Below, piece after piece: positions 1-64,000 of a stretch of 64,000 nt of DNA (the first letter of the stretch is position 1; each line of letters opens with the position of its first letter). Position numbers and translations under genes: made by a program. Location: positions 35,342,001 through 35,406,000 of the forward strand of contig CM097885.1 of the NCBI GenBank assembly GCA_044892525.1. Direction: 5' to 3'. The notes under the pieces were generated by a model that was not told where the DNA came from, did not search any database, and worked only from the letters and a program-made list of their open reading frames with translations. Origin of the DNA: Schmidtea polychroa. Lineage: Eukaryota.

Positions 1-344
1 TCTAATTCTAGATCAATAAAAGGAAATTGGATATAATTTCCATGAGAAACACATTGACAATGTCATTACACATGCTATTATAAGTTAGAAAATCAATTAA
101 ATTTAAAGATCTATCCAAACTATAAAATCGAATAACAATATAATAGATGGTGAATAAAATCAATATCACAGACAAACTTATGCTATTTTCAGAGAAATAA
201 ATAGAAAATCTGCAGTGAATAAGATAAACAATTCAATCACAGAGCAATATAAAGAAAACCAAAAATTTGAAAAAATCGAAATTTGGTATAGAAAAAATTT
301 TCGTAATTTAAAGTTGAGAAAAATTGTTTTCTTACAAATAATGT

Positions 345-1739
345 TCATTTTCCACAGATAAATAACATTCCAATTCTGGACTTTATCGATTGACAACTTT
401 TACATATTCCTTTTCGATACAGTTTTTTTTCAATTTTGCATTTCCTACAAACTTGCCTTGTGTTTCTGTCATCGATTATCTTTTTATGTGGTGAACCCGA
501 CTGTCGAGCTTCTTCGTTGTGGGTGGTCTGTTTTTGAAGTGTTTTGTTTCGGTCATTTTCCAGTCGCGAATAATTTCCAGTATTTTGTGGATATCTATTC
601 GACGGGCTTTGTCTATTATCATGTGTATCGGTAATTTTTTTACTATAACATTTTTCACATTTTCTTTGATGCTTTTCACATTCAGTACAATTCCATTGAT
701 TATTTCTATTTGGAACATTTTCTATCCTTTTTTCATCCCTAATCAAATCTTCTTCAGTATTATGTTTCTTTGTTTTTGGTTCTTTTGGAACATTTTCATT
801 GTCATTAGAATGCATTCGTTTAATAGGTTGATTATTCTTATTAGGAATTTGTGGATTTCTATTCGATGGGCTTTGTCTATTATCATGTTTATCGGTAATG
901 TTTTTACTAGAACATTTTTCACATTTTCTTTGATGCTTTTCACATTCAGTACAATTCCATTGATTATTTCTATTTGGAACATTTTCTATCCTTTTTTCAT
1001 CCCTAATCAAATCTTTTTCAGTATTATGTTTCTTTGTTTTTGGTTCTTTTGGAACATTTTCAGTGTCATTAGAATGTATTCGTTTAAAAGGTTGATTATT
1101 CTCATTAGGAATGTGTGAATAATTTCTAGTTTTAGGATTAATCTTATTAGGAATTTGTGGATTTCTATTCGATGGACTATTATCATTTTTATTGGCGTTT
1201 CTTTTCCCAGAACAATTTTCACATTTCTTTTGAAGTGTAGCACATTCATTACATTCCCATTGACTTTTGACCAACTCTTTTTCAGTACGGTGTTTATTTT
1301 TAAATTCGTTTACATATTTCCTTGGAACATAACAAGCATTACAATTTGCTGAACTACTTTCATTTACAAGACTACATTTGGAACATATCCAAGTATCGAT
1401 AAGTGACTTGGAACCTCTGGGAATTAATTCTTCATTCTCATGGTTTGAAAAACTATTCTCGTCCGAAGAAACATCAAAGTTGTTGTCTTTTTCACATTTC
1501 AAATTATTCTCTTCATTATTGTTAAATATATTTTCATCGATGACATTATTTTCTATGGGGACTGGAACTGAAACTTCATATAAAGTGAAACATAATTCGC
1601 AATTTTTTGAACTAATTTCGTTGGAAAAACTACATGCCTTACATACCCAAGTATCTTTTGTGTTTTTAATTAAATCATCAGACAAATCATTATTATACTC
1701 AACTGATTCATCACCATCAGAGAAATTTGTCTCGACCAT
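345..1739 (-). CDS. Zinc-finger repeat protein: 2 RanBP2/NZF fingers, 3 compact Cys4 fingers and a C-terminal A20-spaced finger (464 aa)
   Basis: Long open frame. WVCKACSFSNEISSKNCELC and WICSKCSLVNESSSANCNAC fit W-x-C-x2-C-x3-N-x6-C-x2-C. Three W-x-C-x2-C-x6-C-x2-C units. C-terminal CRKC-x11-CKSC. A TTCAG acceptor at 1746-1750 lies just upstream of the ATG, so a 5' exon or trans-splicing is possible. Confidence 0.85.
   Translation of the reverse strand: MVETNFSDGDESVEYNNDLSDDLIKNTKDTWVCKACSFSNEISSKNCELCFTLYEVSVPVPIENNVIDENIFNNNEENNLKCEKDNNFDVSSDENSFSNHENEELIPRGSKSLIDTWICSKCSLVNESSSANCNACYVPRKYVNEFKNKHRTEKELVKSQWECNECATLQKKCENCSGKRNANKNDNSPSNRNPQIPNKINPKTRNYSHIPNENNQPFKRIHSNDTENVPKEPKTKKHNTEKDLIRDEKRIENVPNRNNQWNCTECEKHQRKCEKCSSKNITDKHDNRQSPSNRNPQIPNKNNQPIKRMHSNDNENVPKEPKTKKHNTEEDLIRDEKRIENVPNRNNQWNCTECEKHQRKCEKCYSKKITDTHDNRQSPSNRYPQNTGNYSRLENDRNKTLQKQTTHNEEARQSGSPHKKIIDDRNTRQVCRKCKIEKKLYRKGICKSCQSIKSRIGMLFICGK
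585..1175. repeat. 264-bp (88-codon) in-frame tandem duplication inside the zinc-finger gene
   Basis: Near-identical blocks offset by 264 bp (e.g. 722 vs 986); the protein repeat runs RIHSND...QPIK / RMHSND... Confidence 0.9.
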
Positions 1740-2527
1740 TAAATCCTGAATTTAATTTTATTATTTACACAATATATTATGAGCTTCAACATTTACATCA
1801 GACATTAAATATTAAGTTAGTGCAGCAAAATACCAAATTTCATACGGACTTCTCATTTCACTTATGATCAATGTTCCCACTAAGCTGACATGCTAAGGTC
1901 AAAAAAGAAAATTTAGGCGCAAATGGACTGCAAAAAACTAATGAGATCATAAGGTTAGATCGTAGGCAATGCTTGGACTCATAATTTGATCCTAGGATAT
2001 ATCTTTAGGTACTTTATAAGTGTGATTAGATACTTAATAGAGTCAACATTTAAAAGCAAAGAAGTTTATTGGAATAAGAATCAAAGGTATGAAGAATTAT
2101 TTGAAATAATTTTATCAAATTCACACAATTATACGAGTTAATAATTTGTGGAATGTTATTCTTTTCAAATTTATTGAATGGTTAAACAATTATGTTAAAA
2201 TAATATTTAGTTTAAAGTCAATCTATTTAAAGTTCAATTAATACATAATTTTTCTACGTACAATTAATTTCAAAAACAACATTAAAATTGGAAAAATATA
2301 TGGTTCTATTGATTTTTTATAAATTAATTGAATATTAAAATATAATAAATTTAAATTTATTTTTCTTAGAATTTTCTTATGTAATGGAATTGCATTCAAA
2401 TCGATAAAAAATGACAAAATTTATAAAAATAACAAATAATTACCCATTAATACTGATTTATTCTTATTTAGTTATGGTATAAATTATAATTATTAAATCT
2501 AAACTTAAAGCATAGCATTTATAATAG

Positions 2528-3480
2528 TGTTGGGTTATTAAGTTGGTGATAAATATAAATGTTACTCTGACTCCAAGCTTTATACGATTCACAAATAACA
2601 CTTGACAACAGAAATCTTTATTGATTATCATAAATAATTTCCACTCTACACTGACAATAAATTCAACACTCTGCTAGGTAACTATACAATGCTTATTACA
2701 ACAGTCGGTGAGGAATAACACTTGTGTATAACACCGGATTGAAAGATTACAAATTACTGATTGGTTTATCAACTGGGACTTTGAACTGGTTGTTTTCTTT
2801 GACCTTCTTCACAAGTTTATTCAAATAATCAAATACCTTCTTTTCGTTTAATTTTTCAACCAATTCATTTATTCAAATATTCTCGAATAAGTTTTCTTTA
2901 ATAATTATTTTCTTTAAAATTCTTTTTCGTCCGTTTCGTCCGACGTTGTCTAATTTCCTCCAATAATTTTATCTCTCAAATCGTCTCACAAATTGTCTCA
3001 CAATTGTCTCAATTTTTGTTCCCACTTTTCCAAATTCTGTTCTGATTTCGTGTCCACCAGTTTCCTTTATATAGTTATTTTATTTGTGGCACTGGCGACA
3101 TATTCTGTTTACCATTTTTCTTTTCATCTACATCAACCCTATCTCTGACAGATATCAAGATATTTTTCCATTTTCCTTTTTTGTTAAGCCGCCTTCTCCC
3201 GACAATTTCGCTATCTTTAACAAGCTGTCAAGATACAGCTTTTTCCTTTATTTTTTTTTCTGGAATTTGAAATTCCACCTTCATTTGTACTTCTTAATTA
3301 ACAATGACATTTGTTTTAATTTCTTGTTTGTTTCCTTTTATTTGATTTATCTTTTTCATCATTAATTTCTTTTTACTTCCATTTTCTTTTCGGAATTCCC
3401 ATAGATCGAGCCGTTTGTCATGACGATCTTCCCCAGGTAATTTATTTATTATGTTATTTTTCATTTAGGTATCCTCAAAA
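2528..3480 (-). mobile_element. Solo LTR (Gypsy-like) with 4-bp TSD
   Basis: Starts TGTTGG and ends CCTCAAAA (degenerate CAACA). Flanked by ATAG on both sides. Reverse-complement homolog of 54044-54978. Confidence 0.75.
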
Positions 3481-3589
3481 ATAGTATAGGTTTGCTTGCT
3501 TATATACATATAATGTTAATAACACAATAAATAATTTATTTTATTGCTTTCATATGCATTACAAATTTCTGCTCCAAATTGTTACGGGT

Positions 3590-3725
3590 TACCGGACGAT
3601 CCCCTGTGCCATCCACCCAAACACGGTTGCATTATTTTGAAGGTACGTCTGAAAGATAAATCCATTTTTCATCTATCACAATGAACTTTTCCTTAGACCG
3701 TCTTGCCCAATAAACATTCAACACT
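3590..3725 (-). pseudogene. Tc1/mariner transposase fragment
   Basis: Minus strand reads KFIVIDEKWIYL...NRVWV, resembling the first catalytic Asp motif (IVTGDEKWIY). Confidence 0.5.
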
Positions 3726-3764
3726 TGAATTATATATATAATAATTTAGAATCTTCTTGAAACA

Positions 3765-4560
3765 ATAACGGTTCTTTTGTTCTATTGATATATTTTTTAC
3801 GAATTTAACAATTTTCGCATCTTTCGATTACTTCTTTTACTTTACTATTTAGATTATTCAAAGCAAAATTGTGACATGTATTTTTCTACTTTATTGCTAC
3901 CAACATGGTACTACTTCTTACGATATTCCCAAATCAATGTGTTTCTACTTCCTTCTGGTATCGAAAACTTTACCTTTATTTGTTTAAATATATTGCTATC
4001 GATTTTAATATTTAGATTTATTGAACAGCTAGATTTAATTCTCTTTATTTTGTTACTGTCTCTTAGCAATATATCAAATAAATTGTCTTGTAATTAATTT
4101 AGTTTTCAGTTTAACAATCTCTGCTTCTGAATGAACTGCTTGAAACTCAGTACACGTTATACAATTACTTTTCGAGAACTAATCTGTATTTGTGTGAAGT
4201 TCACATTTTCTGTATTCAAATTCGATATCTATTGGCTCATCTCAGTTTGAAATCGTGCGGTAATGGGTTTCTTCGTTTATGTCATAAACGTTAGAGTTTT
4301 CTAAATTTATGCTTGAAGTGAACTGTAAAATTAGATGCGGATAAGAGCTCCTTTCTTGTAATGCAATATCCAAATTCGTGTTTATTGAGTGCTTTTTGTT
4401 AATATGTGATTACCCTTTCCCATCTATAAAAACTGGCATCGCTATCAAAAATAAAACTTAAATTTAATTGGTCTTATACAAAATTTCTCTTATTTCTAGA
4501 AACGCTTTTTCGGACACTCTTATTTTTTATGTTGATTGCTTGTCAATGTTTCTAATGATT
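3765..4560 (-). mobile_element. Degraded Gypsy pol fragment (RNase H to integrase zinc finger)
   Basis: Minus strand: DSDASF, KHEFGYCITRKELL, DIEFEYRKCELHTN, HVG..CENC, RTKEP. Same lineage as 50454-52465, with stops and frameshifts. Confidence 0.8.
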
Positions 4561-4714
4561 TTGAAAACTTTTTGTTTTTGTCTATAAATTTCAGGGAATT
4601 ATTTGTTAATTCTATGAAACTTTAAAGTTTCTTAAAATATTGAGGAGCTGTCGATTCAATTTTAGAAGGATTTACAAAAAGTTTGATGGACACTTTTAAG
4701 GGCTAATTTTCAAA

Positions 4715-5390
4715 TAATAATAATAATGAATTAAAATAAAGAATAAAAAATATTAATAATAATAAATAATTAAAATATTAATAATTATAAATATAAAAAT
4801 AATAAAAAACATAATAAATAATAATCTTAATAAACATAATAATGATAAATAATTATAAATATAAAAATAGTAAAAAAACATAATAAATAATAATCTTAAA
4901 AAACATAATAATGTAAATAATAATCAATATAAATAATAATAAATAAAAATAATAATAAATAAAAATAATAATAATTAATAATAGCAATTAATAATATTAA
5001 AAAATATAAAAATAAACATAATAAATAATAATCTTAATAAACATAATAATATAAATAATAATCAAAATAAATAATAAATAATAATTTTATTAATAATAAT
5101 AAATAATAATCTTAATAAACATAATAATGTAAATAATAATCAAAATAAACAATAATAAATAAAAATAATAATAAATAAAAATAATAATAAAAATAATAAT
5201 AAATAAAAATAATAATAATTAATAATAGCAATTAATAATATTAATAAATATAAAAATAGTAAAAATAAACATAATAAATAATAATCTTAATAAAAATAAT
5301 AATATAAATAAAATTCAAAATAAATAATAATTTTAATAATAATAATAATAAATAATTAAAATATTAATAATAATAATTTTAAACAATTAA
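4715..5390. repeat. Complex A/T minisatellite built on AAT
   Basis: Recurring units such as AAACATAATAAATAATAATCTTAATAAACATAATAAT and AATAGCAATTAATAATATT. Confidence 0.85.
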
Positions 5391-5919
5391 ATGATAATTT
5401 AAAGTTTTTTGCTATGAATAATATATTTAATACTAAATTTAACAGATAGTCCTTTTCAATTTCCTGGATTTTAGTTTCTTCTATTTTCATATGCTTTTTG
5501 ATATTCCCTTTTATTTTTCTTTTCTTACTTCTCATTGGTTAGAAATAATAAACTTTGCTATAGAATATAAAAATTTGTTTTATTATAAATACCCTCTAAA
5601 ATTTAAAACAAATTTTTAAAATAAAATAATTTTAATAAAAAATATCTCAAAATATTTATAAAATATAGTTTCCAATAACTATTTATATACGCAATTTAAT
5701 TTCGGGATCTTGAAGTTGAGTATGTCACTGATAAATGGGATATTCAGATAAAAAAAATTTCTTTTTTTTTATTATTTCCCTAGATCTTTTTGGGGTACAA
5801 TTCATTCTTTCAATGTCCTCACCTTGGTATCCGTTTCGGTGTAGGATTTCATTTTAAGTTTAATTGCTGTTTATAATTCACGTTTTCTTCAGTACATCGA
5901 TTTCAGCATATCCTTAGCT

Positions 5920-6798
<879 letters not shown>

Positions 6799-8868
6799 GA
6801 AATACTAAATAAGATCTAATAATAAAATTTGAATTTATTTCATATTTAATAAAAAAACTGTCAATTAATATGTTAACAATTATTGATCTGGAGCTTAGTG
6901 GGCATCAGAATAGCTATATATATATCTTAGTAATTAATACTCTACAATTAATATCGATAAGTGAAGGTGAGTTTAATTCACAATACAAATGCTTATTATG
7001 ATAATGAAATAATGATTATGATTAGGATAATAATGATAATAATAATAACAATAATAATAATGATAAATAACAATATTAATAATTATAATAATGATAATAA
7101 ATAATAATAATAATAATAAATATTAATAAAAAAATATTAATATTAATAATTATAATAATAATAAAAAATAATTATAAATAATAATAATAATAATGATAAT
7201 AATAATAATAATAATAATAATTAGAAATTTTAAGCCAATCAAAAAGTTCTAGTTCCAAGTGATTATTATGACACTGCCCGCTAGTCTTTGGCTTTACTGG
7301 GCTACTTCCATCAATAAGATCGTTCATATTTCAAACTTCCATATCACACGATGTACATAAATTTGAGGGTGGAAATAGTTGCTATGAATTAGAATTTCAA
7401 AATATCGAAAGCTGTGTAATTTCCATAACGCCAGAGATCGCTATTTGAGGCTTTTTACTGTTATGGAATTTGTACTTATATATTTTTTATTACTATTTTC
7501 TTCTGTTCATTAAATTATTGGACCTCAAATTGTGGGGTTTTTTCCAAGATTTTCAGCGTTGTTTTTAATTTATTTGAAGTATACTTCTCAGACTTAAAAG
7601 CAGCAATACAGTGAGTTAATCAAGCTCAGTCATATAATATCCATTCGAAACTCCAAAGAATCAAGAGACCTCAATAAAGTTCTTCTATTTCCCTATGCAA
7701 CGAGCAAGCATGAGTTATAAATCAGTTAGAAATCGAAACAGCACCAAGCAATTTATTAGAAAAGAAAAATAATAACCGCTAAAATTTGGCTGCCATAACT
7801 GCATAAAATACAAACTCCAGCTAAATTCAATTCGGTCAATATTGGATTATTCTCATCAATACACCATTTATCGGTTTCGGAATCATAAACGTATCCCAAT
7901 AAGTCACGTAAATAATTCTTGTATTTGGGAACATAAACTAAACAACTTTTAATATGAAGGGTCGAGCTCTACAATACAATTTATGTGTTACTAATATTGT
8001 AAATTTAATACTTTGAAGATTTTAGTTGAATAAACATCATAGTTTAAAATTAAATTCTTGGCATAATTATAAATAATATCGTAAAATTGAGTTAAAAGTA
8101 AAATCTTGGATTTAATGGTATGACCTTTGTAGAATTTTTTAGAATCAATCAAGCTTAAAATATCTTGGACATCTATATATTCTTTGAAATATGATATGAC
8201 TTCATTTAAATAATAATTATCATTTTCAGATATGTATGTCTGTGATTTGTTTATAGTAACTCCCTAAAAAAATAATAATTGAAATTAATTACATATAAAT
8301 TATTCTTACCTCTTTATTGTTAATTAAAAATTTAGAATATTTTATTAAATAATTATTCATTGCACTTATTTAAGAAAACATTATAATCATAAAATTAATA
8401 AGCATGTAATAAAATACTTTAAATTAAAATCTTTAATTCTACACTAAATAAAATATTTTAACATCTTGAAAATGGAATATTTAAACACATAATTATTATT
8501 CTAACATACAACTAAAATTAAATACAGTTGATAAGCTTCATGATAAAATTTCATAAATAAAATTAGGAAATATAAACTTTAATTACTTGTTAATAAAATA
8601 AAACTAACTAAAAGTCTAGATAATCTATTATTTATGAATTATTAAATCTGAAAATCTATCAGACGCCATATAACATTTAAATTATCATGACAGGTTCTGA
8701 TAAATTGTTATTATTATCAGAAAAAGTAAAGATATACTCAGCCTAATAGAATTTTTAAAAAACAATAGAGAATTATTTGCCGCAATCCTTTTTATTGGAT
8801 GCAATATGAACCAAGACAAATTATAACTATAAATGATTGGAATGTAATCAATTTAATTATATTTAAGA

Positions 8869-10140
8869 ATGGTTAATTTAATTTTAATAAATTGGTGCTA
8901 TAATTTAACAGCTCACAGAAAAAACGAAATATCGTCTGTGAACTATATATCTTTTCAAACAATGTGCAAATACTATTTGAGCTGGATACTACCTCTCATT
9001 ATGTTGGTTGGAGTACTGGGATCTATTTTTTGTTTATTGTTTTTGACAATGTCAAAACTGTTTCCTCGGACATTGTTATTGTGGCTGATTAGCATTTGTG
9101 TTGGTGATTTTATGATAATCATTCTTGACACGTTATGGATGTTATTGAAAATGTGGATTGGCTTAGATATTAGAGACGTCAATGATTTTATTTGCGCTAT
9201 GCATAAGTTCTTATCAAATTATTTTTTCTATTGGTCAGCTTACATGCAAGCGCTTATGTCTTTGCAGCGGGTTTATTTAATTTTAAAACCAATCCAGGCT
9301 AGATCTTCATTAAATATGTCTAGAATGACCATCATTTGGGGATTTGTATCCATAGTATTAGTTTTACCACACATCATATACTTAACGCATTGGAGAATTA
9401 TAGATGGAGATTGCGATCCCTATGATTCAAAAAACTATATCTTCACAACTTTATGTGATATGATTATATGGGGCATTATTCCATTTATAAGCATGGTCGG
9501 ATCAACTGTGGTCATATGTTGGAACATATGCAAATACCAAAGCAATTTTTATTCGTCAATTTCAAAACCTTCAATTATTTATAGTTTTGTTCGTTCTAGA
9601 ACCTTTTCTTGTTCAAATCAAGCAACGTTTAATATTCAGAATGATATGGAAATATTAGAAAAATCTATTGACAATGCATCTATTTGGTCTTCTCCAGGAT
9701 CTTTAAGGCAGCAATCAAGTCGACATGGTGGAAATAATGTTGCCAGACATGTCACCCAGTTACTAGTATCAATGAATATATGGTACATGATAACTACATT
9801 TCCCTTTTTAATATTTCTAATGTACTTGAATTTCATCAATCCTAAAATAGACGAGTGGAATCGGAAATTTTATTATTTTCTATTTCGATCTTTTGCTTTT
9901 CTCAATGCTTGTTCAAACTGGTTTTTCTACTGCGCAACTGGTAAATTATTTAGATCGACTGCGAAAATGGTTATCATGAAGCTCTTTTGCCGAAGATGTT
10001 TACACCGACCACAAATGACTTCCATCAGAAATAGTCAAAGAAGTTTTACCAATCTAAATACTGACCAATTTACAGTGAGACTCAAATATCCAGAAATTAC
10101 ACAGGTTAAACCCCGCAAAACCATTATAACAAAACTATAA
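8869..10140 (+). CDS. Intronless rhodopsin-like (class A) GPCR, peptide-receptor-like orphan
   Basis: Seven hydrophobic segments; TM2 ICVGD, TM3 Cys (FICAMH) with QRV in place of DRY, ECL2 Cys, TM5 IIPF, TM6 TTFP, TM7 LNACSNWFFYC then GKLFR helix 8. AATAAA at 10176. Confidence 0.92.
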   Translation: MVNLILINWCYNLTAHRKNEISSVNYISFQTMCKYYLSWILPLIMLVGVLGSIFCLLFLTMSKLFPRTLLLWLISICVGDFMIIILDTLWMLLKMWIGLDIRDVNDFICAMHKFLSNYFFYWSAYMQALMSLQRVYLILKPIQARSSLNMSRMTIIWGFVSIVLVLPHIIYLTHWRIIDGDCDPYDSKNYIFTTLCDMIIWGIIPFISMVGSTVVICWNICKYQSNFYSSISKPSIIYSFVRSRTFSCSNQATFNIQNDMEILEKSIDNASIWSSPGSLRQQSSRHGGNNVARHVTQLLVSMNIWYMITTFPFLIFLMYLNFINPKIDEWNRKFYYFLFRSFAFLNACSNWFFYCATGKLFRSTAKMVIMKLFCRRCLHRPQMTSIRNSQRSFTNLNTDQFTVRLKYPEITQVKPRKTIITKL

Positions 10141-11764
10141 TTTATATTAATTTGAAATTTGGTGTGTGATGTGCAAATAAAACAATAATTTGTATTTCCA
10201 TTTTTAATAAATATTTTTAACAACTATTGAGGATAACAAGAAATTTCATCCAAACTTACAGCTATTTGTAGAATTATAGAACCTAAAATAATGCTTTTAA
10301 GTTGTAAAAGACCACATGTTATGCAAATGTTGGATGTTTAACGTCTCTTTGCCAGAGGTTCTCAACCTTTTTGTATATGCGACAAGCTAAAATAAACATA
10401 AAAATCAGCGATACATTTCAAAAAAGATTTTTTAATAATCCAACTAAATATTTTTCAAATATATTTTACAAAACTAATATAAACAATATGATATTAAAAA
10501 CAATTGTTAGTAAAGAAACTACCTACCTATTAACTTTGAGAAAAAATTATTTTCAACAATAATAAGAATTTCTAATCTAAGTTATTCTCTACACAGATTC
10601 TTTTTCTTCTTTTATTAGCTGCTTTTAACGAGTTTTTAATAATTAAAGTTTTCAAAATACAGTATCTTTTCATTTATTATTACTAGCTAATTTATCTGGC
10701 TTCGATCAGAATTGAAAAACGTATGTAATAGGAATTAAAAATTCAAAATATTGTTTTATTGAATCTATTTTTGGTTAGCAATATTTTAACGCATGCTTTG
10801 CGGATAAGAAATCAAAAATTGCGAAATAATTTGATTTTCTGGGCTCCTTTTCAAAAATAAGGATATACACATGTTCAACTTCCTAAGACCATAGGAAATT
10901 AATTTTTAGTTTTTTTATCCCATCCGTACTATGTTTTCTTTCCTTTTAAGATATTTTTTAAAATCACGTGCTTATTTTAATATTCTGAAAAAAAGGTTTC
11001 GGCTTTTATTTCAAAATGAAATAAAATCCAAAAACAAAAATAAGTCGTTAAAATTATTCTCACTATCAAAACAAACCCACTATACCGTAAAATAATCGGA
11101 CATTAAACTTGATTACACTAAAATCCTTTGGTTAAAACGTTACTTCAAAATGGGATTTTTGATTATTTAAATAAATGTATGTAGAATAAACTACTTTTTA
11201 AATATTAAAGATTACCTCGAATTGAATATATGAATGGCAGCAGAATTGCGTCCGCTTTCAATTGGTTTTGTTCGATTAACTCTGATTTAGTGACGATCAC
11301 GATACGAGCATTTGATAGACTTTACACGTTTAATTAACACATATTAGCACATTTTTATTTGTTAGTGGCAAACTGGCGACCATAAACCTAATTTATCCTA
11401 AATTGAGAATATTGATCTAATTTAGCTATTTGTTGTTCAATATTGATTTTTTTTATTATAGAGGTTTTTATTCCATGCAAACAGGTGTATTTTAATGTTT
11501 TATTAGATAGCTATTTAACATGAAATAGACATTGTATACGAATATATTATGCAGAATCGAGCAATTTTAATTGTTATATCAATATCAAAATAAAGACTTT
11601 TAAATACTTTTATCAATGAAATATTCAAAAATACATTCATAGTAATAATATTTAAACAACAATACATCAAAATATACAAAATTCACACACATAATCCTGA
11701 TGATAGTCAAGTTTAAAAAGTTATATTTATATAAAATGAAGAGGTAATTTATTAATAAACTTTG

Positions 11765-14700
11765 TCACTTGTCGCTGAATTTTTTCAGATCGTTTTTATA
11801 GATAAAAGGGTTACTGTAAATAGAGTACTCTGGTTGATTTTCTGTCTTGATTTCTGACTTCTGAATAATATTATCATTGGGCTTGATTTGATTGTTGACT
11901 ATATCAAGCAATGTATTTCTATTTTTGCAAAAGTGTTTTGGTTTCCTTTTAAGATGTCGAAATAGACTTCGAAATTTTTTTCGTTTCCTTTGCCATTTCG
12001 TTAAAAATTTAACGATAAACTGTCCGTTTTCAATATCACCAATGAGTAGCCATTTTCCTTTACTAACTGACTTTGAATTTTGTAGCATTGAACATTTGCA
12101 CTGTATTTCCGTTATTAGATTTGCTAAAGATATTCGAATAGGATGGGAGCTGTGAATGATGTTGCTTTTGTGTTGCAGGCGAATTGAGATCGCACCTTTT
12201 GGCTTTTGGAAAATGTTTGCAATTTTAGCTCTGATTACTAAAGGGTTATGTCAACATAGATAAATTCATTATTTAACGTTTTAATCACCTAAAGAATATT
12301 TACAGAAGTTTTTTGTAAGAATTTCCAAAGGCACTTTCCGGTTGCATATTGGGCAATTTTCTGCAGAATATCTTAGAAAATAAATTTGAAATTATCAAAG
12401 TACTTTTTTTAATAGTTTGTTCTTGATCTGAAAGAATGGTCTGATTCAAAGACCGATCTTCTCTTTGCCTTTTGACAAGACTTTTTTTTAAATAGTTTAC
12501 TAAAAATGGTTTGATTATATATAGAAAAAGTCTCAAATATCAGATATAATTGATTAATAATTAAAAAATTTTAAATATATTTAAAGAGGTAACACAAAGG
12601 GTTGTTAAAAATGAAATGTCACCTTTTCATTAATAACAATGGGCAAATAACTTAATTTATTCAATTATTCTTTCAAAAGATTTACTGAGAATATTTTTTG
12701 ACAGCGTAGACAACTATGAAACTTACGTTACGCCACTGAATAAAAATGATATATATTTTTTTAAACAAAAATTATTTTTGAATAATTAATAAAATGATTA
12801 TTACTAAATTATTAAATCGTGAGATTGCACGGGACAACAGATAGCAATTTTCAAAGAATTTATTTGAAATATGTTTCCTACCACATGTTAAACTTAATTT
12901 AAATCCGAAATGTTAACAAAAGTTTTGTTACAATTTTACTTTAGTTACAATATGTTATAGATTTTGAAAAATCTCCCTGTATCATTTTTACATAATTAAA
13001 CATGATTTTATAAAAATATTTTCAGCTTTATTTCAGCTTAGATGTTATCTGATCAAGTTTTCCTTATATGTTTTATTTGAAATCAGAGTTTTAAAATTTT
13101 TATTTTACAACGTAATTTTTGCGTGAAACGTCTTATTAAATAATATATAATTTAGCTCCTTCGCGTCGGGCTATTGTTTTATTAGCAATGCCGGTAAGAC
13201 AGGAAAATATATAAACACAAATTCTGTTTTATTATAAGGTAAGCACATGTACGCAATAAGAAATATGAAATGCTACTGCCTAATGTACAGATGAATATTA
13301 AAAAAAAGACAAATCTTAACATGTCTTCAATTGTTGGTAAAATTATTTCCGCGAGTAAATATACAGTGGAAATAGAGTTAAGTATGACATGGCCGTCTGC
13401 AAAGAAGGCAAGTGGGGGGGGGGCACTTGCCCCTCCCCCTGAATTTCCCAAACCATTCTATTTTTCGATTAATTTAAACACATTTTAATAGATGCACTCA
13501 AACTATGCTGGAAAAACCCAAGACAAAAAAAATTAATAAAAAAATTTAATTTAAAGAGGCTTCCTGTTCTTTTTAATGTTATCAATTATATCTGGAAATC
13601 AATGATTTCAAATCATCTTATTTGTTTAAAAACTTTCAATATTAACTGACGTTCTGGTTTTAAAAAAAGTGTTCTATTTTGTAAATAAACGAAAAAAAGT
13701 CCTATTTTGTATAATGCCCCAAATATTTATTATACACGTGTATTTTTTTCAACTCTCTTCCCCCCAAAAAAAATTGTCTACTTGGTAAAAAAATTATTAA
13801 AAAAATATAAAAAAAAATTCCTGAGGACGCTCATGAAGTATGAAGTTTTAAATATAATGCGAAATTCTTCATTGATTTATAAATTAAAATTTTTATTTAT
13901 TGAAACAAAAATTATTTTTGAATAATTAATAAAACTACAAATTGACATTTTTAATTTTGGTCACAAATTTAAATATTCTCATTTCTTGGCATAAAAATCG
14001 TTTTATTTAAAGAGAAAATTTATAATTGGAGACCATTTAATAACTAATATAATTACTGAAAAATCTAGAAAGCAAAATAACTGATAATTTTCACATTTCA
14101 ACATTTGATTTATATGAAAAATTAAAATTCTTGATAATTGATTACTAAAAGACGTTTGAGATTAAACCTTTTCTTGTACATAGACATTGAGCTATCAAGT
14201 ACCTTCACTTTTACAAATATAAAATCTCGAAATGATTTCGACAAATTACATTTATCTTATACCAGAAAAATTTGTCGTTTTTAGCGTAGAAATGACAAAA
14301 AAGGATGTGGAGCAGTGATTCCGTCACCTTTTATGGTCACGGCCTTCTAATAACAATAATTTTTTTCCGGCCCCAATTATTTATTATTTACATTTTTTGA
14401 AAAAATATATTTTTATTTAGACTTTCTAGGTAGAGTTGGCCAGGAATTATTTTCTGAAATAAAGAATTTGGTTGGATTGGTTATATATGTATTTTTTCAC
14501 TTACCCATGCAACCTTTTGCGGCATTCCAGGTTTAGAATCACATTCAGTGTCAACATCATAAAATATGTCCACGTATAAAACCTCAAGTATTACTTTTCT
14601 CTACCAGTAGCCGCTATTAAGTCATTCGCCTTGACATAGCGCATATCACACCATTGTGACATCTTAAAAAAACAAAGTAAATTAATTCTTAAATTTAATT

Positions 14701-17700
14701 TCTTACACTCTCTTATTATTTTATCTATATTAAATTCAGTTTGTTTAAAATAAAAAAAAATAATTTGTTTTCGTCAAAGCCGTTAAAAATCATTTTTGAA
14801 ATTAGTTTATTATTTGAGAAAAAGAAAATATTAATAAAAATATTTTTGTGTTCGACTTTCAATCATTCATGCTTTTGGTTATCTCCGGTAACATAGCCAA
14901 TCATCAATGACGAAATGGCAGTCTTCCCACCATGCAAAATTAGTAAAATATGCCTCTCGCCTTTGGGAACTCGTTATCTACATCTATTCACAACAGAAAA
15001 AAGCCGCTAGTTAATCATTTGTGCCTTGCATTTGCACAGCACAAGTAAAATATCAGCTGGAGTGAGAAATCACAGGAAAATATTATGTAACACATGTTGC
15101 ATTTTCTCGGTTTCAGAAACTATAAATTTTCTTTAATTTAAAATAACTTTCTTGTAAAATCGATGATCAAAATAGTAAGTGAAGTCACAGATTTATGTCT
15201 ACGACTGCCTAGAATATATATTTTACTCCTTAATATATAATTTCTTTTTCAGTGTTTCATCTGATTCTTTTGAGTGAGGTTTCTTATCCAGGCCGCTTGA
15301 AATTTACTGGGACTTTTTTACACAAAAATGCATTTTGGTTGGGTTTTGATAAATACTGCTCATAGATTGCCATTTTATTTCTGGAGAATTAACCATTTTT
15401 TTGTTTCCATTTTTGATAATTTATAATTATATTTTTACACTTTTTTATTCTTTTTTTCTCTTTTGACTTTCGTAAATACAATCATTTAAAACTTATTTTA
15501 ATGTTAATAATTTGTCACCATAGTTGGTTTATTTAAATTAAATAAATTTTTTAAATCATGGGATAATCAAAAGACAAAAATTTATTTTATAATGTAAATA
15601 CATTACATTTATTTTTGTTTTAAATGCCTTTAAAAAATAATTAACACGTAATTTTGGAATAAATACTGACTGATTTTTGAGTCAAATTACAAATAAAATC
15701 TTGTATTTTTGGTTTATAGTTTAAAGTATTTTGGAATTATTTCGAAAAAACGTGAGTCAGATATTTTTTTAATTATAATTAATTAAATAAATAAATCCCC
15801 AAAAATATGTATTTTTTTAAAAAATTTTGGGAAAAATCGCTGATTATAATAATTTTTGTAATTTTTTTTCTGAGCTCAATATGAGGGGATTTTTTAAGGA
15901 AATAAAATCTGGAGTAAAAAGATATTGAACCAAATTCATCTGCTCTTGATATTTTCATTAAAAATATAATTTTAAAAATTTTCAACGATCTTGTTTTTCT
16001 AAAAATTGTCTAAAATAGAATTATTATAGAAATGTATCTCATCGTTACATTTCTACGAATCAAAAGTTTGTATGTGTTTTTTAATATGTGTTGCGTTTGT
16101 GTGCAGTTTTTAATTTTTCTTCCACTTTTCAGATTTCTTTAGTATAAGATGTATCTCATTGAGCTATAAATGAGAACATCAACGTGAAATCAAAGTAAGT
16201 ATGTATGTTTCTCAAATGTAAGATTATTGATTTTTTGTCATATTATAGGAAACGGTTCTCAGTGATGTTTGGTGTAGTTCTTAAATGCTAGAAAATTAAA
16301 CTAAAACATACAGTACACAGCCTACTTTGGCATCAATATTTTAATTTATCAATGTGGTTTTTGGTGAACATAAATAAGTTGGTAAAGTTCATATTTTTAA
16401 AATTTTGCCATTCACTATTTCATTAGACTAGAATTAAAATATTTAAACAACTATTATCAATAATGTTAAACAAGTAAATGATAAAGTAAGCATTTTGTCG
16501 CAAAGTATATATTCAATAAAATGGAATAATTTTCGATTATGAAAATAGTTCTTATCAATTTAATAATATCATAAATAATGTAAATTTTGTAAATCATCAA
16601 ATTTGTAAATTTTTATAAAATTGTTTCATTATTTTTATTAAATTATTATTCGCCGTAATTAATATTTTTAAAATCATTTACGCGAATTAATTTTCCAAAT
16701 TCTGCAAGAAATTTAAATACCTTGACATGGTGGTCAAAGTGATAAAAAAATAAACAATGATAAATGTAAATTTATCAATGACATAAATTAATTATAAATA
16801 ATACAAATTATCTTTTTCATTAATAAATACGAATGTAAAATAAAAAAAAATTTTTAAATTGATTTCAGTTGTCGAATTCATTTAATTGTGTGAATTGTTT
16901 ACATTGGGTCGTAAGTCAACAATTTTTGATCGGTTTCGATAAAAGAAATCTTTAAATGAATTTGAACCGCGTAGCAATAATTTTCTTTTAACCCGACTTT
17001 TATAAATTTGGAATAAATTAATTGTTTTAAGGACAAAACTCATGTAATATAAATAAGGATAATTAAATTTTGTTTTAAACTTCACAAATTAATTAAAATT
17101 TTAATTATTTCCATTTAGTTTTTAGTTGACTATTGATTAATTTTTAGTATTTAACACAAAACATTAATCAATAATCATAGACTAAATAAAGATTGAAAGT
17201 GAAAAGAGATCAATGGTGAAGAAAAAATATATTATTTTCACTATTGCATGTTTTTGTAATATAAAACATGAAATTAGTTAAATTAAAATGTAATGACTTT
17301 AATTTCTTTTTTTTATTATTAGATGACAATATATCCAATAAAATTTCTAAAAAAGGATAACACACTAATTTTTCCTGATTTTCAAGTGCTATTAGACCAG
17401 TGTTTCCCATGGTAGGACACCGTGCTTCAGAAGTGGGACACATCAGCAATTATCAACTATTCCACATGTTTTTTAAATATAATATGTTCATTCATGACTA
17501 AATATAACAACGTGCAGACATAAATTTCATTGACCGTTATTTTTGGATACTAGCAATACTGATTATCAATGTTTGGTAGCTACTTCAAAGGGCCGGTGGG
17601 GGGGGGGCGTGTGACTTTTGAAAATGCTACAGTGGAGCATTGTATAAGTTCATAATTAAAAACTATTTATTGAGACATTTTGATTTATTTTCTATTGAAA

Positions 17701-20700
17701 AAGAAAAGATAAATCAACTTCAAATATTTCTTTCAAAGATCAAGAATAAACAGTGATGTATAAATGGCGAATCTTTCAGGAAACTTCCTAATATCCTTAA
17801 CCCTTTCGCACCGACTTTCCGCTAATGACACTATACTAAATTTATATATTGGAACTTGTTAATATTGACCTAAATATGAAATATTCTCATTTTTGTAATC
17901 GTGGCGCTTCTGAATATCCTAGAAAGTCCTGGGATAATAAGTCCCAATAGGCTTTTATGGACCATTCAAAATATCCCAGTAGGATCATGATGAAAGTTTC
18001 TGGGACGTATTGTCCCAATAGGGGCGAAAGGGTTAAACTTTGTTGGAAATTTGAAAGAACAGGCACTGGTCCATACCTTATGTTTAAGGGACCTTTTTCT
18101 CTTTTGTTGAGAATTACTAAAAATAAAACAGTCGGAAATTTAAATAAAATAAAAGTGTAAAATTTCGTATGTGTACAATAAAATTAAAATATATATATTC
18201 GATTAAACCAGTGGTTCTTAACCTGGGGTCCATGGACCCCCAGGGGGTCCGCGAACAGGTTCCAAGTGGTCTGTGGCACCATTTACAAAAAACTTTTATT
18301 ATTTTTGTTTGAGGCTGAATAAACAGATTTATAAATAATTATTAAAAAATGTATGTGTTTTACTATCAATTTATTAATTTTTTAACATTTAAGGGGTCCG
18401 TCGGTACCAATTATATATTTATGGGCTCCATAAGTTTGAAAAGGTTAAGAACCCCTGGATAAAACAAATATATATTTTCTAATTTTATTGTATTTACATA
18501 TTTTTCAACAATGTAAACAAATTTGAAAATATCTAAACACATCTATTAGAGTTTATAAACTACCAATATTTCGGTACTGTAAATACTACGCAAAATAGAC
18601 TATTGGTACATTGGTATTGCAATGACATAAAATAATATTTTTTTACTTTTATTTTAATCAAACTATTCAAGTGACACGATTAATAAGCATAAATATTCGA
18701 AACTGTACAATTATTTGAAATGTCATAAAATGTATTTAAATAGAAATTCAGTGTAAATTATGCTCGTCACCAGACATGACACTAAATGCACGGCCTGGAC
18801 TGCCTATAATTGAGTGCTACGAAAAGAAAAGAAATGCCTATCGGTAGACATTTGGCGCTGAACGTGTTAAAGTTGTTGATTGTTCCTTTAATATTGTTAA
18901 TTCCAAACTTAATGGTTTAATTTAATTATAATATTTTTAATTAAACTATTAAATAACAACTAGTTTAATCCACCGCCAAGCATGACGGGAAAAGTTAAGA
19001 TGATAATAAAAATAAAGTTAATTTTTTGTAAATTTTATTTTTAAAAAGTTAAATTTTGTTTGCATGAATTTTATGCTATAATCAGCAGTACTTAATTTAT
19101 ATGTTAAATTTAATATAATTCGATCTACTTTAATGAATTCTGAATAATTTACATGCATATGCATCTGACACACGAAATAACAAACAAACAAATTAATGAC
19201 GGCTATTATATTATTAATGGTAATTTTTCACATAAAAAGGCACCAGTTATTAAAATATTTTTGCAATATATTTTAACAGCTCGGGTTTCATCATCATGCA
19301 CTAAACAACTTCAATAAAAGCGATTATAATTAATGGTTCATTAATAATTATACAATTATATCTGCAAATTCTATTAAAATTTATTAATACTAATAAAGTT
19401 AATTAAATGCTTTCATAATACACGTTGTTTGTGAATTTTGTATGTTGATTTTGAGGTTAAATTATTTTATGAAAGTTTTGGAAGTGTTGGATCGCGAAGG
19501 GAGGCTCATGAAGACTTTCGTATGAACTCAAAACTATAGAATAGACCCAAATAAATACAGGATTAACATAGATGCGGATGATAGATGAAAACCAATTTCA
19601 AAACTAAATCACAAGCATCATCAATCATATCCATTACAATACTTTCAGTATTAATCAAAGGTTTTAGCTGAGGTGTTGAAATATATAGCAAAAATATTTT
19701 TTTTAAAAAGGTATTCTTTTATTTTTATTATTTTTATATTGTAATGATTAATAATTTGATTATAGAAAATGAGGATAAACAATTAATTTACATCTAACTA
19801 AGATATAATCAAAAGTTATATTAAAATTTTTGTTAAAAATTTATATTTCTAACATTTATAATAAGCAGTGTCGATAATTACTGTTAAATATAAAAAATGA
19901 AGATGAAAGAAACTGCAAAAAAGATAGTAGGTAAAAGGTGAAAATTATTTAACTGAATTTAATACAGGTTTTGCACTCCTAATTCAACATTTCTAAAAAA
20001 CTACTTTGTAAAATTAAATTTTTCTATATACTCTAATATAATATAATGTATAAATTTAACTTTTATGAAAATAATTTCAAATTTATTAAGAACTTTTTTC
20101 AATTTTCACCACTGATTTCTTTTCAATTGACATTGTATTGTATTTATTAAAAAGCTTGACTATGAATCGGTAAATATATCGATGTTTTTTTTGAAAAAAA
20201 TCTTCATTTTTTTCAATATATACTTTGCAGCTAATATTATTATTTATATTAGCATCTATTAATTAATTCCTTGCGGTCCTATGTCAAGTCTGGCTAGACA
20301 TCGACTTTTCCACGCAGGTCCTATGTCGAATTGAACTCGACATTCCAACAATTGCTCATTTGAAGTTTCAGAACGCTTAATGATAACACCCTTAAGCAAT
20401 TCAAAAAATAATTTGAATTTATATTGTATGATTGTCATAAAATAAAATTTTAATTCCAAAAACTAACTTTTATTAAAAAAACCCAATTTAGTTCAAGAAA
20501 ATCATATATACAAAAATCATTAAAACAATTGTGGACCCGGTGCGTGATTCTTGTTTTACGGACCGCAAAGAGTTAACTCTATTAAATGAAACAATTAAAA
20601 CTATTGAATATCAAGGTTACATTAATAGAGGAATATTTTGTGTGAATTAATTTATTTAGTCAACGTTTTATATGAGTCAATTATGGAAGGCGCAAAATAA

Positions 20701-22648
20701 ACTTAAATTTTAAATAATCCTATAATTAAGTCATAATCCATGGTAATTAAAATTTTTTATTTAACTTTATTATTTCAATTATAAAATCCAATGTAATTTG
20801 ATTAACTATTTTTATACTTGTATATTACTCTCATTAATCATGTCTAAAATCACAGAATAAATAAATAAATAAATTTGATTGGATAATTTCAATAATTTGT
20901 TTGTTCAAATCAATGAATTTGACCTGTGACGTGAACCTTGTGGCATATTATATACATTTATCTAAGAATATTCTGAAAATTAAATTATCTTTTTTTCTTA
21001 ATAATCTCTTCTGTAAATTCATTATATCTTTTTTTATTTGTTTTCTAACTCATCGACTTTTCTTTTCTGTTTATTAAGTTTCTCTTAATCAATTTTATTT
21101 TAAAAAAAAACTTTTGTAATATTAACCGTTTGCGGACAGTAGGCCAGCAGTGCTGGTCAAAATTTTGTTCCAAACGTTCTACAATGTATAATGGCCAGCT
21201 GTACTGGCCAAGCTTTTAAAAAATCATACCACAATATCGGGCATTCATATACTAAAAAATTATTCTAAAATATATACTACTTATTAAAATTAATTCCGTT
21301 AAAAAATCCTTTCTATAAAATTATCATATAAACAATGTGAGATTATAGTAAATTCATTAAATCAATATTATTGAAACATAAATATAAACAAAAATGTCCA
21401 AATTATTAAAAGTGTAAATCTTATAAATAAATAAAATTACTAAAACTTTTGCAATTATAAGCACTAATTTGTAATAAATTTTTCATGAATGATTTTGATT
21501 TTTTATTTATTTCAATTTGTCCTAAATTCTTCCTCTTTTTTAAATCTGTCGCCATTAATTTGTTGACACAATTTTCGGTGCACCGAATGGCTCTATAGAA
21601 ATTCAACTTGAGAATAGTACTTTTTATTTGGAACCTGTTTAAGTTTAACATGTTACCATTTAATGAAATTGAAATGCGATGTGAAAAACAATTTGTAACT
21701 TTCATTATAAGACAGGGCGGTGTATTTTGTTTTTATTCTCATTAATCGTTTGATAAAATTTGATCGTTCAAAGTTGATTATTCATAGACTTTCCTAAGTG
21801 AATCCGTAATTCTTTCAGTTGGTGCTAAATTGGTTTCCACAGTCTAAACCACTTTAAAAAATATCCTTTTTTGTCGCATTATTTAAAAATATCTTTAAAT
21901 TTTGATTAATCACTCCTATTATATGTGAAAGAATTTTAATTAAAAATAAATCCTAATTAACATATTCTATACGGCTAGAATTTTGTCAATTTTCCACGGA
22001 GCGCGACTTTCGTTTGCTTCTTGTTACGTAATGTTATTTTTCTACTACAGAAAATGAGTTTAGGATCAAAGTTGGATTAAAAAGGATATTTTCAAGTGAC
22101 TCACATTGCGCATGAATATTTATTAAAATTAATAAAAATTAAAAGTAAATTAATATTTCAAGATGTTAATGATAAACAATGTGAAATTATGACATGCAGA
22201 GCGGTCCTCAGGAATTATGGTGCATTAAGGGTGCCCCCATTGCATTGGTAGTAAAGTGAGAAATATGACTAAATCACATTATGGAAGACATTTAGCGTAA
22301 CTGATTGTTTTATTTTTCATTTTTCATTAATATTTTATGGTTCTGTCCCACTATTCCCAATTCCCACTATTCCCAATTCCCACTATTCCCAATTCACACT
22401 ATTCCCAATTCCCATTATTCCCAATTCCCACTATTGACAATTCCCACTATTCCCAATGACCAGTAAGGCCACCCACATCTAAAAACTTTAGTTCATTATT
22501 TATAAATATAATGTTTTTTTTGCATAAAACCATGAATTGGGAATAATGGGAATTGGGAATAGTGGGAATTGGGAATAGTGGGACGACACGCACAAGGTAC
22601 TGGTCATATTCAACATGTCGCAAGGGTATTATTAAACAAATCAACATT

Positions 22649-22716
<68 letters not shown>

Positions 22717-25700
22717 CTATATACTCCGAGTCTATCCGACAAAATATTTTGTCCCCCTATGGGTAATGCTCACAAGGGTACTGGTCACGCTCAACAACTC
22801 GCAAGGGTATTATTAAACAAATCAACAAAACATATAATCTACAAAATTACGTGTGGTTTTGAACTAATGGGACTTAAGTTTTGTATAATTTGAAAATAAT
22901 AAAAATTGTGAATAGTGGGAATTGGGAATAGTGGGAATTGGGAATAGTGGGAATTGGGAATAATGGGAATTGGGAATAGTGGGACGACACGATATTTTAT
23001 ATAATACGAAAACACGTTTTATATATAGCAGACGTCAAAGAATATTAGATATGTACTAAATGATAACAAAATTTACGTGATTTGCTTGAATGCAAGTGTA
23101 ACGTCGACTGTTGCTGTAAGACAATTGTTGTTTCAAACTGGTTTGAGGTGTTTGGAGATTTTTAATTGTTGTCGAGATTTTTAATTAGACTGGAACAGTT
23201 GACTTAATTTAGACTAGTTAACTATAAAGTTTTTAAAAAATAGAATTTTGTATTATTATAAGATTATTGTTTTAAAAAATCTGTACTTTTATTTGTAAAT
23301 TTTGGCTCCTTAGATGGCTGCCTATATCGTTTATGCATATTTATTTATTTATAGTTCTTTGTGACTTCACCCTCATTTTTAACTATAGAAAAGTAGTGCA
23401 GCAATTTATATAGAGTATTTATGGTCAGTTTTTTTGTAAAAACTTTTTAAAAAATGCGTTAAATTATTTGATTTAAACAATATTTCCTTCATACTTATGG
23501 TTATGTGAAAGATTTAACAACTGTTTGATTTTTGATAATGTAATATTTTCACTTAAAGATAAACCGTATGAGTCAACCTAATAGAGTAACAATTTGCATT
23601 TCTCAACACTCTAAGTCACTCTTAATTCAAAATCGTATTTACATGATGTCTTCTACCCCCCCATCAGCTTTATTATCTCACAAATTGGAAACAGAAACTT
23701 ATTAAAATATATATTTTAAGATGTTTACGATTTGTCAAATAAAATTCTTCACTGATATTATTATGAAATTTATTTGTTTTAATAATAAGAAATTTTTAAT
23801 TACATATTATTAGAAAAATTTAATCTACTACTGACAACTTCATTGACTTTAATGTTTTAATCAATTAAAATTAATCTTTTAAGATTTTTATTTTAAAAAT
23901 AATTCAAATCTGAGGAATTTTATTTCTTTGAAATTATTGCGAATCACGATAAAAAATTTTTTCACTCATATTTGACATTCATTTTCGTTTGCAAATCTTA
24001 ATTAAAATCTTTAAAATTCGTGTTTGTTTTAGTTTAAAGTCCTTTATGTATATCTTCGAAAATTTAAGATTAATTTTCATATTGATTACTTTATGGAATA
24101 AAATCTCAAAATATTTTTTAATAGCACATTTTTTCAATTATCGCATAAGTGACATTTTTTGCCATAAATTGGAAACCCGTGGATAAGTCGAAGTAAGAAA
24201 AGTAAAAAATTTAAGATATTGCAAAAAATATGAGAAAAAAAGTTTAAAAAAAATTCAAAAAGTTCAGATTCAATCATCTAAAAGTTCATTGTAGAACTCA
24301 TCTTCTTTCTACCATTTGTTCGTTAATGATGTTTAAAAATATTTTTTGATAAATTACAATTTTTTAAGAATTTTAATTTATTTAATCGATTATTTATTGA
24401 AAAAAATCACTTTTCTAACTAAAAAATAAATGTATAATTAAAAAATACTGTATAATAAAAAAAACTAACACTACAAATTATAACCAATTTAATATTTTTG
24501 CTAAAAATTTATTTGTACTTTGTTTGACCCGTGTATAAGTTAAAGTGGCTATTTTGACTTGAAAATTTGACGAAAATTTCTCGACTTATACGCGTGTATA
24601 TATGGTATGTATTTTCGGAAAGCTTCTTCTTTTCATTATAATAATTAAATGGGCACATTTTGTCACTTAGCAACTCATATTTTTATACTCATTCCACTAC
24701 GGTATTCTAAGAGTTCTATGAATAATACTAGAAATGAAAGAAAAAGTTATATCTTACGCAAGGAAACCGAGCATTCATTACATCGTCAGAACATGATTTA
24801 GTATAATTAATCTTTGAAATTTCTCTTGGAAGGCGTGCATGTACTTATTTTCAGAATGATATTTTGGCTTTTTTTAAAAATACAGCTTACAAATAAATGA
24901 CCCCAAAAAGAATTGTCTAGTTAATACAAAAATGAAAGGAAATAAAAATATCAAAAGGATAATGATAGCTGCAGAAGAAATACCCTTGCAACCAGTACCC
25001 ATAGGGGGACAAAATATCTTGTCGGATATATCTTGCATAGTTGTACTGCGCGCTGCGATTCATCGATCAATATTCGGTGCGCAATAGTCGGCGCGCTAAA
25101 TCATCACTAATAATTTTTGTTAAATTTTTTACATAGCATTTAACACTAAAATGAATTTATTTGATTTTACCTCTTTTTCAATAAATCATACGAGAAAAAT
25201 ACATTGTTCACTTTTCTTTCATTAAATAGTCAAATGAAAAAATAATGTTTTTTAATTTTTCCTTAACAAAATTTTTAATAATATTTTTTATGAATTTTGT
25301 TTTATTTGTAAATATATTACTTCTTATTATTACTACAAAAAAGATTTTTATTACAAATTCTTACGAATAAATATAAAAATATATTTTGCTAAATTTTGGT
25401 ATAAATTATTTATAATAAATAATGAAGCTCATATCAATCCAAATAAAAAATATTAAAAAATTTATTGATTAAAAATTTAATTTTGATAAATGGGGAATGC
25501 AATTAAAAAACTCGATAGAGAAATTCTGAAATAATTAGTAGAAGTTGTTATAAAAAATACAAACAAGAAGCCATCAGTTGGTGCCAAATTAAATGATAAA
25601 GTAAATTTATCCCATTTTTCATAACGAAAGATGAGCCGATATATTAAGAACATTAAAATGTCAGAATTAGGGAGTGATGGACAGAATGGCTGCCAAAGTT

Positions 25701-26292
25701 AATTATTTATATTTTCCTGCAATTGATTGATGGAGGCGATTAATAAATAATGATTTGTTTAATAACTATTATCAATAATTATTATTGATTTATCCAAAAA
25801 AAATCAAAGAAATCATTTTTTACCTGTTCCATCTGTTAACTGAATACAAGACGCTTTATTTCCAGATGGAAACTTCCCGCAATTGACAATTGACGGCCAT
25901 TCAAATCCATATATTTTCAGTCTTGGGAGACATTGTTCTTTAACCGAAGTGCACAATTCTTCACACGGAAAAACACGAGTAAATCGATGGCCTTTCAAAC
26001 ATATGGGTGCGTAAATTGTACAAAGAAACTTCTCCAAATCGACATGACACTTCGTATGCAAAAGTATTATCCAGATGTTCGATTGATAAATTGAAAACCC
26101 ACTTTTCGAATTTCGAAGAAGACCTGAAAAGGTTTTCATAGAATTTAAAACGCCCGCTCCTCCACAAAGTGTGTGATTTGCGAACTTGGGATAACACTGG
26201 TTTAATTTTTGCCGACTTGCGTCTACTCTAAAATCGACTGAGAAGAGACTGGTCAATACCAATAACACCAAAAGACTTCCAATAAGACGCAT
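11765..26292 (-). CDS. sFRP: Secreted Frizzled-related protein, 369 aa; exons 26292-25824, 12499-12404, 12360-12289, 12237-11765
   Basis: Exon 1: signal peptide plus Frizzled CRD with all 10 Cys. Exons 3-4: NTR domain (NCPIC...NFCKYSLVIRAKI...CKC...WLLIG...KW...FC) with 6 Cys. All three introns are GT-AG and phase 1 (13324, 43, 51 bp), giving 1110 nt in frame. Paralog number not assignable. Confidence 0.9.
17801..18032. mobile_element. piggyBac-type MITE
   Basis: TIRs CCCTTTCGCACC / GGGGCGAAAGGG, flanked by TTAA on both sides. Confidence 0.85.
18209..18457. mobile_element. hAT MITE
   Basis: TIRs CAGTGGTTCTTAACCT / AGGTTAAGAACCCCTG; 8-bp TSD GATTAAAC/GATAAAAC (7/8 match). Confidence 0.85.
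20085..20190. repeat. Dispersed repeat; inverted copy at ~39475-39572
   Basis: AAGCTTGACTATGAATCGGTAAATATATCGATG matches the reverse complement of the 39.5-kb copy. Confidence 0.7.
20267..20572. mobile_element. piggyBac-type MITE
   Basis: TIRs TTCCTTGCGGTCC / GGACCGCAAAGAG with TTAA flanks. Confidence 0.75.
21126..21160. mobile_element. piggyBac-type terminus (same family as 37705-37776)
   Basis: TTAA followed by CCGTTTGCGGACAGTAGGCCAGCAGTGCTGG; the other end was not found. Confidence 0.6.
22339..22991. mobile_element. Mutator/foldback-type non-autonomous element with 16-bp subrepeat TIRs and 9-bp TSD
   Basis: Arrays of CCCACTATTCCCAATT on the left and their reverse complement at 22535-22590 and 22910-22991; perfect 9-bp TSD ATATTTTAT. 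Confidence 0.85.
24175..24605. mobile_element. pogo/Tigger-type non-autonomous remnant
   Basis: Right end CGACTTATACGCGTGTATATATGG|TA resembles the TIR of 59156-61859. Confidence 0.5.
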
Positions 26293-28849
26293 TTCGAAAA
26301 TCAAAGTAAATACGACAACTACATTTTAGGTTTTATAATGTATGAAAAATTTTATGAAATTTACATTTCACCAACTTAATGGACCAATAGGATTCTTTCA
26401 AGCAACTGCGCATGCAATTTTTGGAATAAATGCCGATTTATGGGTTACAGACTAATTTTTAGACTTTGACTTGGATTCATTTTGATGCCACTTCTGCCGT
26501 TGATGCTGGCAGAGCAAATATCCCGCTATTTCCCAGTAGCAGCAATCCCAATGTACACTATTTCGTTGATAAATGTTAATCAACATATGGACAACAACAA
26601 TACCTACCAAGTGAAATAGAGGATACCAAAAATCAAAACAAGTCAATATTTTCTCATTTTTACATCTCCAAGTTAGTCTTCATTAAATTTTTATTGACGA
26701 TTTATTCGCCAATTTGTATGTTTTAGTGCAATAAATTTACTGTGCTACTATATTTTTTTCAAAATACATTTTACTTTAAGAATAATGCCAATTCATATTG
26801 TTATTTTACCATGATTTAGCTGTCATACTTTGCTTCATGACGCATATCACGCAATATCAACTCAAACTGATTTATATTAATTACTTACTTCATTATTACA
26901 TAATAACTACTAAACCTTTTGGGGTTTTTATTAATGATTTTAAATATTTTTATTTTATTTTATTATAATTTATTTATTTAATTTATCAGAAAATTTAGAA
27001 AATTAATTTGAAACAATAAAAAAATAATACAGAAATTACACTTTTGACAAAAAAATACAGAAATATAATAAAAATTTCGGAAAATGTCTATAAAAAGTGA
27101 AAAGAAAAAATATTATAGTTTGTATGAATAAAATATTATTAAAATTTCTAAAAATAATACAAATTTTATTTATTTATTTTTTATATGTATTAAATTTTTT
27201 TTAAATGCATATTATTTTAAAATTTTAAAAAGTTTTATAAAAAAAATAATTGTTTTGTAAAAAATCTAAAAAAAGATGCCAAAATATACAATTTTGTTTA
27301 TTTTAAATGTTTTATTTAAATATCACAAATAATTCTTATTAAATGTTAATAAATTTTAAATTTGCAGCAAAACATTATTATATTATTTATTATTATAATT
27401 ACTACTATTATTATTTTTATTATTAATCAATAAATAAAATTTATGTTTAAAGAACGTTCGTGGGGTGCCAAAATAAAATACTGTTATGTGATTCGAAATA
27501 ATTGACGTTTGTTTGTGGAAAAGTGCCGTTGCCAATTATTACAGAAACTTTGATTTATTTTGTACGAATTCCGACTGATTGTTATATTTACAAGAAATAA
27601 AATAGCAAAATTAAAAATCAATCACAAATTTGATTGACATAATTAATAACTTGACGACAAAATTACGTAAGGCACTCCAATGACCACTTGAATGGAAAAA
27701 TGATATAATTCCAATTCAATTAATGTTACAAACGGAATATCGCAATTGTTTTTAATAGCAAATTATTCATTAGGTAAATAATCACTGAAATATTGGTAAA
27801 TTTAATATATTGAATTCATGCATTAAAACAAATAATTATGATTAATTATGGATGGATAAATAGCCCAATTTTATCAGAGGGTATACTGTATATGTCATAA
27901 AAGTCAAGGGATATACGGCTGACAATACTGTTACTTCGTGAGGGTGTGATTTAAATTAGATTGTAAATAATTATGTAGCTCACCTATTTTTCTAGGAATT
28001 CGTCCCATATGGCATGACGAGATAAATTTACACAAGTCTCACACAACCTTTATTGAATTGAAATCTGTTGATAACTAGTGTTTTATAAAATAAGATCTTT
28101 TGTAATTTTTCAATCAAAACTTTTTGATTTCACTAATAAACATTACATTCAACACTTTTGTAGTGTGTAAAGGCACTCGCAAATACCATAGCTGAATTTG
28201 CTATTCATTCAAAACAAAGAATAAAGTTTACATCGAATAGCCTCCCCTACATCCCTAATGTTTATAAATATAAATATTCAGCTATAAATATTCGACATAA
28301 TATAATTTGTTTTTTTAATTACCTTTTCATGTTATCAATGGTGGAATATTTCTGTTTTTAGGTGTTAGTTGAATGAAGTTCGTAAATTTAATCATTTTGA
28401 TAAGCGGCAGTCAAACAAAAAATTTGGTGACCATAATAATTTTCTAAAATTTAAAACTAAATATATTAATAAAATATTAACTTGTATATGATCTTTTGAT
28501 TGACTTCCTCCCTTAAATAATAAATAAAAATTTATATTAAATATTAATTAATTCTATCAATTTACGTGAATTTATGACACAAGGATTTTGATAATAAATA
28601 ACAAATGGTCAGCAAATAGATATCCCGAAAAATTGTTGTTATTTTTAAGAAATTGACTGATATAAATAACACTTAAAAATTGCTGTGGCGAAAATTGGTG
28701 TTAAATACAAAATATTGATCTATAGTCGAGAGCTAAATGAACATAAATGAGATCAATTGTCATTTAATAATATTAGCATTTTCTATAAATAATACCGTTT
28801 TCAAAATGTTTTACTCGAATAATTTCAATTTATTTCCTACTTAATTTAA

Positions 28850-30060
28850 GTCATATTATCCTAGTGATGTGAAAGGATGGCGTCAGTACAAGTTTGGTTA
28901 TTTTAGAACATACTGTTTTCCTTACATTATAAGCCATTGTTACACCATAAATTACTGAAGTCGGATTAAATTCATCAATAGGTTAAAATATTATACATTA
29001 TATTCAAATTTCTTCAGAAAATAGCAAGAAGAATTGGCTGAAAACCCAAAAGATGTCTTCTTAGACATTGTATTCTTTTTTGAATTTTGTAAGACAATAT
29101 AAAGTAACATAAGAAACCGAAGCAATAAACCAATTTTTTCGAGTGATTAAGATGTCCGTAAGTGCGATTGGTAAGACAATTTTAATAATAAAGATCCCAT
29201 AAGATTGGATCATTCAGTAAAGTTAAAAAATGAAAATTTAAGAGTAATAAGGAGGATACATGTGAATCATAAGAATATGACTTGATGGTCCACTGTACAG
29301 CATATATTGACTCAATTTGAAAAGCTGGATAAAAAAAAACATTTTCCTCGCCATGATAATCTTGAAAGATGTTTAATACCCCTTTCAATTATTATTGGCC
29401 AATAATCACAGTTTCATTTAAATGAATCCGTAACAGTTGGTGATCTGGAATTCTTAATCTCTCAAAATTTCAGCTGTTCTATCAACTCTTTCTATTATAT
29501 ACATACTCAAAACTCCTTTGAGATTCCATTACTTTGAAACAGTTACCCATTTTCAATGATTCAATATAATAACTATACATCTCGACTGATTACATTCAAA
29601 ATACCTCATAAATATTGCTGTCCAAATAGTTTGTTGTTGTTAAATGAGTTAAAGTTTCCAAATAAAAACCTTCCCAGATGTAAAAGCGCAGCTTTTAATT
29701 CCTTTTCGTCAATCAAATTTGACAATCTTTAGAAGGCATAATTGTTCAGTTTTCTGAGAATCCACGAATAGATGTTTACCTCAAATTAATGCTTTTAGTA
29801 GCTGAAATAATAAAACCTTTTGATTTGGAGTTTTGAACCCAGTTACTAAACAATCATTATTTTTTTAAAAAACCACAAATTATTTGGGTTTGAATTGATC
29901 AATAATTAAAAAGTCTGTTTCTCTTTGACTACTAGTGTTCTTTAATCAATAAATAACAAACTCCCAACTTACAATTAAAAATGGTTTTGAGAATTATTCT
30001 GATCACATGGACAATGAATAAGTTGGTTTCTTTAAAGAATATTCAACTTCGATTACCATT
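28850..30060 (-). mobile_element. Possible very old non-LTR retrotransposon remnant
   Basis: Decayed coding-like composition with short RT-like stretches only; no intact motif. Confidence 0.25.
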
Positions 30061-30147
30061 CCTCAAAACAATAGATCCTTTCTTTATTAAATATTAAACC
30101 TCTTTAACGCTACTCTTCGATTTTATGATTTTTCATTTTAATAATAA

Positions 30148-30724
30148 TTTTGAGGTCTGTAAATTAAAATAAATTTAAATGAAATTTAGGTTGAAAATTT
30201 AAATACAAAGTAGGTGAAGGAAAAATACAAATAAAAACGTGATCATGCACAGAATTGATAGTAAAGAAAAGTATGATGGAAGCAGTATTAGGAAATGGCA
30301 AAAGCAGATGCAAAAGGCAAGAATCCGGAAATCGGAGAAAAATCAATAAATTGTAAAGTTATCGAAATTGAATTGGGAAAACAGGACAGGTCTAGATTAG
30401 CTGATGATCAACAAGATGATGATTAGGGATTTAGGGAAAAAGGAAATATAGAATAGGAGATACGAAAAAGTGAAAAGGAATCAAACCAAATAGAAAAAAG
30501 AAAAACGTTAGTCAAGAGAAACTAAGAAATGAAAAGGCGAATATTATCTTTTGTTAAAGCATCAACACCGAGCGGAGAATCAGTCAAACTTGTAAAACTT
30601 TGGTGATTGATTGTCGATAAAAATATATTTTTGTGATTCAAATATACGTTGGGTAACTTATTGTTTTGATTAAAAGGACACGAGGAGTCAGAGGTTACCG
30701 ACTTAAATTAGCTAAAACCCAACA
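30148..30724 (+). mobile_element. Solo LTR with 4-bp TSD
   Basis: TTTTGAGG (degenerate TGTTGAGG) to CCCAACA, flanked by ATAA/ATAA. Shares AAAGTTATCGAAATTGAA and the 3' GAGTCAGA motif with 57838-58814. Confidence 0.7.
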
Positions 30725-31877
30725 ATAATTTTAATTTAGTTCTTAACATTTTTAGTCATAGGCACCCCTTAAATTACTAAAACAGCCGTTGTTACACTTT
30801 TAGACGTATTTGTTAAAATGATACCTTTTTTGTTTTGCTCAATCTTTTCACCTTCATATTGTTCAAATATTGTGCAATATCAAATTTCCTTGACTTTTTC
30901 TGAATGAAATTCTTATATTTTTTCAAGGTATTGAAACCCATCAATGTTCTCCACTTTAAACAAAAAAATAAGATCATCTATATAAAAAATTGCATTTATT
31001 GCCAAATGCAAATACAAATTCTATATCAATTTGCCTCTATTTCTATGTAAAACTTACTCAGAAAACCTCAATGCAAAGAAACAGATAAATCTGGCGCACC
31101 TCGAATGACATGATTTGAGTACTATTATTTCCCTATTCTCTATTTTAATTAATTTCCCAAATTTCTATTCGATTTGTTTTTTTATTTGTTCTTTTATTTT
31201 AATGCTTTCAGATTTTTTATTTACCCAATCGTCAAAATCATGAAAGTTTCAACCAATCCATCATGGTCCATACACGCCATGCAATATGATTGGTGGAACC
31301 TTGACTGAAAGGCTTGGTATAAGATAACTAAATAACATCCAAGGTGAATTTTTATCGTTTATTAAAATTATTCAAATTGGTAGCGATGAAAAGTTATTTC
31401 GAATTCAATATGTTCATTAAGTTAAGCAAACTGAAATTTGACTACAAAGTATTTCAAACATTTACTGGGTGACGGTTATCGCGAAAGTGGCGCCAATTCA
31501 ATTTTTCGAATCGAGTTTCATTTACAAATCAAATATATCGAGAAAATTTGACACAAACATTTCCTATATAATAATGAAGATGGAGATTTTTTTATATTAT
31601 AAAACAGAAATTTGTTTGTATGATAGAAACTATCGAACGGTGAGCTCTTGCGTCATGCAATTCCCACAGCCTTTTTTCATCTAGAAGTTTTAGGTCAAAT
31701 CAATTATTTTTAGATCTTAACATCATTTGAGTCATGAACTAAAGAGTTTTGAGATTTCCATTCTAAATAGCTACATTGTTTATTCAAACCAGTACAAAAT
31801 CATTTGTCCTTTATACACCTGTAATCTGTGAAATTGTCGTGGTAAATGCTAAAAGTAAGTTTGACTGTAAATTATAC

Positions 31878-32359
31878 ATGGCCACCGTTTGGACTGCTTC
31901 ACCAACTTTCGACCACTTGACATTTTCTTATGTGACTCATTTCTCATCGCCAGTCACCAACCTTTTCAGATATGGCTTGATTTCATTCCGCTTTGCCATT
32001 GATTAGCAAATGGAAAATGTTCATCAAGTTTTCTTCGGTCAACTCGTGCGGTACCCAAACATCAAGCTTCTTTTTGAACCCAGCTTTATGCAAATGATTT
32101 AAAAGTGTTTTGTGGTCGATCTTTAGTTCCTGGGCGATGCTACAGCATCATTTATGTCGGTCTACATCAATCATTTCCAAGATTTATCGACATTTTCGAC
32201 GATAGGCCTTCCAGTGTGTGGTGCATCTTTCACATCATATTTACAGGAACAAAATCGATGAAACCAAAATTGCGCTTTATTGACTGTTACACCTTTGCGT
32301 TTTTATCTTTATCGTAATATAATTGTAAAGCATACAGAACTTTGTTTGTTCACCTCCAT
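31878..32359 (-). pseudogene. mariner (Mos1/SETMAR-like) transposase remnant
   Basis: Minus strand has WFHRF, TGRP, KKLDVWVPHELT and LVTGDEK, with frameshifts and stops. Confidence 0.9.
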
Positions 32360-33659
32360 ATTTAACGCTCTAACTCTAAACTAAACATCAATCACAACAG
32401 TGCCAAATATACTTGCTTTGTAGGGAAATCTCTCTCTTCTATGAGTATAACTTTGACTTGATATGATAAATACAAAACAATTCGTTATAACAAATTATCC
32501 TACATATATTTATCCTATTTTACCATTCTGTCAATTGAAACAATGAGGGAAATCTTATTTATAATTGTAATATTTATGCAGTTTTTATACTGTCATTTTA
32601 AGATGGACTGCTGAGGAGAGACCATCGACATTTCAAATCTTGGGTGAAGCAGGACTGGAAAGGTAGTGCAAATATATTTATGATGCTAATTATTAATTAT
32701 GTCATTGAATTACTCCTATTAATGTGCAAAAGTGCTAATCAAATTATGCTAAACAATTTCCGTGTAAAATCTCAAATGGAAAAGTGATTATTTGATCTTG
32801 GACTTGTCACGATGGATTTCAATTAGGAAATGAATCATTCTTGAAAATGACGATGGTGAGTAATTTTTACAAGAAATATAATTTTATTAAGTGTTTTTAT
32901 TTTATTCAAATTTTTATTTGTTTTTTATTCTTCACTCCATTTCCTTCCGTAATTCCTACTTGGGAATCAATTTTATTTTACTATCTACACCGAAGCACAT
33001 AAATATTAAACTACAATATATTTCGACAGACTTACTGTAATCATTCAAATTATCAATTTAAATAGCTTTTTTTCAAACAAACTAATTCATCAATTTTTTA
33101 AAATTATATTTTGATCCAAAATCATAAAATTCTGATTTATCAATTCAAATTTTTAAAACTTATAAAAGTTGAAATTAAACAACATCTTAATAAATTGTTC
33201 ACAAAATTGTGTTTCCTAATAGTAATCAATTCCTTCAGTCGATAGTGATCCAAAACCTGAAAACGGGTATGACGGGCAGTCATTCCAATAGATGTAGTTT
33301 TACATCTATGACATAAATATTCATAACTAAGATCTGAACAATCTAAGTAGGACTTGAAATCCTCTAACAAACACGAAGTTAAAAAACAGGAATTAGAAAT
33401 CACCTTACAACATTGAATATACAACTTCATGTTCAAAATCATTACGCAAACTTTATAACACTCCAAATACAAAAATGTAAACCCAAACATAAAATTGTGT
33501 TTGCTGATATAAATTCATAATCGCCAATTTTTAACGAATCTTGAATATTGAAGTAAACAAGTCCAACATATTTAACATTAATCTTATCAGCATACACAGT
33601 GAATGACCTGTCCAGAATCAAATATTTTCATATATTTGTCGTTTTTTTATGGTGATCTT

Positions 33660-36089
33660 TGTTAGACGCAATTAAATTCAAATCTTCTTCAAGCATTTAT
33701 TTTTATTAACAACTTCAAAATTGTGTCGTTTACTAGCGTATTTAAACACCGAGGCGTGATAATTATTAATATTAATGTAATTACTGGTCATACATTTAAT
33801 TGATGTATTTAATATAATTTAATATAATATGATATAATTTAATATAGAATTTAAAAATAAAAATTTAACAGAAATAATCATTTCTACTAACTGATCTCAC
33901 TTCTACCATTTAACCATAATAATTTTATATAGGGTTTTACTAACTCCTTACATCCCCCTTCTTTAAAATGCTTTAACTTTTCTATATTCCTCGTTATTTT
34001 TCTCCCGTTTTCGTCTGTTAATAAGTAACTTCTTTCATGACTTCGTTTTATTACTGTGTATGGTCCTTCATATCTCTCGTGATCTTTGTTTCTAATTTCT
34101 TGTTCCACCAATACTTTTTCCCCCACTTCTAAGTTCCGAGTTGTGCCAATTTCTTTCGCTTGCTGTCTTTTAGCCTCTAATTTCCGCATGATTTCCTTTC
34201 TATCCACTTCATTATTACTATGCCATTGCGATCTATTAATCTTTCTCCCAAATATAATTTCTGCTGGAATCACTCTAGTAGTTTTTTGAGCTGTCGCATT
34301 TAAAACGTATTCTATATCAGGTATTAATTATGCCCAGCTTTTTTTAACTCCTTCTCTGAGTGACGCGTTAATATAGTCTCTTATAGTACGAAATTGTCTT
34401 TCAATTACACCATTAGTATTATGATGATAAGGACTCGAAAATATAAACTCAATTTCTGCTGCTTTTGCTAGTTCTTTAATACTATTTGCTTCGAAATTCT
34501 TTCCACAATCAACGTGTAGTTCCTTAGGGGCTCCAAATTTCAATATCTAATTATTTAACAAAACTGCCTTAATTGTATTTTCATCTTGCTTTCTAATAGG
34601 AGTTAGAGATATGTATTTACTGTAATGATCGATTTTTGCACAAATATATTTTTCTCCTCTGAAGATTTCTCTTAATGGACCGCAAATATCCATGTATATT
34701 TTCTCCATAGGTTCTGAAGCTTGAATTACTCGAGTTTTTTCTTTTGACTTTGTAGTTAAAACTTTGTTTTCTGACATGCTTCACATATTGAAATAGTCTC
34801 TTTTACTTCATTTAGCAAATCTTCCATATCAAAATTGTTCCTAATATATTTCATAACTTTTTCTACTCCTGCGTGGCATAATAATAAATGTGTTTCCTTA
34901 ATCATTTCTCGTCTTTTTGTTTCTGGTATCCATATTTTGTTTTGATTGGTATAGATAATATTTCCTTTTAACATATATTTATTATTTTTTCTTTCATTTA
35001 TTTGATCTTTTATTTCTTGTATTTCTGCATTATCTCTTTACCATTCATTTCCATTATTTTCGGTCATCAATGTTAACAATCTAGTTTTTAATCGCCCTGT
35101 TTTGGGGTTATCATGGTCCATCAAACATTGTACACATTTGCCGCATATATTTCTAGACAGCATATCTGCATTCGTATGCGCCGTGCCTTTTCTGAACTCC
35201 ATTTTTATGTCTAAACTGCTCAAGTAATTTATCCACTTTTGGAACTGTGCTGTTATAGGCTTCTTTGTCGTTAACATAAAAGTTATTGCTTTATGATCAG
35301 TGCGCAAAACAAACCGTTTACCATATAAATAATGGTTGAAATGGCGGCAGAAATAATATATAGCCAAAAGCTCTTTTCGTGTTATACAATATCCTCTTTC
35401 ATGGCTACTCATTGAATGGGGTCCATATGCAATAAGGTGTTCATGCCCCATTTCATCTCTTTGTGATAGTACAGTTCCAATTGTATCAATGCTTGCGTTT
35501 GTATCTAATATGAATTCTTTCTTGAAATCTGGAAATACGAGAACTGGCGCTGTAGTCAACGCCATTTTCATTTCTTCGAAAGCTTTCTCACATTCCTCAG
35601 TCCAGATTATTTTTTCATTATTGCTTCCACATATGCTTTCTAGCGCTCTTGATTTTGTTGCATATTCCTTAATAAATCTCCGATAATAGTTACATATACC
35701 TAAAAAGCTTCTCAAATTCTTTATACACTTAGGCCTCTGAAATGATTTAATAGCCTCAATTTTACTTTGATCTGTCCGAATCCCCTGACTGTTAATAATG
35801 TGCCCTAAAAACTTTACTTCACTCTTTAATAACTGACATTTTTCTGGGTTGATTCTCAATTAAGCTTCCCTTATTTTCTCTAGAACCTTTCCAAACACAT
35901 TGTAATGTTCTTCAATTGTTCTTGTAAAACTTAAAATATCGTCTAAATACACCATAACTCCTTCTTTCCATAGATCTTTCAATATTTTTGTCATTAATTT
36001 TTGGAATGTACCCGGTGCCGCTGCAATGCCAAAAGGTATTCTATTAAAACAAAATTGCCCTTCTTTAGTAGGAAATGCTGTCTTTTCTT
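33660..36089 (-). mobile_element. 5'-truncated Gypsy LTR retrotransposon (RT-RNase H-integrase plus 3' LTR 33660-33952)
   Basis: YLDD at ~35940, RNase H (GYCITRKELLA), HHCC and integrase core (HHNTNGVIERQFR), YEGPY. PPT AAGGGGGA precedes a TG...CA LTR. In-frame stops and frameshifts. Confidence 0.95.
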
Positions 36090-36522
36090 AATATATAAGG
36101 ATTATTTACATTATTAAAATTTTTATGACCAATATTTACATCAATATCAAAATTACCTAGTATATTGCTCCGATCATTACCTCCCGTGTCGAAGCATGCA
36201 CTTTTGGGTGCTGAATCTCCTCTTCTGCATCATCTGAATACTCCAATGGCATCTGTAAACAAATGAACAATTAAATTGGAAATCATTATGTAACTGAACC
36301 ATCAGCGGTCGTAAGTCACCTCTGACGTGACAACAATATATACAATATACAAAGATAGCGCTCGATAAGGGTTAACCTTTAAATAATAGAAAGACAATTT
36401 TAGAAAATCTAAAATAACCTTTAATTTTTGATTTGATCTACAGTAAAACTTATTTTTAACATAAATCTAGTTATTGTAAAAATTCGCTTAACAAATATAT
36501 TTTCTCCGATCCAACCTTAATA

Positions 36523-37080
36523 TCAGTACATTAAATACTGTACAATGAAACCCATTGAACACAAAACTCGGTTAACGTGAACAGGTTTTGGAAGTTCCTT
36601 GATTTTCGTTTTAAGCGGGTTTCCTGTAGTCTGATTAAATTTAATAAAGATCATAACAATTTTATTGCACTCAATATCATATTTTGTCTTTGAATGTAGT
36701 TTCGTTTCCGAATAACTTTCAGCCTCCAATTGCTTTCCACCAACTGCAACAGCTCGATGTCCAGCTACAAAGCCACTGGGATCAGTTTTGAATAATAACG
36801 GTTTGTCCATTTTAATATCATAGGATAATGCTATCATTGAACAACATAATGGTCGCATCTCAGCCGATTGGGTGTAAAGCTGATTAATATCCGCAATACA
36901 ACGACATATTATGTCACAAAGCGTTTCATATCCAATTTTATATTTAAATCGAGCTGCTTTCATTTGTGCACGACATACTTGAGATCGACAATCAAGGATC
37001 ATACCAATCATCACACCTCCAGTACCTTCAGTAATATTAAACAATCTTGTAGCTGAACTCTTCTCAATCATTTCCATCAC
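36523..37080 (-). pseudogene. PSMA6: Proteasome subunit alpha type-6 (alpha-1) internal fragment fused to unrelated sequence
   Basis: RLFNITE...DCRSQV...FKYKIGY...IADINQLYTQSAEMRPL...DPSG...AVGGKQ is the PSMA6 core. It lacks the N-terminal ~55 aa and the normal C-terminus, with changes at conserved positions (RPLG to RPLC). Confidence 0.85.
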
Positions 37081-37704
37081 ACAATTTCCAGAACTGATTC
37101 CTTGATTCGAATGAACAAAAACTTATTTTCTACAACAAATCCTTAAAATTCCAGAACAATATATAATTCTATTGATCCAGCCAAACAATTTTCTAAACTC
37201 TAATATAAAAATTTCATAAAAATGAAAAATAAACCTACTTCTCGCGTCTGTGTGCGCACACCAACAAAATTCAATCCAATCACACCGCGCTTACAGACGC
37301 GACACAGAAAACGCCAAACAAACTGCCAGTCAGATGCAATCCCTCTCTGACTGGTCGAAACAGTAGTCAATAAATGGCTAATTAAAATTTAAATAAAGAA
37401 ATCATAATTTCAAAAATGTAAAATTTTCAGTTCCAATTACAAATCAAACAATTAAAAATTAATCATCGTTTTGGTGGCCATTGCAGCAGATTTATTAAAC
37501 ATTCTTAAGTACCTCCACTACAAAAATTTGTCATGCATGTAAAATAATACACTTAACGCTTATTTGCATTGTGTAGCAAATTTGGAAAATACCAGAATTT
37601 CACGTTTAGATCGCCTAAAATAAATAAGAACTAACCATTTCATAGTGTTGCTTGTGAACTACAAAGCTGTTTAACGGATTTTAAATTTTACATTAGATTT
37701 TTAA

Positions 37705-37776
37705 CCGTTTGCGGACGGAATTCGTATCGTATAAGCCATTTGAGGCCAGCACTGCCGGCCTACCGTCCGCAAACGG
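37705..37776. mobile_element. 72-bp piggyBac-type mini element
   Basis: Perfect 14-bp TIRs CCGTTTGCGGACGG / CCGTCCGCAAACGG with TTAA TSDs. Confidence 0.85.
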
Positions 37777-38212
37777 TTAAAATTATTTTTATAATAATAT
37801 ATTCAGTCAAAGAACGTTATTTTATTTTATTCAAAATAAATAAAAAAATCATTTAATAATTCAATTTATAAATAGAACAATAAAACACACCGATATTAAA
37901 TAAATAGCAAAAGAGTAAATTCAGTTCCTGAAGTAATTATATTATTTTCAAATTATGTATTATTGTTACCCATACTTTTATAAAAATCTATTTAGTACTT
38001 AACAACAATATTGTATTCAGCATACAAATTTAAAAATAATGAAAAATTACATTTTACATCTAATTCTAACCAACGGACCCTATGATGGTTAGCTTATATA
38101 ATGTATTTAATTATGTTATTAAATCTAAAATTTCTGAAAGCAATTAATAAAACAAATCAATAGACATTAATAATGTCTGTATAAGACAAAACATTGAAAT
38201 TGACCCCTTTAT

Positions 38213-39136
38213 ATGGCTGTAAGCACACATCGATGGAGACCGGACATAGGAGTAAGGTCCGGTTACACCAGAAGTAAAAAATATAAAAAATTACATTTTG
38301 GTAAAGATAAAACAAAGTGCAATATCGAGTGCAAATTTGAAAATTCTCTATACTTTCTCGGTGTAAAAAATCCTATTCTCGATGTTTATAAAATAGAAAA
38401 GACTGTTCCAATATCTCTAAATCGCTTCTTCTCAGAGAACAAGTTTTCAGAAATTGCTTTTCAAACTAACACGGACCGCAGAATAACGAAGAAACTTTAT
38501 GTTTCTGAACACGTGGAAGCTATGAATGTTCATTTATTTACTAAATTAAATGACCCCTTTGTTCGATCGTATATTATCAATGACGATAAAGGATTTGTTG
38601 AAGAAGCAATGGGGATTTTGGAAATTATCAAAACTAGATTACCCCAAGAAGAATGGAATAGTTTAAGAATTATTGTAACTCCAAAATCCTGTGACATCTC
38701 AGCTGATGTTCTTCGTCAAGAGAGGGAAGTGCCAAGGATATCTAACTTAAAATTCTCTGACCGAGACAACCAGTCAGAAGACGATGACTTTGATTACGGC
38801 GAAAATGATGATGAAACATATACTGATGATACAAGGAGTACAAATACAACCATGGATGAAGAATCAGAGGAAAGACAAAGAAATAGAATAGCAACGAGTA
38901 AGTTTCGGGATTCCAGAATCATTTTAGCAAATAGACCAAAAGCATTTAAACCGGAAATTGATCCAGTTGAAAAATGTTTCCTAGCCTTAACTAAGTTGTT
39001 TGAGGATCATGTTTTTTCCGCAGCTAAAGGTTTAAAAGAAGTGAACATGGAAATATTAGACATGACAAAAATGTCCAGCGAGTCTCTAGAGAGAATATCC
39101 AACGATTCTATTGATGTCAATTTTCAGATGAAATAA
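38213..39136 (+). CDS. Intronless 307-aa protein of unknown family with an acidic tract
   Basis: 924-nt open frame in ~70% AT DNA; TATATAA ~115 bp upstream; AATAAA ~50 bp after the stop; no domain recognised. Confidence 0.65.
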   Translation: MAVSTHRWRPDIGVRSGYTRSKKYKKLHFGKDKTKCNIECKFENSLYFLGVKNPILDVYKIEKTVPISLNRFFSENKFSEIAFQTNTDRRITKKLYVSEHVEAMNVHLFTKLNDPFVRSYIINDDKGFVEEAMGILEIIKTRLPQEEWNSLRIIVTPKSCDISADVLRQEREVPRISNLKFSDRDNQSEDDDFDYGENDDETYTDDTRSTNTTMDEESEERQRNRIATSKFRDSRIILANRPKAFKPEIDPVEKCFLALTKLFEDHVFSAAKGLKEVNMEILDMTKMSSESLERISNDSIDVNFQMK

Positions 39137-40029
39137 TAATTTGCATTTTTATTTTTTTTAAATTTTAATGCTCCATCCTGCCAATTTAATAAATAACCGG
39201 CAATTATATTTGTTGTTGATTTAATTATAATTTTTCCTTTAGAATTATGTTGTCAAATTTCGAAAAATATTTTGTCTAGAATTAGTTCAATTCACATTTT
39301 GTGATGGAAATAAATATTCGACAGAATTAATCTCATTTATTATATTGTTAGAGTTATAGGAAAATAGTTGAAAATAAAAAGTAATTAAAATAAAAATCCA
39401 TAAGCAAGATAAATTTAACAAATTTACGAAAGTTAATTACTTGAAAAATTGAGTGCCGAAATTTGTGAATATCAAAAACATCGATATATTTACTGATTCA
39501 TAGTCAAGCTTTTTAATAAATACAATATCAATGGAAAAGAAATCAATGGTGAAATTTGAAAAAAGTTCTTATAAGTTAATTAAAAATTAGTAAAAACTAA
39601 AACCAGTATTTCTCGGAGAAACAGGTATTAGCAGGTGGAAAATGAAAAGTAAAACATGAATACAATAATTTTAAATTGATTAGGGTCCCTACTTATTGCT
39701 ATTTAACAAATACAAACTAATTAACTAATTAATTAAAATACGCTGATCAATGTAATTGGTCAAAAAATCCTAATGCTTGACAGACATGGTGACAATCTGT
39801 AAAGCGGTGATAAAATAATTTTATTTTGTTTTTTAATTATCGGTTTTCATTGTTTTGTAATTAGATTACAAAAGAAATCGGTAAAGTTAATAATTATCTT
39901 TAAAGGGAAATAAAGAATTGTTCTATCAACTAGGATAATTGTTATTTAGATAATTTAATACGCGTGATCGTTATGTTGACAAATAAATTTTTTGTGTTAG
40001 ATATTTTTATTCTTTATAATAAAGGACAC

Positions 40030-40345
40030 CAGCGCCGTACTATCGCAAGTGCAACAAGTGCAATCGCACTGAGCCCCCTATTTTTGAGGGGCCCCAAATA
40101 TTAAATACATTAGAAAAACTTCTCCAATACCATAAATTACTACGAATTGAAAGAAAAAAAAATTTGAAAATTCGAAATTCGTTTAACTTTCAAAAAAATC
40201 TAGTTGGCAACGATTTAATTTGAAACAAATATACCTAATAATTCAGTTGTGGTTTAAATACAATCAATAAAAAATTAATTCAAATTTAAAAAAAAAATTT
40301 TTTTAGTTTCTGCACAGGGCCCCCAAAAGTTTCAGCACGGCGCTG
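40030..40345. mobile_element. hAT MITE
   Basis: TIRs CAGCGCCGT / ACGGCGCTG; perfect 8-bp TSD AAGGACAC. Confidence 0.92.
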
Positions 40346-40824
40346 AAGGACACGTGAAGTCAGATTACAAAAGTATTTCCTGGCCGAAACAATTAAAAAA
40401 AATCCAACAACATTATATCAGAGCAATTATTTTTGAAGATTTTGGATTAATTGATGATTTGCTGATTGCTATTATCCCCGGATTTTAATTCCTTTTTTAT
40501 TTTAAATACAAGTTGACTTACTTGCTCAGATAAAGAGTAAATTACTGAGTAAATGCCGATAATCCCCAAAGGAATTAAAATAATGTTGATCCAATATCGG
40601 ATAATGTCTTTCAGAAAAGTATAAAAGGAAAAGAGATAAACTATCAGTAGGTTGAAGAAAGAAAATCACTATACTACTCTATTCCCGCTGAGCTATATGG
40701 GTTGTGATTTTTTTTTTCTAAATTATTTTTTTCATATTTATTTTGTAAGTTAATCAAAAAATTATTAATACACACATAGTAAAAATTACATATTAAAAAC
40801 ATAAAAATTGAAATTAGTTTATAT

Positions 40825-40908
40825 AAAAAACTAAATTCAGTTTGGATTCGAACCGCAGTTTATTTGAACCACTATGCTACTCTATTCCCACTAAGCTATC
40901 TGAGTTGC
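40825..40908 (-). ncRNA. tRNA-like Pol III unit in the left end of the Polinton
   Basis: A-box TAGCTTAGTGG, perfect B-box GGTTCGAATCC and a T6 terminator; no convincing anticodon arm. Partial second copy at 40667-40705. Confidence 0.55.
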
Positions 40909-41019
40909 ATTTTTTTTTATTTATTTCTCTATCTATCAATCAATCTCTCTTCTATCTAATTTATACATTTAATCAATCTCCATCTATTAATTGTGTCCCA
41001 TATTTTTTATTTAAATTCA

Positions 41020-41170
41020 TTCAATCTAGAAATATTTGGAATCATATCATTACCATAGGTCTGAGTTGTAACACCATTACTTAAAATATATCGTTTATCA
41101 TCATATGCATTCATTACTATTTACTTAAATTCAGAAAGAAAAATATGATTTTTAGTCCTTATAGACTAAT
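41020..41170 (-). pseudogene. Protein-primed DNA polymerase B, extreme C-terminus
   Basis: IRTKNH...MNAYDDKRYILSNGVTTQTYG is the Polinton pPolB terminal DDKR motif. Confidence 0.75.
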
Positions 41171-41174
41171 CTGT

Positions 41175-42350
41175 TACTGATTTTTGTTCTTGGTATGTTC
41201 CTTGGATTAAATCAAAAATTATATTAATAGATGTTATATTACTTTTATTAATAGATGATGATGAAACACCGCTTCTTGAATGACATGATTCTAGAAATCC
41301 TATTGCTATAAAAAGATGGAATCTAGCAGTAGGAAGATTTATTTTAAAATCTATAGGATATGAAATCTCTTTTACATTTACAATTCCAACTTTTTTACAC
41401 CACGATTTATATTGTTCTGATTGATTTGGAAGGATTACCTTATTAGTCTTGAAAACCTCTTGTACTGGGGTTTTCGAAGTTGAAGATGTAAAACGGGAGA
41501 GGGGTAGATTAGGGGATAGTGAAAAATACAGTGAGCAAGAAATTGTTAGAAGATGTTTAAAAAGGGTCGTAAAACAGACAAATATGAAAAAACGTAATTA
41601 ATAGTAATTAATTAATTAATTGGCTAATGGGAAACCCGAGACAATGGAGAACCCGAGCGATGAAGAAACCGCGAGCGCTGCAATTTGAAAGGATAAACAA
41701 ACGGGGAATTCAGAGGACAATTATCCAAACAGCCTGATAAACGAGGGTAAACAACAGAAAGAGGATTATGAAGAGGGTCAACAGAAATAGCTAATTAAAG
41801 AATGAAAATTAAGGAAGTCAAAACCAATTAGGTAAAAAATGGGGCAATTACAACGATTAAAAGAGTATATAAGGAAACTCCAAATTCAGATAATCGGCAG
41901 TAGCCTTAGGTAGAGAAAAAGAAACCGAAGATAGGAATTTGAGAAATAAAGTCAAGAAAAAAGGGAATTATAAGAGGAACTGAAGAGTTAGAAGAGGAGA
42001 GTTCGGAAGAGTTCGGATCTAAAAGAGTTCGGATCAGAGGGTGGAATCAAATAAAAAGGTGAAACTTATTTTGAAATCGCACAAGGTCGAGACGTTCCAG
42101 ATCGAAGTTCGATTGGAGATTAGGAGCAAAATCGTGGTTAACTAAAAGTTGTAATTATTTATTGAGAATTGTAAATTTGCTATAAAACAAATATACGTTG
42201 AGAGTTGTGTTTATTAATTTTATGAACACTTGGAGTCAGAATAACCAACGGTTGATTTTTAGTATCATAAAACCAAACATATTTACCATTTTTTCTAATT
42301 TTTCCTCCATCTTATAGGATATTATTCATTATTCCATCCTTCAATTAAAT
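41175..42350 (-). pseudogene. Polinton minor capsid (penton) remnant split by a solo LTR
   Basis: FKINLPTARFHL and NITSINIIFDLIQGTY resemble penton motifs; located directly after the MCP. Confidence 0.5.
41461..42279 (+). mobile_element. Solo LTR (5'-deleted) inserted in the Polinton
   Basis: Colinear with 58025-58814 over ~800 bp; ends AACCAAACA; no clean TSD. Confidence 0.8.
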
Positions 42351-42354
42351 TTCT

Positions 42355-43499
42355 ACTTTTTTCTCTATCAAAATTACATAAAAACAATTTCTACAAAGCC
42401 TGTATTCTTTCCAATATTAATTGTAAAATTAACACCATTTAGAGATAATTTTTCATCTTGATCAGATACATCAAAACAAAATATAGAATATAAATTTTTA
42501 AAATCAATCAAGCGTAATCTACTCCGAATGCTTAACAAGAATTTATATATGCATGATATGGTTGTGCTTGTTGATTATTTTTAAAACTAAAATTCGTTCG
42601 GTCTAAAGGATAATAAGTTGTATTTAATTGAACCCTTAGAGAATGAATCTCTTTATCTCCGTCAAGTGATTGAATGAATTTAGAATCATTCTTTTTAAAA
42701 TTTGGCGTTTCTTTAAGCATTATAAAAATATATCGAGGTCTTGAATTTAAAACTTTTGGTTTCCAAATATATTTAGTTCCTGTTGATATACCAATATTAG
42801 TTGTTATTCTTTGAAGATATTTTATAGTTATATGATTTTCATTATTCATTCTATCCATTATTTTGGTTTCTAATCTTGGATTACATGTCATTGATGGAAC
42901 TAGTAACATAAGGGCCTAACATTTTATTATTACAGCTTGATTCCCAACTGTTCCAAGCAAACCACTTTTCAAATCATTATTCTTTGTCATTGAAAGTTCA
43001 AACGGAATGAGATAAATCAATCGGTTGTAATTTTGAAAGACTCCAAATAAAGTTTTTAATGGAAACATTTCTAGAACACATTCCCCTTGTATAATTAAAC
43101 TCGCTTTTTATAACCTTTTTTTCTACTGCTCCATCACCAACATCTGGAATCCAACCACTATGTTGTTTTTTAAAATCTGATTCTGTCACCAGGACAATTT
43201 ATTCTTTCTAATTCTGATGGTCCTAATTTTATAGCTATATCAGCAAATAAATTTAAAACCCAATTATGTTCAAATGTAAATTTGTCAGCTTTTACATTTC
43301 CTGTTATTGAAACTTTGAAATATAAAAGTGAATTACAATTATCTAGAGGGTTTGAAGATTGGTTAATATTAAAATATATTTTACCAGTGTTATTTATTGC
43401 TGTTTCACTAGCTGTTGATGGAAATACATCCATGTAATCGAGTTTCCAAATATCATGATTGAAATAAAAAGTCTTGTCAAAATCAAAACTTGATGCCAT
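42355..43499 (-). pseudogene. Polinton major capsid protein (double jelly-roll), frameshifted
   Basis: INNTGKIYFNI, SLLYF, NWVLNLF..IKLG..ELERINCPG, SRPRYIFI, LRVQLNTTYYP, FKNLYSIFCFDVSDQDE. Confidence 0.85.
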
Positions 43500-43539
43500 T
43501 TTTAATAGTATTTTTATAAAAAACTTTTATATTTCTCAA

Positions 43540-44533
43540 CTGTTATTAATTTTAATTTAAAAAGTCGTTTTAAAATTGCATTGATTTGATTTTAAGTATT
43601 ATTATGTCCTGGTTTTGTTGCTTCTAATAATTTAACCAGATGCTCAAAAATGAAATTGGATTATCTGGAAAATAAAATATATTCTCTGAAGGAGTCTTCC
43701 CCAAGCTTGTGGTACCATTCTATGGGAACCTGTTATCTAAACCTTTTCTTCCTATTAGTTTTTCTTCTTTAAAACGATAGAGCTCTTGTTGTTTTTATTC
43801 TATTTTGTTTTTCTTCTTCCTCTTCTTTCTCTAGTTGTTTCTCAGCTTCTCTTTCTAGTTGTTTTATTCTTTCACCACTTTCTTGCTTTATCCTTCTCCG
43901 TGCTTGTTTTTCAGGTCTTGGATAATCACTTTCATTTTCAACAGTTTGAATTTCAACTCAAAATTTTTATAATATATTAATCCATTAAACCCTCATACAC
44001 CCTCTACTAAATCTATAAAATCAACAATTCTTTTTTTATCAACTTGTAAATTTCTAGTTGTTCCTTCAAAAGCATTTCCTTAAACACATAATAATAATTC
44101 AGGTGTTAGTTTATATTTTTTATTATTAATTGTATTGAAAATGAAAAATAGATTATCTTCTAATGTAATTATAAATTTATTTTGATTTATCCATAATTCT
44201 CTTCCTTCTTTATCCCCTTCTATAAGAACAATTTCAGTTAACCTTGGACGATTTAAAGCTTGAGGAAATGATTTTAAATTTACATTAAATTTTAATGTTT
44301 TTATATTTGCAGATTATTTGGCAAGCTATAGCATGAGATTGCGCTATAGCATCAATAGTCGGTATTTGAATTTCTTGGTTTTCTATATATTCCAATTGTT
44401 AGGTTTTCTTTTCATTGCGAATATTATTATTCGAAACCTCGTTTGCTTTGGTTAATATTTTCAAGTTCTCGTTGTATTTATTAGAATCAAAATTATTAGA
44501 ATTGGAAACTATTACAGTTGGACATTGATCCAT
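43540..44533 (-). pseudogene. Conserved Polinton accessory ORF remnant
   Basis: KYKLTPELL and C-terminal YFPDNP..LVKLLEATKPGHNN..QINAILKRL, resembling a recurrent Polinton ORF end. Confidence 0.45.
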
Positions 44534-44539
44534 TTTCTA

Positions 44540-44815
44540 TTTATAAATTCTACTAAAGGAATTTACGTTTAAATGATTGTTTCATAAATTGTTTTGTATT
44601 TTTATTCAAAGCAATATAATTATATCTTGTATTCCAATGATTTCTAAATTTATTGTATTCATCTTTTTCTAATTAACCCAAAAATAAATCATTATAAATA
44701 TTATCTTGGTCACTTTTATTTAATTCAAAGAATATATTATTAATCAGAAAAATAAATGATCCTAGAATTAATTTTCTTAAAGCATTAAATACTGAACCCA
44801 AAAAATCTGTAGGTT
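44540..44815 (-). pseudogene. Possible packaging ATPase (A32-like) C-terminal remnant
   Basis: IFFELNKSDQDNIYND...EY..F..HWN..YNYIAL pattern; Walker motifs absent. Confidence 0.35.
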
Positions 44816-44879
44816 TTGAAGGAAATGGATTTCAGGTTTTGCCTGCCTCCAGGTTGTTGAAATAAACGAAGTCAAGAGT

Positions 44880-45513
44880 TGGTTGTAATTCTCACTGATA
44901 AAATCTCTCTAGAATTTCTTCATCATTCAAATCATGTAGTTTATAAGTAAATGGTTTTGTGTTGTATATTGTCTGGATGATAAATATTTCCTTGCTCCAT
45001 GAATGTATTATTCCTTTTTCAAATTTATTTTTCCATTTAAATATTCTAACTCTGTTACCTACATTAAATTTTTGTTTTTCAATCAAATCATTATTAGCAT
45101 TATTATTTTCATGTGTAATTTCTCGAATTAAATCAATATTATATTTTGCTTCGGTTGGAGTTGTTTTTATCATTCTATGAACTTTATTATTATAAAAATT
45201 CATTAAATTTGATTATACATCAATCTAAATTCTATTTACTCTTTCTGTAAACATTTATTTGCCAATCTATTTGAGGACTCGAATAATTTTTCAAATGCTT
45301 CTTTTATTGTTGATCCTTTTTTATCTAGTGTATAAATCAATAACCGTTAAGATGTATTTATAATTTTCATTATTTTTCGAATTTACTGTTTCAATTAAAT
45401 CTGCTGACCAAATATTATCTTTATTAAAAACTTTAATTTTCAAATATTTTTTATTATTTCTATATTCTTTGTGTAATTCAGTTGCTAATATTCAGTTGCT
45501 CCATCTAACTCAT
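44880..45513 (-). pseudogene. Polinton retroviral-like integrase
   Basis: ATELHKEYR, DNIWSADLI, YKYILTVID, YNNKVHRMIKTTP, KFNVGNRVRI, FEKG..WSKEIF, TYKLHDLNDEEI; internal deletions. Confidence 0.9.
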
Positions 45514-45514
45514 A

Positions 45515-46287
45515 TTAAGCTCGCCTTCGGACGGATTCATAAAATAAATTTATAAAATAATGAGTTTTAACTTCTTGAAACAAATATTCTTTTAAAATTA
45601 TTTTACTTCCTTTTGATAAATTCTTTTCTGCTTTTAAAGACCTTAAATTTACCCAATTTTAACATTATTTTATTTATTCTTCAGCAATAAAATTAAAACT
45701 AGAAATTGGTAATGTGTGATCTAGCTGCTATACCCATCCTTGATTTTCCCAATTCATTCGATCATAAAATTGAAATTCAATCCATAGATGGAAATTATCT
45801 ATTGAAAATCCTAAATATTTTAATAATGTTTGACTTTCTTTCATTTGTTTTAACGCTCCATATAAATGATTAATTAAATTAACTTTTGAATTTTCATTAT
45901 ATCGTTCTTTAGCCCTCTTTTATTTAATTTTTCATTATTCTTTTGTGAATAATCTTAATGATATTCTAATATTTTTGTTCACATTCTTTACACTCTGAAT
46001 TATTAACATGCTAATCTCTCTTTAATCTAATCCTAAATTCATTTGTTGTTTTTTCACTAGTACATTTTGTGCAAACCTTTCTTAATGAAACAATTTTCAA
46101 ATTTTTTATTCCTAATAAACGCTTAATTCTTAATAAACTTCTTATACATTTCTTCCATTAACTTATTTTCGATACTTTCACATTTCTTACACATACCAAC
46201 AAAATAATATTTTTCTTTTCTTTTAATAATTTTCAAAGATTCATTTGATTTTTCAAGATTACATTTAGAACATATTTTAAAAGACAT
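45515..46287 (-). pseudogene. Zn-ribbon repeat plus HNH endonuclease of the large-DNA-virus type
   Basis: KICSKC..CKKC and KVCTKC..CKEC ribbons, then KYLG...WIEFQF...MNWENQG..LDHTLPISSF...NWVNLRSL..KN.SKGSK; four premature stops. Confidence 0.8.
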
Positions 46288-46377
46288 TTTTTAAAATATT
46301 ATTTAGCATTAACATTATTTTATTAAGAATTGAGCAAACACTAGTATGTCCTTTTTTAAAACACACTTGAGCCCATT

Positions 46378-46566
46378 TAACCCAAATAATTATATTTCTC
46401 CTTTATATTTAGCCCATGGGAATTCTGGTAAATTAGAACTTTCTTGTTGTAGGTCTCCTCCCAAATAAAAATCACTTTTTAGTTTATGTATTTTAGTTCT
46501 TTCATGTATTGCTTTATGAGATTTTAAAATATATTTGTTACAAGATTCGCAATAATGTTTAGACAT
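46378..46566 (-). pseudogene. C2H2 finger fused to the start of a parvovirus-type PLA2 (PLA2X-like) domain
   Basis: YCESCNKYILKSHKAIHERTKIH, then GGDLQQ..LPEFPWAKYKGE and, after a frameshift/deletion, YNYLG. Confidence 0.55.
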
Positions 46567-46635
46567 TTTTATAGTAAAAATATTAAAAATAAAAAATAGT
46601 AAAACTCACATAACACATAAATTCTATTTCTATAA

Positions 46636-46914
46636 ATGAATGAGATAGAAAACAAAATTTTTAATTTTATGAACGAGAGATTGATAGACTTTAGAAGTAT
46701 ATCACCCGAGGACAAAGTTAAATATGGTGAACGCTATTATGCACTATGTCATCAGATGATTAAACTCATTATTAAGAAAGAATGCCTTATTAATGATTAT
46801 AATAATAAAATAAATGAGTTTAGAGATTTAACAATAAAAGATCAAATGGGAAAGGGTGGATATTATTTAATTCTATTCCCACAATTATTAAATATCTTAA
46901 AAAATAAAAATTAA
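46636..46914 (+). CDS. 92-aa Polinton-associated ORF of unknown function
   Basis: ATG-initiated open frame, divergent from the minus-strand viral genes. Confidence 0.35.
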   Translation: MNEIENKIFNFMNERLIDFRSISPEDKVKYGERYYALCHQMIKLIIKKECLINDYNNKINEFRDLTIKDQMGKGGYYLILFPQLLNILKNKN

Positions 46915-47009
46915 GGAAAATTTATTTTCAATCTAGAAATATGTTTAATCATATAATGTTAAAAATAAATATGAAAAAAAATAATTTATAAAAAAAATGA
47001 GAAAAATAT

Positions 47010-47094
47010 GCAACCCAGATAGCTCAGGGAAAATAGAGTAGCTTAGTGACTCAAATATACTGTAGCTCAAATCCAAACTGATTTTAGTTTTTTT
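47010..47094 (+). ncRNA. tRNA-like Pol III unit in the right TIR (inverted copy)
   Basis: TAGCTCAGGG A-box, degenerate B-box AGCTCAAATCC and T7; reverse-complement homolog of 40825-40908. Confidence 0.5.
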
Positions 47095-48687
47095 CACTGA
47101 AAATAATATTGAAATTACTACAATATTGAAAATAGCATTAAAGATATTATGAAAATTAATATTAAAAATAATATTAAAAATAAATAAATAATAATCTTTT
47201 ATATTTTTTAGAATATTTAGTTTTTAAATTTAAATATAAAAATAATTTATTGAAACTGGGTGTAGTGGCCGATTGAGAAGCATCGTCACAAGTCTTTCCA
47301 ACATATTCGGATCGATCGCTAAATGTGGACATTTATTTCGGTGTTGCTTTCAGACCTTTTTCGAATTCGCTTTCGAATTCATTTGTACTTTCATGCAATG
47401 CGCTTAAAACACCGTTGAGATCACCTAATTTGAGAGAGTGAAGTGATTAATATGGCCCATTACAAGTATTGAATTGATTCTAATGTATGAGTCTGACCAG
47501 CTTGTATATTGGAATTGATTTGAAACACGAAAAAGGTTAGAAAAATAAAAAAAAGATAAATAAAAAAAAGATCTGGATAAAAAAAACTGTTGAGAAGACA
47601 GTGGTATAAAAAACAACAACAAATACCCTGTCCTCTCATAGCAGTTTTACTATTTTTTATTTTATTCATGCAACCTCAAGTAGTGTAGTTTTTTACTAAC
47701 AAAGTCTAACAAAATTTTCCACGGGGGGGGGGGGGGTATGTGGTCTTGCGGGCCCATGGTTTTGCGGTGCCACTACCATCTACTACCAAGTAGGTTAAGG
47801 TATAGTATCGATATGGTATTTTATAATTTCTAAATCTTAAGCATATATAATATACATAAAAATTTTGAAATTAAGATATGATATGTTACAATTACTACAT
47901 TTAATAACATAAAATTTTGTATTTTATGAATGCAAAATGGTTAAGATACACACTTAGCAGAAAAAAGAAATTTAAAAAGAAAGTTAAAAATATTCAAGAC
48001 GGTAGAATGCAAAAGCATTTCAGATGCTTCGACGCTGTTAGCATATGTTTGTTGTAAACAGGTAAAAACAAATCATGTTTGAACAGGAATTTCATTATGG
48101 ACATTTTTGTCCACATTACGGTCAACGTGCATTTTTTTATACCTAGAAATCTGTATGACACCATAAAATAAATTAAGCGGCAAATTATTAATTTAAAAAA
48201 AAGAAGAATTTACATTGAAAAATTTTTCAAACTTAAGTTTGTATTCAGGCGTTATTTACATTTAAAAAATAATTTTGACAAAAATGTCCACAATACCATA
48301 TAAAGGTTAAAAAAAATACACTTATGTAAAAGATAAAGTGTAAATCAACAGCTAATTTATTTCAATACAAATTATTTAATAAATATGTGAGAACATTTCA
48401 CATGATTACGTCATGTTCGTGAACTATCTTTATATAATAACTATCATATAGGGACCGGTAAAAAAACTTCGTTTTTATCAGACAGAAAATATATGATGAT
48501 CAAAGTCTTAATTTTTCAATATTTTTTTAGAATCGTCTGATAAATTTTTAAATATCTCTTCATCTTTGTATTCATCTTTTATGTAATGGATTAATCTTGG
48601 TGTTTTCTTTATTTACGGTTCACAATACTCTTTCAAAACTTGCTTGAGATTTGGTGTATGGTCTATCATACACTTTAACATAACGTC

Positions 48688-49990
48688 TGTTACGACGGCT
48701 AGTTTCTGACTCATCGTGTCCTTTTCCAATCCAATAACTAAAACCCAACACAAAACAACTTTATTCAAACTTTATCACAATTACATTGTTCACGCTTTGG
48801 AAGTCTTGATAGTGTATCAGCTTTTATGCGATCTTTAACCATTCGATATTGAAGTGCCTGTATCAACAATAAAAATACCATCATCGATCAGCAAACTCAG
48901 AATTGGAGTTTCTGTTAACGATTTCTTCAGTACATAAAAAGCTTCTTTATCCCGTTCATTCCATACGAATCTGTTTTCTTTCCTCAACATCATCGATAAT
49001 GGTTCTGCTTTCTCTGCGTAATCCTTAATAAATTGTCTATAATACGTACACATTCCAAGAAAAAATAGTAAAACAGCTATGAGAGGACAGGGTATTTGTT
49101 GTTGTTTTTTTATTTTATTGTAATTCTTGAATTGTTTATGTTATTCATAGCTGTAATTTTATCCGGGTCCATTTTAATACCTTCTTCACTTACGATATGG
49201 CCCAAATATTTAACTTCTTTGTGAAGAAAATTACATTTATTTGGTGATAATTTAAGTCCTGCCTCCTTTATTCTTGATAATATTTGCCTAAATCTCTGAT
49301 TATGTTACTCTAACGTTTTCCTAAAAATCAACACGTCGTCGAGATAAGTCACACAAGATTCCAAATTTTCATTTAGAAAAATTATACTCATCATGTTTTG
49401 AAATGTATCCGGAGTTGCACAAAATCCGAAAGGCATTCATTTAAATTCAAACTGTCCAGATTCTGTACTAAACACTGTCTTCTGAATGTTAGATTTGTTT
49501 AGAGATACCTGATAGTATCCACTAGCCATATCTAAAGTTCTAGAATATTTTGCATCGCCTATGGAATCAAATATTTTAGCACTACTAGGTATCGAAAATG
49601 TTAGTCGGGTTGTTTTCGCGTTCAAAGCTCGATAAACAACACATATAAGAATGTCATCATTTTTTTCTTTACGACAACAATTAGAAAATTACACGGAGAT
49701 CTACTTGGTTGTATGATTCCACAATCTAGCATTTCTTTCAAATAACTCTCAACCTCTGGTTCGATTACTTTTGGTATCCGTCTAGGCTTAAACGTTATAG
49801 GTTGTTCATCAGTTGAATCGATATAATATTTAATGACATTTGTTTTCCCAATATCCCATTTGCTTTTGCTAAATATTTCAAAAGATTTCCATATCGTTTT
49901 AGCAATTCCACTTTTTCTCTTGTTGTGAAAATGTAGGATCCATTTTATGCATAATCTTCTGTACTATTTCTGTCATTTTGCCCCGATCTA
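48688..49990 (-). mobile_element. Degraded Gypsy pol (RT to RNase H start) joined to an LTR 3' end remnant
   Basis: TLDMASGYYQV, PFG, YLDDV, KYLGHIV, FLGMCTYYRQF, FIVDT. 48688-48790 carries the reverse complement of the AAGGACACGANGAGTCAGA LTR motif. Confidence 0.85.
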
Positions 49991-50029
49991 TACCCGTTTT
50001 AATTGCATATAACTGGTGTGTTACAGGTA

Positions 50030-50043
50030 ATAATAATAATAAT

Positions 50044-50117
<74 letters not shown>

Positions 50118-53100
50118 TAACCTTGAAAATAACTTTGAAAATATAACTTTAAATAATAATAAGAATAATAAGAAGAAGAAGAACTTTCAAAATACCTTTG
50201 AAAATAACTTTCAAAATATTACTTTCAAAATAATAATAATAATATCTTTGTTTAAAAAATGATAAGTCATATGTACTCTAATGACCTTTGTAAGATGATA
50301 TAATAATTTCCAACGAATTACTTACATAACCAGGTCACTAGACCTTGATATCTATTGAATGATGCGGGAATGCTTGTATAACTAAATTAAGTAAGTATGT
50401 TTGTCTTCTGTGTCAACAGTATCACTTAAACTAATAATTCTCCCTTTTATCAAGTGGAATTAGAAGAGGAATCAAAAATAAAGACTGCATTTTCAACAAA
50501 AGATGGTCAATATTGTTTTAACCGAATGCCTTTTGGAATTGCAGCTGCCCCAGCAACTTTTCAAAAATTAATGACTCAAGTTTTGGGTGATCTTAATTGG
50601 AGAGAAGCAATTGTCTATTTAGACGATATCCTGATATTTGCAGACAATGAAATCGAACATAAAAAAAGACTAGAAAGAGTTTTTCGAAAGATTCAAGAAG
50701 CTGGTTTGAAAATAAGCTTAGAAAAATGTTGTTTTAACAAACTAGAAATAAAATTTTTGGGACACATTATAAATAAAAATGGTATTAAGACAGATTATGA
50801 AAAGATAAAAGCAATGCAAGAATATGAAAAACCAAAATGTATTAAACGTTTAAGAAGCTTTCTAGGCTTAACAAATTATTATCGAAAATTTGTTAAAGAT
50901 TACGCCAAGTATGCAAGACCATTAGAAAGGTTATGTGGGTCTAACAAAGATAAACTTATATGGACTGAAGAATGTGAAACAAATTTCAACACGCTAAAGA
51001 AAGCGTTAACGTCTACCCCAGTACTAGGATTTCCGGATTTACGAAAAACCTTTATTTTAGATACAGATGCTAGTTTCGATACGATTGGGGGAGTGCTTTC
51101 GCAGTCGAGTAGTAATGGACAAGAACAAGTTATTGCATATGGATCAAAGACAATGAATAAGCACGAAATCGGTTACTGCATTACGCGAAAGGAATTGCTT
51201 GCAATCTATCATTTTACTCAGCATTTCAAACACTATCTATATGGAAAAAGATTTACTTTAAGAACCGATCATAAAGCTATAACCTTTATGATAAATACAA
51301 AAAAGCCAATTACAGCACAATTCCAGACATGGATTAACTATTTAAGTGGGCTAGATATCAAATTAGAATACAGAAAAGGAGAATTGCATGCTAACGCAGA
51401 TGCCCTATCAAGGAAAGACTGTACTTCATGTAGTCAGTGCCAAACAGTTCATGAAAACGCCAAGGTAGATAAAAATAAAACTAAAATATTGGCCATAGAA
51501 AATATGGACCAAGAAATAAAAGTAAATAATGAAGGTGTAATTTTTAATATACATAAAGACTTATGTCACGCAGGGGTAAAAAAAATTTACGAATATGCAC
51601 GGAAAAATATGAAAATGAAAATTAGTGAAAATGAAGTTAGAAGAGTGATTGAAAATTGTGAACAGTGTCAGAAACGGAAGACTGGACAGAACGAACAAAA
51701 GAACCGCTGATTAAACAGAGTACAGATGAAGTTTTCAAAGAGATATTTATTGATTTCTGCGGACCATTTAAGAAAACAATTCATGGAAAACAATATATTT
51801 TAGCTATAATTGATCAATTCAGTAGGTATATATCATTGACGGCAGTTGCTCATCAGGATGAAAAGACGACGGCAAAGATTTTAAGAGAAAATTGGATTTT
51901 GAAATTTGGTGCCCCTAAAATCATTCACTCCGATAGAGGAAAAACATTTGAATCTCAACTCCTTTTAGAAGTGTTGAAAACTCATCATATTACAATAATA
52001 AGGGATGCAATTGCAATTACGTTAAAAGACAAACGGCATAAAGATTGGGCAGAAATATTGCCAGATGTGGAATTTATGTTAAATGCGACGATACAGCAGA
52101 CAACCGGATTTTCGCCCTCTGAAATAATATTTGGGCGGAATATTTGTAGACAATGGATGGAAAAAGAGAATTTGGATATACAAAATAATGATGCTAATAA
52201 TCGGAGAAGGGAGATCGTGGAGGGAATTAAACATAAACAAAACATAGAAAAGAATTTAATTACACAAAATTATGGGAATTTTGAAGTTGGAGACCAAGAT
52301 TTGGTTAAAAAAGAAAATACTAGAAAGATGGATGAACGTTATGAAGGGCCTTATGAAATAACTGGAAAACGACATGACAGAAGCTATGTTCTAAAGAATA
52401 AGCAAGGCAAAGAAATAATTCGAAATGTAAAATGGATCAAAAGTTTTAAATGCAGGGGGATGTAAGATGATATAATAATTTCCAACGAATTACTTACATA
52501 ACCAGGACACTAGACCTTGATATCTATTGAATGATGCGGGAATGCTTGTATAACTAAATTAAGTAAGTATGTTTGTCTTCTGTGTCAACAGTATCACTTA
52601 AACTAATAATTCTCCCTTTTGTAGATTACGCAATTCAATGTACTATAAATAGTATAACGATTGTGTGTTCCGTTTAGATTTTTGAAGTGAATAAAGATTT
52701 CTGTGAAACTATGTCTTCTTCTAACAACCTTGATGAATCATCTTCTTTGTTTACAAATGATGAGTCATATGTACTTTATTTAACTTGGTGAGTCACCGGT
52801 TCAATGATCGGATCAAAAATGTTACTAAAAATAGATGCCTTTGTTATTAAAAATAGAACGTCCTTGATGAGTCAGTGGATGAGTCATGGTCTTTGTTTAA
52901 ATGACCTTGATAATAAAAACTTGATAATAATCATAATGATAATATTAATGATTATAATAACCTTGTGAGTTGTTGAGTGTGAGTAGTACCTTTGTGACTA
53001 TTACCCATAGGGGGACAAAATATTTTGTCGGATAAACTCAGAGTATATATAATAATAATAATAAAAATTTTTGATGACTCATCGGAGTCATTGTCTATTC

Positions 53101-53229
53101 TATAAAATATGATGAGTCATCGGGTGAGTCATTGTCTTTGTTGTAAATAAAATTAATTAAAAAAAAATTTCGGGGGGGGGTTGGTATATGGTCTTGCGGG
53201 CCCATGGTTTTGCGGTGCCACTACCATCT
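50030..53229. mobile_element. Second Polinton-type right terminal region (TIR remnant) interrupted by a Gypsy element
   Basis: The last 41 bp are identical to 47741-47781; AAT tract, short tandem motifs and subterminal hairpin motif; sequence continuous across the Gypsy TSD. Confidence 0.6.
50289..52726 (+). mobile_element. Gypsy LTR retrotransposon with large internal deletion and 5-bp TSD ACCTT
   Basis: 5' LTR part 50289-50448 matches 3' LTR 52461-52620 (one mismatch seen). RT YLDD, RNase H, HHCC, integrase, PPT, TG...CA ends; ACCTT on both flanks. Confidence 0.96.
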
Positions 53230-54043
53230 GCTCTTGATATTTTTAAAATAAAAAAATTCATGCTAATTCTCAATATAAACGCTACAGCTCCATTTACTTA
53301 AGTTCGACGAATTAAGATATGTCCCATTAATATCGTCTTTAATAATTCGTAAAATGTAATATCTCACATTATAAATAGTATATCTTAATAGACTCAACTT
53401 GTGTACATTATAAGTATTCGTATTAAAAGTTTACCTAAACCTATGCCTCAGTATACCCAACTTTCTGAAAAGCCAATGTTGCACACTAATAGCTGCTTAT
53501 CATCCGTAATATACCTTATCAATGTCTACCTAATACTATGCCATGATGTACTCACTTTTCGTAAAATACAATATTTCATATTAATAGTTTGGTATAATAG
53601 TATGCTTGGTATAATAAGATTATTCTTTACAAAATACAATGTTTCATATTAATACTCTGCCTAAATATCAAGTCCTGTTATACTAATCATTTATAAACTA
53701 CAATAGTTAATACTAATATGATACGTAATATTCTATACCTAAAATCTATAAATGGGAAATCTCATGTTGATATTCTGCCAGATCGCCAAGTCTGAAATAC
53801 TTCACAGGGGTAAAATTCAACAATTCATAACAACAGTTTAACTAAATACTTTGTCTTATCAAGTATATCAATTGTACGATAGTATATTTCCTTATTATGT
53901 GAATCATTTCTGAAATGTAATATTTCATACTAATATTCCACCCAAATGCCAAGTTTTAATATATCTAGCATTTGAAAAATACAATACAACACGGTAACAT
54001 TTTGCACGAATCTTTGATACCACAAAACCCTAAAATACCACAA

Positions 54044-54978
54044 ATACCTAAATGACAAAATATAAATAATTTACATGGGGGAAGATCGCCATGACAAAGG
54101 GAACTATGGGAACTCAGAAAAGAAAGCGGAAGCAAAAAGAAAAGAGAAATGAGGAAGAGGAGAGAAACAAAAGAAATCAAACATGAAAATAAAAACCAAG
54201 GTCAGTAATAATTAATTAGTACAAAAAGGAATAGGAATTTCGAAATTGGGAAAATAGGAAAAACAACAATACTCTTATCTCGACAGCTTGTCAGTGATAG
54301 CAGAATTGCTGGGAAAAGGCGGTTAAACAAAAAAGGAAAAGGGGGAAAAAAGCCGTCAGAGATAAAAATGGAACAGTCGTGAAAGGCAGGAGAAAGAAAG
54401 TGGAAAAACACTTGATTATCTTGAGTGCCAAAATTGAAGCAAACTATATAAAGAGAAACTAGCAAAGACAAAATTAGACAAAATTAGAGACAAAGAGTGA
54501 CGCAAATTGAGACAACGTGAGAGACAAATTGAGACAAATGTGAGACGAGAATAGAGAGAAAATTGGACAGAGTCGAACAAACGTTATTGGAAAACGATTT
54601 GTGAAGAATAATTGTTGGAGAAGATTTGAATAAAAGAATTAGTTAAAAAATAAAACGAAAAGAAGTTATTTGAGTATTTGAATACAGTTGTGAAGAAGAT
54701 CAAAGAAAACAACCAGCTCAAAGTCCCAGTTGGTAAACCAATCAGTAATTAGTGATCTTTTAATCCGGTGTTATACGCAAGTGCTATTCCTCACTGAGTG
54801 TTGTAATAACCATTGTATAGTCACCAAGCAGAGTGTTGAATTGATTGTGAGCGTAAAGAGAAAGTTTATTTGTGATTATCAATAAAGATTTCTGTTGTCA
54901 AGTGTTATTTGTGAATCGTTTGGACACGTTTGGAGTCAGAGTAACATTTAAATTTATCACCAACTTAATAATCCAACA
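54044..54978 (+). mobile_element. Solo LTR, homolog of 2528-3480
   Basis: Colinear reverse-complement match over ~930 bp; ends CCAACA; 5' boundary unclear. Confidence 0.75.
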
Positions 54979-56322
54979 CAATTCATGTAGGAATTCTACA
55001 CAGAAACTGAACCCTAATGTACTTTGAGGTGTTAAAGTACTTAACATTTCATATTGGATTTCTTTTATAAACATGTTATTCCCACAAATCATGCCCTATT
55101 AAATCTATGGGATGGGGGTCGAATCAATGCACGTTTCGATTCAATTTAAATGAAACAAGATGACATATCTAGTTAATGTACCTTATTCAGAAATTCCCAA
55201 CCCAAGGAGATCCGACGAAGGTTGTGAAGCCGGCCCTTTATCAGGAGGCCATTATCAAAGTACCCAATATGAGCCAGAAGAAACCCTAGTTACGGGTAGA
55301 GACCCATTAGCCAAATCGATTACCAGGTAACGGACCGAGTGGATTTTGTACAAGATCCACTCGTGGAACGACGGGTTCCACCAGGAGCGAGCGGACATAG
55401 CCAGCGGACGACGGACACCCAATGAGGAGGTCATCATAAGTCAAAGATATCCAGAACGGCATCATCGAGACCCCCGATAAAGATGCCCAGGTCCGCGTGG
55501 ACTCTACTTTACTCGCAGCCCTAAACTCATGGCAGGCTCGAGCTAGCGAAGAGCCAAGTAGCACGCTCCCGTCTCAGGAGCCCAGCCCGAGAAAACGCGG
55601 CCGACAGCGGAGTGCATGATAACCTGACTCATGATTGATGATGAACGATGAGAATTGCGGTGTGAGAAGTGACAGGGAGAGAGTATGAGGAATATTGTGG
55701 GACATCGGGAGCACAATCGGACGACAGGGACAGTGTAAACCGAACACATACCTTCTATGGGTAGTCCATGGGCCCTGTCAATTATAGTGCGAGTATCTCG
55801 CTCACTTTTTGCTGGCACTCACCCCCTTGATACAGTATCAACATTGATCACTCAATGGGTATCAAGCGGTGAAACAGACATTTTATTCTGGGTTACGCTG
55901 GAAAGAGCACGATAAGGTAAAATGTATTATTACCTGTAGCGCACCATATTATACGATTTATTCAGGGTTTTTATTGATTGGAAACAGGTGTATGCGTAAA
56001 ACTGAAATAATGACACCCATTATACAACTGAGTTTAGAAACTAAATAGAAATAAATCCACAATTTTTCTAACAAATCAGATAACCATGAAAATGAACGTG
56101 TTTAATCCTAAACTAATTAATGTTAATCAGTCATCTCGAAGGAAACAAGTACAAAAGTACAATATTAATTACTCATTACTATATGGCTAAAATTAAAAAA
56201 AAATAAAATTGAAATTGAAATTTTAATTAACACTTAATATAATCAATAAATATTAAAAAATACAATAAGTTAAACAATTTAAAATTTACAAAATATTAAA
56301 ATTTTTTTTAACCAAAGACAAA

Positions 56323-57090
56323 CTATAATAACATTTGTCGGGGGAAATTTGATCTACGATATCTCAAAAAGTTCTGTGAACCGACATCAAAACAATAAAA
56401 CTGAGAATGAAAAATATCATGAAATGCATTTTTAACAGTGTACCCGGTCATTGAAACATTTTCACATTTATCCTCAAAATGTTTGACCTCAGCCGAATTG
56501 CTACGACTGTATTTCTTGAATTTCGGATAGTACAAAATGACAATCAAACTGACGGACTGTAAAAATGACAACGTTATTACCATTACTGTCAAATAAACGG
56601 TTGCATTATGAAATTTCGCCATTTTGTCTGGCATTAAATATCGGTCAATGAAGGACAATTGGCTTGGGCTCATTTGACATGCTAATAAAAGAAAAAAGAA
56701 AGAATGTGAAAAGTTCAAAATAATAATGAGCCAATAATATATATAAATACACAAAACAAGGTTTGTGTGAAACTTCGGGCTACTGAATTGGGTCCGGCGG
56801 GAGTCTAAGTAAATAAAGAGGGGGCACAGGCATAAAACGATTCCATTAAAAAAAATATTTACAAAAAACAACTTAATGCAAAAATTCGCAATTATCCACA
56901 TAACTTCTAGAAACTGTTCATCGGCATTTGTTTGATAGCTATGTAATTTCCATTTATTTATGGTCACGTAACAGACTGATTCCATAATTAGGATCCAAAA
57001 CGTTGATATGAAAAAAATTCCAAACACAATCGAGATTGGAAAGGATTTGGCCTTTGAAATCTTGTCGGAGAACTCATTCAAAATCTTCAT
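56323..57090 (-). CDS. Intronless four-transmembrane protein, family unknown (255 aa)
   Basis: ATG-initiated 768-nt ORF with four long hydrophobic segments and a polar C-terminal tail. Confidence 0.7.
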   Translation of the reverse strand: MKILNEFSDKISKAKSFPISIVFGIFFISTFWILIMESVCYVTINKWKLHSYQTNADEQFLEVMWIIANFCIKLFFVNIFFNGIVLCLCPLFIYLDSRRTQFSSPKFHTNLVLCIYIYYWLIIILNFSHSFFFLLLACQMSPSQLSFIDRYLMPDKMAKFHNATVYLTVMVITLSFLQSVSLIVILYYPKFKKYSRSNSAEVKHFEDKCENVSMTGYTVKNAFHDIFHSQFYCFDVGSQNFLRYRRSNFPRQMLL

Positions 57091-57147
57091 GTTAGATCTT
57101 ATAATTAAATATTTTTATTGATGCAATTTATTCAATAATTTTCTATT

Positions 57148-57188
<41 letters not shown>

Positions 57189-57214
57189 TATTAAATATAT
57201 TATTATTAAATATG

Positions 57215-57292
57215 GCAAACGGAAAGCAATCAATCTAACGATCAATCAAAAATTAGAAATTATACAAAAGTTTGAGTCTGGCGTGAAATTGA
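57215..57292 (+). pseudogene. pogo/Tigger (CENP-B/psq HTH) N-terminal fragment
   Basis: KRKAINLTINQKLEIIQKFESGVK. Confidence 0.6.
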
Positions 57293-57837
57293 AGCTAACT
57301 TATTTTAAAGACTAATTCAATTTAAAATTCGTTTATGTAGGCCAACCTAATCGGGAGATACTAAATCATGGGACACTCAGATAACTCATAAGTTTTATAC
57401 AAAGTCGACAAAATAAACGAGGTAGACATGCAACCGAAGCTTCACGATTTGGACTACAAATTTACCAAATGCAAAACTTTAAAAAAACTTAAGCCCGCTT
57501 TATAATTAAATACAATCCACCAAAATGTCCGTGATAAGAGAGGAAGAATGGGTGCCAGTATGATAGGCAGAAGATATACTATGTCATTAAAGATCGACGA
57601 GAAACACCGTGCAGCGGACAAAGATATCTTAGTAGGAGATCGCCATTGTGGACGAGTCCTCGATATACCAAAGTTCCCCAACGGGACTGGATATAAACTA
57701 AGATCACGGAGTGAAACCAAGGCTACCGAATGGAAATAATGTAGTGGAAGACCATGTGACTCAGGTTGATACCGCAATGTTCACTAGAACTGTGTCGTTT
57801 GGAGTCTCATAATTACTAGATTTCGATGTTTAATATT

Positions 57838-58814
57838 TGTTGAGGTTTTAAAAGTAAATTATTAAATTATATAGTTCAGATTAAAAGGAAAACCGAAATT
57901 GAATGGCGGTCAAGCAGAGAAGCAAGGGCAAAGAAAGATATGATAAAAACAGAACTATAAAAGGGTACAATCAGACACGAAATTGGAAATGCGCAAACCT
58001 GAGGAAGTGCAATAAAGTGAAAAGTTATCGAAATTGAAGCTGGAAAACGGGAGAGGGGTAGAGTAGGGGATGGTGAAGAAGACAGTGAGCAATACATTGT
58101 TAGAAAATGTTTAGAAAGGGTCGTAAAACAGACAAATATGAAAAAACGCAAAATATTAATTAATTAATTAATTGGCTAATGGGAAACCCGAGCTAATGGG
58201 AAGCCCGAGCCAATGGAGAACCCGAGCGATGAAGAAAACCCGAGCGCGGCAATTTGGAAGGATAAACAAACGGGGAATTCAGAGGGCAATTATCCAAACA
58301 GCCGGATAAACGAGAGTAAACAAAAGAAGGGGAATTACGAAGAGGGTCAACAGAAATAGCTAATTAGGGAATGATAACTAGAGAAGTCAAAACTAATTAG
58401 GTCGAAAATGGGGCCATTACAACGATTATGAGAGTATATAAGGAAATCGGCGGTAGCCTTAGGTAAGGAAGAAGAAACGGACAATAGGAGTTCGGGGAAT
58501 AAAATGAAAGAAGAAAAAGAATTATAAGAGGAATTGAAGAGTGAGAAAAGGAGTACTAAAAGAGTTCGGATCAGAGAGCGGAATCAAATAAAAAGGTGAA
58601 ACTTATTTTTAAATCATACAATGTCGAGACCTTCCAGAGCGGAGTTTGATAGGAAATTGTGAGAAAATTGTGGTTAACTAAAAGTGAAGTAATTTATTGA
58701 GAATTGTAAATTTTCTATAAAACAAATATATGTTGGGAGTTGTGTTTATTAATTTTTGGAATACGTGTAGTCAGAGTAACCAACGGTTGATTTTTAGTAT
58801 CATAAAAGCCAACA
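57838..58814 (+). mobile_element. Intact solo LTR with 4-bp TSD TATT
   Basis: TGTTG...CAACA termini, TATT on both flanks; homolog of 41461-42279. Confidence 0.9.
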
Positions 58815-59333
58815 TATTAATTGGTTTAGTTACAATAAAAATTTTATTTTAGTTAGAAATTACTTGTTTGTGTTGGTATGACTGAGTAGCTCGTGGTTGT
58901 GATTGGGATCAATGGTATGATGAAAGTAGAAATATAGTTTGGAAAACTGAAAACATAACAAAAAAAATCACTGAACTGATGCTAAGTTTTCTTTTGGAGT
59001 TAAACCCGCTCCCGCGCTTAATACGAATACGTAATAACTTGATATTGATATGTATTTACATTTAATTTTAAGCTTAGGTTTATTGGAAGACTTATGGGCA
59101 GACCGGGAAGCTGCGCTGAAACAAGTGGAGGTTTTTCCTGGTCAGAATTGAAATACCGTATATACTGGAGTACAAGTCGGAAAATTTCAACTTTTTCTGG
59201 AAAAGATAATATTAATCCCACTTATACTTATGCTAAAAGTAATGAAAACATTATTTCTGAAATGTGGAATTTCGAATTCAATGAATTGGTTTGAAGACGA
59301 TGCACTCTACCAGGATCTTGATGAATGTGATAC

Positions 59334-61343
<2,010 letters not shown>

Positions 61344-62512
61344 ATTTCGAATTCAATGAATTGGTTTGAAGACGATGCACTCTACCAGGATCTTGATGAA
61401 TGTGATACTACTACAGAGAGTGAAGAAGAAGAAGATGAAGAAGACGAAAGTGACGACGAAAATTACACAGCCGATGTTGAAATTACAGAATAACAATATC
61501 AAGAACTATTCGGTGACTCTGACGATGAGCCCCTCGTTTTAATGGATTTTAGTATGTACTAGTTAGTTGTTACGTTACTCGAATTCTATCTTTTTACAAC
61601 TTTATGTGAACGATTATATAAGAAACTTTCCACTGTTTGTTGACTTTTAGTTAGATAAATTTAATTATTTTATAACCAACATTGTTTTTAGTAGTAAATA
61701 TTTTGAATTAAATAACTAATAATATATAAAAGAAATGCTGTTACTGGTTGTCTTTTTAACCTCCGACTTATACTCAAGCCGAAAACTTGGAAAGCTAAAA
61801 ATTAATTAAAATCGACTTCCGACTTATACTCAAACGACCTTATAGTCAAGTATATACGGTACTCAAGAATTGGAAGGAACTTGGTTCAGCCCCGATGCCA
61901 TGAAAAGTTGGCTCCAGCAAATCGAAGCACTACAGAACCATCTGGAGTCCCAGAAGCTCCAGCTTAAAGAACAAGGGACGCGAGACCCCCAAGCGTTCAT
62001 TGACCAGCATCTGATAGAACAAGTACTCAATGACGCCATACCTTGAATAACAGACCCAGAATCTCAGCTCGCTACCACAACATTCCAAATTTAAACCAAG
62101 CGAAATAATAAACCCGGAAAAGCTGAACGCGCCAGACGGCGGGAGCTCAAGAACGAAAGGGCAAGGCTAGTAAGCTGAACCACACCTCCGACAGCTAATT
62201 ATATGTTATATTTGAATAAAAAAGTTATATTTGAAAAAACAGTTCTAATAATGATTGTGTGATTTCAGAGGAAACGCGATTAGAATCAGAACACTTGCGG
62301 GAGACATGGCAACATTTGCTGGAGGTCCATGCTACAGCGATAGAAGCCCGAGCTATCTTGACAAGGACCCGTGTAGTTTCGAGATAGTGAGATAGAAATC
62401 CCGGTTCAGAATTAAAAATTTACCCTTGGAGGAAAATTTTTAATTCTGTTAAATTTAACAATTAAAATTTAATTAAAAAAAGTTAAATAAAAAAAATAGT
62501 ATATTATTAAGC

Positions 62513-62833
62513 AGATAGATAGGGGACCGCTGGATCACATATCCCGATCAGGGGAAATTTTTTAAAAAATTCTTTTCAAGGTCAAATATGTAGGTCAAGA
62601 TCAAATATTATAAGTTAAAGGTTAAATTTCTTAAAATTTGAAATTCTAGAGTTCCCGTCAAGGGATATTATTATTTGATAACTCGTTTTAAGTCTTTGAA
62701 CGGGTTATAACACACAGGGATTATTATTATTAAGATATGTATATATACTCCGAGTTTATCCGACAAGATATTTTGTACCCCTGTGGGTATTAGTCTTAAG
62801 GGCACTGATCACTCTTAACATGTCGCAAAGGTA

Positions 62834-62925
<92 letters not shown>
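62513..62925. mobile_element. Polinton-type left terminus remnant
   Basis: Starts AGATAGATAGGGGACCGC..GATCACATATCCC..GGAAATTTT, similar to the reverse complement of the 47781 end. Carries the subterminal hairpin motif (62742-62830) and an ATT tract. Confidence 0.55.
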
Positions 62926-62926
<1 letters not shown>

Positions 62927-63524
62927 GTGATGATTTCTTGGTAGCAGCATTTACTATTTAAAACAATAAAGTGATAATTTAAGCCTTTTGCTGCGAATAA
63001 TGTATTTAATGAAAAAATTTTCGACTATAAGATAGTCCTTGACAAAAAATGAATATTTCAGTATTCATTTACTGAAATATTCATAAAACTTAATTTCTGC
63101 ATCAATTTCATGATTATTTTCAAAATTTTCATAATTTTCAATATTTTCATAATTTTTCATATTTTTATTAGAAGCTGCTAACACATCTGCTAAATTATTT
63201 TTTAAATCCGGTTCAAAAGTTAATGCCATAATTCCAAGTATTTATTTAATGAAATATTGTATAATTTCAAAACAAATTTTCAGCGTTGAATAAAATATTT
63301 TAAAAACCATTTATTAAAATTTCGATATTTAAAATATATTTATTTAAAAATAAACTAATAAAAAGCTTGTTTAACTTTTTAATTTTTTAATTTAAAAAAT
63401 TCAATTTAAAAAATTCAATTTAAAAATGTTTTTAAAAGTTATTTCAAATAGACAATTATTGATCATTTAAAATTATTTTAATAAATCATTGAAATATTTA
63501 ATTCTCAGCTGAAAACACCTCACA

Positions 63525-64000
63525 TCCCCCTTCTTTATGAAATTTATTTATCTTTTCAACATATCTTTGAGCCATTTTCCCAATTTGGTCTTGTAGCAGA
63601 TATCGGCGATCATGAATCTTCTGCATTATTCTGTATGACCCTTGGTATCTTTTCTTGTCTTTCGTTCTTGACTCGACTTTTACCAGAACCTCATCTCCAA
63701 TATTGAATGATCTTTTTGTTTGCGTTGTTCCTTGTGTGTCTTCATTTTGTGAAATCGGCGCTTTACTATGACGTTGTCCTCGAACTATTTTTCTTCCAAA
63801 TATTACTTCTGCGGGACTTCATCCAATTGATTTCTGAAATGTTGCATTCATGGTAAATTCAATCTCTGGTATGATCTCTGCCCAATCTGCTCTACATTTT
63901 TCTTTTAATGATGCATTTAAATAGTCTCTTATTGACCTGAATTGACGTTCTATCACACCATTTGTATTATGGTGGTATGGACTTCAAAAGCGTAGTGTAA
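63525..64000 (-). mobile_element. Gypsy integrase C-terminus and PPT; 3' LTR starts at 63524 and runs leftward
   Basis: PYHHNTNGVIERQFR, DWAEIIPEIEFTMNAT, YQGSY, KEGGC; element continues beyond the window. Confidence 0.88.

Follow-up and report, generated by a model that had tools for sequence, protein, structure and literature searches.

A cluster of tRNA-derived units with Pol III-type boxes inside Polinton ends in Schmidtea polychroa, a candidate source of element-encoded small RNAs

The 64,000-nt stretch of Schmidtea polychroa DNA analysed here (the window) contains the decayed relic of an old, deleted Polinton without termini, in which broken pieces of all four Polinton genes (protein-primed DNA polymerase B or pPolB, integrase, ATPase and capsid) can be recognized (Table 1). 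The four pieces of its major capsid protein (MCP) are 31-47% identical to the MCP of a young family, and in young copies PF03175, PF00665 and PF21738 score above the cut-off and PF04665 below it. No Pfam match was found for the ORF remnant next to the polymerase tip, no intact terminal inverted repeat (TIR) or terminus was found in the window, and the rest of the terminal cassette beyond the inner AGTAGT-type motif was not found there either. AG..CT-ended TIRs together with a 6-bp target-site duplication are present at the loci L031/32, L033/34 and L055/56. The 21-nt sequence beside the integrase gene is likely a breakpoint relic from an inversion of the block formed by the segments U and V described below, and L024/L025 hold this block in the opposite orientation.

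Table 1. Features of the decayed Polinton and its units, in window coordinates
Feature	Position	Strand	Details
U unit, 5' part	40664..40712	-	first A box 40685-40695; second A box cut; truncated at 40664
Full U unit	40825..40912	-	A boxes 40888-40898 and 40869-40879; B box 40844-40854; T6 40825-40830
Protein-primed DNA polymerase B, C-terminal tip only	40992..41153	-	tblastn 40-44% identity, E 1.5e-5; query PF03175
ORF remnant	41169..41474	-	common to other old family copies (L044 67%, L047 71%)
Unrelated repeat inserted into the Polinton	41470..42283	.	82.6% to window 58024-58818; also in L039, L049
Double-jelly-roll MCP gene, broken	42380..43517	-	PF21738, E 5e-7
Packaging ATPase gene, C-terminal piece	44571..44735	-	E 5e-7; query resembles PF04665 below cut-off
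Retroviral-type integrase gene, broken, N-terminal zinc finger	44868..46566	-	45-63% identity, four pieces; query PF00665
21-nt sequence, likely breakpoint relic	46586..46606	-	identical, inverted, to 47643-47663 (V tail)
92-aa ORF, upstream of right U	46636..46911	+	homologue in L203 at 82%
Right U unit	47005..47094	+	A boxes 47020-47030 and 47039-47049 (both imperfect); T7
V, ~390-nt predicted structured RNA	47257..47650	+	A-like box at 47263; B-like box 47309-47319; both non-canonical
V, predicted stems		+	basal 47353-47363 with 47528-47538; long hairpin 47467-47526; 3' hairpin 47587-47644
Inner copy of terminal AGTAGT-type motif	47677..47700	+	another repeat starts at 47708

The preliminary description had reported an ~85-nt unit with an A box, a B box and an oligo-T terminator, present twice on the minus strand at the left and once inverted at the right. 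The left pair, one full and one partial, is confirmed, and we call this unit U. Each U carries two A boxes, and when the whole window was scanned for a generic A-box/B-box/T-run pattern only the full left U passed; this copy is tRNA-like at a relaxed ARAGORN score (possible pseudogene) and has a fold z of -0.1. The right unit is also there, identical to the full left one at 85 of 103 nt (E 1e-22), but its B box (47064-47074) is degenerate and it does not pass the pattern scan. The mirroring, from which the unit had been assigned to the TIR, is real over ~88 nt only (40666-40744 versus 46962-47049, 80%), and the mirror partner of the right U is the partial left unit, the full one having another 3' flank. 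Homology to the element extends ~570 nt past the right U, to about 47666, so the units of the window are subterminal. ARAGORN at default settings called no gene in the window, and an Rfam scan of 39500-48500 gave one chance match only (E 6.1). The weaker A/B-box-like stretch noted at 47257-47340 does contain such boxes, although non-canonical ones, and is the head of the ~390-nt segment V.

The U motif has 1,193 exact matches in the genome, compared with none for the control. Of 30 matches taken in order of position, all lie in a locus with a Polinton gene, and in 23 an ACTACT terminus follows 0.83-1.01 kb downstream of U; the first 100 matches include 12 outward pairs 12.9-17.3 kb apart (0.29 expected). 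In intact copies the distance from the terminus inward to U is 0.8-1.2 kb, and U is clustered there with other tRNA-derived units, up to four kinds in all. The generic pattern gave 176 matches in 895 kb of fetched loci and 0-2 per local shuffle (n=10); all 176, which are not independent because some fetched loci overlap, fall in these unit types. Free copies were found at 0/30 young-type and 0/12 old-type loci outside the window, and no source SINE was found, which supports the proposal that the units are Polinton cargo and not independent SINE insertions. At the old locus L204 we observed a 5' fragment that lacks flanks, at a distance of 860 nt from a unit that has them. The location within both TIRs holds for long-TIR copies. 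As general rules, however, neither "both ends" nor "outward-facing" survived: the polymerase end of sampled young elements has U in 4 of 25 cases, lacks it in 14 and is unresolved in 7, and the units face inward in older families. Unit copy number and internal 16-nt repeats vary between elements.

The cluster is absent from sister lineages. U and V are missing at nine MCP-side ends, including L055/L056 where the target-site duplication is present, and the cluster is thus dispensable. On an MCP tree, whose root is not usable as the window fragment sits on a very long branch, its presence and absence require 2-3 changes. In the young, highly amplified family the U-V block has the inverted orientation, and other families lack it. 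A single MCP query revealed no relatives outside the genome in viral contigs or metagenome contigs.

The type-2 Pol III anatomy ascribed to the units was borne out, with selective retention of the boxes: U has internal A and B boxes at tRNA spacing and an oligo-T terminator. Among the 30 U matches, for which the search pattern itself required the A box, the B box GTTCRANNC is kept in 28 and the B box plus a run of at least five T in 27. When the U, U-divergent and U26 classes were compared (19 pairs, without W and X since both had been found through their boxes), identity reached 0.86 for the A box and 0.93 for the B box but only 0.38 for the middle, with the flanks at 0.52-0.57. The A-to-B spacing is 43-44 in 8/8 cases, equal to that of host tRNA-Cys and tRNA-Lys. 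Unit W reaches an Rfam tRNA score of 32.4 (gathering 29 bits) with many broken pairs, and it has a 15-nt anticodon-arm stretch in common with host tRNA-Cys, with one mismatch. For the full left U of the window tRNA-Lys was the best match (z 5.1) among Lys, Arg and Cys only, and the boxes contribute much to this score. No intact cloverleaf was found, relaxed ARAGORN calling "possible pseudogene" with mismatched stems. Furthermore, U, X and the short V head showed no significant fold (z -0.5 to +1.4), and Rfam scans at E<=10 gave no match to a VA family. The earlier idea of U as a VA-RNA analogue is not supported, U being a poor match because it does not fold (z about 0), and the neighbouring V fits better.

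V is predicted to fold strongly: z is -4.8 for the window copy and -7.6 and -8.1 for young ones, versus -1.0 to -3.6 for the antisense. In an alignment of 21 copies 95% of the cells pair, though the copies are only 65-80% identical. Twelve pairs change on both sides, compared with 6.3 in shuffles (1/500) and 2-6 in slid controls, in a test that takes the structure from one aligned copy and is inflated by related copies. The long hairpin has 25 bp and a 7-nt loop, 97% of its cells pair and G-U occurs in 8 of its 25 commonest pairs. Folding of the G-U-rich middle is confined to one strand (z -5.6 vs -1.4), and the 3' hairpin folds on both (z -6.7 and -5.6). The hairpin core of V has 1,890 exact matches, with U upstream in 28 of 30 sampled. 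The V head is weakly tRNA-like (z 0.6-2.6 vs three host tRNAs), a T4 lies about 90 nt in and there are A-rich runs with AATAAA; in older families (L121, L129) the first ATG follows the end of V by ~50 nt, V reading into it. The lack of a T5 over 360 nt of V was considered as evidence that Pol III makes a single long transcript, and rejected, as 70% of shuffles and 71/194 window segments likewise lack it. Given its predicted structure, V would be a better VA-like or TMER-like candidate than U.

Both U and V are covered by contigs of X1 and X2, two runs of one study that we guess to be RNA, and also by two unlabelled, DNA-looking runs. We discarded summed contig depth as a measure of expression (in X2, V was highest and W, the X unit and MCP were low), as depth summed in this way is no basis for ranking parts. 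Loose poly(A)/poly(T) ends occur in X1 and X2; they coincide with genomic A runs or lie close by, and may reflect variation in run length or internal priming.

What has been observed, then, is position inside the Polinton ends, box conservation, tRNA spacing, T runs and the tRNA ancestry of W, together with the strand-biased predicted structure of V and the gain, loss and inversion of the block. We give somewhat better than an even chance to the reading that this modular tRNA-derived cluster provides internal Pol III promoters making element-encoded small RNAs. The retention of Pol III start and stop signals along with a strongly folding V suggests that the elements probably make small RNAs of their own. 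Host TFIIIC would bind the A and B boxes, and the Pol III products would be unstructured RNAs of ~75-85 nt in the case of U, W and X and a folded one of ~370-390 nt in that of V. The 25-bp G-U-rich hairpin of V would be the likeliest functional product, as a Dicer/Drosha substrate or decoy in the layout of the gammaherpesvirus TMERs, and the U-type units would probably be mainly strong Pol III/TFIIIC landing sites beside V. That the cluster is accessory cargo working in either orientation would fit a trans-acting RNA.

The conservation of the boxes is equally expected if TFIIIC binding alone matters. The units could then be chromatin barriers that bind TFIIIC, or landing sites kept free of nucleosomes, which protect the first promoters of the element against heterochromatin and give RNA, if at all, as a by-product. 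U keeps only boxes, spacing and T run, with no fold, and tandem units stand between the terminus and the first gene. Moreover, planarian Polintons are described as piRNA/H3K9me3 targets (PMC8532177), and in fission yeast a barrier role is described for tRNA genes as well as TFIIIC sites (PMC4502379, PMC2040200). We nevertheless regard a barrier function as unlikely, as it needs neither T5-T9 terminators at a fixed distance nor the strand-biased covarying fold of V, and the cluster is often at one end only.

It seems to us quite improbable that the units are passive relics, i.e., captured host tRNA genes or tRNA-SINE heads that hitchhike and are copied to both ends by TIR homogenisation. Such an origin would agree with their tRNA ancestry, with sister lineages that transpose without the cluster and the 2-3 changes on the MCP tree, and with the variable copy number and internal 16-nt repeats. 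However, had decay been neutral, the A and B boxes would not have stayed at 0.86 and 0.93 with the middle at 0.38, pairing in V is kept across copies only 65-80% identical, and a free source SINE was found at none of the 30 young and 12 old-type loci outside the window. About as doubtful is that V is not a Pol III gene and acts in cis in Pol II expression or DNA replication, as a structured leader, a 3'-end signal or a single-strand origin hairpin. The reading of V into the first ATG in older families, the 3' hairpin folding on both strands and the AATAAA-containing A-rich runs would be explained in this way; inversion of the block in the young, highly amplified family, its absence from others and the one-strand folding of the G-U-rich middle would not.

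If element-encoded Pol III RNAs are indeed made, the cluster would be a virus-style small-RNA cassette in an endogenous element targeted by host piRNAs, and tRNA capture followed by cloverleaf loss with the boxes retained would be an origin route for such genes. A bolder and rather unlikely version is an animal Polinton equivalent of VA RNAs and TMERs, in which host tRNA genes were captured and built into a swappable Pol III cassette whose V RNA is processed into miRNA or saturates Dicer/PIWI, blunting piRNA silencing; this would have helped the lineages that have the cassette to reach copy numbers well above a thousand. Lineages with the cassette and sister lineages lacking it coexist in one genome, which makes the question testable with RNA and chromatin data that already exist.

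tRNA-derived SINEs are dispersed as free copies with their own target-site duplication and a tail. The cluster resembles them in its tRNA-derived heads with A and B boxes, and V in its head-body-tail layout, but we saw neither free copies nor target-site duplications of their own nor variable A tails, and the DNA on both sides belongs to the element. tRNA genes can occur in Polinton-type genomes, with 558 tRNA matches in a PLV/virophage survey, and the PLV/MELD virus genes are called as tRNAs and read as codon compensation in the accounts considered (PMC12220804, PMC8502044). In contrast, the cloverleafs of the Polinton units are broken, their ARAGORN scores are below the default, and promoter and terminator are all that they retain. 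Fission yeast has TFIIIC/B-box boundaries in inverted repeats flanking a domain (PMC4502379, PMC7474672); those are chromosomal, whereas here full A-box, B-box and terminator units travel with a mobile element. Our literature searches turned up no account of a Pol III RNA other than tRNA from an animal Polinton, nor a VA-like precedent in a densovirus; Repbase or Dfam may annotate these ends.

Polintons are the proposed ancestors of adenoviruses and other DNA viruses, and adenovirus VA RNAI and VA RNAII, about 160 nt long, have in common with the units internal A and B boxes, a T-run end, a strong fold (predicted, for V only) and a carrier of the pPolB/double-jelly-roll virus lineage. However, VA RNAs are encoded inside the adenovirus genome and the Polinton units at the ends, there is no sequence or Rfam similarity, and U is unstructured. 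The VA RNA promoter is described as canonical type-2 (PMC8223928). The TMERs of murine gammaherpesvirus 68 are transcribed, yield miRNAs and have triplicated A boxes (PMC4337559, PMC8223928). They differ in that U, W and X lack a downstream hairpin and the carrier here is an integrating Polinton. As far as those accounts go, TMERs are, as proposed for the cluster, virus-borne Pol III type-2 units with tRNA-like heads and multiplied A boxes (duplicated in U), have a tRNA-like head followed by hairpins, a layout predicted for V with its weakly tRNA-like head, and are accessory for replication.

The tRNA-like units are real, far above chance, and the three reported in the preliminary description were found at about the places it gave, two on the minus strand at the left end and one inverted at the right. 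The full left unit and the right unit are identical at 85 of 103 nt, and each such unit (U, ~85 nt) has two A boxes spaced 19 nt. The B box of the right unit is degenerate, and the full left unit was the sole pass in a generic A/B/T pattern scan of the whole window. In the same window ARAGORN found no tRNA genes, and an Rfam scan of the unit region gave one match at chance level. The mirroring of units and AT-rich upstream flank is present, its extent being 88 nt at 80% (40666-40744 against 46962-47049), and the partner of the right unit is the truncated left one.

Features of the window copy and host tRNA arrays
Feature	Position	Strand	Source
Full U unit	40825-40912	minus	sequence comparison within window
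Partial U unit, 5' part only	40664-40712	minus	sequence comparison within window
Right U unit, inverted	47005-47094	plus	sequence comparison within window
Broken integrase gene	46566-44868	minus	between the units
ATPase tip	44735-44571	minus	between the units
Broken capsid gene	43517-42380	minus	between the units
pPolB, last ~55 codons	41153-40992	minus	between the units
Unrelated repeat, inserted in element	41470-42283		window self-comparison
Host tRNA arrays (Lys, Arg, Cys)	G000:C4:76.66 Mb; C140/C333/C474; C1:269.25 Mb		host genome

The 781-Mb genome holds a young full-length Polinton family (2,440 capsid candidates, of which 150 were scored), which encodes pPolB, integrase, capsid and ATPase and has AGTAGT/ACTACT termini and target-site duplications of 6 bp. 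No Polinton terminus was found for the window copy, whose capsid is ~42% identical to that of the young family and whose gene order is unlike it; it belongs to an older family. An unplaced contig (G000:C920:1-6061) matches window 43935-50000 at 99.8% and is probably a second haplotype or an assembly duplicate. What we take to be Gypsy-type RT/integrase remnants and a restriction-endonuclease-like non-LTR ORF lie at 33890-35859, 50430-52462 and 60307-61305. In another locus (L033:5338-6723) a zinc finger and a phospholipase-A2-like domain are fused onto the integrase ORF.

An 18-letter U pattern had 1,193 exact genome matches and its reversed control 0. Among the first 30 by position, to which some elements contribute both ends or a pair of units, all 30 adjoin a Polinton gene and 23 have a terminus 0.83-1.01 kb downstream. 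Pairs that face outward at 12.9-17.3 kb number 12 among the first 100 matches, against 0.29 expected; 2 pairs face inward. The old-type pattern had 14 matches, 12 of them outside the window; the element flank continues from 11 of these 12, and the other is a 5' fragment 860 nt away from a flanked unit. No free SINE copy appears among these 30 young-type and 12 old-type loci, and the proposal that U is part of the element therefore holds.

The proposed Pol III anatomy was likewise borne out at the level of sequence, and the units are best described as Polinton cargo. The B box is kept in 28 and a T5+ run in 27 of 30 sampled U copies, with an A-to-B spacing of 43-44 in the U classes, the same as in host tRNAs. 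Comparison of U, a divergent U (picked up through flank homology) and U26 in 19 pairs gives identities of 0.86 for the A box and 0.93 for the B box, the latter partly circular as the B box anchored the alignment; the middle reaches 0.38 and the flanks 0.52-0.57. U folds no better than shuffles and resembles a promoter with a terminator whose tRNA shape has been lost.

A long-spacer subfamily carries four kinds of unit in a row, X, W, U and V (V being a ~390-nt segment). W scores above the Rfam tRNA threshold, and a stretch of its anticodon arm recurs in host tRNA-Cys. The cloverleafs obtained for X and old U with a relaxed ARAGORN score are of pseudogene grade, and this setting also yields many spurious calls. 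X, which we take to resemble tRNA-Asp, received a TCA anticodon call under this setting at L079:524-596, where its stems are broken. Host genes for tRNA-Lys, -Arg and -Cys are arranged in long tandem arrays, each of a single isotype, which repeat every 424, 278 and 281 nt; 990 genome matches were counted for the Cys motif. Host flank at L150:2049-2110 matches Rfam mir-753, a planarian family, at gathering score, in keeping with a planarian genome.

The description of the units as outward-facing and built into both ends fits some copies but does not hold in general. Of 25 young elements selected through a capsid hit, 22 carry U at the capsid end. The polymerase end has it in 4 and lacks it in 14, absence being scored where a short TIR of 250-390 nt was located and 7 elements falling outside both counts. 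Elements with U at the polymerase end have long TIRs (e.g. 1,189 nt at 98.6%, 889 nt at 99.4%). Ten further elements were chosen for unusual capsid length; the capsid end carries U in 4 of them and lacks it in 6. In nine ends that lack U, the distance between terminal cassette and capsid ATG is 40-350 nt, and a target-site duplication is present in one of these elements. Mapped onto a 16-row capsid tree, the presence of U requires 2-3 changes, a single change being compatible with 0% of bootstrap trees. Units face outward in the young family and the window. L123, L129 and L121 have them facing inward, with the block running in the direction of the first ATG; in L123 each 510-nt TIR holds two divergent units. 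A 21-nt inverted repeat (46586-46606 and 47643-47663) brackets the window block, which is flipped in L024/L025, and from this we infer an inversion. The cluster is thus an accessory module that can be swapped and inverted.

Polinton ends at L031:2643-2896, L034:6565-6873, L123:2423-2571 and others are 150-390-nt cassettes of several unrelated sequence types, bordered by inverted AGTAGT-terminus copies, which could form terminal hairpins during replication. At G000:C3:25.49-25.58 Mb (L041) U, V and a 5' capsid-gene part form a tandem array of period ~976 nt, a satellite derived from a Polinton end.

The stretch at 47257, formerly described as a weaker A/B-box-like one, was located as the start of V. 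Nine representatives of 66 V copies are 65-93% identical, and the hairpin core has 1,890 exact genome matches. A-like and B-like boxes occur in 26 of 30 sampled copies, and the first T5 lies at 319-377 nt in 25 of these 26; this gap is not significant, and the length of V is therefore inferred. Folding z is -7.6 and -8.1 in young copies and -4.8 in the window, against -1.0 to -3.6 on the opposite strand. In 21 aligned copies 95% of cells are paired in the predicted structure, and 12 of 78 pairs show two-sided changes against 6.3 in shuffles (as high in 1/500) and 2-6 in slid controls; a caveat is that a single copy of the alignment supplied the structure and that kinship among the rows inflates the counts. 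In the 25-bp hairpin 97% of cells pair and G-U is the commonest form of 8 pairs, which favours RNA over a DNA palindrome. An inverted second fragment of the V 3' end (49057-49121, 96% to 47608-47661) lies within Gypsy-like coding remnants.

On balance we lean towards the cluster being a putative Pol III small-RNA cassette of TMER-like layout. The units would serve as Pol III promoters from which the element makes small RNAs, and V would be the likely functional RNA, acting in trans. That V is instead a cis element for Pol II or replication seems improbable, and about equally so that the cluster is a passive relic. It is also doubtful, though less so, that the units are a TFIIIC barrier, for which B-box boundaries in fission yeast offer a precedent (PMC4502379, PMC7474672 and PMC2040200). 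Planarian Polintons are targeted by piRNA and H3K9me3 (PMC8532177, in excerpt); such silencing is a motive for an anti-silencing RNA and a barrier alike, and evidence for neither.

Among the top-ranked papers of a largely open-access collection, we found no account of Pol III units at the ends of animal Polintons. Excerpts report tRNA and other ncRNA matches in protist Polinton-like viruses (PMC12220804) and tRNA flags in one figure on MELD viruses (PMC8502044, which in the part available does not mention planarians or non-coding RNA). Finally, the cassette can be compared with viral RNAs, for which excerpts describe a triplicated A box in the TMERs of murine gammaherpesvirus 68 (PMC8223928; see also PMC4337559) and a canonical type-2 promoter in adenovirus (PMC8223928). 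The suggested analogy to adenovirus VA RNA would fit V, with its strong predicted fold, but not the 85-nt U, and the predicted layout of V resembles that of the TMERs.
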